Below, piece by piece: positions 1 through 64,000 of a stretch of DNA of 64,000 nt. The DNA comes from Octopus vulgaris. Its lineage: Eukaryota. Each line of letters opens with the position of its first letter. The stretch's first letter is position 1. The stretch is taken from the NCBI GenBank assembly GCA_951406725.2, contig OX597817.1, forward strand, positions 114,576,001 to 114,640,000. The letters are read 5' to 3'. A program made the position numbers and the translations under genes. The notes below the pieces were generated by a model. It had not been told where the DNA came from. It saw only the letters and a program-made list of their open reading frames with translations, and did no database searches.

Positions 1-283
1 AAATATTGGTAGTACTTGTAATATCCTTTAGCTCCCTGTGGCTCGGATTCCAAATTGTTACTCACAAAATTGCTAGTCACTGTTAGCAAGGTCTAGCAGC
101 AACAAAAAAAAAGCACAAAAAAAAACCTAACAAAAGACAAAAAAATCCAAAGTTACTACCTTTATCTTAATTCCTGTCAGGTTATGTCATATAATGACAT
201 TGTTTTATCATGATGAATGTTGTATAGATCATCAACATTTATAGATACACTTCTATTGGCAATTATTGTTGTTACTGTAAAGG

Positions 284-323
<40 letters not shown>

Positions 324-324
324 A

Positions 325-535
325 ATATGTGACCGTGTGTGTATCGTTAGCAATTTTTTTCCCTTCATCTTCCCTTCCTTGGATCTTTCTTTTTCTGTGT
401 TTCTGACGAAGAGCTCCGCTCAAAACGTTAAATCCTCCTTCTTTCTTTCCTTTCCTGAGCCTCCAATAGCACTATACTTGTTCCACGTCCTTGCGTTGTG
501 TTTTCTCTTTGTGTTTTCATGTTTGGATTAACTTT
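325..535 (+). mobile_element. Short non-autonomous PLE-type repeat carrying a minimal hammerhead motif, between (TA)n tracts
   Basis: Discrete ~200-bp unit bounded by (TA)n on both sides; contains GTTT-CTGACGA-A-GAGC-TCC-GCTC-AAAA-CG-TT-AAAT. Confidence 0.55.
399..433 (+). ncRNA. Minimal type-I hammerhead ribozyme motif, G12>A mutated (probably inactive copy)
   Basis: CUGACGA core at 403-409, stem II GAGC/GCUC, (G>A)AAA-CG-UU, stem I GUUU/AAAU. Confidence 0.65.
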
Positions 536-538
536 ATA

Positions 539-581
<43 letters not shown>

Positions 582-720
582 TTTATTTATGAGTTAACCA
601 GGCTCCCATTGGTGTGATGCCTCTTAGCATGAAACCAATGGTAACCTGGTTAACTCACAAATATAGAATAGTTATCCACAACTGCTGTGCTGAGCAGTTA
701 TTCTCACTGTTCAGTATTAA

Positions 721-1090
721 TAGGCTGTATGGTAAGAAGCTTGCTTCCCAACCACATGGTTCTAAGTTCAGTCCCACTGTGTGGCACTGTGGGCAAGTAT
801 CTTCTACTTTAACCTTGAGCCAACAAAAGACTTCTGAGTGGATTTAGTAGAAGAAACTGAAAGAAGCCCACCATATATATATGTGTGTGTGTGTCTTTGT
901 GCCTATGTTTGTCACTGCTTGACAACTGATGTGTTCACATCCATGTAAGTTAGCAGTTTGGTGAAAGAGACTGCTAGAATAAGTACTAGGCTTAAGATAT
1001 TAACCCTGGGGTTGATTTGTTTGACTAAAATATCTTCAAGATGATGCTTCAGCATGGCCACAGTCAAATGACTGAAACAAGTAAAGGTAT
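721..1090 (+). mobile_element. tRNA-derived SINE, family B (CORE-like CCTTGGGCAAG motif, internal (TA)/(TG) tract)
   Basis: GGCTGTRTGGTAAGAAGCTTGC head, GTTCAGTCCC B-box-like motif, GACTGAAACAAGTAAA tail; many copies in window. Confidence 0.8.
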
Positions 1091-1458
1091 AAAAAATTAT
1101 ATGCAAGCATCACTGAGTGATTAAAAATTTTACTTTATAACCATATTTAGAATTCAATTCTACTGCATGGTGCTTTGAGCAATTGTCCTCAGAAATAATC
1201 TTGAGCTGACCGCTGTTGTGTGAATGAAATTTGGTTTGGTAAATAGAAACTGTATGGAATCCTACCATATGATTGGTGTGGTGTGATGTGTGTGTGTGTG
1301 TGTATGTGTGTATAATTGCAACAAAAATTAGCTATAAGGAATAACTATATGTGTGTGTGTATATATATATATAATAGAAATATTAAAATTACTAAGCCTC
1401 TTATATCAGCACAGCTTTAGTTTATATTTAGACTGCCGTATTAGTATGGCGATAACTA

Positions 1459-1533
<75 letters not shown>

Positions 1534-1547
1534 TTACAAGTTTAAAT

Positions 1548-1860
1548 GTCTGTTAAGAAGTTTGCTTCCCAACCATATGGTCCTTGGCTTAGTCCCACTG
1601 TGTGGCACCTTGGGCAAGTGTCTTGCCTTCTACTACAGTCCCAGGCTGACCAAAGGTGCATGAATAGATTTGGGAGATGGAAACTGCAAGAAATCCATTT
1701 TATAGACATATGTGTGTGTGAGAGAGTGTATGCAACACTTTGTTACAAGAAATATAGATGAGATATCTATACAATATATTCATATCCATAGATATATTTT
1801 ATGGAAGGTAGTGCCTCAGCATAGCCACAGTTCATTGACTGAAACAAATAGAAGATCAAT
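1548..1860 (+). mobile_element. SINE family B, decayed copy
   Basis: Same head and tail motifs as 721-1090. Confidence 0.65.
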
Positions 1861-2480
1861 GACAAGAAATACATAATTTACATTCATTGGAACTCATGGT
1901 GCTAGTTAATAAATCTATACATATGCTCTATAGCAAATTATAACAATGAAACCATGTACCACTAGCACACCAGTAATATAAGTGTGTGTATGTATATATG
2001 TGTGTGTGTACTTACAAACATACCTTCTTACTTAGAGAACCAGACGCATTCAATGTCAAAGACAAGATATAAAACACTGACCTCTATATGCTCATTGCAG
2101 CTGGTGTCCTGTTGACTCAGCCATTCACCCTCAAGTTTTGCATACAGCCTTTAGTCATGAGAAATTTACTGTAATAATAGCCAAAGGCATATTACCTCTA
2201 ATTTACCATCAATTCTGTTTTGTCATTGAAGCATCTACTGCTGTCTGCAGTGGAGAAGAATAATTGCATCATTTAGTGAGAATATCTGTTGATTTCATAG
2301 GAGACACTGCAACTGGTTGGCAACCAAGCATCAAAAGTCAATTTATTGTTCATAAGCCAAAAGGGAATCTCCATGTGATCACTGGGAATGCTAGAAATAG
2401 TAGCCACATAGTTCTCAAACTACACTGCTGATGTCTTGAAAAGGAAGGAACACATTGAACAATGTATTTCAAGGTATGCA

Positions 2481-2760
2481 ATCATCATCATCATCCTCAT
2501 CATCGTTTAACGTCCGTTTTCCGTGCTAGCATTGGTTTAGATGGTTCGACCGGGGTCTGGGAAGCCAGAAGTCCGCACCAGGCTCCAGTCTGATCTGGCA
2601 GTGCTTCTACAGCTGGATGCCCTTCCTAATGCCAACCACTCTGTGAATGTAGTGGGTGCTTTTTACATGCCACCGGCACAGGTGCCAGGGGAGGCTGGCA
2701 CTGGCCATGATTGGTTGGTGCTTTTTACGTGCCACTGGCACAGAAGCCAGTCAAGGCAAT
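2481..2760 (-). mobile_element. Family D: RTE-LINE 3' tail-derived short element ending in (GAT)n
   Basis: CAGCTGGATGCCCTTCCTAAYGCCAACCACTC block shared with the 3' UTR of the RTE at 17493-18338; (CAT)n terminus on +. Confidence 0.75.
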
Positions 2761-2862
2761 ACTTGCGAAAATGAAAAAGACAGTCATGACCACAATATAT
2801 TTGATTATAGGCTTGCTCAGTCAAAGCTGACTGTAAGATGCACAACAACAACAAGAGCAATT

Positions 2863-3065
2863 TTATTGTTGTTATTCAACCCAAGGTAAGCTTTGATCGA
2901 GCATACCTTTCCATAAATACATTCAGGTTGTTTCCATTCTGTCATTTCAAAAGATATGTAAGCCTGCATTATCTAATGTGGTCTTTCTTCATTTAAAGTG
3001 TAGGGTATGATTTGAGGAAGATATAGCTACTATCCTTAGCAAATCAAGTGAATGAGTAGAGGTTC
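2863..3065. mobile_element. Family F interspersed repeat (decayed, SINE-like)
   Basis: Motif GGTAGGGTRTGATTTGAGGRAGAT-GCTGCTATTTCTAGCAGG recurs near 2.4, 12.6, 13.1, 20.7, 22.2, 24.0-24.4 and 61.4 kb. Confidence 0.5.
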
Positions 3066-3305
3066 CTTCTTCACTTCACTTAATGAATACTTGCCTGTCT
3101 GCCAAAGAATACCTTTATCATTAGTTGCGCATGAGTTGGTTGCTCTGCTGCAAGAGGACAGATTTTGTTTGCACCGATATTGGTTTTCAGTCAATATTTG
3201 TTTTCTGTCAATGGATTTTAGTTGTAAAATAGCAGCAGAATAAATGTTTAAGGCATCTGGCACTTTATTCAATATTTCTATGCATCTTGATTGCATCTCT
3301 CTCTC

Positions 3306-3340
<35 letters not shown>

Positions 3341-4529
3341 TTTCTCTCTGTCTATTTATCTTTTCTTTTTATCTATCTACTTATGTCTATGTATGTATGT
3401 ATGTATGTATGTATCTATCTATCTATCTATCTTTCTCACTTTTTGTCTTTTTTCTTTCTTTCATTCTTTCTTTTTCATCTTTCTTTCACTCTTCCTTTTT
3501 TCTTTCTTTTGTTCTGTCTTTCTTTCTTTTCTTCCATTCTTTCTGTCTACACACACACACACACACACTTACACCATATTTATTAAAGTGCAATGCAGGC
3601 TTGAATATAATGTGGACTTCTTTTTTTTTTAGTAACTAAAAATTAGAAAATATATTTTATCTTCTTATATAACACAACCTCCATAGTTATCTATATATTT
3701 GAAAAATGAAAAAAAAAAAAAAAAAAACCAATGTAATATCATATCAAATTTTAAAACACATAAAACAAAACAAAACAAAAAGAAACTAAATATAAACACT
3801 AGAATTGGAATGGTTTCCTGGTTTTGTTCAATAACTTTTGCTTAAAAGCTATTGAGCCAAGTCTATAGCACAGCTTAAAAAAACAAGGTCATTGTTCATA
3901 AAATGAGTTTATCACTAAAAAAAAACCTCCAAATTCTTATTCATCCATCATTTGATTCTCCAAATAACTTTAGTCATTCTTCTTGATTTAGCTTTAACTT
4001 TTCATCACCGTCTCATCCTATCACTTTCTCATCTTTTTCATATAAACTTGCAGTGGTGTCTGTTGGTGCATTTTGATCATTCCACACTAGGTTATCTTCC
4101 CTTCCATCTCATTTACTTACTAATATCAGTTTTTTAGAAAAAAAGCTTTTAGAAATCACATGTTCAGATAAAATAGTCCAAACCACTTTAATCCAGATAG
4201 CAACAGAAGAAAGGCAAGGGGTCTTTTTATTTCTTTTTTTAAGATTTCTTCGTTTTTTTTCTTCTTTCTATCACTTCATCAGATGACATCCATGATATCC
4301 ACTGCATTTTGTCTTTATTCTTACTTAAATAGCTTGCTCAGAAACAATTTCAAAGAACTGAACAACACTTGTCAAATGACATGGTGATTCCAATTTAAGT
4401 TTTTATATCTCTGAATATATGTTTCATTTGTTGAGCAAGGTGAGCATTAGATTCATCCCACACCAACATTGCAGCTTCTGGTCATTTATCCAGTATTTTT
4501 CTCAGACATAATCCTGTGCATTACCCACT

Positions 4530-4800
4530 ACCTTCCTTCCTTCCTTCTTTGCTTCCTTCCTTGCTTCCTTCCTTCCTTCCTTCTTTGCTTCCTTCCTTCC
4601 TTCTTTGCTTCCTTCCTTCCTTCCTTCCTTCCTTCTTGCTTTCTTCCTTCCTTCCTTCCTTCCTTCCTTCCTTCTTTGCTTCCTTCCTTCCTTCCTTCCT
4701 TCCTTCCTTCTTTGCTTCCTTCCTTCCTTCTTTGCTTCCTTCCTTCTTTGCTTCCTTCCTTCCTTCTTTGCTTCCTTCCTTCTTCGCTTCCTTCCTTCCT
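4530..4800. repeat. (CCTT)n/(CTTTG) polypyrimidine tract
   Basis: Direct reading. Confidence 0.95.
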
Positions 4801-5084
4801 TTTTTTCTTTCAGGTGAAGTAAACAATAACGCCAGATGGAAAATTTTCACTTTTTGTGAGGATTGTCTTTCTTTTAAAACATATTCACGGTGGTTAGCTT
4901 TTGGTTCTGTGATTTAAATAACTTAAAAGCTGAAATAAAGTTTTTCTCATACTTTGTTATTCCAATACAAACAGGTTTATTTCCTATTTTACAAAGTGTT
5001 TTGTACTCTGAAATGCCAAACACCATGGATGTTTCATCCATATTTTCAAAATGACGCAGTTTGAAGTGATGATACTTTCACTCA

Positions 5085-5385
5085 TCTTTATATATAAAAG
5101 TGAAATTGTGTGAGTGTCTGTCTCCTACGATTTAGATTCCTAACTACTCCCACATTTTACGGTGCAGTTTAACCAAAAGCGGGTATCTTATAGTCGTGAT
5201 TCATATCGAGCCCTTCTGGGTATTAGCGCACGTCCATGATGAGTCTACGATTTAAAAAAAGTTTACCATCATTTTTTCCCATTTTTAATGCATTTTTTGC
5301 TATTATATAAGGGAAGTAACTCTCTAAAAATGCTTATATAGTTATTTCCCTTACAAACCCAAAGAACGCCAGGTGATTCTGCTAG
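5085..5385 (+). mobile_element. Non-autonomous Helitron, 301 bp
   Basis: 5' TCTTTATATATAAAAGTGAA, 3' CTAG, inserted between A(5084) and T(5386), degenerate subterminal hairpin; 5' end shared with the 48200-50327 Helitron. Confidence 0.85.
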
Positions 5386-5404
5386 TTTATTATAAAGCTG
5401 TTAT

Positions 5405-5975
5405 GCAGGTTGAGTTGCTACTTCTCTGCATTGAGAGGTCATGGTTCCCTTACTATGGATATGTGATTAGAATGTCACAGGAAAGACTTGCAAGACAGAT
5501 TCTTCAAGCTGAGTCAACCAACAGGAGAACACTGGCAGTAGACTAAAAACCAGATGGTTGCATAATATCCATAGTCTCAGTTTGAAAACCAGTCAAAAAG
5601 TATAAACCAGTTGGAAAACCAGTCAAAATGTATAAAATAAGGCGGTGAGCTGGCAGAATCGTTAGCACGCCAGGCGAAATGCATAACCATATTTCGTCTG
5701 CCATTACGTTCTGAGTTCAAATTCCGCCGAGGTCAACTTTGCCTTTCATCCTTTCGGGGTCAATAAATTAAGTACCAGTTATGCACTGGGGTCGATGTAA
5801 TTGACTTAATCCATTTGTCTGTCCTTGTTTGTCCCCTCTGTGTTTACCTCCTTGTGGTTAGTAAAGAAATAAGTATAATTATGGCTTCTTTGGATAGGAC
5901 TCTATGGAGGAGTTGCCTGAGGATTCTATCTCTATTATCCTTTCAAGAGTAGCAGGTGGAAAAGATGGGTGGTTG
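5405..5975 (+). pseudogene. RTE-clade LINE RT C-terminal/3' UTR fragment, interrupted by a SINE
   Basis: Translates as LLLCIERS..YYGYVIRMSQERLARQILQAES...R.KTRWL, matching the RTE C-terminal pattern RW.GHV.RM...R..GRP..RW; second copy at 22825-23165. Confidence 0.65.
5641..5875 (+). mobile_element. tRNA-derived SINE, family A, full length
   Basis: GGCGGTGAGCTGGCAGAATCGTTAG A-box region, GAGTTCAAATTCC B box, central TTGCCTTTCATCCTTTCGGGGTC domain, AAAGAAATA tail. Confidence 0.85.
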
Positions 5976-6374
5976 AATGGATTTTGCCGGTTCTGGATAG
6001 TGAAGCTGCTGTTCGCTTAGAAATTGTTTGCTGTTTGCCATTTTCTGCATTTAGGTTTTATTGTTTCTCTAATCTAATCTAATATTGCTCTCTGTGTTGG
6101 TATATGAGGAGTTTAATTTGTTAGTTGAATTATCAAGAGTAAAATATTTACAGAGTAAAATATTTACAGAGTAAAATATTTATTAATGTTTGTTATTCAA
6201 GGTTAAGGAATATGTTTAATATAAACTGTGAAATATTCTTACATACACAAATTACTCAAAACCTGTTCTCCTTCTTACAGCAATCTTTTATTACCTAACA
6301 TAAAGCTTCCTCCCTGACTACCATCGGCCTACTCATTTAAAGACGATCTTTGTTTGCAAGCCAAATGGTTACCT

Positions 6375-6575
6375 CACTAGTGATAGTACCACAAAAAAAG
6401 TACCTAATACACTTTGTAATATAATTGGCATTAGAGAAGGTGTCCAGTCATAAAAACCATGCCAAAGTATATATTGAAGTATGATGCAATTCTCCAACCT
6501 GTTGGGTTCTGTTAAACCATGTGACCTGTGCCAACATGGAAAATGGACATTAAAAGGACAGATGTTGATAATGAG
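6375..6575 (+). mobile_element. Family D (RTE-tail) decayed copy
   Basis: TTGGCATTAGAGAAGGTGTCCAG...CAACATGGAAAATGGACATTAAA. Confidence 0.55.
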
Positions 6576-8024
6576 GTCATTTGACAAATTTGTTAAAGCA
6601 TTAGATATGATGCCTTAAAGAAGTCATTTTGGCACAACGAATCAAAATTTACTTTAACTTTCCTTCTTTCAAGACTAATGAATAAGATATTAGTTCAGAG
6701 CAGTGGTTCAGTAGAATTGTTAGAGTCAGCTGACATGCTTTATGCTATCTGTTTCAAATTTTTGTGTTTTGAGCTGAAATTCTGCCTTTGGTAAATTGAA
6801 TCCATCACCCAGTTTAACACCACTACCACTGCCTTCAGTTGAACAGCATGGACAGGTAAGTCTATAACCTGTATAGATGATCTAGTAATGGCATACACAT
6901 ATTATCACTCAACAGCAGATCAGCAACAGCTAAATGGAAATATTAAAATGGCTATAAGTTTACAACAACTGCTAGAATATAACTGCTTACATGCAATAAT
7001 GTTGTTCAAACGTAAATAATCCTCAGAGCCCATTCAATTTTTCAGTTTTGTCAGCCTCCTCCGTCGAGAATTTAGTGTTTGAAGCATCACCAGTTATTGA
7101 TAATAGGAGCTATTGTTCTATATCTAATCGGAATAGGAGCTATAATTTGTAATCTAAAAGAAGGTTTTGTCTGAGATTATTTTATGATCCTATAGATCTT
7201 TGGATTCGCATTGCCATAAAGCATGGTACAATGAGTCTCTTGTATTTTTCTATCTGTTTCAGTCACAATGTTGATATTTGCTTTAGTGTTTATTTTTCGA
7301 TTCCAGAGATCTTAAGAATCATGCAACTAGTAAATCTGGTACAATGATAAATCTTGAAAATTTATATTAAGTTAATTAATTGTGTCTAGCCATCCAGAAA
7401 TATTTAGAATTTTCCAAGCTGGCTAGTTATTATTTCTCTCACAGTCAAAAATAAAATTTTAAAAAATTACAAAGACACACCAGCTAAAAAAGCAAAGCAA
7501 AACAGCATGATAGCAACGAATAAACTATAAATTGCAATAAAATTTTGCCCTCGGCTAATGATATCAGTATCAATCAAAATCTCAGAAAGATTAATTTTGA
7601 TTAAATAAAAGTTGTGTAAGTACTTACAGTTTTTCTTGGTAGCACGTGGCTCTGATGAGGTCTATGCTACTTTTTTTTCCTGTTTTCTTAACCATTTTTG
7701 TATTTCTTATTGATTAATCTTTCTCAGTATGAAAATTATTTTTGTTTAATTTATTATTACTAATTTTTCTTTTCCTTTTTTCTTTTTGTGTCTTGCTGTT
7801 TTTAGATGATTTCATTTTATATCTCTTGTTCATGTTGAGAATTTGTTTTCTTGTTGTTTATTTTTCTTGTTGTTTTGTTTATCAGGAATAACTTTGATCT
7901 ATATGTTCATTCTTTGCATCACATGTAATTTCATAATTGTCTTGAGTTCACTCTTAGCATCATATATCATTTTCTTATTGTTCTGAGTTCAAATTCCAAT
8001 AAGGTTGACTTTGTATTTCATGAT

Positions 8025-8200
8025 GAGAGTAACTGTCATCCTAGTGGTTGCAGGGGCACTCGGAGCACTAATGACCAAGTTTGAGAAATATGTTGGAGAA
8101 ATTGGAATTGACATGAGGGCAGAGCATGTCCGTCTATGTCCCTCAGAGCATGTCCCTCTAAAACTGCTCTATTAGGGACAGCTAAGAGTGTGTTATTGGT
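8025..8200 (+). pseudogene. R4/Dong-type (restriction-like endonuclease) LINE C-terminal fragment
   Basis: Translates as VTVILVVAGALGALMTKFEKYVGEIGIDMRAEHV...KTALLGTAK, matching V.PVVIGALG...QK.ALLGTARILR. Confidence 0.7.
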
Positions 8201-8383
8201 ACTTAAATCTCAAGTGTCTTCCATGATACTTAACATATAAATGTCAAGTCATATAATTTGTGGACCTTGTGAGGCCTTTGACTACAGGATGCTGTCCACT
8301 TTCACAGAATTAACCAGAGCAAGTAAGATCAAGAGTTCTGAGGAGTGAAATATGGTAATGATGATGATGTTGATGATAATAAT

Positions 8384-8597
8384 GATTAAATACAATGAGT
8401 TGAGATATGTGATTGAGCAGCTTTGAAAATGTAAGAGTGTAAAGGTAGGGCCACTAGTCATAGGTGGGTTGAGTACCATAAGCAGAAATTTCAAGAAAGC
8501 TGAGGAACATCTTGTTTGTGACATAAATTTCTCTGTTAAACAGAAAGCCTGTTTATTTAGGAACAGCAAGAATCTTAAGAAAGGTGATAAATATCTA
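8384..8597 (+). pseudogene. R4/Dong-type LINE C-terminal fragment (second lineage)
   Basis: IKYNELRYVIEQL*KCKSVKVGPLVIGGLSTI...KQKACLF/GTARILRKVINI*. Confidence 0.75.
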
Positions 8598-9197
8598 AAG
8601 TTGTGGGATGTGACTTGCTATCCAGTAGAATGAACTCCAAACTGGCAAGTTGACTCTTGAGCTTCATTCAAGTGCATCATGCCTTATTCTCTTTCCAGGT
8701 TAGGAACCACTGCCCTTTCCATGGTGTTGATTCTTCTGAGCATTTGAAGTTTCTGTAATCAAAAGTTTTTTTTTTCTGGGATCACATGATTAGCCCAATG
8801 CTCAATCTTCAAAACCTAAAGTGGGTTTGGTTTACTGTTGGAGTTTCCTACCCTTAGATGATTCCAGTGTTGCCCAAACTTACAAACCCTATCTGTAAGC
8901 CAATGTCTCGAGGGAACACCCACATTGATATGGTATGGGTGTGCAACTATAAAGTTCACCCCTGCCTATGGATGCTCTGAGTGCCCTAAACTAGGAGCTC
9001 TTTGCAGGACTTCCCAGAACATCGTATTTCTGGAATTCCTTTCCAGCATGCATGTTTGTTTCATTTTCCTGCAGTCTTTGATTTGCAGTTATTCAAGAGT
9101 AACACCAATCTCACTATGCTTGGATTACTACAAAATGCCATGGGCAAAGTCTCTACCTCCAGACCAAACTGAAAGGAAAAAGATTCTGATTAGGTGA

Positions 9198-9348
9198 ACT
9201 TTTCTTTCCTTCGTTCCTTCCTTCCACCCTTCCTTCCTTCCTTCCTTCCTTCCTTCCTTCCTTCCTTCCTTCCTTCCTTCCTTCCTTCCTTCCTCCCTCC
9301 CTTCATTTCTTCCTTTGTTCCTTCCTTTGTTCCTTCCTTCATTCCTTC
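9198..9348. repeat. (CCTT)n tract
   Basis: Direct reading. Confidence 0.95.
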
Positions 9349-10296
9349 CAGGGTCAGTAAAATAAGCACTGGTCAAGTACTGGGGTTTATAATTGACTGC
9401 ATCCCTTTTCTTACACAACATGGATTGACCTGCAGCTAGACAACAACAATAACAACAGCACTAACAACAACTAGCAGCAGGTTAAATAATTTCTATTATT
9501 CTCCAGAATATTCCATTATTGTCTACGCTGTACGTTGAATAAAGGTACAATATCTTGTTAGTTTCTTCAATATTAGAATTTATCAAACAAATGTTTATTA
9601 TTGTCTAACCTTTACCACCACATTGAAAACCATTACAATTTTTATCGTCTTTCATTCTCTGTCCAGTTTTCCATTCTTCATTTCCGTTTTTATACTGCTA
9701 TTCCACTGAAGTTCTTCAAATTAAAATGGTTTCCAAAGAAAAGAATGGCAGTACGTACGAGTGAAGCTTGGTGAGGTGAAATAGAGTTCAAATTTTGTTT
9801 GCAAATATAATTGAAAGAAATTTCTTACAAATACAAGCAGAATGGGAATTTTAAAGCAAATATAGACCTCAAGTGGAAATATTGGAGCGTGTTTTTCAGG
9901 CAATTAAACTTCAACTTTTGTGTTTTTGTCTACTCTACCTTCAGATCTGTCTCTTTTCAAATTTTCAAATCTCCTTCTGATGGTGTGTTTCTACACACTC
10001 TCTCTCACTCACTCACTCTCTCTCTCTCCTTCTCTCTCTTTCACACACACTTGTACATGCACAGACACAGGAATACACTTATGCATCCACATAAAGTGCC
10101 ATGTAGTCATGTAAGCACAAAACTCTTTGCCTTTGAGTCACTTTTGTAACTTTCTGGTAAGATATATATATATATATATGGATATTTACATGGTATTATT
10201 TATAGTTATATTTGCTTTGAGATCCACTGTTCCCAGAAATAAAAACAAATATATTCTTCAAGTTTATAAATTCATTCTTATGACATAACACCAATA

Positions 10297-10628
10297 TCAT
10301 CATCATCATCATCATCATCATTTAGCGTCTGCTTTCCATGCTAGCATGGGTTGGACGATTTGACTGAGGACTGGCGAACCAGATGGCTGCACCAGGCTCC
10401 AATCTGATCTGGCAGAGTTTCTACAGCTGGGTGCTCTTCCTAATGCCAACCACTCTGAGAGTGTAGTGGGTGCTTTTATGGGACCAGTCAGGCGGTACTG
10501 GCAATGGCCACGCTTGAAATTGTGTTTTTTACGTGCCACCTGCACAGGAGTCAGTTCAGCAGCACTGGCAACGACTTTGCTTGAATGTTTTGTTCATGTG
10601 CCACTGACGCAAGTGCCAGTAAGGCCAC
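10297..10628 (-). mobile_element. Family D (RTE-tail) element
   Basis: (CAT)n-TTTAGCGTCTGCTTTCCATGCTAGCATGGGTTGGACG...GCCAACCACTCTGAGAGTGTAGTGGG. Confidence 0.75.
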
Positions 10629-10814
10629 GTTATATATATATATATATATATATATCTATATATATACACACATGACATATATATGTATATCTCACACACA
10701 CACACATGATGACATCAGGCACCCAATAACTGTGTATGATCTTTGCACAACATTCTACAAGGTTTTTACTTGAATGTCACTTAACTATACACACACACGC
10801 ACACACACATGACT

Positions 10815-10970
10815 AGCTTCTTTCAGTTTCTATCTACCAAATTCACTCTCAGGGCTTTGGTGGTTGGCCTGGGGCTACAGTAGAAGACATTTACTCAAGG
10901 CGCAATGCAACAGGATTGAACCCAGAACTGTGTGGTTGGGATGCAAAATTATTACCACACAGCCATGCCT
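10815..10970 (-). mobile_element. SINE family B 5' half
   Basis: GCTTCTTTCAGTTTCTATCTACCAAAT...TTACCACACAGCC. Confidence 0.7.
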
Positions 10971-11920
10971 GAGTAGATTAAATGACCACAAAGAGGTTCC
11001 CCCAAAGTGAAATGTGTGTGGGCAATGAGGCATAGTAGGTTTCATTGCTACTGTTTAAATGGCATCAGTAGCCTGAGAAAAATGAAATCTCAAAGAAACA
11101 ATAGAAAGACATTGATTTTAAAAATAAATAAAAAGATAAAAACAAACCAAAACCAAAACAAGAAAATCAAACAAAAATATATTGGGTCAGTGAACGGACA
11201 CACTAGTAATTGTTGTTATTAAATAGTTATAATCCCTACTTAGAGAATAGTTATTACTAAACAGTTTTGATATTTCTTTTCAGACACTTATTTTACCATT
11301 CTTACACGAATTCTATGATATTTATTCACACAATAAACCATTCTTTACTCTTCTGCTATTCACTACACACACACACAACAACAACAACAACCTAAAACAA
11401 ATATATATTTTGAAAGACAAAAATCTTCAATTAATATCTTCTCTTTATTTGTCTATCTTAGCTACTGTTGAATTGCCAAGACTTTTATTTTATTTCTAGT
11501 CAGTAAAGAAATATATATATTTTTTTCCATTTATGTGAACCATTCTTTATAGCTATGACAAAATACTTGCTCCATAAAATGGTTCAAGTTTTGCCACTAT
11601 CTTTTCCATTTGAGTTTTTTTTTTTCTCACCATGAATAATTCCTTTAAAGCTTTAACACATTTTTTTTTTATATTTCTTTCCTTTGCTACTTTTCACAGA
11701 CCTCAGTCTGGGGGCTTTTTATTTCTCAAGATTTTATTTTATCCCATTCCACTGTCTCTCTCTTTTCACGACCACATATATGGCAGACCAGCAAAAACAA
11801 ACAAAACAAAAATCATGTCAGTGTTAACGTGCTTGCTCATAATCAATTTATTATTTATTATTATTATTATTTTTTTGATCTGATATTTCATGCCTCTTTT
11901 ACGTAGTCCCAGTGAGTGTA

Positions 11921-11955
11921 ATCATCAACGTCGTCATCATCAACATCATCATCAC

Positions 11956-11995
<40 letters not shown>

Positions 11996-12167
11996 TTCTT
12001 CTTCTTCTTCTTCTTCTTCTTCTTCTTCTTCTTCTTCTTCTTCTTCTTCTGCTACTGCTCCTGCACCTCCTGCTTCTCCTCCTTGTCCAAGTCGTAGTCG
12101 CCGTCGTCGTCGTCCTCCTCCTCCTCCTACTACTACCAGTACTACTACTACTACTACTACTACTACA
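11921..12167. repeat. Compound trinucleotide microsatellite (CAT)n(CTT)n(CTC/GTC)(CTA)n
   Basis: Direct reading. Confidence 0.95.
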
Positions 12168-12684
12168 TAATGGTGGCCTTAAAAGGATTAGTAGTAACAT
12201 GACTGCAACACATAAATGATGTGAACTGTGAATGGTCTTGTCTTGACCTCTCTCCGCTTCACCTTCTTCCCCTTCCCATCCCTCCCAACTCACTGTACTT
12301 ATTGATCTGCCTTCATTGAATCAAACACACTTAGCCAATGTACCTTATTTCATCATAACCACTTTATGTCTTCTTCGATAACATAACTGGATTACCTTCT
12401 CAATCCCTGCCTCTCCACCACCTTGCTGTCATCACTATATTCTCAATGGTTTGCCACCAATCTCTTAACTATTTTTGCAAATATAAGTTTGTTTCTGTAG
12501 CTGTATTGTCATATCTTTGTGTAAAGGCATCTGACCATCCCAATTATTATTTGGGACAGTATATATAAGGATGGTCATTAGCCAACATGTTTGTCCTTTT
12601 CTTTTAAGATACAGGGTGTGTTTAGATATTTGGCTGTTATTTTTAGCAGGTTGAGGAACTGTGTAGAAGTTCATTCATTTACTC

Positions 12685-13022
12685 TCATATGAATTAGGAG
12701 CACTCTGTCGGTTGCGACAACGAGGGTCCCTGCTGTTACGATCAACGGAACAGCTTTGCTCGTGAAATTAACATGCAAGTGGCTGAGCACTCCACAAACA
12801 CATGTACCCTTAACATAGTTCTTGGGGAGATTCAGTGTGACACAGAGTATGACAAGTCTGACCCCTTGAAATACAGGTACTACTCATTTTTGCCAGCTGA
12901 GTGGACTGGAGCAATGTAAAATAAAGTGTCTTGCTCAAGGACACAACATGTTGCCAGGAATTGAACTTATGACCTTATGATCATGAGCCAAATGCCCCTA
13001 ACCACTAAGCCACGCACCTTCA
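12685..13022 (-). mobile_element. tRNA/CORE-type SINE, family C
   Basis: Minus-strand head GGTGCGTGGCTTAGTGGTTAGG, CORE-like TTGAGCAAGACACTTTATTT..TTGCTCCAGTCCACTCAGCTGGCAAAAATGAGT. Confidence 0.75.
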
Positions 13023-13444
13023 CTATGAATAAGTTGTTGCTATTTGTTGTTATTTAACTTCAGGTCAATAATGACCAAACAAATTTATGATCCAAAGCAT
13101 TACAGTTGGGACCATCAAGTCTGTTTTCCTTTGACCATTATCCAATACGTCCTTTTGTTTTTTTGAAAGACAGTAGAGTGTGTGATTTGAAGCAGATTTC
13201 ACTAATAGTTCAAACAAGCTGAGTAGCAACTGCATAAAGGTTATAAAGGTTCATTTGCTTGACATGAATAACTATGTATGTCAGGGCAAAGTTTTGAATT
13301 TCTTTAGTGCTTTCTTTTATAACTTTTTTGATCCATTTCAAAACTAGATATTTTGATGAAATGCAGTTATTCCAGTTTAGCTATGCATGTGCGTGTGTGT
13401 ATTACGATGAATCTTTGTGACAGAATGTTATGATAGTTAGTACC

Positions 13445-13502
<58 letters not shown>

Positions 13503-13615
13503 GTATATCTGTATCTCTTGTTCTTGTCTAGTAACTTGAGTTTGACTTGCGTACTTCCATGCTTTCTATGCTTTTCTAAAGAAAATCTATAATTATATTA
13601 TACGAAGGCATTTAA

Positions 13616-13995
13616 GTGGCTGTGTGGTAAGTAGCTTGCTTACCAACCAGATGGTTCTGGGTTCAGTCCCACTGCGTGGCACCTTGGGCAAGTGTCTTCT
13701 AGTATAGCCTCAGGCCAACCAAAGCCTGGCGTATATATATGTATATATATGTGTGTGTGTATATGTATATATATATGTGTATGTATATATATGTGTGTAT
13801 ATATGTATATATATGTGTATGCATATGTATGCATATAAATGCATGTATATATGTATATATGTGTGTGTGTGTAGCAAATCTAAGAATAGAGATTTTGGTA
13901 TTATATTTATTCCTCTATTATAATCATTTCAGCCATATATATAAGTGTGTGTGTGTGTATCTGTGTTTGACCCCATAACTTAGCGGTTCAGCAAA
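13616..13995 (+). mobile_element. SINE family B with expanded internal microsatellite and nested short repeat
   Basis: GTGGCTGTGTGGTAAGTAGCTTGC...CCTTGGGCAAGTGTCTTC...TAACTTAGCGGTTCAGCAAA. Confidence 0.75.
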
Positions 13996-14009
13996 TGATT
14001 TCTTTACAG

Positions 14010-14232
14010 TGATCAGATGTTTGTGCCACACATAAGCTCACTCCCTCCGTCATGTTGACATTGCCTGAACAGGTGTGTGGTGTGCCATATATCAGGTGTT
14101 GAATGGTAGTAGAGCAACATGAGATGAAGTGTTTTGCCTAAGAACACAATCCACCGCCATCTAGTCCAGGAATTGAAACCAAGATTTTGCCATAGTGAAT
14201 GTAGCACCCTAACCATTAGGTCATGCATCCCC
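14010..14232 (-). mobile_element. SINE family C variant
   Basis: CCAGGAATTGAAACC...CACCCTAACCA head on minus strand, CORE-like segment. Confidence 0.6.
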
Positions 14233-14372
14233 ACATGGATCACATGTAATGTGTTGCAATATTACATAATCATTATATATATATATATTCATAGCATGTC
14301 TGAAACATGGATGGCTGAAATGATTATAATAGAGGAATAAATGAAATACCAAAATCTCTATTCTTAGATTTG

Positions 14373-14459
<87 letters not shown>

Positions 14460-14463
14460 CCAC

Positions 14464-14505
14464 AACTGTCTGATGAATGGAAATGTGAAACTCTGAGCAA
14501 CAGTT
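14464..14505 (+). ncRNA. Type-I hammerhead ribozyme motif, U16.1>C mutated
   Basis: AACUGU-CUGAUGA-AUG(GAAA)UGU-GAAA-CUC(U)GAG-CA-ACAGUU: perfect 6-bp stem I, GNRA-capped stem II, 3-bp stem III; AATAAA follows at ~14527. Confidence 0.7.
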
Positions 14506-14572
14506 CTGTGATAATTTTGCAGCTTTAATAAAAAGAATACACACACACACACACATATAGATACACACCTGC

Positions 14573-14613
<41 letters not shown>

Positions 14614-15264
14614 CATATATACTTTTCTTTTTGAATATTTCATTTTCACTTTTTAAGCAGCTGAGAGCAAATATACTTCTAAATATTTGGACATTTACTT
14701 AGAATTTTTAGAGCAATTACTTTAGAATGGATTGCTTTTCTTAATGCTAGCCACCTAGGAATAGCCGCTAAGTACTTATACAAGAATTAGAGAGAGCAGA
14801 AAGATTTACTTTAGCTGCAACATAAATGCATTTCTGTTCTTATGTGTTTACTTTTTACACATGCAAGTATGATTTGGAATTGTCTCCAAGTATTTCATGT
14901 ATGCACATATGCGTGTGTTTGAATGTATGCGTGTGTCTAAATTTGTACAGATTTTTACGTGTTTCTTTTCATGTATAAATGTGTATTAGCACTTCTGTGT
15001 ATATGAATGGTTTATAGATTTGGTGTGCGAAATTCTAATTGTATTGAAGTTTTGGTTTGGATATGTTTGCATATGTTTCTTACAGACTTGTACGTGTGGC
15101 AAAGAAGAAAAGAAAAACATCAACATTAGGGTCACATGCACTGCCATTGAAAATTTCATATGCATAAAAGAATTACACTGTTGCATGCATGTGAGTTTAA
15201 GCTCACACACTCACATGCATGTGCATGCACACTCACACACACACATGCAAGTTTGAGCGTCTGA

Positions 15265-15629
15265 TTGCATATATGTGTGTATTTATGTATGTATATATAT
15301 ATGTGTGTGTGTGTGTGTCTATGTATGCTTATGTATATTAGTAAGTATATGAGTTTAAGCCCTCATATGTTTGTGTGTATGTGTGTGTATATATATATAT
15401 AGATATAGATATATGTATGTGTGTATATATATATATGTATGTGTGTATATATATATAAGTATGTGTGTATATATATATATATGTGTATGTATGTATATAT
15501 ATATATATATATGTGTGTATATATGTATATATATATGTGTATGCATATGTATGTATATATATATATATATATATATGCATGTATATATGTATATATGTGT
15601 ATGTGTATGTATGAGCATGACTATATATT

Positions 15630-15664
<35 letters not shown>

Positions 15665-15665
15665 G
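15265..15665. repeat. Compound (TA)/(TG)/(TATG) microsatellite
   Basis: Direct reading; similar tracts at 21.3-21.9, 28.7-29.1, 47.5-48.0 and 56.5-57.9 kb. Confidence 0.9.
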
Positions 15666-17492
15666 AATGAATAATGATACCTGTGTTTGTCTACATACAA
15701 ATGCATGAATTTGCATGCATGCACACTCATGCATGCACTCAGTATGTTGGCTTCTGAGCTATTTGATATTTTATTCACCAATTCTTGTAATTTATATTCC
15801 CTTGTGGTGTAAGGAAAAAAAATAGACTGAACCCTTCCCTGTCGATCTGCTTCTAACACAGTATACTGTTATTCAAATTGGCTTTTTGTATTTCTTAACA
15901 AAATAGAAAAAAAAAAAAAAATTAGAAGACTTACAGCTGCAGATGAGATGAGAATAATTATATATATAAATTGATTTTTGGTGAAGCATAAAATGCAAAA
16001 ATAAAAGCAATAAGGAACTATGGCAAAAAACATACAAAATAATAGAATATTTGGCAAATAGAGAATTTATGTAAGAAATATTGACATAAGCTTGTAGAAA
16101 ACAGATTTTTTTTTAACGGGTATATGAATGTGTATGTGTGTAAGGGGTGAGTTTCCTGGGAATAGCGTTCGATTTTTCTGTTGGAATGTCATAAGTGCTT
16201 AAAAATCAAAATGAAAATGAAATAATCGAAAGACAATAATAATAATGAAAAAAAAAAAATAATAGTAATAATAATATAATAATAATAAGAAGAAGAAGAA
16301 GAAGAAATAACAACATTCTTATTTTGTGAAATTTTATTGTTTAAATGAGGAAAAAAATGTCTTTTTTTTTTCATTCTTAATCTGTATTGGTTGCTTTCAA
16401 TAGCTTAAGTATGGAACAATGTCCACATATATGTTTTATTTTACTGAACAAATTTTGATCAATACATAGTGAGTGGTGTGTGTGTATTTGCATGCATGTG
16501 TTGTGTGCATGTGTGCATTTGATACAGATGTATGCAAATAATTGTTATTATGTAATTAGGTATAAGTGTACATGCACAAACATACTTATACATACATGCA
16601 CACATACATTAGCAGTGGTAACAAATGAAAGAGCAAGTACTCAACATCATAAAGTAGAGCATTAATTTAATTTGCTCAATTGTAAACAGCGCTGGCAATT
16701 ATAAATAGTTACCTTGCATGAGAATCACACCAATTCATGAGGCCTCAGCAGGGATACAAGGAAATTCATTAAAAGGAATACATGTAATTATGAACAATTC
16801 TAATACACAACCATATACATTCATGCATGCACATAGACATACATACACACACGCACGAACACAACCATATACGCATCCATGCACAAACACATACACACAC
16901 ACAAACAGACATGCAGAGACACATGTGCATATATGCACTCACACACACACACACATACATGGGAATTCATAGACACACACTCTAGAACACACACATTCTT
17001 ATCTATTCAAAACCACTGGCTACACTGCATGCACACACACATGTACACAGTGGAACATGCATAAGCAAACTCTCACACATTCATGCACATGCATATAAAC
17101 ATACACACTCACTCATAGAATGGTATCAACCAAATGAACGCACATCAGACCACAAACTCACACATGCGCACGCACACACACTCACACACACGCGCGTGCG
17201 TACCTTGTTCTTGAAGAGAGGAAGTGTGTCATTGATGAGGTCATGAACAACATTGAAGGGACTTTAACAAACGAACAACTGATTAATTGTTTAACTAACA
17301 CATTCAACAAATGATTGATTAGTTAGATGGTTAGATATTTAATCGATTGGCTTACAACTAAAAGTGATATTGAATCAGTGCAAGTGTTTATTATTATTAT
17401 TGGTGTAATGACCCTCCCAAGACAACAGATTTGTTTCAACATAGCAGTTCATATCAAGAATTTTACAATATATATATATATATATATATATC

Positions 17493-18338
17493 ACCATCAT
17501 CATTTAACATCCACTCTCCATGCTGGCTTGGGTTAGATGGATTGACTGGAGCTGAAGAGTCGGAGAGCTGCACCAGTTTCCAGTCTGATTTGGCATGGTT
17601 TCTGCAGCTGGATGCCCTTCCTAATGCCAACCACTCCAGGAGTGTAATGGATGCTTTTATGTACCACTCGCACAGGAGTCATTTACATGATCATGACTAT
17701 AATTCATGGGTAGATGCCATTTACATGGCACCGGCAGTGACCTTGATGATTCATGAGTGACATTTGCATGGCATCAGCAATGATTATGACCAACGACCAC
17801 AATTCCAAAGATGCCAATTTACATGGCACTTGCAGTGAATAACCATGACTACGATACACAGGTACCATTTACATGGAACTGGCAATGACCATGACACACA
17901 GATACCATTTACATGATATTGACAGAGCCACAACTACGATTTCACTTGGCCTGACAGGTCTTCTCTCATACAGCATATTGCCGGAGCTTTTGGTCTCTTG
18001 CCATCACTTCCACGAGGCTCAATGTTTGAAGATCATGCTTCACCACCTCATCCCATGTCTACCTGGGTCTACCTCTTCTACAGGTTCTCTCCACAGTTAG
18101 AGATCGACACTTCTTTACACAGCTGTCCTCATCCATATGCATCACATGACCATACCAATGCAGTCATCTCTCTTGCACACCACATCTGATGCCTTTTATG
18201 CCCAGCTTTTCTCACATTCAGTGAAGCATACTAGCTTCATTTCTTTCAAGCCTACACATGTCTTCAGCAGTCACAGTCCATGTTTCACTGTCACGTAGCA
18301 TAGCTGTTCGCACACAGGCATCATACAGTCTGCCTTCC
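17493..18338 (-). mobile_element. 5'-truncated RTE-clade LINE (RT C-terminus + 3' UTR)
   Basis: Minus-strand translation EKLGIKGIRCGVQER*LHWYGHVMHMDEDSCVKKCRSLTVERTCRRGRPR*TWDEVVKHDL; 3' UTR with family D tail and (GAT)n end. Confidence 0.85.
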
Positions 18339-18339
18339 A

Positions 18340-18404
<65 letters not shown>

Positions 18405-18616
18405 TATGTATATATAGCTATATATATTGTATTATATTATGTTATATGATGATGATGATATATTATATCATATATATTATTGAACTAATGACTAAATTAT
18501 ATATTTGTTCTGATTCCTGATATATTTTAATAATATATTTACATATATAATATATTTGTCCATCTACTTATTTCAATGTATGCATTTTTTTTTCTGTCTG
18601 CATGTTTGATTGTGTG

Positions 18617-18652
<36 letters not shown>

Positions 18653-18672
18653 TTCTCTCTCTCCCTCTCCCC

Positions 18673-18720
<48 letters not shown>

Positions 18721-19879
18721 GTACAGATATTAACATAAAAGTGATTCTTTGATCATGCAACTCTATTGCTTCTTGAAAAAGAAAAATTGAACTTCTATAG
18801 CTATGAGTTTGCGTAGTATATTTCATTACGCAATACCAAAAAAAATCTTGCATAAATATAAAGCTATTATTTTGCTAATAAAACTATTTGATATAAAATA
18901 CTCCCACAAAATTAGAAGACAGGCAATGGAAGTCTAGTTAGAAACTAATACCAAATCTCAACCTGCTAGAAATAGCTCATAAATCAGTCTCAAATCATAT
19001 TCTACTTTTACATTTGTTTCAAACAGCATACACAACTGTAGATTTACATGGTGTGTTCTCCAAAAATGTAACATGTTCAGTCCCATTAATTTGCTCTGCA
19101 AGCAGGTGTTAACTACCTTGTCCTTGCATTGGCCACTTTCTGAGTGGAATGTAGCTGACAAAAACTATGTAGAAGTCCATTTAATATATATATCTACATA
19201 GACACATGTACACTGTACTTCTACGTAATTCCAATCTGTGGTGATGATGATGATCATCATCATCATTTAACAGCTGCTTGACTATGCTTCTCTAAGACAC
19301 CATTTAAAAAGTGGTTGCTCATCCCTCCCTTATTGCCAATCATTTTAGCTATCTCTTATGATACATAGAGATATGGTGAACCCACGCCAGCTTGGAAAGC
19401 AGACATTAAATGATGTTGATGATGATGATTCTAAAAGTGGGGCACACATAGTGTTGTCATCATCATTGATTTAGCATTCACTTTTTCATGGTTGCATGGG
19501 TTGAATGGATTTTGTTTGTTGAGATGGATTTTTTATTACAGCTAGATGTCCTTGCTGTCATCAACCCTTAGTGTTTCTAAGTGAGGTAATATCTCCTCAT
19601 TACCAAACGTTTTTTTTTTTGTGGGGGATGATTGGAAATGACAGACACCCCTTGCTTGACAGTGATACTTGTTTACAACTATCATGATTTTGACAGAAGG
19701 AGAAAGTAACACACACATACTCGTTAGGCTTCTTTCAGTTGCTGTCAAATCCTCTCACAAGACTTCTTGGTGCTATAGCAGAAGATATTTATTGAAGGTG
19801 CCATGCAGTGGGACTTAAGCTGAAATCACATAGATGAGAAATATAATCCTAACCACAAAACCACATCTGTGTCTATGTG

Positions 19880-20175
19880 ATCACTGTGACCGACCAGGCT
19901 ATCAGATGTTGCTACACATCGCTGGTCACAATGCGCTTCGCATTGTTTTAGCCTTCAAATGACGCCATTCTACTGGCTAAGTGAGCAGGCCAACAGAAAA
20001 AAGAGTGAGAGAAAGTTGTGGCGAAAGAGTACAGCAAGGATCGCCACCACCCCCTCCTGGAGCCTCATGGAGCTTTAGGTGTTTTCGCTCAATAAACACT
20101 CACAATGCCCAGTCTGGGAATCGAAACCATGATCCTATGATCATAAGTCCGCTGCCCTAACCACTGCGCCTCCAC
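19880..20175 (-). mobile_element. SINE family C variant
   Basis: Head GGAGGCGCAGTGGTTAGGGCAGCGGACT...GGTTTCGATTCCCAGAC; homologous to 44699-45000. Confidence 0.8.
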
Positions 20176-21282
20176 CTGTGTCTATGTATGTTTAGGAAAT
20201 TAGCAAAGATATTAGAGAATAAAACAAATGCTCTGCTGTATTCATTGCAGCTTTCTACTGAAACCTGTATCTGTTTTATAAAGCTCAAAGTACCAATACA
20301 TATCCTGTACTTTTTATTAATATGATGTGTGTGTGTGTCTATGTGTGTGTATTGTGTGTGTGTGTCTCCTTGTCTTGACATCATGTGCTAAATGTAAATA
20401 AGTGTTGCCATCATACAAGTAGTGTTATTTATTTACAATCTTCTATGAATTAATATTTGACCATCGTGCTTTCCTTGTTTGAAGGATGAAGGAAAATGTT
20501 ACTTTACTAGGAAACAAGTGGGGGCTGGCACTGTTCTATAGAAGTTATGTCTCAATGAATTTTATCAGATCTGTGCATATATGAGTAAGTGGAAGTTAAA
20601 ATGACACGATGATGATAATCCATGAAGATAATACGAGAGTGGGCCTTGTATATTACTGGTATCTAACTACACAGTTTGCTCTATAAATAGATGCTTTTGT
20701 AAATTTTTTGCCTCTTGTTGCTGATGTTGTTGAACCCCAGGATGGCTCTAAATGAGCAAAGCTATGATCAAAGGTATTCCAGCAATCACCATTTCATTTT
20801 CTTTTACAGACATTGTGTACTTTGGACTACATTATCCAATGTGACACCCCCCACCCCTGTATTTTTCATTACAAAAGAAAATAAACAAATAAATGGTAAA
20901 GCTGAATTTTAGAACTTTTTAAAGCAATGAATATTTTGATTTGCATCATTTTCAGGAAGAATGGTGCAAATTACATCCTGTATTATTAAGGAGAAAATAA
21001 TAAAATATAAAAAAGAAAAATACAAAAAATAAATTAAAAGGTGACTCACAATATAACTCAGTGAATAATAGAATTAGAAATAATAAAAGATAATCAGATT
21101 AGGAATATTGATTATTAATTTTTAATTATGAATAAGTATAAATTCTATTTAAAAAATTGAATACAATAAAGATTTGATTTCAGCAAAAGTCAACATTTTC
21201 TTTCTTAAATCACGAAGTCTTCCAATGTTTTATTTTTGAAATTTTATTGAAGATATCTGTTGTGTATATATGTAGTTGTATG

Positions 21283-21313
<31 letters not shown>

Positions 21314-21454
21314 TGTGTGTATATGATTATGTGTTTTCTATAGTTTTACACATAAAAATATCAAAGTACTCATTTGCAGAAATACTTTTATAGATTAGTA
21401 AATATATAGTTAGATATACATGTACATACATACATATCTATAAAGATATATATA

Positions 21455-21499
<45 letters not shown>

Positions 21500-21598
21500 C
21501 CACATGTACATTCACACACACACACATGTACACTTACATGTATACAAATATACAAATATATATTTATATATATAAATATATTTACATACATACATACA

Positions 21599-21640
<42 letters not shown>

Positions 21641-22295
21641 AATTACAATATGTATGTGTATGTTTTTCCTATGTATGTAAGTATGCATATAAGTGTGTGT
21701 GTACACATGTTCATGTAATATTTATACACTCAGACACATATCTGTATACATATATATATCCATATACACACACACTCACTCTCTCTCTCTCACTCACATA
21801 CACATATGTACACATACATACAAGTTAACATAATATATATATTATATTTATTATAATTTGGCATTGTGTGCATCTGTGTGTGTATACATATACACACATA
21901 CACACACACATATATATAAATAATTGTAGCTTTAAAAATCACATCATTAACTGCTTTTGAGAGAAATTCCGTTTTTGTTGAAGTTGTTTTTGGCATTGCT
22001 ATTATTATTAGTTACTACATTTGTAATAGTACTTTTATTAGAAGTTGTTGAAAAATCTTACATCATCTAGTTTGGCAGAACGAGATGTGATTGTTACCAT
22101 TGTCTGTTACTTCTTAATGCTCATTCAGTTCTTGAATTGGCTGTCTGCTATGACAAGTGTCTTTTCAATTGCCAATGTTATTAGAACATTAACTGTATTT
22201 ACTAAAGTTAATCATTGTATGAGCCTCTGCATGGTTTCTGAAACCTCTAGAAATAGCAGCCAGATCTTCCTCAAACCAATGCCTTGCATCTCAGA

Positions 22296-22296
<1 letters not shown>

Positions 22297-22328
<32 letters not shown>

Positions 22329-22503
22329 TGCTTAACATCCACTTTCCATGCTGGCATGGGTTTGATGGTTTGACATGGAACTGTCTAGCAGGGCGCTCTT
22401 GAGACTCCAAGTGTCTGTTGTGGCATGGTTTCCATGGCTGGATGCCCTTCCTAGCACCAACCACTTAACAGAGTGTGCTGGGTGCTTTTTACGTGCCACT
22501 GGT
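22297..22503 (-). mobile_element. Family D (RTE-tail) element
   Basis: (CAT)n...GGCTGGATGCCCTTCCTAGCACCAACCAC. Confidence 0.7.
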
Positions 22504-22824
22504 ATATTTTAGTAAAAGGGATACGTTTGATAACATGGTTCTGTATTCCCTCCACACCAGGGAAAAAGATAGGATGGTCACCTCTGGAATACTTTCGATC
22601 ATGTGTTTGGTTGATTAAATCTGGCATAAGGATAAAGAAGAACAGCAATAACAGTGACAACAACAGTGGCAGCAACAATAACATGGGTGTTTCTACTTGA
22701 TTGCTTAATGTGCTGGAAATATTAGCTAAACCTCTCATAAACTGCTGTCTGTTTTCTTAGAAAAAACCTAGGACTCATTGGGTAATGACTGAAAGAGTGT
22801 GATTGCAAATACAAATGGTCTAAA

Positions 22825-23165
22825 TGGGGTTTCTCTGAGGGGTCTCTGGAATAACATTACTTGACAAAGTCTGCGGCTTGGGGATCAGGGAATCTTTCCA
22901 AGTGTGCCACTACTTTTCTGCATTAAGAGGCCAAAGCTCTGGTACTATGGATATGTGATTATAGTGTTGCAGAAAAGAACTGAAAGACAGAAGAATGAGA
23001 TGGTTGGATAATATCCGGAGTTTCTGTTTGTCATGCTTGGTAATCCAGCTGTTAAGTCTAGTGACCATTACTTCTGACAGTACCCTATGGAAGTGGTGCC
23101 TGAGGACTCTATCCCCACAATCTTCTCAGGGATAGTGAGCAGAGAAAATGGATGGGTGGGTATTG
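22825..23165 (+). pseudogene. RTE-clade LINE 3' fragment (same family as 5405-5975)
   Basis: CCACTACTTTTCTGCATTAAGAGG...TACTATGGATATGTGATTA...AGATGGTTGGATAATATCC...GATGGGTGG tail. Confidence 0.6.
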
Positions 23166-23635
23166 AATAATGTAGTCTTTGATATACTGTTTGAATAAAA
23201 ATGGAATTGTCATAGCTGGAATCTTTTTAATCACAGGTTTGCTCAGCCTTTGCTTACATGCAGGGCAAAATAACAACATATGAACTAGTAGAGTTTGGAA
23301 TGTCGTGTTCATAGTGGCCATCCTTGGCAACAATAGATACTTTAGTAAGAAAATGTGATTTCATTCAGTGTGGTGTAGGCAAATAAAATTAGGGGAATTA
23401 GAGACTAAATTTAGGTGGATAATTTGAATTAGTGTGGTGTAGGGCAAAAAGTGAGAGTAAATAGTGTGTGTTTTATGTATGTGAAGTAAGTTAGCATAAT
23501 GTAGGTAAGTATGTCTCTGTCTTGTGTGTTGTAAGTTAATATGGAGTAGTTTGATATGAGGTAGGCTTGTGTGGTGTAAGTTGCTGTGCATTATAAGTGT
23601 GGTGTATTTCTTAGTTTTAGTGGCTTAGTCAGAGG

Positions 23636-23796
23636 CATGAGGGCTTTTGAGACTACTGACGTATAAGGGCTACTGAGACATAAGGGTTTTGTGACTTCTG
23701 AGTCTTTTGAGGCATAAGGGTTTCAGAGACTTCTGAGGTATAAAGGGCTTCTGAGATTTCTGAGGCATTAAGGATCCTTTTTGGGTTTCTGAGACT
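23636..23796. repeat. Degenerate minisatellite, unit ~GAGACTTCTGAGGCATAAGGGYT
   Basis: About 6-7 imperfect tandem units visible. Confidence 0.75.
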
Positions 23797-26674
23797 GGTG
23801 GAAGGAAATTTTTATTCAGACCAGATACCTAGCATGAATGTTTGCAGCTGCAACAGAGTGAACCTCATTAAAAGCACACTCAAGGAGGGCCAGATTTTGG
23901 TGTTAAACTGTGCAATAGATTATTGTTATTTAGTTGAAGTTCAGCCCTTATTAATCAAAATTATGGTCAAACATATTTCAAGTATGACCATCCTATAATT
24001 TTGCATATCCAGGACTATATTGTCTAACATATCCTTTCTTTTTCAAGGTGGTAGGGTATGGACATGAGGTAGACTTTCCCACAAGCAGCCATATAAAGAT
24101 TCCTTTATTGATTTTTCAGCCTAAGATTGTGGTTGTTGTCCCTTATTTGTTTTTCTTGTATTTGTTGTTGTTGTTGTTTTACTCCAAATCTTCCTTTAAT
24201 GAGCAAACCTATGATCAAAGCTATTCTATCTGCAGATGTAGACTTTGTACATCTAGGACTGCATGATTCAGTGAAGCTTTGTTTTTCCAAGACAGTAAGG
24301 TGTGATATGAGGGAGATTTGATTTGCTGCTTCTAGCAGGTTTAGTAACCACTTATTGGTCCCTTTCATTGGGTGTTGTTGTTGTTTAGCCTCAGGTCAGC
24401 TCTGCTTTAAAAGAACTATGCATGGTAAAAAATTTCTTTATTTAAAAGTTTTCTATAGCATATACATCTGATCTACATATGTTTCAACTGCATATGGCTT
24501 TGTATGCAATTATGCATTCTGGTTTTTGCAATTTCATCAAGGGTCCATCACTCACAATAGTTTCAAAGTGAACTGATTCAAACAAGCATTCTGCATTGGT
24601 ATTCAGTTGAAGGTAAGAATGTTACTAGTGTTACTATTTATATTTGATGGAATAGTGGTCTTATAATTGTAATACCTCTGCTGGTATTACAGTTGAAGTT
24701 TGGTTTAAAAAAATGTTTATTCTGATTTCAGTTAATTCTAGCAGTTTTGTTTACATATATATATATTGTTTTTATGTTTTCGTTTCTCTTTGTGTTTGAC
24801 ATTTTTTTGGTGTCCTGTACCCATATATGCATGTATATATATACATATAGATGTAGGTACGTACATATATGCATATGTTTTATTTATTATTTTGTTATTA
24901 TATATATATATATATATATAGGAACATAGGGAGACATAATAAAGCAAAATAAGGATTATCTAAGGTTTTGTGAAGATGGCTAAATTGAGGTTACATTAGT
25001 GTAGAATAAATTGGTGTGCAGAAACAGAAGAGGAAAAAGAAAGTTGGGTGGCTTTAGTATACTTTGAGTTATATTAACCTGCTCAAGTATTGTTTTTAAG
25101 CAAATGCATATTGCTACATATTGATTATTTTCTATTATCTCTAGCAATTAGTGTGAAATGCATTAAAAAAATATCCTCATAACATTTTAAATTCTAAAGG
25201 ATTGCTCAAAAAATTTAATTTTGTTTGTGAAAAATATAATTTTTATACAAGAATCGGTTTAAAACTCTTTGTGGTTAAATAAATTTTGAGAAAAAAGTTA
25301 TTGTTATTCTTTTTAGGTATTGCGACCAAAATTTATGATTTTCTCTGTTATTATTATGTTTTCTCTCTTTATACTCATACTTTTAGTTTGCATGAATGAC
25401 TCTCAGTATTTTCAATTAGTTACACTAGTGTATCATGACCAAAACAACACCAGTTATATATATTACTATATTAATATATTAAAGAAAAAAATTGTGGAAA
25501 ACGTATAGGAAAATAAAAAGGAAAAGTGAAACAAAACTGTACAAATAAAATAAAAGAAGATAATAGAATTGTAAGGATTAAACTTGAAATTATGAATTCA
25601 ATGCTATGATTTTAATGTAAATTTTAATGTAAAATTTACATTAAAATGTTATAAATCAGTTACTTTATAATTTGCTTAATGGAGATATTTCTCAATATAA
25701 AAATTTGAACTATTGGTGGATACATAGCAATGTTGGACATAAGTACTCTATACTGCTAATGCTAAATGACTGGCACTATATTTCTGTTGAAATACACTGC
25801 CTTTATTTCAATTAATTTTGGAAATAATGAAGAATTTAGTCATTATTAGGCTGATGTTTTGAATATAAATTGATATGAAATTTTTATAGAAAGTTTTAAT
25901 TTAGATTGCTTTAAAAGATGAAGTGCATATCATAGAACCAGGAGTAGTCTCAGGAATGTTGGTATCAAAAGGGTTAAATTCCTGGTGTGCTTTGTCTATA
26001 AAAACCTCTCAGTTATCTTACAAACTACAGAAGTTTATGAAAATGCCAGTATTTCAGTATAAAAATCATAAAAATATAACTATTGCATGAATTTGAATGA
26101 ACCTCGGTGATAAGGTGTTATGATTGTTGGTGCTGTATTGTGAATGAAATTTTTCCTGTTATTGTTGATTTTTAGTTGTTGTTCTGTCTCTGTCACATGC
26201 CTACATAAATTGAATATGCTTAACTTAATTACATGTAAGTGCTCTCACTTATATTTACCAGATATCGATTCCTGGTCATTAATTTCCTGTCTCAAAGCTG
26301 AATATGTGTTTCAGTAGGCTGTGTAACTTGGAAGCTGCACAACTATTATCAGAAAAAGCATCTGATGATATGCATTCCCCTCCTCTGTTAATGTGATGAA
26401 GGTGGCATTGCCTTGTATCTTGCATATTTTATGGATTCATCGCTCATCCTGACAAAAACCTTTTCAAGAAAATTTTGAAGAAAATATGCCTTGCTTCTTA
26501 ATTAGTAATGCCCTTATCACTAATGAATGCATTGATGCAATAATCACCTATGTGATCACTTCGCTACTACCCAGAATCAATAAATCCTGATATAAATTCC
26601 AGTCAGAATCACTTACATTGTTGGTGTGAACACATGACACTGAAATCTCTGAATTCCGTCTTCACTTAAATCAT

Positions 26675-26905
26675 TAATCCTTCCTACAATTGGTACAATG
26701 CCTGAAATTATGGGGAGAGGGCTAGTTGATTACACTGACCCCAGTTCTCAACTAGTTTCAACTAGTTCTCAATTTATTTCATTGACCCAGAAAGAATGAA
26801 AGGCAAAGTCAACTTTATCAGAATTTGAACTCAGAATGTAAAGATAGATGAAATGTCACTAAGCCTATTGTCTGGCATACTAATGAGTCTATCTGCTCAC
26901 TACCT
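26675..26905 (-). mobile_element. SINE family A variant (GGCCTTGTGCC-type tail)
   Basis: GAATGAAAGGCAAAGTCAAC...GAATTTGAACTCAGAATG on + strand. Confidence 0.7.
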
Positions 26906-27206
26906 TCTGTAATAAAATCATTAATAAACGATAATAATTAATAAATAATATTACTAAATTCTAATTTACCTCTTCAGATTTTATCTACACTGATGCTTGA
27001 AGATTGAAGGGAGAAAATCTGAAGAAATTCACTAAATAAGTTGCAAAAAATAAATGTATATGGAGTCATGAGGAAGCTTTTTGATGGAAAGTTCTTCCTA
27101 AAATGAAGCTAAATTTATTTCTTGCACAGAAGAACACTTAGTTCTTGTTTCTCATGCAGTCAAATGTTGTTCAGGATTCAACAATACTTGTGATGCCAGA
27201 CTTTAA

Positions 27207-27543
27207 CCCTTTAGCATTTAAGATGGCCATGTTTGGCCCCAAATATTTTACCTATTCTATGTTCAAACCTACTAGACCTGGTTTCTCACACCTACCCTTT
27301 AATGTTACTCTAAAAAAGAAGCATTCACATCATTGAAATCTTGAACAATCACATCATCGAAATCCCAAATATGCTACCTGTTATATGTTCTAACTAACCA
27401 GATCCAGCCTATCACACATACCCTTCAATGTTATTTTTAAAATATACAATCACATAATTGAAATTTCGAAGCTATGAGATAATGCATGATTAATTAAAAA
27501 CAATGTGAATGACATTTGACAGAATAATCTGAATGCTAAAAGG
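27207..27543. mobile_element. piggyBac-type MITE with TTAA TSD
   Basis: TTAA-CCCTTTAGCATT...AATGCTAAAAGG-TTAA terminal inverted repeats; internal ~100-bp duplication. Confidence 0.8.
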
Positions 27544-28427
27544 TTAAGAGTTAATTATCTTGTAGCTGTTAAAATAGAGAGCTAAAATAATCAAAACGAT
27601 TTAGATTGCGTAAATTGTAAACATTAAATGGTAGATGCTATGTGGCGCAATTGGTAACATGGTCAAATAGAAAAGTATAGACTCATTATCAAGTCTCACC
27701 TACAGGTCTGTTTTTCTTTCCTGTCTCAAACTGGTTTTACAGTTTGAAAGGCTTTCCATTGTAACATGTAATATGGTAAGCTTCAGATTCCAAGGGAACT
27801 AGCAATGGTCACTGTGAGGAAAAATAAGTCCAAAATAATTTATTGATAGGGGGGAAAAAAAAACAAAAATTAAATGAATTGATTTGCTTAGTGTTTTGGA
27901 TACTTCTACTTCTTCAAGCAAATATTGGTGTTCATTTAATTGGCATTCCTTACTCAAAAATATGATCATGGCTCAGTATAGCCCTAGTTCACCGGGTGGA
28001 ACAAGGAAATGGGTAAAACGGTTATATTCTATTGTGTTTTAGCAGATTAACCATTATAGCCATTGATATCCAAAAAAAAAAAAAGAACGTGGTACTATGT
28101 ACCTACTAATATGTATCTGTTTCTTTCATATTGCTATTTTTTAAGTCAACTGTTTTACATTTACATTCATACATACATACACATACACATATACACATTT
28201 CCTATATATATATATATATATATTCACCTTATCAATATTGTACTTTACACTCTAAGTAGCCAAGAAATAAACTAATATTGGATGAGAGCTAAAGGAAGTT
28301 CACCAAAGAGTGCACCATCTGAAGGAACCAGCCTTAGAATTTTACTAAGAGAAATTTGGTATCTGCCTGGACATTATAGCCTTCCTCTTACTATAGATAT
28401 ATATATATATATAAATAATTAATAAAT

Positions 28428-28672
28428 GCACCCTTTTAAAGCCTAGCCAGGCTCATGGGCCTGGTTTCCCAGTTTCTATGGTGTATGTGTTCCCCAGCTG
28501 GACGGGATGCCAGTCCATCACAGCATTACTCATTTTTGCCAGCTGAGTGGACTGGAGCAAAGTGAAATGAAGTGTTTTGCTCAAGAACACAATGCGTCGC
28601 CTGGTCCAGGAATCGAAACCACAATCTTACGATCATGGTGCTGACACCCTAACCACTAAGCTACATGCCTCC
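28428..28672 (-). mobile_element. SINE family C variant
   Basis: Head GGAGGCATGTAGCTTAGTGGTTAGGGTG, GGTTTCGATTCCTGG B box, CORE-like segment. Confidence 0.8.
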
Positions 28673-28711
28673 ACATATATATATACATATATGTGTGTAC
28701 ATATATGTATG

Positions 28712-28751
<40 letters not shown>

Positions 28752-28771
28752 TGTGTGTACATATATACATA

Positions 28772-28811
<40 letters not shown>

Positions 28812-28828
28812 TGTGTGTACATATATAC

Positions 28829-28859
<31 letters not shown>

Positions 28860-29704
28860 TGCACACACACATATATATATGTATACACAGACAGACAGAC
28901 AGACACACACATATATATATGAATTACAGAGTTTTACATAGTAAGGAATTTCCTCATGTATGTGTGTGTGTATATACACACACAGATAGATATATACATA
29001 TACATGCATACACACATACATGCATACACACACAGACGTATATACATGCACACACACACACATACATGCACAAACTCATCACTTGCATTCAGCCATAGTT
29101 TAATATCCAAGTAAGTTGCTAATAATGTACAGTTTCAGAAAATCACAGTAAGTGAACGAACGATAATTTATTTTCCTCAGCAGTCTTTGATTTAAAATAC
29201 AAAAAAAAAAGCAGAAAGAAAAGAAACAGAATTCTTCTTAACTTCAGTAGTTTCCGAGATAACAGAGTGTATGACACTAAACGAACAAAACAATCAATCA
29301 AGTAAATACACAGAATACAAACAATAGCAGCTAATTATATGGAAGTTGGATATATTAAGTGGCAGTGTATTTGTGTGTATGTGTGTGGAAACGGTGGCAA
29401 GGGGTACACGATAAAACAATAATAATGAAACTGAGATGAACCTCTGTAAATCTTATCATTTCATGCTGTAAAACATTGTTTGTGTGTCCGGAACATTGTG
29501 TTCTCTCTGCAGGAGAAAAATCTGGTATATATACAATTGCTTGTTCAAACAACTCTGCCGCCGCCGCCGCCGCCAACACTGCCGACACGACACCGTTTTC
29601 CAAAGCAGATCAGAAATGGAAATGCTATTTCTGGCAATTTCTTTCCTTTCTGTTATTAAACTGTCTATCTCTTGTTGCTTCAGTTTGTTTCTTGTGGGGG
29701 GAAA

Positions 29705-29739
<35 letters not shown>

Positions 29740-30227
29740 ATATACAGAACAAATAAATAAAAAGAGTTAATAACTAAATAAATAAATAAATAAATAAAAG
29801 AAGGAAAGAAAGGATGGAAGCTTTTAGTTAAAAGTGCTTCCTTTTTAAATTTTTTTCTCTTTGTTTACTTTCATTTATTTTAAATTTAATACCCAAAGTA
29901 TAAGCCGGAGGGAAATTTTAAAGTTGTATGTTACTGCTGATGTTGTTCTCATGGTTATTATTATTATTGTTGTTGTTGTTGTTGGTAGTTGTGATGATGG
30001 TGGTGGAGGTGGTGGGGGTTTTCTTGTTGTTGTTGTTGTTGGTTGTGCTAGTTTGTTATCTTAGTTCTGTTAAGGGTTGAAGTGGTGATAGCTACGAACA
30101 TGCAAACACATATTAATCAAAGCTGGAATAAATAAACTTGAAATAATCATTTGGAAAAATTACCCAGGGATGCCTGCTGTATGGAAACATAATAGTAAAG
30201 TGAGCAGCGGTATGGTATCAAGAGAGA

Positions 30228-30450
30228 GCTGGCAGAAACGTTAGCACACCGGGCGAAACGCTTAGCGGTATTTCGTCTGCCGTTACGTTGTGAGTTCAAA
30301 TTCCGCCGAGGTCGACTTTACCTTTCATCCTTTCGGGGTTGATAAATTAAGTACCAGTTACAGACTGGGGTCGATATAATCGACTTAATCCATTTGTCTG
30401 CCCTTGTTTGTCCTCTCTATGTTTAGCCCCTTGTGGGTAGTAAAGAAATA
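30228..30450 (+). mobile_element. SINE family A, young copy with 14-bp TSD
   Basis: GGTATCAAGAGAGA at 30214-30227 and 30451-30464; CpGs retained. Confidence 0.9.
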
Positions 30451-30525
30451 GGTATCAAGAGAGAACAAAAGAATTCCTCATCAACATCGTTGCTGCTGCT
30501 GCTGCTGCTACTACTACTACTACAG

Positions 30526-30970
30526 GTAGAATCGTTAGCATACCAGACAAAATGCATTTTGCCAATCTTTACAATCCGAGTTCAAATCCCATTGAGGTCA
30601 ACTTTGCTTTTCATCCTTTTGAAGGTCCATAAATTAAGTACCAGTCAAGCATTGAGTTGTTACAATTGTTTAACCCCCTCCTCTCTACATTTCAGGTCTT
30701 GTACTTATAGTAGAGAGCATTATTATTATTTTTACTATTACTACTACTATTACTACTAAGGTGGGAACCTGGTAGAATCATTAGCACCCCAGGCAAAATG
30801 CTTGGCACTATTTCTTCTGGCTTTATGTTCTGAGTTCAAATTCCACTGTGGCTGACTTGTATTTTCATCTTTCAGGGTCAATGAAATAAATACCGGTTGA
30901 GCACCAGTGTCATTGTAATCAGCTAACTTCTCCCCATAAATTTCAGACCTCCTTCTTATAGAAGAAAGAA
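30526..30970 (+). mobile_element. Two tandem family A-variant SINEs separated by (ATT/ACT)n
   Basis: Two GAGTTCAAAT B boxes, each with the central domain and a tail ending in (ATT)n. Confidence 0.7.
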
Positions 30971-30987
30971 TTATTATTATTATTATT

Positions 30988-31536
30988 GAGTGAGAGAGCA
31001 GCATATGCCATGAAAGTGACACTGGGGTACAATTATATGAAGCCCAATGTACCCATCATGACTATCCATCTGATAAGGGTACATCAGCCACATGTGCGTG
31101 ACATGGTGATCTCATATCAAGATAAACAATGCATGACCTTGCATGTGGGGCCCAGTTAGAACTTTCTTCAGGTTGAGTAGCCCACCCACTCAAAAGGTCC
31201 TTGAATAAGGGTTGTTTAAGGATGCTGAACAAAACACCCATGTTTCCAGAGGTGAATTAACCAAACCCCAAAGAATTCCTCTCAGCACATGGTTATGATG
31301 CTCCCCGACTACTTTTGCTCATGATCAATGATCAGAGATGCATATATCATCAGCCACCAAGGGACATGCTCAACTAATTAAGGTCAAACAACCGACAAGC
31401 AAATCTGTGTATTGAGAAGAATATTTTCTGTAGCCCATATTTTATACCAAGACAAAACAATGTACATGGTAACACTTCCAATCAGTTAAGATCAGAAGCC
31501 ATGAGAGCCACTGCCTGGTATTGCATCAGGGCATTT
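30988..31536. mobile_element. Family E: ~550-bp non-coding interspersed element inserted in (ATT)n
   Basis: Reverse-complement copies at 38058-38610 and 40977-41420; flanked by (ATT)n on both sides. Confidence 0.8.
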
Positions 31537-31538
31537 AA

Positions 31539-31595
<57 letters not shown>

Positions 31596-31603
31596 CATTA
31601 TTA

Positions 31604-31740
31604 AGGTGGTGAGCTGGCTGTATTGTTAGCACACCGGGTGAAGTGCTTAGTGGTGTTTTGTTTGTGTTCATGTTCTGAGTCCAAATTCTGCCAAGGTTGA
31701 CTTTGCCTTTCATCCTTTTGGGGGTTGATAAAATAAGTAC
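31604..31740 (+). mobile_element. SINE family A, 3'-truncated
   Basis: AAGGTGGTGAGCTGG...TTTGCCTTTCATCCTTTTGGGG. Confidence 0.75.
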
Positions 31741-32206
31741 ACTTTTCCACAGCTTGTTTTTGATGGAGCTGCAACCAAATGTTTTTAGACTCCTGGAAGA
31801 TAACTTCCTCTTGCAGTTAAATATTCTTGTTCTAGTCCACTCATTATTCTTCCACCAGTAACTACTGCAATTGAGACATTTATCATCATCATCATCATCA
31901 TCATTGTCTTCTTCTTCTTCTTCTTCTTCTTCTTAGCCTTCTCCTCCTCCTCCTCCTCCTCCTTACCACCTCCACTATCATCATCATCCTCATCATCGTT
32001 GTTGTTGTTCTTCTTCTTCTCTTTTTTGTTGTCATTGACATTAATAGCACTGTTGCTGATGGGAGTGGTAGTAATGGTTGAGTTGTTGAATGGTTGAAAA
32101 GTTTCTTCAGTAAAGAAGAGGTGGGAATGCTCTTCTCCAAATGTACCCTCTCTCTCTCTCGCCCTTCCCTTCTCCCTCTCTCACCCTCCCTCACATTCTC
32201 TGTTTG

Positions 32207-32254
<48 letters not shown>

Positions 32255-32329
32255 ACATTTCTCACTTTCTTGGTGTGAAACACCATTTTCTATTTATTAT
32301 TATTATTATCATTATTATTATTATTATCA

Positions 32330-32379
<50 letters not shown>

Positions 32380-32609
32380 TCTATTTATTATTGTTTGCAA
32401 ACAAAACTGTTAAGAAAGAGGACTCAGTGGACACAGACTCTTAAAGTGTTAAAAAAACAAAAAAAAAAAAATGGTGCTGACCCATCTTGGCTCTTGGGGT
32501 TATTTCTGCAACAAAATATGCAAAGAATTAAGAAGTCTTCAAATGCACAGCTCTTATAAAGCATGACTTGCTTACAGAAGCAACAATAATGCTGTTGATT
32601 ATGACGATG

Positions 32610-32644
<35 letters not shown>

Positions 32645-32667
32645 AATGATGATAATGATAATAATAA

Positions 32668-32875
32668 TGGTTTCGAATTTTGGCACAAGGCCAGTAATTT
32701 CAGGGGAGGGGGTAAGTCAATTACATCAACCCCAGTGTTCAACTGGTACTTATTTTATAGACCCCAAAAAGGATGAATGGCAAAGTCAACCTCGGTAGAA
32801 TCTGAATTCAGAACATAAAGACAGGTAAAATTCGATGTAGCATTTTGATAGTGATTCTGCCAGTTTGCCACATTA

Positions 32876-32907
<32 letters not shown>

Positions 32908-33101
32908 GATGGTGATGGTTTCAAATTTTGCCCCAAGGGCAGTGATTTTGAGGGAGGGGATGAGTCAATTACATCGACCTGTGTTCAACTGGTAATTATT
33001 TTATGGACCTCAGAAGGTTGAAAGGTAAAGTTAGCCACAGCAGAATTTGAACTCAGAATGTAAGCATGGACAACATGACACCAATTCTGCCAGCTCACCA
33101 C

Positions 33102-33155
<54 letters not shown>

Positions 33156-33385
33156 GTTATTATCATTATCATTATTATTATTGGTTTCAAATTTTGGCAC
33201 AAGGCCAGCAATTTTAGGGGTAAGGGTAAGTCAATTACATTGATCCCAATGTTCATTGACCCTGAAAAGATGAAAGGCAGAGTTGCCTTAGAGGATGGAA
33301 TTCGAACACAGAAGATAAAGATAGACATAATGCTTCTAAGTATTTTGGCTGACATGCTAATATTTCTGCCTGTTCACTACCTTAA
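32668..33385 (-). mobile_element. Three head-to-tail family A-variant SINEs embedded in (AAT)/(GAT) tracts
   Basis: Each begins on + with GGTTTCRAATTTTG (~32670, 32918, 33183) and has GAAAGGYAAAG and GAACTCAGAA motifs. Confidence 0.75.
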
Positions 33386-33397
33386 TACTCTCTCTCT

Positions 33398-33606
33398 CTT
33401 TTACTCTTTTACTTGTTTCAGTCATTTGACTGCAGCTATGCTGGAGCACCGCCTTTAATCAAGCAACTCGACCCCGGGACTTATTCTTTTGTAAGCCCAG
33501 TACTTATTCTATTGGTCTCTTTTGCCGAACCGCTAAGTAACGGGGGACATAAACACACCAGCATCGGTTGTCAAGCAATGCTAGGGGGACAAACACAGAC
33601 ACACAA

Positions 33607-33639
<33 letters not shown>

Positions 33640-33788
33640 CATATATACGACGGGCTTCTTTCAGTTTCTGTCTACCAAATCCATTCACAAGGCTTGGTTG
33701 GCTTGAGGCTATAGCAGAAAACACTTGCCCAAGGTGCCACGCAGTGGGACTGAACCCGGAACCATGTGGTTGGTAAAGAAGCTACTTA
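33398..33788 (-). mobile_element. SINE family B, near full length, young
   Basis: TTTTACTCTTTTACTTGTTTCAGTCATTTGAC tail through CTTGCCCAAGGTGCCACGCAGTGGGACTGAACCCGGAACC head. Confidence 0.9.
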
Positions 33789-33886
33789 ATGATAATAATC
33801 ATAATAGTAATAATAACAAATCACGCTGGTAGACACAATATCTTCAGTTTACAACATCATGATATTCGATTCTATGTGACCTCTTC

Positions 33887-33926
<40 letters not shown>

Positions 33927-34142
33927 GGCACAAGTATAGTAGTTCTGAAGGGAGTGATTTAATCATTATCATCTAACCCATTGCTTGTCTGGTATTCAAT
34001 TCTCTTGACCCTGGAGGACCTCTGCGCCAGAGTAAATGCTACAAAGTATTCTTGTCATCACTCTAACAGTTTTGCTAATCTGCCACTCTTAATAGTGATG
34101 ATGATGTTGAGAATAATGATGTTGATGATGATGATGATGATG

Positions 34143-34175
<33 letters not shown>

Positions 34176-34518
34176 GTGATGATGATAATAATAATGATAT
34201 AGAAAATAATGTTGGAATTTACAAAAGAGTAAAAAAAAAAGGGGGAAAAAAAAAAGCCAAAGTGCCAAAGTAAGAATCATTATATTCACACCAAATTGTT
34301 TCAATTTTAACAACTGAAATAACTGCAGCAGTACCACCACCACCACCACCGCCACCACCACCACCATCACCTCCACCAACAACAACAACTACAACAGCAG
34401 CAGCAGCAATGTAAACACAACCAAGGAACAAATAAACAAACGACAGAAGTAGCAACTACAACAGCAACAACAAAATATTCATGAAGTAACAACTCGAAAC
34501 TATCATAAAATAACCTAA

Positions 34519-34554
<36 letters not shown>

Positions 34555-34843
34555 AAAAATATATATATATATATATATATAAAATGAAATATACAAGCAG
34601 ACAGTAAAGATGTAGAAGAAAACCAGAAAGTGAAGGAAAGTGAGATGGAAGGAGAGGCAGAAAGATAGAAAGGAAGAATGATAGAAATCCTAGAAACACA
34701 CAGCTATGCAACAACAGAATGAATAAGTGAAGCAAAAATGAAAACTGTATAAAAATCAAATCATTAATTGAAACGAAAGCTGATTTATTTTAATATAACA
34801 CACACTGACTAAGATTCCCATCAGATGTCTGGGTCAGTGTGTG

Positions 34844-34893
<50 letters not shown>

Positions 34894-35199
34894 TGTGTGT
34901 GTGAATATCTATATCTGATATATACACATACATGCATAACACATAAACACACACATATTCATGCATATTTCTTGTGTAATCATAATGTGCATATATAACT
35001 GTTATCTTCTATTTGATTCAGACATTGGGCTTTGGCCATGCTGGAACAGCACCTTGAATGTTTTAATTGAACAGATTTTTTTTGTCTAAAGCCTAATACT
35101 TATTGTGTTTGGTTTATTTTGCTGATCCGGCTACGTTATAAGGATGTAAACAAACCAATTCCAGTTGCCAGTGGAGGGAGGGCAAACACAGACACAAAG

Positions 35200-35243
<44 letters not shown>

Positions 35244-35259
35244 CTATGTATTTTTTTAA

Positions 35260-35615
35260 TACTTGTTTCAGTCATTTCGTTGCGGCCAGGACTTATTCTT
35301 TGTAAGTCTAGTACTTATTCTATCAGTCTGTTTTGCCAAACTGCTAAGTTACAGGGGCATAAACACACCAGCAGCAATTGTCAGGCAATGGCCCGCCATT
35401 GCTTGATGACAAACACAGATACACTGACTCAAATGTGTGTGTGTGTGTATATATATATATATACAACAGGCTTCTTTCAGTTTCTGTCTACCAAATCCAC
35501 TCACAAGACTTTGGTCAGCCCAAGGCTTATAGTAGAAGACACTTCCCCAAGGTGTCATACTGTGGGACTGAACCTAGAACCATGTGGTTGGGAAGAAAGC
35601 TTCTTACCACACAAT
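35260..35615 (-). mobile_element. SINE family B
   Basis: Same motifs as 33398-33788; a further partial copy at ~35005-35195. Confidence 0.75.
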
Positions 35616-35811
35616 CTGGTGAAATGGCTACATCCCATGTGTCAAAAGACTTCTATGTCAAATGAAGCTGAATCAAACTGAGTTACTAAATACTAGCAAA
35701 TATATGTAACTCATACAAAATGTGTTGAGTGCCACTTTCTTTTGTTTGTTCACTCACTCATATATCATCATCATCTTTGTCATCGTCATTGTTGTAATCA
35801 TCATCATTTAA

Positions 35812-36178
35812 CCCTTTAGCATTTAAACTGGCTTTATCTGGTCGTTACATTCTGAGTTCAAATTCCGCCGAGGTCAACTTTGCCTTTCATCCTTTTGGGG
35901 TCGATAAATAAAGTACCAGTTTCGCACTGGGGGGTGATATAATCAACTCAATCCCTTCGTCTGTCCTTGTTTGTCCCCTCTATGTTTAGCCCCTTGTGGG
36001 CAGTAAAGAAATATATATCTGGTGCCAAATTTTCTACCTTTTCTTTTTACAAACTGGCCAGATCTGGCCTCTCACACCTATCTAACAATGTCGAAACTCC
36101 AGTATAGCGCATGATTAATTCAAAACGATGTGAATGAATAAGCATTACATTTGACAGAGTAATCTGAATGCTTAAGGA
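35812..36178. mobile_element. piggyBac-type MITE (same family as 27207-27543) with nested SINE
   Basis: TTAA-CCCTTTAGCATTTAA left end; TTGACAGAGTAATCTGAATGCTTAAGG right end. Confidence 0.75.
35843..36015 (+). mobile_element. 5'-truncated SINE family A inside the MITE, 8-bp TSD
   Basis: TATCTGGT at 35835-35842 and 36016-36023. Confidence 0.8.
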
Positions 36179-37073
36179 TTGATGTCTATTTCCTATGCTG
36201 GCATGGGTTGGACAGTTTGACAGGATTGGGTGAATCACAAGGTTGCATCGTCCTTCATGTCAGTCATGGGCATGGTCTCTTAGGCTGGATGTCCTTCTTA
36301 ATGTCAGCCACTTCACATTGTGCACTGGGTGCTGTTTTTTCACGTCACTGGCAGTAATGAGTTGACTGGCAGTAATGAGCAAGGCAAGAAACGGAAAGAA
36401 AAGGGAAAAACCTTCCTGACTGTGAAGAAAAGATTTTGTGCTTGGACAGGCATCGGTGTCTTGCCTTGGAGAACAGCCATAGCTACTATGCATTTATATA
36501 AGAGTGGGAGGGAGTAAGATTGTAGGATGGTTTAAAAGTAAGATTGTACCATGGATTGCCAAGACAAAACTCTCAAGAAGCAAGAATTATATATGAGTAG
36601 TGGATAGTAACAAATGGTTAGATATTGGCATGAAGATAGATGACAATTGTGAGTGATAAACAGGTGTGTGGTTTGATAGGGAATGTTAGTATGAATGGAG
36701 GGGATAAGAAGAGAGAGATATGCGTGGATTAAGAATGATAGTATGGAGAGTAGGAGATGATGAGCAGAGCATAGGAGCACTGTCCAGCCAATTTCCCCAT
36801 GGAAAAATAAATGTTAGATGATAATGATGATGACAATGATTATATGGGTGGATGTAGGCATCTTCAAAATAAAACTAGAACCCCTCCTGTCAAGAGATCT
36901 GGGTGTACCTACCTTGTAGCAAGAATTGCAGATGAAGGCAGCAACATCAAACTCTCTCATTCACCAAATGCCACTTATCAGAAGAGGTTTCAAGTTGTGA
37001 AAGTGTAGCAAAGCTAATGGTAGTGCCCCAGCATGGCCGCAGCTCTCAAACTAAAACTAATAAAAAAATCAAG

Positions 37074-37121
<48 letters not shown>

Positions 37122-37992
37122 ACAATGGGCTTCCATAGTTTTTGTCTAACAAATTCACTCACGAGATATTGTTTGGTCCAGGGCTATAGCAGAATATACT
37201 TGCCCAAGATGCCATGCAGTGGGACTGAACCTGGAACCATGTGGTTGGTAAGTAAGCTACTTACCACACAGCCACTCCATATATTTATATACATGAGAAG
37301 GTATGACTATTTACTTTAGATATAGTTCATTCACACACACCCAGACATATATTCACGCATTCTCACAGATTCTTTTCTCACTTCCAGATATTCCCTGTTT
37401 TCTCAGTTGTTTTTTGATATCTGAGTATATTGATTATTGATACTTTTGTTCTGTATGCAGTAGATATATCCATTTTTGTTATTATTATTATTATTTTATT
37501 TTTTTTTTTTGTGCATACAGTTTTGATATTACTCATTCCCACAATGGATGGCATTACTCCCTGGAGTGCTATGGCCTTACATAGGAGGTGCTTCCTCACA
37601 AGGATGGTGGTAGTGGTGGTGGTGCAGGTTTAGCAAAGATGTGCCAAAGGTGGATGGACATCGAGCAAGATGTGAATCAATCAATATTCACTTGTCAATA
37701 TGCATTTGATGTGCTTGTAGCTGTTTGCCATATACACCTCATCTCTTGGAAAATTTTCAAAGTTGCTGCTCGCATATTAAGTATTAAATATTAAGTATCT
37801 TAAGCAGGCACAAGGCACAATGCTAACATTTGTATAGGAAAGATATAGTCAATTCAATTGATCTCAGTATATTTTATCAATCCCAAAGGGCTTTCAAGCT
37901 TAAACCTAGAGTCGTAAAACTAAATACTATAAGATATTTAGCCCAGTGTTGTACTATTTACACTAACTTCATCTGCTCTTTGATCATTGTGA

Positions 37993-38048
<56 letters not shown>

Positions 38049-38057
38049 TAATAATAA

Positions 38058-38610
38058 ATATGTCCTGATGCAATGCCAGGCAGTGGCTCTCATGGCTTCT
38101 GATCTTAACTGATTGGAAGTGTTAATATAAAAAAATGGGCTACAGCAAATATTCTGCATAGTACCAAAGATTTGCTTGTTTTATTTGCTTATTAGTTGTT
38201 TGACCTTCACTAGTTGAGCATGTCACTTAGTGACTGACAATATGTGCATCTCTGATCATGAGCAGGAGTAGTGGGGGAGCATCATGGCCATGTGGTGAGA
38301 GGAGCTCTTTGGGGTTTGAATAATCTGCTCCTGGGAACATGGGTGTTTTGTTCATTATCCTTAAACAACCCTTATTCAGGGACATTTTGAGTGGGATGGG
38401 CTACTCACTCTGAAGAAAATCCTAACTGGGCCCCTCCTGCAAGGTCATGTGCTGTTTATTTTCATATGAGGTCACTGTATTATGCACATACAGTTGAGAC
38501 ACACGTGCCTGGTGTACCCTTATCAGATGGGTAGTCATGATGGGCATATTGGGTTTCATATATTTGTACTCCAGTGTTACTTTGATGGCTTGTGCTGCTC
38601 TCACATTCAA
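38058..38610. mobile_element. Family E element (opposite orientation to 30988-31536)
   Basis: ATGTCCTGATGCAATGCCAGGCAGTGGCTCTCATGGC...TGCTGCTCTCACATTC(AAT)n. Confidence 0.8.
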
Positions 38611-38619
38611 TAATAATAA

Positions 38620-39270
<651 letters not shown>

Positions 39271-39909
39271 AATGTTTGTGTTGTTTTATATCAGAGGTTC
39301 TCAAACTTTTTGGGTCACTGCCCCCTGTCATGGCCACATAATACCCTCAGCAACAACAACAACAATTTATGCATTTGGTTTGCAAGATTCTTTTTGTGAG
39401 TTTGTGTGTTGAAGCATATTCTGTTGTGTTTGGGGAGAGTCATTTTCTTTTTGTGCCTTATAATTTTGTGCCCCCACCTTTGTTTTTATGCATAAATAAA
39501 TATTTTATATTTTACTAATTTATATATACTATGAATCATTTGATATTTAATATAATATTATATAATTTGTATACAATACTATAATAATATCATAATAAAT
39601 TCATAGCATCCCCCTATCCACTATCTTTCTCCCAACGCCTCCTTTTTCTCACCCCTCCCTCACCTTGACTACTGCAAATATGTTCCAAAACTTCCCACCG
39701 AAATAATTAAAATCTAAAAAAATATCAGCGGCAAAAACCAGGACATACTGAGGAATCTGCAATATAAATTTACATATATTAACCAGAAAAATCTGTGATG
39801 CACTAAGTGTACAATAGGTGAACCACAATGTACTGAGTGTGTGATAGGTGAACTGTGATATGGTGAGGGGTTTACTGTATTGATAATAATAATAATAATA
39901 ATACTTCCT

Positions 39910-40058
39910 TTTTGGATTTGGTTTGCAAGATTCTTTATGTGAGTTTTTGTGTTGAAGCATATTCTGTTGTGTTTGGGGAGAGTCATTTTCTTTTTGTGCC
40001 TTATAATTTTGTGCCACCCACTGGTAAAATTTCCACTTATTTCTTATTTTTATTTTCA
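39910..40058 (-). mobile_element. Family G repeat 3' portion (also 39375-39470; full form at 55986-56299)
   Basis: TTTGGATTTGGTTTGCAAGATTCTTTATGTGAG...GGTAAAATTTCCACTTATTTC. Confidence 0.8.
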
Positions 40059-40059
40059 T

Positions 40060-40712
40060 GGTAGGTGGGGCTAATTGATTACATCGACCCCAGTGCACAG
40101 CTGGTACTTATGTTATCGATCCTGAAAGAATGAAAGGCAAAGTTGACCTCAGTGACACTCAAACTCAGAGCATAAAGCCAGAAAGAATACTGCTAAGCAT
40201 TCTTTTTTTTTTGGCCTACTGTCTTAATAATAATAATAATAATAATAATAAAAATAATAATAATAATCCTTTCTACAGTAGGCACAAGGCCTGAAATCTA
40301 GGGGGAGGGGACTAGTTGATTACATCAACCCCAGTGTTTCACTGGTACTTAATTTATCGATATCCGAAAGGAAGAAAAGCAAAGTCAACCTCAGCAGGAT
40401 TTGAACTCTGAACATGTTTATGATGGATGAAATGCAGCTAATCATTTTTACCTGGCATGCTAACGATTCTGCCAGCTCACCGCCTTAATAATAATAATAA
40501 TCCTTTCTACTGGAAGCTCGAGGTTTCAAATTTGGTGGACGGGATTAAGTCAATTATATCAATCCCAGTGCATAACTGGTACTTAGTCGATCCCTGAAGG
40601 ATGAAAGGCAAAGACAACCTCAGTAGTATTTAAGCTCAGAATGTAGTGGCAGACAAAATATCACTAAGCCTTTTGCCTGACATGCTAATGATTCTGCCAG
40701 TTGACCGACTTC

Positions 40713-40764
<52 letters not shown>

Positions 40765-40972
40765 GCTTCAAATTTTGACCAAGGCCAGCAATTTCCGAGT
40801 GGGGTGTAGGTCAATTAAATTGGCCTCAGTGTTCAACCAATACTTAATTTATCAACCATGAAGTATGAAATGCAAAGTCAACCTTGGCAGTATTTGAACT
40901 CAGAGCTCAAAGATGGATGAAATGCCACTTTGTATTTTGCCTGGCATGCTAACGATTCTGCCAGCTTGCCAC
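40060..40972 (-). mobile_element. Array of four head-to-tail family A-variant SINEs spaced by (AAT)n
   Basis: Units at ~40060-40225, 40268-40487, 40500-40712, 40763-40972. Confidence 0.8.
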
Positions 40973-40976
40973 TGAC

Positions 40977-41420
40977 AACAAATATTCTGCTCAATACCAC
41001 AAATTTGCTTGTCTGTTGTTTGACCTTAACCAGTTGAGCATGTTCCTTAGTAGCTGATGATATGTACATCTCTGATCTCATGCAGAAGTAGTGGGGGAGC
41101 ATCATAGCCATGTGTTGAGAGGGATTCTTTGGGGTTTGAATAATTCACCTCTGGAAACATGGATGTTTTGTTGATCATCCTTAAACAACCCTTATTCAGG
41201 GACCTTTTGAGTGGGATAGGCTACTCGACCTGAAGAAAATTCTAACTGGATCCCACCTGCAAGGTCATGTGCCATTTATCTTGATTTGAGATCACCATGT
41301 CATGCACATGTGGTTGTGATGCATGTGCCTGGTGTCCCCTTACCAGACAGGTAGTCATGATGGGTATATTGGGCTTTGTATATTTGTGCCCCAGTGTCAC
41401 TTTTCTGGCATGCACTCAAT
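40977..41420. mobile_element. Family E element, truncated
   Basis: Homologous to 38140-38610. Confidence 0.8.
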
Positions 41421-42696
41421 AATAAAAATAATAATAATAATCCTTTCTACTAAAAGTACAAGGCCTGAAAATATTGGGAGAGGGGACTCTCAGTGTTTCA
41501 CTGGTACTTATTTTATTGATCCTGAAAGGATGAAAGGCAAAATCGATTTAAATTTCCACTAAGCATTTTTCCAGGTGTGCTAATGATTCTGCTAGCTCAC
41601 ACTCTTAAATAATAATAATAATAATAATAATAATAATCATAATAATTTCTGGAATTTCCTCATGGAAAAGGAAGATGATCATACATGATCATTGAGTACA
41701 AAAATAACTAACAGTGTGAAATTTTCAACCTTGTAATCTTTTATGATTGCTGAATAGAGATGAAGGAAAATGAGAAAATGCAGAACTATCAGGTCTTAGC
41801 TACAAAGATGAAGAACTGGTAGAACAAAGGATGAAATCGGTGCACTCTGCACCAGTTCCATGAAAACATGTCCAGACATAGGGAAATATTACCTTGCTTG
41901 AAAACAAGTGAGGGGTGGTTGCAGAGATATTATCTAGCTATAGAAAAATCTGCCTCAATAAATTCTATGTAACTCATGCCAGCATGGAAAACTGGACATT
42001 AAATGATGATGGGTATGATGGTGATTACGATGTGTGTGTGTGTGTGTGTGTGTGTGTTTGTGTGTGTGTGTGCATGTGTGTGCATGCATGTGTATGTGTG
42101 TATGTTTTTTCTGTTTCTAATATTTATTTTTTCTGTCTATCCATTTACTCCTCTCCCTCTCTCTTTGTCTCTGTCTTGCTCAAATTCTTTCACACTTCTG
42201 TTTCACTTTCTCTCTGTCTGTCTGTCTGTCTCTTTCTCTCTCTCTTTCTCAACGACCTACATACATGCTCTTTTTCTTGGTTAGTGCCATCCATTCCTTT
42301 ATTCCTTTACCACTTGAGTTAGTGTTTATGTTTTTCCATCTTTTTACTCTCCATTCAACCTTGCTATAGTTTATCCTCATTTTTATTCTTCCTCTTTCCT
42401 TCAGCCTCTTATGAAACATTTATAGACAAACATACATGCCAAAGTGTGCAATAGACACACACACACACACACACAAACATACATGAATTACTCACACCCA
42501 TATACAAACAAATTTTATATGGCTATTAAAAAAAAATGGTAATTTTTAATTATTCCAATTATCATTTCTATGGTTATTCTGTTCTTCAAACTAAAGTAAA
42601 TAATTAAATAAAAATAATATTAAGCAAAATAACAATAATAATGACAATAACATCACAATAATTTCTTTTTCAATAATAATCATGAGTTTCATAATG

Positions 42697-42733
<37 letters not shown>

Positions 42734-43606
42734 TAACAACAATAATAATAATAACAGTAATCATAATAATTTTAAGGTATTTTGTGAAAGAAAAATATAA
42801 AATGGTAAACAAATTTTCTTGATTTGATTCTATTGTTGTGAATGTTTCAAATACTAGTGTTTTCTTGTTGTTGTAGTTTTTGTCCTGTATTTACTTGATT
42901 TATTTGTTATATATATTTTTCAATCAATAAAAGTATTTATCTTTGACTCTTTTTGAAAAAAATGAAGAATAATCCTTCGTATCATGTTCTTCTATTTTCA
43001 TAGTCGTAAATTTTTTTTTTTTGGTTTGTTTTCAGCATTATATATATAAAAAGCTGAAAGTAATAAAATCAGTGAATTATTTTCATTGTTGTCACCTTAT
43101 ATAACTTGTGTGCTTATGTCTCATTCTTATTTTCTCTCTCTCACTCTGTCTTAATGTTTCTCTGTGTGTGTGTCTTTGTATGTGTATTTGCATAACTCTT
43201 TTCTTTGTCTCTTTTACATCCTCTTCTGTTTCCATAAGGAGAAGTAGTTGATGGTATGAGTGGTTTGCACTCAACATTGCCTGACTTGCTTTTTCCATTA
43301 GTCTGTACCCATAGCAAGTTTGGATAAGTCTAATGGTACATCTGGCTAGATCATTAAGTTATTATATTGGTTTCAAATTTTGGCATAAGGCCAGCAGTTT
43401 CAGAGAAGGGACTAGCTAAATCAATTACTTTGACCTCAATACTAAACTGGTACTTATTTTATTGATCTTGAAACAATGAAAGGCAAAGTTGACTCCTACA
43501 GTATTTAAACTCAGAGTGTGAAGATGGACAAAATAGCGCTAAGCATTTTGCTTAGCATGCTAATGATTCTGCCAGCTTGCCGCTTTAAGCCATTAACTTA
43601 TTATAA

Positions 43607-43940
43607 CACCCATGGACATATTTACAAAGTCAGAAAACAGCACAGCTCCCATGACTTTAGGAAACATTTTTTCACGCTGAGAGTTGCTGAAGCATGGAAC
43701 AAACTGCCGGCATCAGTTGTTAGTTGTCGGAGCACTGCATCTTTCAAAACTTCCATGCTTTCTGAGATTCGCCAACACTACACCTGATTTTCTCCCCTCC
43801 ATACACACACAAGCATGTATCTGACTCATACATTGTTCGCTTTCCAGACATTTGTACATTACTGCATATACTCTATACGCACTTTCTGACAAGTTGTGGT
43901 GCACCTGAGCACTGTATACAATAATTTCATTATTATTATG
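43607..43940 (+). mobile_element. 5'-truncated CR1-clade LINE (ORF2 C-terminus + 3' UTR)
   Basis: THGHIYKVRKQHSSHDFRKHFFTLRVAEAWNKLPASVVSCRSTASFK matches the CR1 motif TRGH..KL...R..FFS.RVV..WN.LP..VV...S...FK; (ATT)n tail. Confidence 0.85.
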
Positions 43941-44194
43941 TTAATATTATTCCACACCAAATAAATATACACGTGACCCTCTTTACCTACCGATCTTCTA
44001 ATGTATATTGTTAATTTTGCCCATCAGGGGGATGCTGACTATCTAGTCAGACTGGAGATGACTTTGTTTAAAGTAAGGAAGAGCTGTGTACCATCAACCT
44101 CACTCTCTCATCCATGACCATCTTCAATCCAGTGGCAAAACTAGGTCAAGTTGACTGAGGGTGGAGATGGATGCAGTGGATGACCAAGATGTCT

Positions 44195-44395
44195 TTCTTA
44201 TTTCTTTATTGCACACAGGGGGATAAACATAGAGGGGACAAACAAGGACAGACAAAGGAATAAAGTCGATTATATCGACCACAGTGTTTAACTGTTACTT
44301 ATTTAATCGACCCCGAAAGGATGAAAGGCAAAGTCGATCTTGGCGGAATTTGAACTCAGAATGTTGCGGAAGACGAAATACCGCTAAGCATTTTA
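44195..44395 (-). mobile_element. SINE family A
   Basis: TCGACCCCGAAAGGATGAAAGGCAAAGTCGA...GAATTTGAACTCAGAA. Confidence 0.85.
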
Positions 44396-44698
44396 CTGGA
44401 ATCTTGTTTCTAGACTCTTTCTCTGTTGATGAGAAATTCAAACAAATCAAACCAGGAAAAATCGTTATTGGAATTCTTTGCTGCAGGCTGTTTCAGTACC
44501 AATCTTGAGAAGCTGACGTCCACCAAATCAGAAAGAAGGCATATAATCAAAAGTTTATTTTTACAAGCTGTCAAAGGCATTGTCAAAATATGTAAGCTGT
44601 TCAAAAAGTTTAGCATGAAGCAAGATACATGACATCAGTGCCTGCACCCACACATGCATGTACACATACATATGTATGTGTACAAACACACATATGAT

Positions 44699-45000
44699 GG
44701 AGGCACATGGCCTAGTGGTTAGAGCAGCGGACTCGCAGTCGAGGGATCGCGGGTTCAAATCTCAGACTGGGCGATATGTGTGTTTATGAATGAAACACCT
44801 AAGCTTCACGCGGCTCCGGCAGAAGGTAATAGTGAACTTCTGCTGACTCTTTCGCCACAACTTTCTCTCACTCTTTCCTCCTGCATCTTGCAGCTCACCT
44901 GTGATGGACTGGTGTTCTGTCCAGGTGGGGACCTATACACCATGGAAACCGGGAAACCAGCCCTTATGAGCCAGGAATGACTCAAGAAGGAGCAAACTAA
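44699..45000 (+). mobile_element. tRNA-derived SINE family C, full length
   Basis: TGGCCTAGTGG A box, GGTTCAAATC B box, tail GGAAACCGGGAAACC...AGCAAAC. Confidence 0.85.
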
Positions 45001-45401
45001 CACACACATGATGGCTGTCCAGTTGTGATCAAGGAAGATCCTCACTGACCATTAAGAACATTGTGCACTCAGACAAAATTATTCTTATGAGCCTAGTTCT
45101 TGATAAACATACATGTATGCATATATTGCAAGCCAAGCTTTCCTCATTTAATACATTTGTAGTGCATTTTCAAGCAACTCACTTAAATTCTGCATGAAAA
45201 GTGCATGTTTCTTCAAAAATACCCACTCCTTCCTTTATTTGCATCTTCTGTTGGTGATGATGTCAAGCACTGCTTTTTCAATTGATGTCCCACATCCCAC
45301 CTTTAAAACAAAGATGTTACACAATCCTTATGCATGTGTGTATATCTGTGTGTATGCATATACACACACATATGAACAAAATTGCCCTGCTAATATTGTC
45401 T

Positions 45402-45448
45402 AAAATCTGATGAAAGAGCTTTGTCTCTAGGCTAGAAACTGCCATTTT
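45402..45448 (+). ncRNA. Degenerate hammerhead-like motif
   Basis: AAAAU-CUGAUGA-AAGAGC...GCUA-GAAA-CUG-CC-AUUUU; stem I AAAAU/AUUUU; stem II and cleavage triplet mutated. Confidence 0.4.
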
Positions 45449-46251
45449 TTATCCATTGGTAAAACAAATTTGAAAAAATATAATTAGGAAAACATACCTA
45501 TATGCACACATACATATATTCAGCTATCATAAGCCACATTCAAACAAAGGCCATTAGACCCACAAATTTACTTTCCTCACTGTATTTTTCACTGCTACTA
45601 GTCTATCCTCTGTTCAGCAGAACTGGCTGCTCTTGTGCTGCCTTCATTCTAGAACATACAACTCATCTCTTCTTATCTCTTATCATCTCTTCTCACTCTC
45701 ATTATCAATACCACGTCCACTTCTTCCAAAATCCTATGATGCGTAATATTTCTTCCCTAGAATGCCAGATCTCTGGAGTTCTTATTCCTTGCACATGCTT
45801 TTTCACCATGGCCATCAATTTACAACTATTCAGGGGAGATATTAACTGCATTCACCTCATTTCTCTAAGATGCCATAAACATTCCCTTCCTCTAGACCAA
45901 CACAATATTTTAAAACAAACAAAGAAATGAAAGAATATCAAAAGAAAACAAAACCACATGGACATAGGCACACACAAGGACATATATGTGCATTCTTAGA
46001 CAGATTTGCTTTGTCCTAGTTCTGTTTATTGCATAATAATAATTACTACAAAATTAAATAGTTATGTTTTCTATGAGAAACAGTTATGAAATTTTCACCA
46101 AACCACAAATCATCATTTTCATGTCTACCTTTTTATTTTTGTATGGGTCAAGCAAAATTTTGTTGAGGTAGATTTTGTATGGCCGGATGCTCTCCAAGTT
46201 GCCAACCTTCACCTGTTTCCAAGTGAGGTAATATTTCCCTGAGATAAAGTG

Positions 46252-46680
46252 GTAAGGTGGCAGAATTGTTAGCATGCTGGGCAAAATGCTTAGCAGCATT
46301 TTGTTTGTCTTTACATTCTGAGTTCGACTTTACCTTTCATCCTTTTGGAGTCGATAAAATAAATACCATTTGAGCACTGGGATAAATGTAATTGATTTAG
46401 CTCCTCCCCCAAAATTGCTGGTTCTGTGTCAAAATTTGAAATAAATATTACTTTCATATATAAAAGGCAGTGAGCTGGCAGAATCATTAGCTTGCTGGGC
46501 AAAATGCCCAGCATCGTTTCATCCATTTTTACATTCTGAGTTCAGATTCCACTGGGGTCAACTTTGCCTTTCATATTTTTAGGGTCAATGAAACAAGTCC
46601 TAGCTGATACACTGGGGTCAATTTAACTGACTTAGCCCCTCCCTGAAATTTCTGGCTTTGTGCCAAAATTCAAACCCAGT
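46252..46680 (+). mobile_element. Two tandem family A-variant SINEs
   Basis: Two GGCAGAATYRTTAGC heads and TGTGYCAAAATTYRAA tails. Confidence 0.75.
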
Positions 46681-47117
46681 ATTTCTCAGACATGTTTTCT
46701 TAGAATATTGAGAATGGAAGGCACCACTTGCATGACAGTGACTTTTGTTTACAAATACCACATGATGTCAAGGCAAAGAGGTAGTACCACACACCAATGA
46801 TGGGCTTCTTTCAGTTCCATTTAACCAAACCTATTCACAAGGCTTTGGTCTACCTGAGGCTATTGTAGGAGACACTTGCCCAAGGTGCCATGCAGTAATA
46901 ATTGAACCAGGAACAATGTGATTAGGAAATGAATTTCTTAACACAGATACACATGTTAAAAGGGAGCATACTGGATAGTGTGAAGAATCTGGTCAGACTA
47001 CACTATATGTAAAAGAAAGACAGGCTGGTCAAGGATGGAACACATTCAAGGATAGATCTGCTCTCTCAAAACAAATTATGTTTCACAATAGCAAAATTCA
47101 TGATGATCATCACCACC

Positions 47118-47163
<46 letters not shown>

Positions 47164-47539
47164 GCAGCAACAACTCTTTAATGACGTATCAAATGTTTCA
47201 TTTTATTTGTTATTCACTATTCTTCTTCTTCTTCAAAAAAAAAGAATTGGTTTTACATTTTTACAAACCATAGAAACATTTGAATAATTGATGGCCATAA
47301 CACCACTAGTACATATGAACATGTGTTCAAAACTTGGAGTTGTAATTAAAATTATGCTATTCGTGACTTTTATAAGAAGACATAATTGAAGTATAAATCG
47401 GAAAGGCTTAGCAATTATCTTTACACTTTTGAGGCTTTTTTTCAGTGAAGCCATACATTTATGTCTGAGTTTGTTATCATGGTTTCTATGGTTGAAATCT
47501 CAGAAGACTGTTTTGAATATATATGTATGTGTTAATGTG

Positions 47540-47592
<53 letters not shown>

Positions 47593-47630
47593 GTGTGTGT
47601 GTGTCTCTGTCCAAGTGAGTGTGTAATTCG

Positions 47631-47670
<40 letters not shown>

Positions 47671-47697
47671 ATATATATATGTGGGTGTATATATATA

Positions 47698-47838
47698 TCA
47701 TCATCATCATCATCATCATCATTTAGCGTCCGTTTTCCATGCTAGCATGGGTTGGACGGTTCTACTGGGGTCTGTGAAGCCAGAAGGCTTCATCAGGCCC
47801 AGTCAAATCTGGCAGTGTTTCTACGGCTGGATGCCCTT
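47698..47838 (-). mobile_element. Family D (RTE-tail) fragment
   Basis: (CAT)n-TTTAGCGTCCGTTTTCCATGCTAGCATGGG...GGCTGGATGCCCTTC. Confidence 0.75.
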
Positions 47839-47886
47839 CATATATATATATATATATATGTGTGTGTGTATATATATATGTGGGTG

Positions 47887-47923
<37 letters not shown>

Positions 47924-48199
47924 ATGTATATATGTATATGTTTGCTTGTATTAATACACATCTATATATAATTATTACACACACATACACAATGATAAGA
48001 AACACGCAAATATATCAATGTATTTGGGTAGCTATATCTGTGAGTGTCTGTGTGTGTGTACACACACGTATATTTACATGTTTATATATTCATGTGTGTG
48101 TGTATCTGTCTATACTTATTTGTATTTGCATGCACGTATAATTAAATGTGTATGCAAATATACAAATATATAAGAAAAAGACATATATATATATATTTA

Positions 48200-48797
48200 C
48201 TAGCTTTTTGACCCGATTTCATTTGGGTGTATTCTCGAAGTGCCACATTTAAAAAAAAATGAAAGTCTTTAAAAATGATGGAAACTTTATTAAAAAATTG
48301 ATTGAAAAAGGCAAGTATGCAAATGGATAATACAGTCTTTCAGAAAGTGATTACTCATACCCAACTCAATTTCGCAGAATCGGTGTCATGACATGAACAC
48401 ATGATTCAGGAGTTTGACTGGCAGAAGTAATCAGGTTGCACATACAAGTCCTTTTGATACCACCCACTCTTGTTTTTTTTCAATCCTAAAAGACAAAATG
48501 CAAACTGAATGGTTCGGAAAAATGGGAAAGGAAAAATTTAATGGAAGACTTACTCAGGATAACAGGAAGGTGGTGCATAGATAACCGGTGTTCAATAAGA
48601 AGAGAGAGTTATGCAGTGTTGAGAAGATGGCATGTGATTTTAAGGTGAGCGTGACCGAAAAAGAAAAAAAATTGTTAAAGACGAGTGAACAGTCTTCATC
48701 AAAATAAAAACATGTAGCTTACATTTGCATTTGAAATGATGCAACCATTGAAAAAGTGATATAGACAGCATGGCATGATGGGAGCCATGTCAAGCAA

Positions 48798-48858
<61 letters not shown>

Positions 48859-50327
48859 TTGAGTGAACTGAAGAAGATGTAGATCGCAAACGTAAGGATG
48901 GGTTGCGTGGAGCATCATTTGAAGTCCTTCAGTAATGTTGCTCTCAATAGCAGTTTTATTTCTGCATCTGTGAGAAAGTTCTTCATTTCCACCCATGAAG
49001 ACGCCTGCATGAAGTGGGGCTCTTCTCCAAGTTGTGGTCGAAGGCTTCCGATAAGATGGTATCATTGACCTTGTATTTTGTAGGTGTAAAAATTTTCATT
49101 CTGTACTGAGTTGTTGTTTCACAAAGGACCGGCAACATCAGAGTTGTTGGTGTTTGTTCTTGAATTTCTGCCATCCCTGACACCAAAAGATGTCATGACG
49201 AAGCAAGTGTTGAATTTCCATATGTTTTTGCAGAAATGCTTTGTGTGGGAAGAGTTACTGATGAGAAGATCATGAAATTCAGGAGGATCAGTTAGCGCTG
49301 GAAGTCAAACTTTGCCACCAGAACAGCAAAGACTAGGAGCCTCACCAACTCACTTCTTGGTGGCTCCACAGAACCTGCACACCTTGTCCATCTTGCCGAT
49401 ATTAATATCGGGGTGATTGGAGTAGTCAAAGTCGAGATTATAATTGAAGCCAGCATTAAACCAAAGAGGATACCTTGCTGTAGCTTGATGTTCTTGATGT
49501 GTTTGCTGTCTTGTAGCCAGTCTAACCTGTCTTTCTTTCGCAGTTTTGTTAAAGATTGGTTGTTGTTGCTAACTGTGCTGGGCAGAAAGATGAGTCTCTC
49601 TTGTAGCTGGGGTTTCAGTTAGGTGTGCAAGTTGGTTTCTATCATGTTTGGCTGAAAGACAGGCCTCTATTACATCTGGGGTCTTCCTCATCTTTGAGTG
49701 TTGGTCTCTATCATGTTGAACTGAAAGACAGGACTCCCTTGCAGCTGGAGTCTCCCTCATGCATGAGCGTTGGTGCTGAATGTGCCAGGTAGAGAGACGA
49801 GCTTCTATTGTTTTAGGATTTTTATCTAGTTGTGAGTTGTTGGAGTTATTTCGCTGGTCAGCAAGAGGAACTTCCCTTGCGTCTAAAGTCTCAGATAGAA
49901 GAAACACTTTACAGAGGGAGAGGTTGCCTAATTGGGGCAAAAGTAGAAAACACCAGCATAGTAAAGATTTTAAAAGCAGAAAAAATTAAATTTTTGGGGT
50001 CCAACAATTTCCACAAAAAATTGATGAACTATTAAATGGAAGAGCCTGTAGATTATGCATCTGTGCTTTTTTAAATTAAAATTGCCCACAAAACACGACT
50101 GCCACAGCTTGCAGAATTGATTGAAAATGGGTTTTATTGCCCTAGTAACCACAGCTTTTGAAATGGATTTTTCTAATCTAGTCCAGTCACTTCCTCGCCT
50201 CATTTTACGTGTCCCTGTAAATTTTCGCCACAATCTGAGCACGCCTACTGCCATTGAACCCTGCATAACCACTAAATGAGATATGCAAACATACAACTTT
50301 TGGCCATTTCACTTTTATATATAGAGA
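48200..50327 (-). mobile_element. Internally deleted Helitron, 2128 bp
   Basis: Minus strand A|TCTCTATATATAAAAGTGAAA 5' end; 3' hairpin ACCCAAATGAAATCGGGT then CTAG|T; RepHel N-terminal coding remnant inside. Confidence 0.9.
48870..49940 (-). pseudogene. Helitron RepHel N-terminus: STPR-like 23-aa repeats, Zn-finger, pre-Rep region
   Basis: ETPAARESCLS.../KTPDVIEACLS.../ETPATRETHLS at 23-aa period, then IGKMDKVCRFCGATKK*VGEAPSLCCSGGKV*LP..PP, FCKNIWKFNTCFVMTSFG, YKIQGQ*YHLIGSLRP..GEEPHFMQ, LQMMLHATHPYV; stops and frameshifts. Confidence 0.9.
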
Positions 50328-50907
50328 TAAATGATATAAAGTTGAATGAAATGTATGATATTCCTTATTTAAAATCACTACAATTGTTTCAACACATTTT
50401 TACACCTGTAATATATTGGTGAAAATTTCATAGCTGAATAATACATTATTATTCAGCCAAGGTATAAAATGCTCTTCCTCTGATGATTATTGAAATAAGT
50501 CCTTTGTTAGATCCTGAAATTGTATATTAAAATTTTCTTGTCATTGTCAGATTATAAGCAAGATAGTGCTGAACAGAATGAAGAATAAAATGAAGCATTT
50601 AGAAATAAAAAAGTGATAAAATCTAACGATTTCAGTACTTATCAACTGCTTCTTTATCTCTGTGAAGAATCTAAATTACCCTCTGTCTTTCTTGACAAAA
50701 CAATTCTACATTTGAATCAACCTCTATTTAAAGTTAATTTATTACTGTCTTGTTTTTATATGCTTTTTTTTGGAACAATTACAAAAAGACTAGTTGTTGG
50801 TATCCTCCCCCCTCCCCCATATACATATTCTTTCACATACAAGATAGTGTATACACACACACACACACATACACACACACATATATATATCTATTTATAT
50901 ATACATA

Positions 50908-51203
50908 TATAAGTAAAAATATACATACTTCAATGTATGTGGGTTAGACTTTCAACCCAACATATATTAATATCGCTATAAACAGTACAAAAATGAAGAA
51001 TATTAGTAAGAAGCATATATGTATCATCATCCTCATCATCATAGTAAAGCGGATGCTAAACGATGATGATGATGATGATGAAGAAGATACATATATGCTT
51101 CTTACTAATATTCTTCATTTTTGTACTGTTTATAGCAATATTAATATATGTTGGGTTGAAAGTCTAACCCACATACATTGAAGTATGTATATTTTTACTT
51201 ATA
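50908..51203. repeat. Near-perfect 118-bp inverted repeat with 60-bp spacer
   Basis: 50908-51025 vs 51086-51203, one mismatch seen. Confidence 0.9.
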
Positions 51204-51293
51204 CACACATGTGTATATTTATAAAAACACTCACACACATGTATCCATCTACATACATACATACATACATACATACATACATACATACATACA

Positions 51294-51327
<34 letters not shown>

Positions 51328-52888
51328 CATACATACATATATATGCATGTTTTTCATATATTCTTATCATAGTCAGGAAAGCTAGTACAATAAAGTAAAA
51401 TAAAATAAATATACATAAATATATTCATATACACTCATGTATAGTATTCTTATATACATACTATTTCTAAAGACAGACATAAATAAAGTAAAATAAAAAA
51501 TACATCCATATTTGTATATGCACATATATACACTTCTCTCATACAATGTGTTTATAAAAAAAGAGAAATAGATTATACAATACAATAAAGTTAAACAAAA
51601 CAAAATATAATGTAACATGCAAACAGCTTTATGAAGGCATTCATTTCCCAGAGGACATGCGGACCTATTCTTACAATTGCAATTCTTTACCACACTGTTC
51701 TTTATTTCTTTGCAACCAGTCTTTCTTCTATTTCTGATTTGTTCCTTTATTGTTTCTTTGGTTATTTTTAGTGTTTTTCATATAACCTTTATTACTATCC
51801 TTGTGGCTGTTTCCAGTACTACTATTATTGAAATTTTCAGTATCAATTGTTAGTTATATCATTTTTGCCTTCACTATATTATTATTTTTATCAGAACTAT
51901 TTGGACTGGCTTCATTACTTTCTTCTTTGCTATTGAATTTCTTATTCGAAGAATTATTTCTACCTTTACCCTTACTAATGGTATTAGTGATCCTCTGATT
52001 TATCTGCCTATTATTGAGTTTATGAATATGGTATTTTAAGTTATTAGATGTTGTGTATGATAATTTCATTGTATGTCTGTTAAAAATCTTGTGGTATCTA
52101 TTAGATTTAGGAAAATGCCTATCCAATGCAGCAACGAAATCTCTAGTAATCTAAGATGATACATGTAATCTGATAATTGGATTATCCCACAAAACATTGT
52201 ATTATTATTAGGTATGCATTTGATTTTCTCAGTATATATTTCTTTATTACCCATAGCCGACCCTAGCTAATACTACATTGTAATAATGTGTATGTAAGTT
52301 ATATATCATTTCATTTGCCAAAAGTTCAGATATTCAAATGGATATATTGTTCACAATTCCTTTTATGATAGAGGGTTAGTGACTGGATTTTCTGTTGACA
52401 TACCTTCGATTTTCTTTCAGTTTAAGGTATGGTTCAAATAATCTGACATCCAAACTAAATGATGTATCAAGAAAATTCACCTTACATTAATTATTTTCTA
52501 CAGAAACAGGTAGTCTGGAATTTCTGAAGAATTTAAATAGTCATCTTTTACATCTCTCCATTTCTACTTTACTACACCTATCTAATATGGAGAGAGCACC
52601 ATGCCTATATAGACTCCCCCCCCCACACATACTTAGGGAACCAGGACTTCATCTGAAATAGGATATATATTTGAACAAGATCAGTGACTTGCACTGAGTC
52701 ATTTGATTCCATTTCTATATTGAAAAAGTTAACAGATCTTGTTCATAGTTCTATTGCTGAAATCTACCAGTATGCTTCGTGCAGCTAGTATTATATCCAT
52801 ATCTCACCTAGGTAAACCAGAATTGCACATAGTAGAATAATAACTTGATATGTCAAGTTGTATAAATTTGCTACTATTCTTCACTAAT

Positions 52889-53045
52889 TCAGTTCTGTAT
52901 TTAAGAGATGAGGAATTATGTACATTATTTACATTTGACGGATATTTGTCCTCATCTTGTTTGTTGTTAACACAATATTTCAGCTGATATACCCTCCAGC
53001 CTTCATCAGGTGTCTTGGGGAATTTTCGAACCTGGGTTCTCATTA

Positions 53046-53095
<50 letters not shown>

Positions 53096-53152
53096 TCACT
53101 GCCTGGAATCAAACTCAGAATCTTGGGGTTAGTAGCCTGCACTCTTAACCAT
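52889..53152 (-). mobile_element. tRNA-head/(AAT)n/hammerhead SINE, copy 1 (5'-clipped, full 3' tail)
   Basis: Reverse complement of 53153-53378 plus a 36-nt 3' extension. Confidence 0.85.
52970..53013 (-). ncRNA. Minimal type-I hammerhead ribozyme with intact core
   Basis: ACAC-CUGAUGA-A-GGCUG(gaggguauau)CAGCU-GAAA-UA-UU-GUGU; palindromic AAUAUU in place of stem III. Confidence 0.75.
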
Positions 53153-53378
53153 GGGCGTATGGCGTAGTGGGTAAGAGTATGGGCTACTAACCCCAAGATT
53201 CCGAGTTCGATTCCAGGCAGTGACCTGAATAATAATAATAATAATAATAACAACATTGAAAAATACCTTAGGAATGAGAACCCAGGTTTGAAATTTCCCC
53301 AAAATACCTGTTGAAGGCTGGAGGGTATATCAGCTGAAACGTTATGTTAACAAACAAGATGAGGTCAAATGTAAATAA
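53153..53378 (+). mobile_element. tRNA-head/(AAT)n/hammerhead SINE, copy 2
   Basis: A box TGGCGTAGTGG 53160-53170, B box GAGTTCGATTCC 53203-53214, (AAT)n, hammerhead CTGTTGA-A-GGCTG..CAGCT-GAAACGTT 53304-53347 (A6>U). Confidence 0.85.
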
Positions 53379-53859
53379 TATTCTTCACTAATCTTATGAC
53401 CCTTCCAGGGACCTCCACTGTGTCTGAGTTTAATTTTAGATCAAAGATTTTGTATTATTGTATCGATAATATATTTGCTAATACTACCAATATCTGACTT
53501 GGGGAGACATATTAGTCTAATGGTAGGGTCACTATCAAAATTTATTTTCTGATCCTTTAAATTAATTCTAGGTATTTGGGCAGGGGTGGGCATATGGTTT
53601 TGTTCTATCTTCTATTCCTAGTCCAGTAGCTATTCCATAATCCTTGCTATTTATACTGATTAACGTATCCCTGGGTTTATATTTACTATGAAGTTCTTTC
53701 ATGGTTAGACTTTTATAGGGTGTGGTATTAACAACATGCAGATTAATATTTTTATCTCCTTGTTCTACTATACCCGTTGCTCTTTTGAATTTTAGTAATT
53801 TTGTCCATTTTTTGTTTGTGCTGATTATGCCTAATTGGATATTTCATAAATTTTATACT

Positions 53860-54030
53860 TTTATTATTTTACATTATTTACATTATTTTCATTATTTACA
53901 TTTGAGGGATATTTGTCCTCATCTTGTTTGTTGTTAACACATTGTTTCGGCTGATGTACCCTCCAGCCTTCTTCAGGTGTCTTGGAGAAATTTTAAACCT
54001 GGGTTCTCATTCCTAAGGTATTTTTCGATG

Positions 54031-54095
<65 letters not shown>

Positions 54096-54168
54096 GATCA
54101 GGTCACTGCTTGGAATTGAACTCGAAATCTTGGGGTTTGTAGCCCGTGCTCTTAACCACTACACCATA
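53860..54168 (-). mobile_element. tRNA-head/(AAT)n/hammerhead SINE, copy 3
   Basis: TGGTGTAGTGG A box, GAGTTCAATTCC B box, ACAC-CTGAAGA-A-GGCTG..CAGCC-GAAA-CAAT-GTGT at 53937-53980, (TGTAAATAA)n end. Confidence 0.85.
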
Positions 54169-54384
54169 TAGTTGTATAGTTCCTCCTCAAAGGGTGGATG
54201 GTGTCAGTTTAAATCCATGCTTTTTTTGAGAATCATTTGTTTTACCATTTTTTGAGTTGAACGTCTTTGGACAGCAACTCTATCTAAGACCATATTTTGA
54301 AATTGAAACTTACATATATAGCAATTTTACACACACATACTCATGCATGCACACACATGCACACATACACATACACACACACAA

Positions 54385-54434
<50 letters not shown>

Positions 54435-54716
54435 TGTGTATATGTGTATGTATTTATATTTGTATGTGTACATAAACACAGTATAGCAAGCTAGAAAATG
54501 AGTACTAAAATCTGGAATGGTAGATAAACAGTTCTTTCTATAGAATATATTCATTATTTCTTTGGTTACAAAGGTTTCCTTCTGAAATATATAATTTTCT
54601 TACCGGATTTGAAAATCCCAAGGATACTCTGCCAGTAATGGTTATAAATGAACTCTCAAGCCAAAAACACTATTGAACACAAGCATCATAGTTGTTCAGT
54701 TATTGACCAGTCAACA

Positions 54717-54766
<50 letters not shown>

Positions 54767-54901
54767 TGCTTTTCATTTGTCTTGCTTGCTTACATTTCTG
54801 GTGTTTGCTAAATTTTCTAGAGAACATTTCTTAGTGGTAAGACCATAGCAGATCTACGCCTAGCATTAGGATGCCCACATAGTGGTAATCCCTCTCATAC
54901 G

Positions 54902-54947
<46 letters not shown>

Positions 54948-54952
<5 letters not shown>

Positions 54953-55168
54953 CATCATCATCATCATCATTTAACGTCCGCTTTCCATTCTAGCATGGGT
55001 TGGACGGTTCAACTGGGGTCTGGGGAGCCCGAAGGCTGCACCAGGCCAGTCAGATCTGGCAGTGTTTCTACAGCTGGATGCCCTTCCTAACGCCAACCAC
55101 TCCGAGAGTGTAGTGGGTGATTTTATGTGCCACCGACACAGATGCCAGACGAGGCTGGCGAATGGCCA
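54948..55168 (-). mobile_element. Family D (RTE-tail) element, young
   Basis: CpG-rich copy of the family D motif. Confidence 0.8.
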
Positions 55169-55201
55169 TAATATATATGTATATATATATGTGTGTGTAT
55201 G

Positions 55202-55260
<59 letters not shown>

Positions 55261-55985
55261 ATTTATATATACATGCTTACATGCATACATACATACACAC
55301 AGACACAGAGGCATGACTGAGGTCAAGAAGTATTTTTTTTTCACCATTATGCTTTGGCCTACGAATACCTTGTAAGAAAATTTGCTGGTTGGAAACTGAA
55401 AAAACATGAAGCATTCCATATTACAAGCATGCACACACACACACACACACACCAAATGAGTAGCAACAGGTTGGCCTGATAACCTTCTCAAACCTATAAT
55501 ATCTCAAATAAATATTCCTACACATTAATTTGCCAAACAAATAGGCAGCATTATCAAAGAATGCAAACAGGAGAAATTTAGTATAAGACCAACTGAATTA
55601 TTGAACATTTATGGTGCATTTTGGAGCAGTGGTTCTACCACTTCTCTCCACCATCATTGCTGAAGAAGACAAAGCAGGTTCTATGTGAAGAATGCTGCAA
55701 AATTCCCCTGTTTGAATCGATTTCTTTGTATATTAAAGCTATGATTGGCACCAAAAGTGGACTAACTAATTCTCTATTAAATAATAATTGTTTTTCATTT
55801 AACAAGGTGTTCCCATTGTTTCATCCAATCCCTGTATGTACATATATGTGTACACACACAAACACACACAAACACACAACGTGTGTGTGTGCTTGTGCAT
55901 GAATGCACCTTCATGTTTGTGTTTGTCTTTTGCTGCTTGACAAGCTGTGTTAATTTGTTTACAGCTCAGTAACAGTAACTTAGTT

Positions 55986-56299
55986 TTGTCTGGGGAGAGG
56001 GATTTTCTTTTTGTGCCTCATAATGTAACACACTCACCTGTAAAATTTCCACTTATTCCTTATTTTTATTTTCCTAAAATTTTTGTTGCGTCTTGCAACA
56101 TTTTCAAGACTATTGAAAAGGTTGCAAGACACAATGAAAATTTCAGGAAAATAAAAATAAGGAATAAGTGGAAATTTTACCGGTGAGTGTGTTACATTAT
56201 AAGGCACAAAAAGAAAATTACTCTCCCCAGACACAACAGAATATGCTTCAACACACGAACTCACATAAAGAATCTTGCAAACCAAATCCAAAAACAAAA
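55986..56299. mobile_element. Family G palindromic insertion with 12-bp TSD, inside a SINE B remnant
   Basis: Arms 55987-56107 and 56113-56233; right arm extends to ~56296; AGTAACTTAGTT at 55974-55985 and 56300-56311. Confidence 0.85.
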
Positions 56300-56522
56300 A
56301 GTAACTTAGTTGTTTAACAAAAAGAAACCAAATGAATAAAATAGACTTAATATTGTGTTTGATTTAATTGACTAAAACTCTTTAAATGCAGTGTTCCAGC
56401 ATGGTCACAACCCAGTGAAACAAATATGTGAATATCTTACTTAGAAATATATATACATGTTTGTGTATTTGTGCATGTTTATATGTATGCATGTGTATGT
56501 GTATATATAAATAAATTTATAT

Positions 56523-56587
<65 letters not shown>

Positions 56588-58357
56588 TATATTATATATA
56601 TGTACACACATACATACAATATCACATTTTTTTGTTTTGTTGTGTGTTTTTGTTGTGTATTATATGTATACATGTATACATTTATATATAATTTTATTTT
56701 TATATATATTTATTATTTTATTTTACATTATATGCCATTATATATTATGATGTTATATGTATTTGTGTGTGTTTGCTAGTGATTGACTATATATATTACA
56801 TACACACATGTATATGCACATCTGTGTGTGTATTTCTGCGTGCAAATATATATATATATATATACACATATTTATGGGCAGAAATGTATGTATATCTTTA
56901 TATAGAAACACTAACCCATTCCCTAATACCAAGTGAATGCTTTTAATAACAATGGCTATTGAGTATATTCTATTTAAATTATAGAATTTATACTCCCCTA
57001 AGGTCCTGACTGAAGCTTGCAATATTCATGGCATTTGAATGTAGATTCTTATGAATGAGATTCACTCTATAATAAATATAAATTCTACAGCTTGTTAACA
57101 GACTCAGTCAGTTCAACAAAGAGCTCTAGTCATCTTTACCAACTATTTATATTCTGGAGAAGAAAGTTCCAGCAATATTTTCTCAAGGTAAAAAGAAAGC
57201 ATAATTATGTGTACATGCATATATACATTTCTACACACTCACACAGGCATATACACACTCATATAAATAATATATATATACCTTTGTATTTATGTTCATA
57301 GATATAAATAATATATGTTCCTTTATATTTATGTTCATATATATATATATAATGTATATATATATATATACATATACACACATACACCTACATGTATATG
57401 CTCAATTTATACATACATTTATACACTGTCCCTATATAAAATTATATCCATACACATGTGCATATACTTTATTTATATATATATATGTGTGTGTGTGTGT
57501 GTATGTATGTAAATATGTATGTATGTATCTTTATGTACGTACATTCAGACATGTCCATACAATCAACCAAGCATCAAATCAAAATTTATATGTGTGTTTG
57601 TATGTATGTCTTTCTCTCTTTTTATACACATGCATGCACACACATGTGTGTGTATGTGCCTAATCAGTGCATACATTCCTACATAATAATTTTGGACAAC
57701 CATATTTACTTATAGACATACATCACAAATGTGTCACTAACATTGTGTAAGTGTGTGCATATATGTGTGTATGTATTTGTGTATATACATATATGCACAC
57801 ACATACATATCTACACATAAATACAAACACACACACACATACACTCATACACACACATGCACACGCTCACACATACACACATACACACTTCTTTGCTTCT
57901 GAAAAGTTGTGCAGCGTATTATTAAAAGTTTGATATGGTTTATTCTTCCAGAGTCTTTTCTCGCTGTTAAAGTCTCATTATTATATATTTAGTCAGAATC
58001 AGAATGGAGATGTCCGCACTGCATGTATTTTAGTTTTTAAAATGGAAACAGTATTTGGCAATAAAACTGCAAAGACACACGAATAACGAATAACGTAATG
58101 TCCTGAGGTGGTCTTGGAGAGACATTTATTAAATGTTTGATATGAGTTATCTTTAAGCCTTCAATGCCAGTTAAAGTCATAATTTGTTATATATTTAAAA
58201 CTGGCCAAAGATTACCAGTTTGTACTTTGACAGCTACAATGGTCAGACAATTGGCCTGTGGGATAGGTTGCTGATATATTTCATTGTTTCTGACAAAATT
58301 ATTTGCTGGCTTTTTTTAAATAATCACACTAGTGGTGGTAGTAGTAGTAGTAGTAGT

Positions 58358-58424
<67 letters not shown>

Positions 58425-58462
58425 ATTGTGATGATGAAGGCAGTGATTACTGTTGTTATTGT

Positions 58463-58675
58463 CGGGCTGGCAGAATCGTTAGCACGCCGGGCAAAATGCC
58501 TAGCAGTATTTCGTCTGTCGTTATGTTCTGAGTTTGAATTCCGCCGAGGTTGACTTTGCCTTTCATCCTTTCGGGGTCGATAAATAAAGTACCAGTTTCG
58601 CACTGGGGTCGATGTAATCGACTTAATCCCTTTGTCTGTCCTCGTTTGTCCCCTCTGTGGGCAATAAAGAAATAT
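58463..58675 (+). mobile_element. SINE family A
   Basis: GCTGGCAGAATCGTTAGCACGCCGGGC...AATAAAGAAATA. Confidence 0.88.
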
Positions 58676-59142
58676 ATTGTCTCCTTAACATCCACTTTCC
58701 CATTCTTGCTTGGTTCAGATGGAGTTTATTGAAGTGGATTCTCTACAGCTGGATGCTCTTTCTGTTGCCTACCTTCACTCATTTGAAAGCAAAATAATAT
58801 TTTCCCAAGACCAGGCATGTTTCCGCAGAACATAGGAAATGAAGTGAATAATGCCGCTTGTGTGACAGGGAAACTCATATCCAACTAATAACTAATACAT
58901 GTTGTCAAGACAAGGAGACACAAGCATGCACACACACACACACACACAGGCACATACACAAACAACATACACATATTAGACAGGCTTCCACACAGTTTCT
59001 GTCTACTAAATTGATTCTTAAGGAATTGATCTGATGATGCTATAGTTGAAAACACTTGCCCAATGTGCCATGCAGTGGGATTGAACTCACAGCTGTATGG
59101 TTGCAAACTGAGCTTCACAACCACACAGCCTGTGCCTGTATA

Positions 59143-59470
59143 GAGGACCCCCTTCGGTCATGAATGACCATGAGATTGCGCCTAGAAAATTACCCTCTGA
59201 GGCACAAGTCCAGGCAAAGTTGTTTACGGAAGATCAACAGTCACCCCTGCATGCCAGGCTCCCCTTTCAATGCCACCAATGTTATCCAAGGGAAAGGCAA
59301 AGGACGATACAGCTTGGCACACCAGTGACATTGCAACTCATTCCTACAACTGAATGAACTGTAGCAACATGAAATAAAGTGTCCTGCTCAAGAACACAAC
59401 ACATAGCCCGATCCAGGAATTGAACTCACTACCTCATGATTGTGAGCCTGACATTCTAACCATTGAGCCA
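59143..59470 (-). mobile_element. SINE family C variant
   Basis: CCAGGAATTGAACTC B box on minus and CORE-like segment; preceded by a SINE B half at 58980-59135. Confidence 0.7.
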
Positions 59471-59857
59471 AACACACACACATACATACACATCATAGCA
59501 TCATATAACATCATAGTATTATTAGCCCTACATGTTTAGATATATTTAGGTGCACATAACTTTGAGCAATCATAGTCGTTCGTTATTATAATGAATATAT
59601 ATAACAAATATGTTGTCTTTATGAAGATATAATTGTATACTAAATCTATTAGACTTAACAAGTATCTCTACATTTTTGAGGCTTTTTTTTTACAGTGAAG
59701 CCACAGAGTTCTATCTAGCTTTATTAATAAATTATAATGAGAAGAAAAATAATTAATAGTAGTAGAAATTATTCTTCCAAAATAACAAGGGACAGAACTT
59801 CCAAAATTTCAGTTGATCAAATATGAAATGTGAATATACACTAAGATATCCGCATAG

Positions 59858-60020
59858 GTGTAGGTGAGGCTGTGTGGTAAGAAAATTTGATTCTCAATCA
59901 CATGTTTTTGGGTTCAGTTCCAGTGTTGCACCTTGGGCAAGTCTCTACTACTTTAGCCTCAGGCTGATGAAAGCCTTGAAAGTGGATTTGGTAGACAGAA
60001 ACTGAAAGAAGCCCATCGTG
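59858..60020 (+). mobile_element. SINE family B 5' half
   Basis: GGCTGTGTGGTAAG...CCTTGGGCAAG...AAACTGAAAGAAGCCC. Confidence 0.75.
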
Positions 60021-61209
60021 TATGTATGTATATATATATGTTTATATCTACTGGGGGAGGGAGCTTAACCTTCAGCAATTATAACGACAACTTCATATAT
60101 GTTTTGGTTTTATTTTAACTCTTTGGGTTGGTGAGTCAGAAGAATTGATTGAAGTATCTGGCAGCATTCTTTCTATATCTTGTTATATCGCTGTCTTTCT
60201 GTATTAACTAGACTGTTGGATGTTGTTATACAACGCTGGTCACAATGCACTTTCTTGCATTGTTGTACCTTTTGAATGATGCCACCTCACTTGCTAGACA
60301 GGCAGGTAGGCAGACAGGTCAATATTCCTCATGAACAGAATGCCAGTCTGTTGCAGGGTTATCCATTTACAGCCAAGTGGACTGAGGCAATGTGGAATGA
60401 AGCCTTTAACTAAAAAATGCAGTAAACCTCTGGTCAGAGAATTGAAACCACAATCTTGCAATCTTGAGTGCAATATCCTAACAACTAGGGCTCATCCCTT
60501 CACATTTTGTTATATTGCATTTACTATATCTTGTTAAATACAGTGAATGTTTTTTCACTGACTCCATCCATATGAGAATAAGAAATATTAAATCTACCTT
60601 AGTGTGAGTTGAAAACATAACTGTGAAATACTGAATAAGATACTGTAGAGTATTTATCCTAAATCCTTGCTGTCACACCAATTCAAGTACCTAGGTAATT
60701 TGGAAGTTCTGAATAGTGATCCAACCTTTGTTATTAAATGGAAAAAAATAATCTGTATGGTATTGCTATTGTGTAAGTTATTGTTAACCCTTTCAGAACA
60801 GGAGTCATCACATAAATAGGTTTTTATTTCCCTTTGCAGTGTATGCCTTCATAAATCGGAAGCTATTATCTCTTATCCTTTCAATCTCCATTAAGATTAG
60901 ATTTTCTATGATGCGAACATATGTGCAGGAAGTATTTTATGGTAATATATAGAAGGTCTGAAAACTGCATTGAAAAACCTATAAAAGTTATCATTCTTAG
61001 GGCTTCAATTAAAGCTAGATGAAAATTGTCTGCCGTTAGTTGAAAATAGGAAAATAGGATTCATGCTTAAAGAGGTATATTGTAAGTTAGCTGAATCTTT
61101 GCCTGTAGTTGTTGTAGAAGTAGCTTAAAGTACTTTTCGGTAATAAAAGAAAGTCTCTTCCTTCCTTTCTCTTTCTCTCTCTCTCTAAACACACATACGC
61201 ATGCATGCA

Positions 61210-61258
<49 letters not shown>

Positions 61259-62346
61259 TCTGTGTCTATTTTTTATACTTCAGTATTAGCACTGATTGGT
61301 TTGGGGATTAAACGTGTATGTACCTGTTATTTTATACAAACATAATACTGCTTGATTTACAGTACAAGGAACCTGAGCCAAAGAGGGAGGTGGGGATAGG
61401 ATGTCAGCGTGATTACTTGACCTGGTAGAAATAACAGCCAATCTACCTCCAATCATAACCTACCATTTTAAATATAGTCATATTGAATAATGTACTCCCT
61501 GATATAGGTTGATTGAATCATAGATCTACTGGATAGGGTCGACCTGGTGTTAAACAGTTGCAATAAAAGAAGTCTTAGATGTTTTGACACTGAAGGTCTC
61601 ATAAGTGAATTAGCAACAGAAGAAGCTCAAACTGAATCAAATGCAGGCATCAAATGTAATTCACATAACTCAATACTGCATTCATTTGTGCATTTTATTT
61701 TTCTTACATTTGATTGCTTTTTTTTTTTTTCATGGAGAAGTAAGTGGAATGGGCTTGTTTTTTTACTGTTTAGCTAGAGAGGTAAGGACAACCTCATGAT
61801 CCTTTAATTCTTTCAGAGCCTCTAAAACTGCTGGGAAGAAGCGAGGAAGTTATCCTCAAACTGGAGGCCTGCTCTGAATGCTTGTTAAAGTCAGTCAACA
61901 GTCAGGTGGTGGTCTAATGTCAGCTGATGGATTATATCTCCTACCCCAAAATCCAGAATGCTAAAAGCTAGAACAAATACCACCAAGTACCTTGCTTGGC
62001 ATTCTACTAATTTCACCAATCCATCGTGCTTGATCTTGGAGAAAATAATCAAAGTGATATTTCAGTTTCATCCATACACACCAGCAATCTAAGTGAGTCT
62101 GGCTGGAATGTATTATTGTAATGCATGAATTTTGAACAGGTGTGGAGTGATGATCTAGTTGATCATTGCATTAATGCCTTTTTTAGTGATGTGGGTCTAA
62201 CAAAACTTTTTAATAAAGCTTAGTGAGTATTTTCTTCAGCTTTTTCCTGAAGAAATTTTTGTCATGATTGTTGGGATTTTATGTAATTATGTAGATTGTA
62301 GAAAGGCTTTCTGGTGTATTTTATAGTTCTCAGATACAGTCGTTTG

Positions 62347-62574
62347 GGCGAGTTGGCAGAAACGTTAGCACGCCGGACGAAATGCTTAGTGGTATATAGT
62401 CTGTCTTTACATTCTGAGTTCAAATTCCACCGAGGTTGACTTTGCCTTTCATCCTTTTGGGATCAATGAATTAAGTAACAGTTACGCACTGGGGTCAATG
62501 TAATCGACTTAATCCCTTTGTCTGTCCTTGTTTGTCCCCTCTATGTTTAGCCCCTTGTGGGCAATAAAGAAATA
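62347..62574 (+). mobile_element. SINE family A with degenerate 15-bp TSD
   Basis: AGATACAGTCGTTTG 62332-62346 vs AGATTCAGCCGTTTG 62575-62589. Confidence 0.88.
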
Positions 62575-63324
62575 AGATTCAGCCGTTTGATTACCTAAAA
62601 TAGCCATAGAATTTGAACCCACTTCATCAGACTTTGTGTATTTAAATTATGATAAAGCATTAGAGTATTAAATGGAAAGTAAAAATGAGTGAACTCAATA
62701 TTAAACAGGTGAATATATTGGTTCATTTGTTTAAATATGTAGACTCACCTTTTGTTTGAGTATGTGGACTTGTGCTGGATATTAATAGAGTATATTTGTA
62801 TCTTACTGAATAAGTATAAATTAAAGTGTGTATATTGTTTTCAAGAGCTGGTCGAATTGTAAGTAAATAAAAGCCTAACTTCACTGCATTCTGTTTCAAA
62901 CTGTCGGTATACTTTGAGAATTATCAATAAGACCACAAGGTTACTATTAATATAACAACAAAATGTATATGCCAACAAGGTAATACCACCTTCATTACAT
63001 ATATGGGGGAGATGATGACCTGTTTTGGGATGTTTTTCTGGTGCTGTTGTGCAACTTGTATGATACAGAGATAACTGGAACACAAATTCAGCTCTGAGAT
63101 GAGAAATTGATTCCCAGAAACTGATATCTTGCAGATATATATGAAATCACCTATTTGTAATCATCTTTCTTGTAATCAACTTATCTTGTGATATGACAAC
63201 AGGTGAAAGACAGTTACAACAAATAAGACCACATAAATAATTCACACCAACAGTCTTAGCATCTAGCATTATCCAAATTTATGCTGTAGTTATTTCTATA
63301 AATTTTATACAGGTTCTATGCATG

Positions 63325-63665
63325 ACCTTGCTTCCCAAACACATGGTTTTGGGTTCTATCCCACTGTGTGGTACCTTGGACAAGTGTCTTCTACTATAGC
63401 CCCAGACTAACTGAAGCCTTATGAATGGATCTGGTACATAGAAACTGAAAGAAACTTGTTATATATGTGTGTGTGTATGTGTGTCTTTGTGTTTGTGCCC
63501 CACTACTGCTTGACAGCTGGTGTTGTTTTGTTTACATCCCCATAGAGATGAATAGAATAAGTACCAGACTTAAAAATAACTACTGGGGTTGATTTTCTTT
63601 TACTAAACATGTGATGCCTCAGCATGGTTGCAATCCAATGACCAAAACAAGTAAAAGATAAAAGA
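63325..63665 (+). mobile_element. SINE family B
   Basis: CTTGCTTCCC...CCTTGGACAAGTGTCTTC...AAACAAGTAAAAGATAAAAGA. Confidence 0.8.
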
Positions 63666-63902
63666 ATATTTGTCTTGCATTAAAATCTACAGTTAGGATT
63701 AGAAGATGTACATGGAGAATGTATTACAAGAATTTAAGTGTTAATAAATCTTAATCTTTGTTTTTCAAACTCAAGTCACTAGCCACTCTGAATTACTCCC
63801 CTTAGCTCATTTATATTTTAATTATGCAAATTTCCCAAGACCACTTCTCTTTATCTCAGCCCTTTCTCTGCTTGTCTGGAGGTAGGGCAACTGTTGTGTT
63901 TG

Positions 63903-64000
63903 CCCTTTAGCATTCAGATTTCTTATTTATTCACATTGTTTTGAATTAATCATGCATCATCTTGTGGTTTCAAGATTTCGATGATATGATTGTATATTTT
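63903..64000. mobile_element. piggyBac-type MITE end, cut by the window edge
   Basis: CCCTTTAGCATTCAGATT...TTATTCACATTGTTTTGAATTAATCATGCAT, reverse complement of the 27.5-kb end. Confidence 0.7.

What the first reader, a model, noticed from the sequence alone, without database searches (positions are those of the whole stretch)
55974..56311. Palindromic family G element with a putative U3-A8 compensatory hammerhead variant
Seen: ~121-bp arms around a 5-nt centre, a longer right arm and a 12-bp TSD (AGTAACTTAGTT), the same architecture as 52875-53392. Merging the two arms gives CUA-UUGAAAA-N-GUUGC(aagac)GCAAC-GAAA-AU-UU-UAGG followed by AAUAAA. This aligns position for position with the other minimal hammerheads here: 7-nt core, one extra nt, stem II, GAAA, 2-nt palindrome centre, UH, stem I. 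It has C3-G8 replaced by U3-A8 and C15.2-G16.2 by A-U. Established: positions 3 and 8 form a Watson-Crick pair and U3-A8 variants exist in nature. Inference: a doubly compensated hammerhead that CUGANGA-based searches would miss. Caveats: stem I is only 3 bp, UUU is a poor cleavage triplet, and each individual arm carries inactivating changes.
Basis: partly seen in the sequence, partly recalled or inferred. Interest (0 to 1): 0.72.

Follow-up and report, generated by a model that had tools for sequence, protein, structure and literature searches.

The report
Penelope retroelement stub with U3-A8 hammerhead
This palindrome is a decayed stub of a very abundant Penelope-like jumping gene, likely in an octopus genome, whose family carries a hammerhead-shaped, predicted self-cutting RNA with a U-A instead of the usual C-G core pair; that variant is already published for blood-fluke elements, so this is an ordinary new example.

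Summary
In detail: 125-bp arms, a 12-bp target duplication and the hammerhead-like sequence are there. The element is a 5'-truncated, 5'-inverted copy of a Penelope-like retrotransposon (PLE): longer copies run into an RT + CX4CxxC + GIY-YIG ORF, and at least 3,349 copies exist. Its sister family has C3-G8 at the same place, with compensatory changes in stems I, II and III; 12 of 12 related metagenome loci with a sense-strand hammerhead behind the ORF keep a Watson-Crick 3-8 pair (8 C-G, 3 U-A, 1 A-U). So it is very likely a genuine minimal type I hammerhead. Stem I stays 3 bp, both arms here are damaged, cleavage is untested, and copy 5' ends show no peak at the cut site (1 of 85) but one 13 nt upstream of the core (15 of 85). 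U3-A8 minimal hammerheads in PLEs are published (Schistosoma Cercyon, about 1,300 hits), and this scan noted the same kind before, in this and other genomes. New member of a known kind; low interest.

The parts
55974..55985 (+). Left target-site duplication (12 bp; last 3 nt shared with the arm end)
   Evidence: 12 nt is the modal TSD length of the family (22 of 91 copies, control 5 of 455)
55983..56107 (-). Inverted 5' arm: family positions 0 (U3) to about +124; hammerhead copy without 5' strand of stem I and with G12>A
   Evidence: outer ends of inverted arms at +123..+132 in 50 of 63 copies
56104..56112 (+). Start of the direct copy: 4-nt microhomology with the inverted arm (56104-56107), then family positions -5..-1; 56110-56112 is the 5' strand of stem I
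56113..56119 (+). Hammerhead core 3-9, U3 U4 G5 A6 A7 A8 A9 (U3-A8 variant)
   Evidence: 30 of 30 best copies; U3 90, A8 100 of 100 listed among 1,278 matches
56120..56135 (+). Extra G, then stem II (5 bp, G10.1-C11.1 in the family) with 5-nt loop; two CpG-type changes in this copy
56136..56146 (+). GAAA, palindromic minimal stem III (A15.1 A U U16.1), U17, predicted cut between 56143 and 56144, 3' strand of stem I (U1.1>C in this copy)
56147..56216 (+). A-rich leader between hammerhead and ORF start (rest of the pLTR)
56217..56299 (+). First about 28 codons of the PLE ORF (start codon position reads ATT in this copy); the part beyond the inverted arm is the PLE 'tail'
   Evidence: ATG at +104 in L018; in L063 this stretch runs on into the ORF, homologous to the N-terminus of the sister family's 1312-aa ORF; direct copies end at +180..+186 in 85 of 91
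56300..56311 (+). Right target-site duplication (12 bp)

Best explanation
This is a decayed, 5'-truncated and 5'-inverted insertion of a high-copy Penelope-like retrotransposon, and the family's pseudo-LTR carries a predicted minimal type I hammerhead ribozyme with U3-A8 in place of C3-G8. [quoted passage not shown] Inferred mechanism: the GIY-YIG domain nicks AT-rich DNA, reverse transcription starts inside the ORF's 5' end (two preferred points, about +127 and +182, giving the short inverted arm and the long direct arm), runs through the uncut hammerhead and often stops about 13 nt upstream of the core, likely the 5' end of the RNA. In intact elements the hammerhead likely folds with stems I and II and needs a second copy (palindromic stem III) and probably protein help to cut, weakly; both arms of this copy would not cut.
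For: PLE: GIY-YIG Pfam PF01541 above cutoff, weak RVT_1 match E 0.008 plus YVDD in a 665-aa frame, same 3' part about 0.6-1.1 kb behind the endonuclease in most endonuclease-selected loci, 3,349 exact tail matches, control 0, inverted piece in 63 of 91 copies, TSD of 10-15 nt in 33 of 91 against 11 of 455 controls. Same architecture is described for PLEs (PMC3846280 passages; PMC11167929). Hammerhead: an intact copy folds by itself into stems I and II as its minimum-energy structure (-7.3 kcal/mol). Sister family (62% aa identity; sister on the tree 100/100) has C3-G8 at the homologous place and paired changes in stem I (U-A to C-G), stem II (two pairs) and 15.2-16.2. With no pairing demand on 3-8, 12 of 67 metagenome loci gave a sense-strand hammerhead behind the ORF, all 12 Watson-Crick at 3-8 (8 C-G, 3 U-A, 1 A-U); shuffles gave 0.2 paired and 0.7 unpaired hits a pass. 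In runs of four other organism labels the only core position 3-9 with a listed variant is N7. U3-A8 ribozymes are reported active in vitro and natural (PMC3088659 section 8).
Against: No cleavage was measured. Stem I is 3 bp with pair probability about 0.36; the triplet is UUU. Copy 5' ends show no excess at the cut site: 1 of 85 at +30..+32, 1.6 expected; none clustered in the sister either (1 at +30 and 1 at +35 of 71, cut at +34). Predicted homodimer energies did not give the stem III dimer fold for family G. Within-family constancy reflects copying from few masters, not selection on copies. The 12 metagenome loci are not independent (four form one clade). Two further hits were set aside: a weak unpaired one inside an ORF (L266) and an opposite-strand C-G one (L236).
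Confidence: 0.85

Rival explanations
1. The motif descends from a hammerhead but no longer cuts in this family; it is kept as a protein-binding or promoter structure, or simply inherited.
For: 3-bp stem I, UUU triplet, no 5'-end peak at the cut site, no pile-up of RNA ends (unstranded library of another organism label). In the anole element hammerhead mutants did not affect insertion in vitro (PMC11167929).
Against: The 3-8 pair was swapped and kept Watson-Crick in several lineages, which fits selection on the active-site geometry; C3.A8 copies (55) are scattered over subfamily backgrounds and fit an elevated ApT>ApC rate, so no mismatch-core subfamily spread.
Confidence: 0.12
2. The element is a MITE or other TIR DNA transposon, and the hammerhead likeness is chance.
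For: Long inverted arms and a target duplication.
Against: Arms are unequal, inner junctions vary from -39 to +93, 28 of 91 copies have no inverted piece, TSD lengths vary around 12, and longer copies run into an RT-GIY-YIG ORF.
Confidence: 0.01
3. The opposed arms form a working ribozyme pair or a regulatory hairpin at this locus.
For: The whole insert folds into one long hairpin (-175.8 kcal/mol) and would give double-stranded RNA if transcribed.
Against: The two motifs lie on opposite strands, so one transcript cannot hold both; the hairpin buries the sense motif; both copies carry damaging changes; such inversions are the usual by-product in this family (63 of 91).
Confidence: 0.02

Closest known systems
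Minimal hammerheads (min-HHR) of metazoan PLE pLTRs, U3-A8 variant of Schistosoma mansoni Cercyon elements (Cervera and De la Pena 2014, PMC4209133; parts 1-2 of 4 read)
   Same: Type I topology, unpaired base between 9 and 10.1, G10.1-C11.1, palindromic 15.2-16.2, short stem I, U3-A8, location in the pLTR, pairs on opposite strands 100-700 bp apart, mostly truncated copies.
   Different: Host (likely octopus); stem II 5 bp and stem I 3 bp against 7-8 and 4-5 bp in the fluke families; carrier has the CX2-5CxxC linker of Neptune/Nematis-type PLEs. Supplementary alignments of that paper were not read and may list cephalopod motifs.
Neptune/Nematis-type EN+ Penelope-like elements (Craig et al. 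2021, PMC8557442; passages)
   Same: Single ORF RT - CX2-5CxxC linker - C-terminal GIY-YIG; pLTR, tail, inverted 5'-truncated copy, AT-rich targets.
   Different: Tail about 55 nt rather than 30-40; long Asn-rich N-terminal region; clade not fixed for lack of reference sequences.
Poseidon element of Anolis (PAc; Frangieh et al. 2024, PMC11167929; parts 1-2 of 4 read)
   Same: Two 3' end points inside the ORF's 5' end that define the tail; hammerhead just before or at the ORF start; no trace of ends at the cut site.
   Different: C3-G8 core; ORF starts inside the hammerhead there, 104 nt behind U3 here.
Natural U3-A8 hammerheads (Perreault et al. 2011, PMC3088659; section 8 and passages read)
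   Same: Same compensatory core swap, reported active.
   Different: Those are not described there as PLE minimal motifs.

Membership tests
EN+ Penelope-like element | RT domain in a single ORF | tested here: met
   665-aa frame with YVDD and DKS motif, RVT_1 E 0.008 (below cutoff); 184 homologues, some named reverse transcriptase domain
EN+ Penelope-like element | C-terminal GIY-YIG endonuclease | tested here: met
   PF01541 24 and 28.7 bits, cutoff 22.6
EN+ Penelope-like element | pLTR plus tail made of the ORF's 5' end; inverted 5'-truncated copy; short variable TSD | tested here: met
EN+ Penelope-like element | Tandem arrangement giving two direct pLTRs | tested here: inconclusive
   Seen for the sister family (4.6-kb period); no intact tandem of this family found among 20 stretches fetched
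Neptune/Nematis clades | CX2-5CxxC linker between RT and EN | tested here: met
   C-x4-C-x2-C before the GIY-YIG motif, read by eye (definition)
Neptune/Nematis clades | RT phylogeny with reference PLEs | not tested
   No reference PLE sequences were at hand; the tree holds only unnamed relatives
Minimal type I hammerhead | Core N3 U4 G5 A6 N7 N8 A9, G12 A13 A14, A15.1-U16.1, H17 with Watson-Crick 3-8 | tested here: met
   Family majority; not met in the left arm of this copy (G12>A)
Minimal type I hammerhead | Stem II with G10.1-C11.1 and one extra base after position 9 | tested here: met
   compensatory changes against the sister
Minimal type I hammerhead | Stem I of 4-5 bp as in the commonest min-HHRs | tested here: not met
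   3 bp; relatives show 2-6 bp and the D. virilis motif has 2 bp
Minimal type I hammerhead | Palindromic stem III region | tested here: met
   4-nt palindrome A15.1-A-U-U16.1
Minimal type I hammerhead | Self-cleavage after H17 as a dimer | not testable with these tools
   Indirect traces were negative or uninformative
TIR DNA transposon / MITE | Fixed terminal inverted repeats and fixed-length TSD | tested here: not met

The most novel reading that the evidence does not exclude
Within one PLE clade the hammerhead 3-8 pair has flipped among C-G, U-A and A-U several times (and A9 has changed to C in a young, intact sister family), yet genomic copies derive from uncut RNA that begins 13 nt before the core. 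The ribozyme would then sit at the very 5' end of the transcript and act as a switch that removes the capped leader and takes RNAs out of the retrotransposition pool, rather than as a processing step; the two octopus sister families form a natural pair for testing this.
Probability: 0.15. Interest if true: 0.55.

Novelty: new member of a known kind. Interest (0 to 1): 0.2.

Why it matters
As found, it adds one more host and PLE lineage to a published variant and shows that descriptor searches fixed on CUGANGA undercount hammerheads by thousands of copies per genome. The function of PLE hammerheads is still open; the panel of natural 3-8 pairs in close relatives and the 5'-end peak just upstream of the motif give material to test it, but this copy itself is dead.

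Tried and rejected
1) Rfam scan: no hammerhead family among the 150 rows shown of 279; Rfam models do not fit minimal motifs well, so not counted against. 2) Genomic trace of cleavage: none (1 of 85 at the cut; 6 of 91 copies extending beyond -40 were left out of the test); the window copy at 39909-40060 begins within 3 nt of the cut site but is a single case. 3) RNA runs: no holder on record as RNA was listed; three raw RNA runs of another organism label cover the motif on both strands with no pile-up of ends: uninformative. 4) A selenocysteine reading for many identical copies with one TGA: these are one truncated copy repeated with its flank, several near contig ends. 5) A C3.A8 mismatch subfamily: 55 copies against 12 and 22 for control T>C changes, 7 U3.G8 and 1 C3-G8; 30 of the 55 examined share no haplotype and the ApT>ApC rate is 3.1% against 0.3% and 1.2% in the control contexts, so post-insertion mutation explains it. 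6) A splice acceptor at -11 (CAG before it): copies starting there share no upstream exon. 7) A -13 peak in the sister family: absent; its ends cluster at -69..-63 (7 of 71) and +104..+118 (13 of 71). 8) Lunse et al. 2017 on dimeric PLE hammerhead variants is not held; seen only as a reference title, it may cover U3-A8 and A9 variants. 9) A search for 'hammerhead ribozyme' with 'octopus' listed 4 papers, none by title or abstract on octopus hammerheads; supplements were not read.

Full report
Observation. The window holds inverted arms at 55983-56107 and 56113-56237 (125 nt, 92% complementary, 5 nt apart) between two exact copies of a 12-mer at 55974-55985 and 56300-56311, the only two in the window.

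Family. A search of the window's genome (2.8 Gb, 227 contigs) with the right arm gave 2,642 candidates, 40 scored. In the 30 best loci the core is invariant (30 of 30), GAAA is intact in 28, and stem II differs mainly at two CpG sites; the 5-nt 'centre' is ordinary upstream family sequence, so stem I is CUA/UAG, 3 bp, with no extension. These loci were chosen by likeness to the query, so I also used patterns: a 32-nt tail pattern has 3,349 exact matches (control 0), and a hammerhead pattern with positions 3, 7, 8 and 9 left free has 1,278, of which the first 100 listed show U3 in 90, C3 in 9, G3 in 1, and A8 in all 100. The closest named protein relatives are labelled Octopus vulgaris and a piece of one matches the genome at 100%, so the host is likely an octopus.

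Carrier. Two loci extended about 1 kb upstream into a GIY-YIG coding stretch (Pfam PF01541 above cutoff). Searching with it returned 150 scored matches; 26 of the first 30 loci hold a match to the element's 3' part, mostly 0.6-1.1 kb downstream in the same orientation. One copy has a 665-aa open frame with RT motifs, a C-x4-C-x2-C linker and the endonuclease; its RVT_1 match is weak (E 0.008). That linker marks Neptune and Nematis PLEs (PMC8557442 passages). In L063 the element's last 60 nt run on into the ORF, homologous to the N-terminus of a 1312-aa ORF of a sister family; the ATG lies 104 nt behind U3. So the right arm is pLTR plus the first 28 codons, the PLE tail.

Insertion anatomy. Among 91 copies taken in order along one contig, 63 have an inverted 5' piece, whose outer end lies at +123..+132 in 50; direct copies end at +180..+186 in 85 (selection by the tail pattern forces ends beyond +158); TSDs of 10-15 nt occur in 33 of 91 with a mode of 12 (22), against 11 of 455 mismatched-flank controls. 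This is the structure described for PLEs (PMC3846280 passages) and fits reverse transcription starting at two points inside the ORF's 5' end, shown in vitro for the anole element (PMC11167929). A TIR transposon is excluded.

Is it a hammerhead? An intact copy folds into exactly stems I and II as its minimum-energy structure (-7.3 kcal/mol; stem II pairs 0.99, stem I about 0.36), while both window arms misfold. The sister family (62% identity; 100/100 sister on the tree) has, at the homologous place before a homologous tail, C3-G8, a 5-bp stem II with two pairs changed on both sides, stem I CCA/UGG against CUA/UAG, and G15.2-C16.2 against A-U; it also has C at position 9 (read by eye; my scan there demanded A9 and printed nothing). 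Of 67 related metagenome loci, a scan with no pairing demand on 3-8 found sense-strand motifs behind the ORF in 12, all Watson-Crick at 3-8: 8 C-G, 3 U-A, 1 A-U; it also gave one weak unpaired hit inside an ORF and one opposite-strand C-G hit; shuffles gave 0.2 paired and 0.7 unpaired hits a pass. One more U3-A8 motif (L209) and seven C3-G8-like motifs were read by eye and did not pass the scan. On the tree, U3-A8 sits next to C3-G8 in three supported groups (family G with sister; L205 with L214; L209 in a 99/99 clade), two of which rest partly on by-eye labels; the backbone is unresolved. In runs of four other organism labels the only listed variant in core 3-9 is at N7.

Does it cut? Not tested. 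Copy 5' ends give no sign: 1 of 85 at +30..+32 against 1.6 expected, whereas 15 of 85 lie at -13..-11 (P 5e-11; 6 longer copies left out); the same boundary is a top loose end in two DNA-like runs of other organism labels. The sister has no peak at its cut site or at -13. Unstranded RNA reads of a related organism cover the motif without a pile-up of ends. This agrees with the anole element, where uncut RNA is the main template and cutting needed protein, and with low in vitro activity of min-HHRs. The excess of C3.A8 copies is explained by mutation context, not by a mismatch subfamily.

Comparison and novelty. Cervera and De la Pena 2014 describe min-HHRs in PLE pLTRs, opposite-strand pairs, and a U3-A8 variant in Schistosoma Cercyon elements with about 1,300 hits. 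Perreault et al. 2011 report natural U3-A8 cores and cite in vitro activity. Searches listed no paper on octopus hammerheads by title or abstract; supplements were not read and Lunse et al. 2017 was not available. Earlier notes of this scan report the same kind of motif in this genome and others (unchecked). Verdict: a real feature, correctly read as a U3-A8 minimal hammerhead of a PLE, a new member of a known kind; this copy is inactive by prediction. Interest 0.2.

Noticed in passing
L201 (G000:C1:59392000-59401999), also L202-L204: Young sister PLE family with intact 1312-aa ORF, Asn-rich N-terminal region and 4.6-kb tandems; 2,158 exact tail matches. Its hammerhead has C3-G8 but C at position 9 and a non-palindromic 4-nt stem III insert; L205 also has C9.
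   Followed up: partly
family positions -13..-11 (window equivalent about 56100-56102): Strong 5'-end peak of copies just upstream of stem I, at a C|A step beside a short quasi-palindrome; may be the transcription start or a template-switch hotspot.
   Followed up: partly
L244:1709 (metagenome locus): Hammerhead behind a related PLE ORF with an A3-U8 core pair, single locus.
   Followed up: no
L213:21 and L213:3431: Complete PLE on a 3.5-kb metagenome contig with two identical pLTR hammerheads, both U3-A8.
   Followed up: no
L208, L209, L240, L243, L266, L268 and the sister family: An AANATGGC motif (YY1-like, label recalled) lies shortly upstream of the hammerhead; in the sister family 7 of 71 5' ends fall 5-10 nt before it. 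Family G lacks it there.
   Followed up: no
window 39366-39464 and 39909-40060 (minus strand): Two more short copies of the same family; the second starts within 3 nt of the predicted cut site.
   Followed up: partly
window 52875-53392 and 53922-54168: Another palindromic family with a canonical C3-G8 minimal hammerhead and (ATT)n tracts; carrier ORF not sought.
   Followed up: no
window 50888-51223: Another long palindrome, 155-nt arms, 92% complementary, 26 nt apart; not examined.
   Followed up: no
L065-L075, L078-L080: One truncated copy of the family repeated with near-identical scores on many contigs, several close to contig ends: likely a segmental or subtelomeric duplication.
   Followed up: partly
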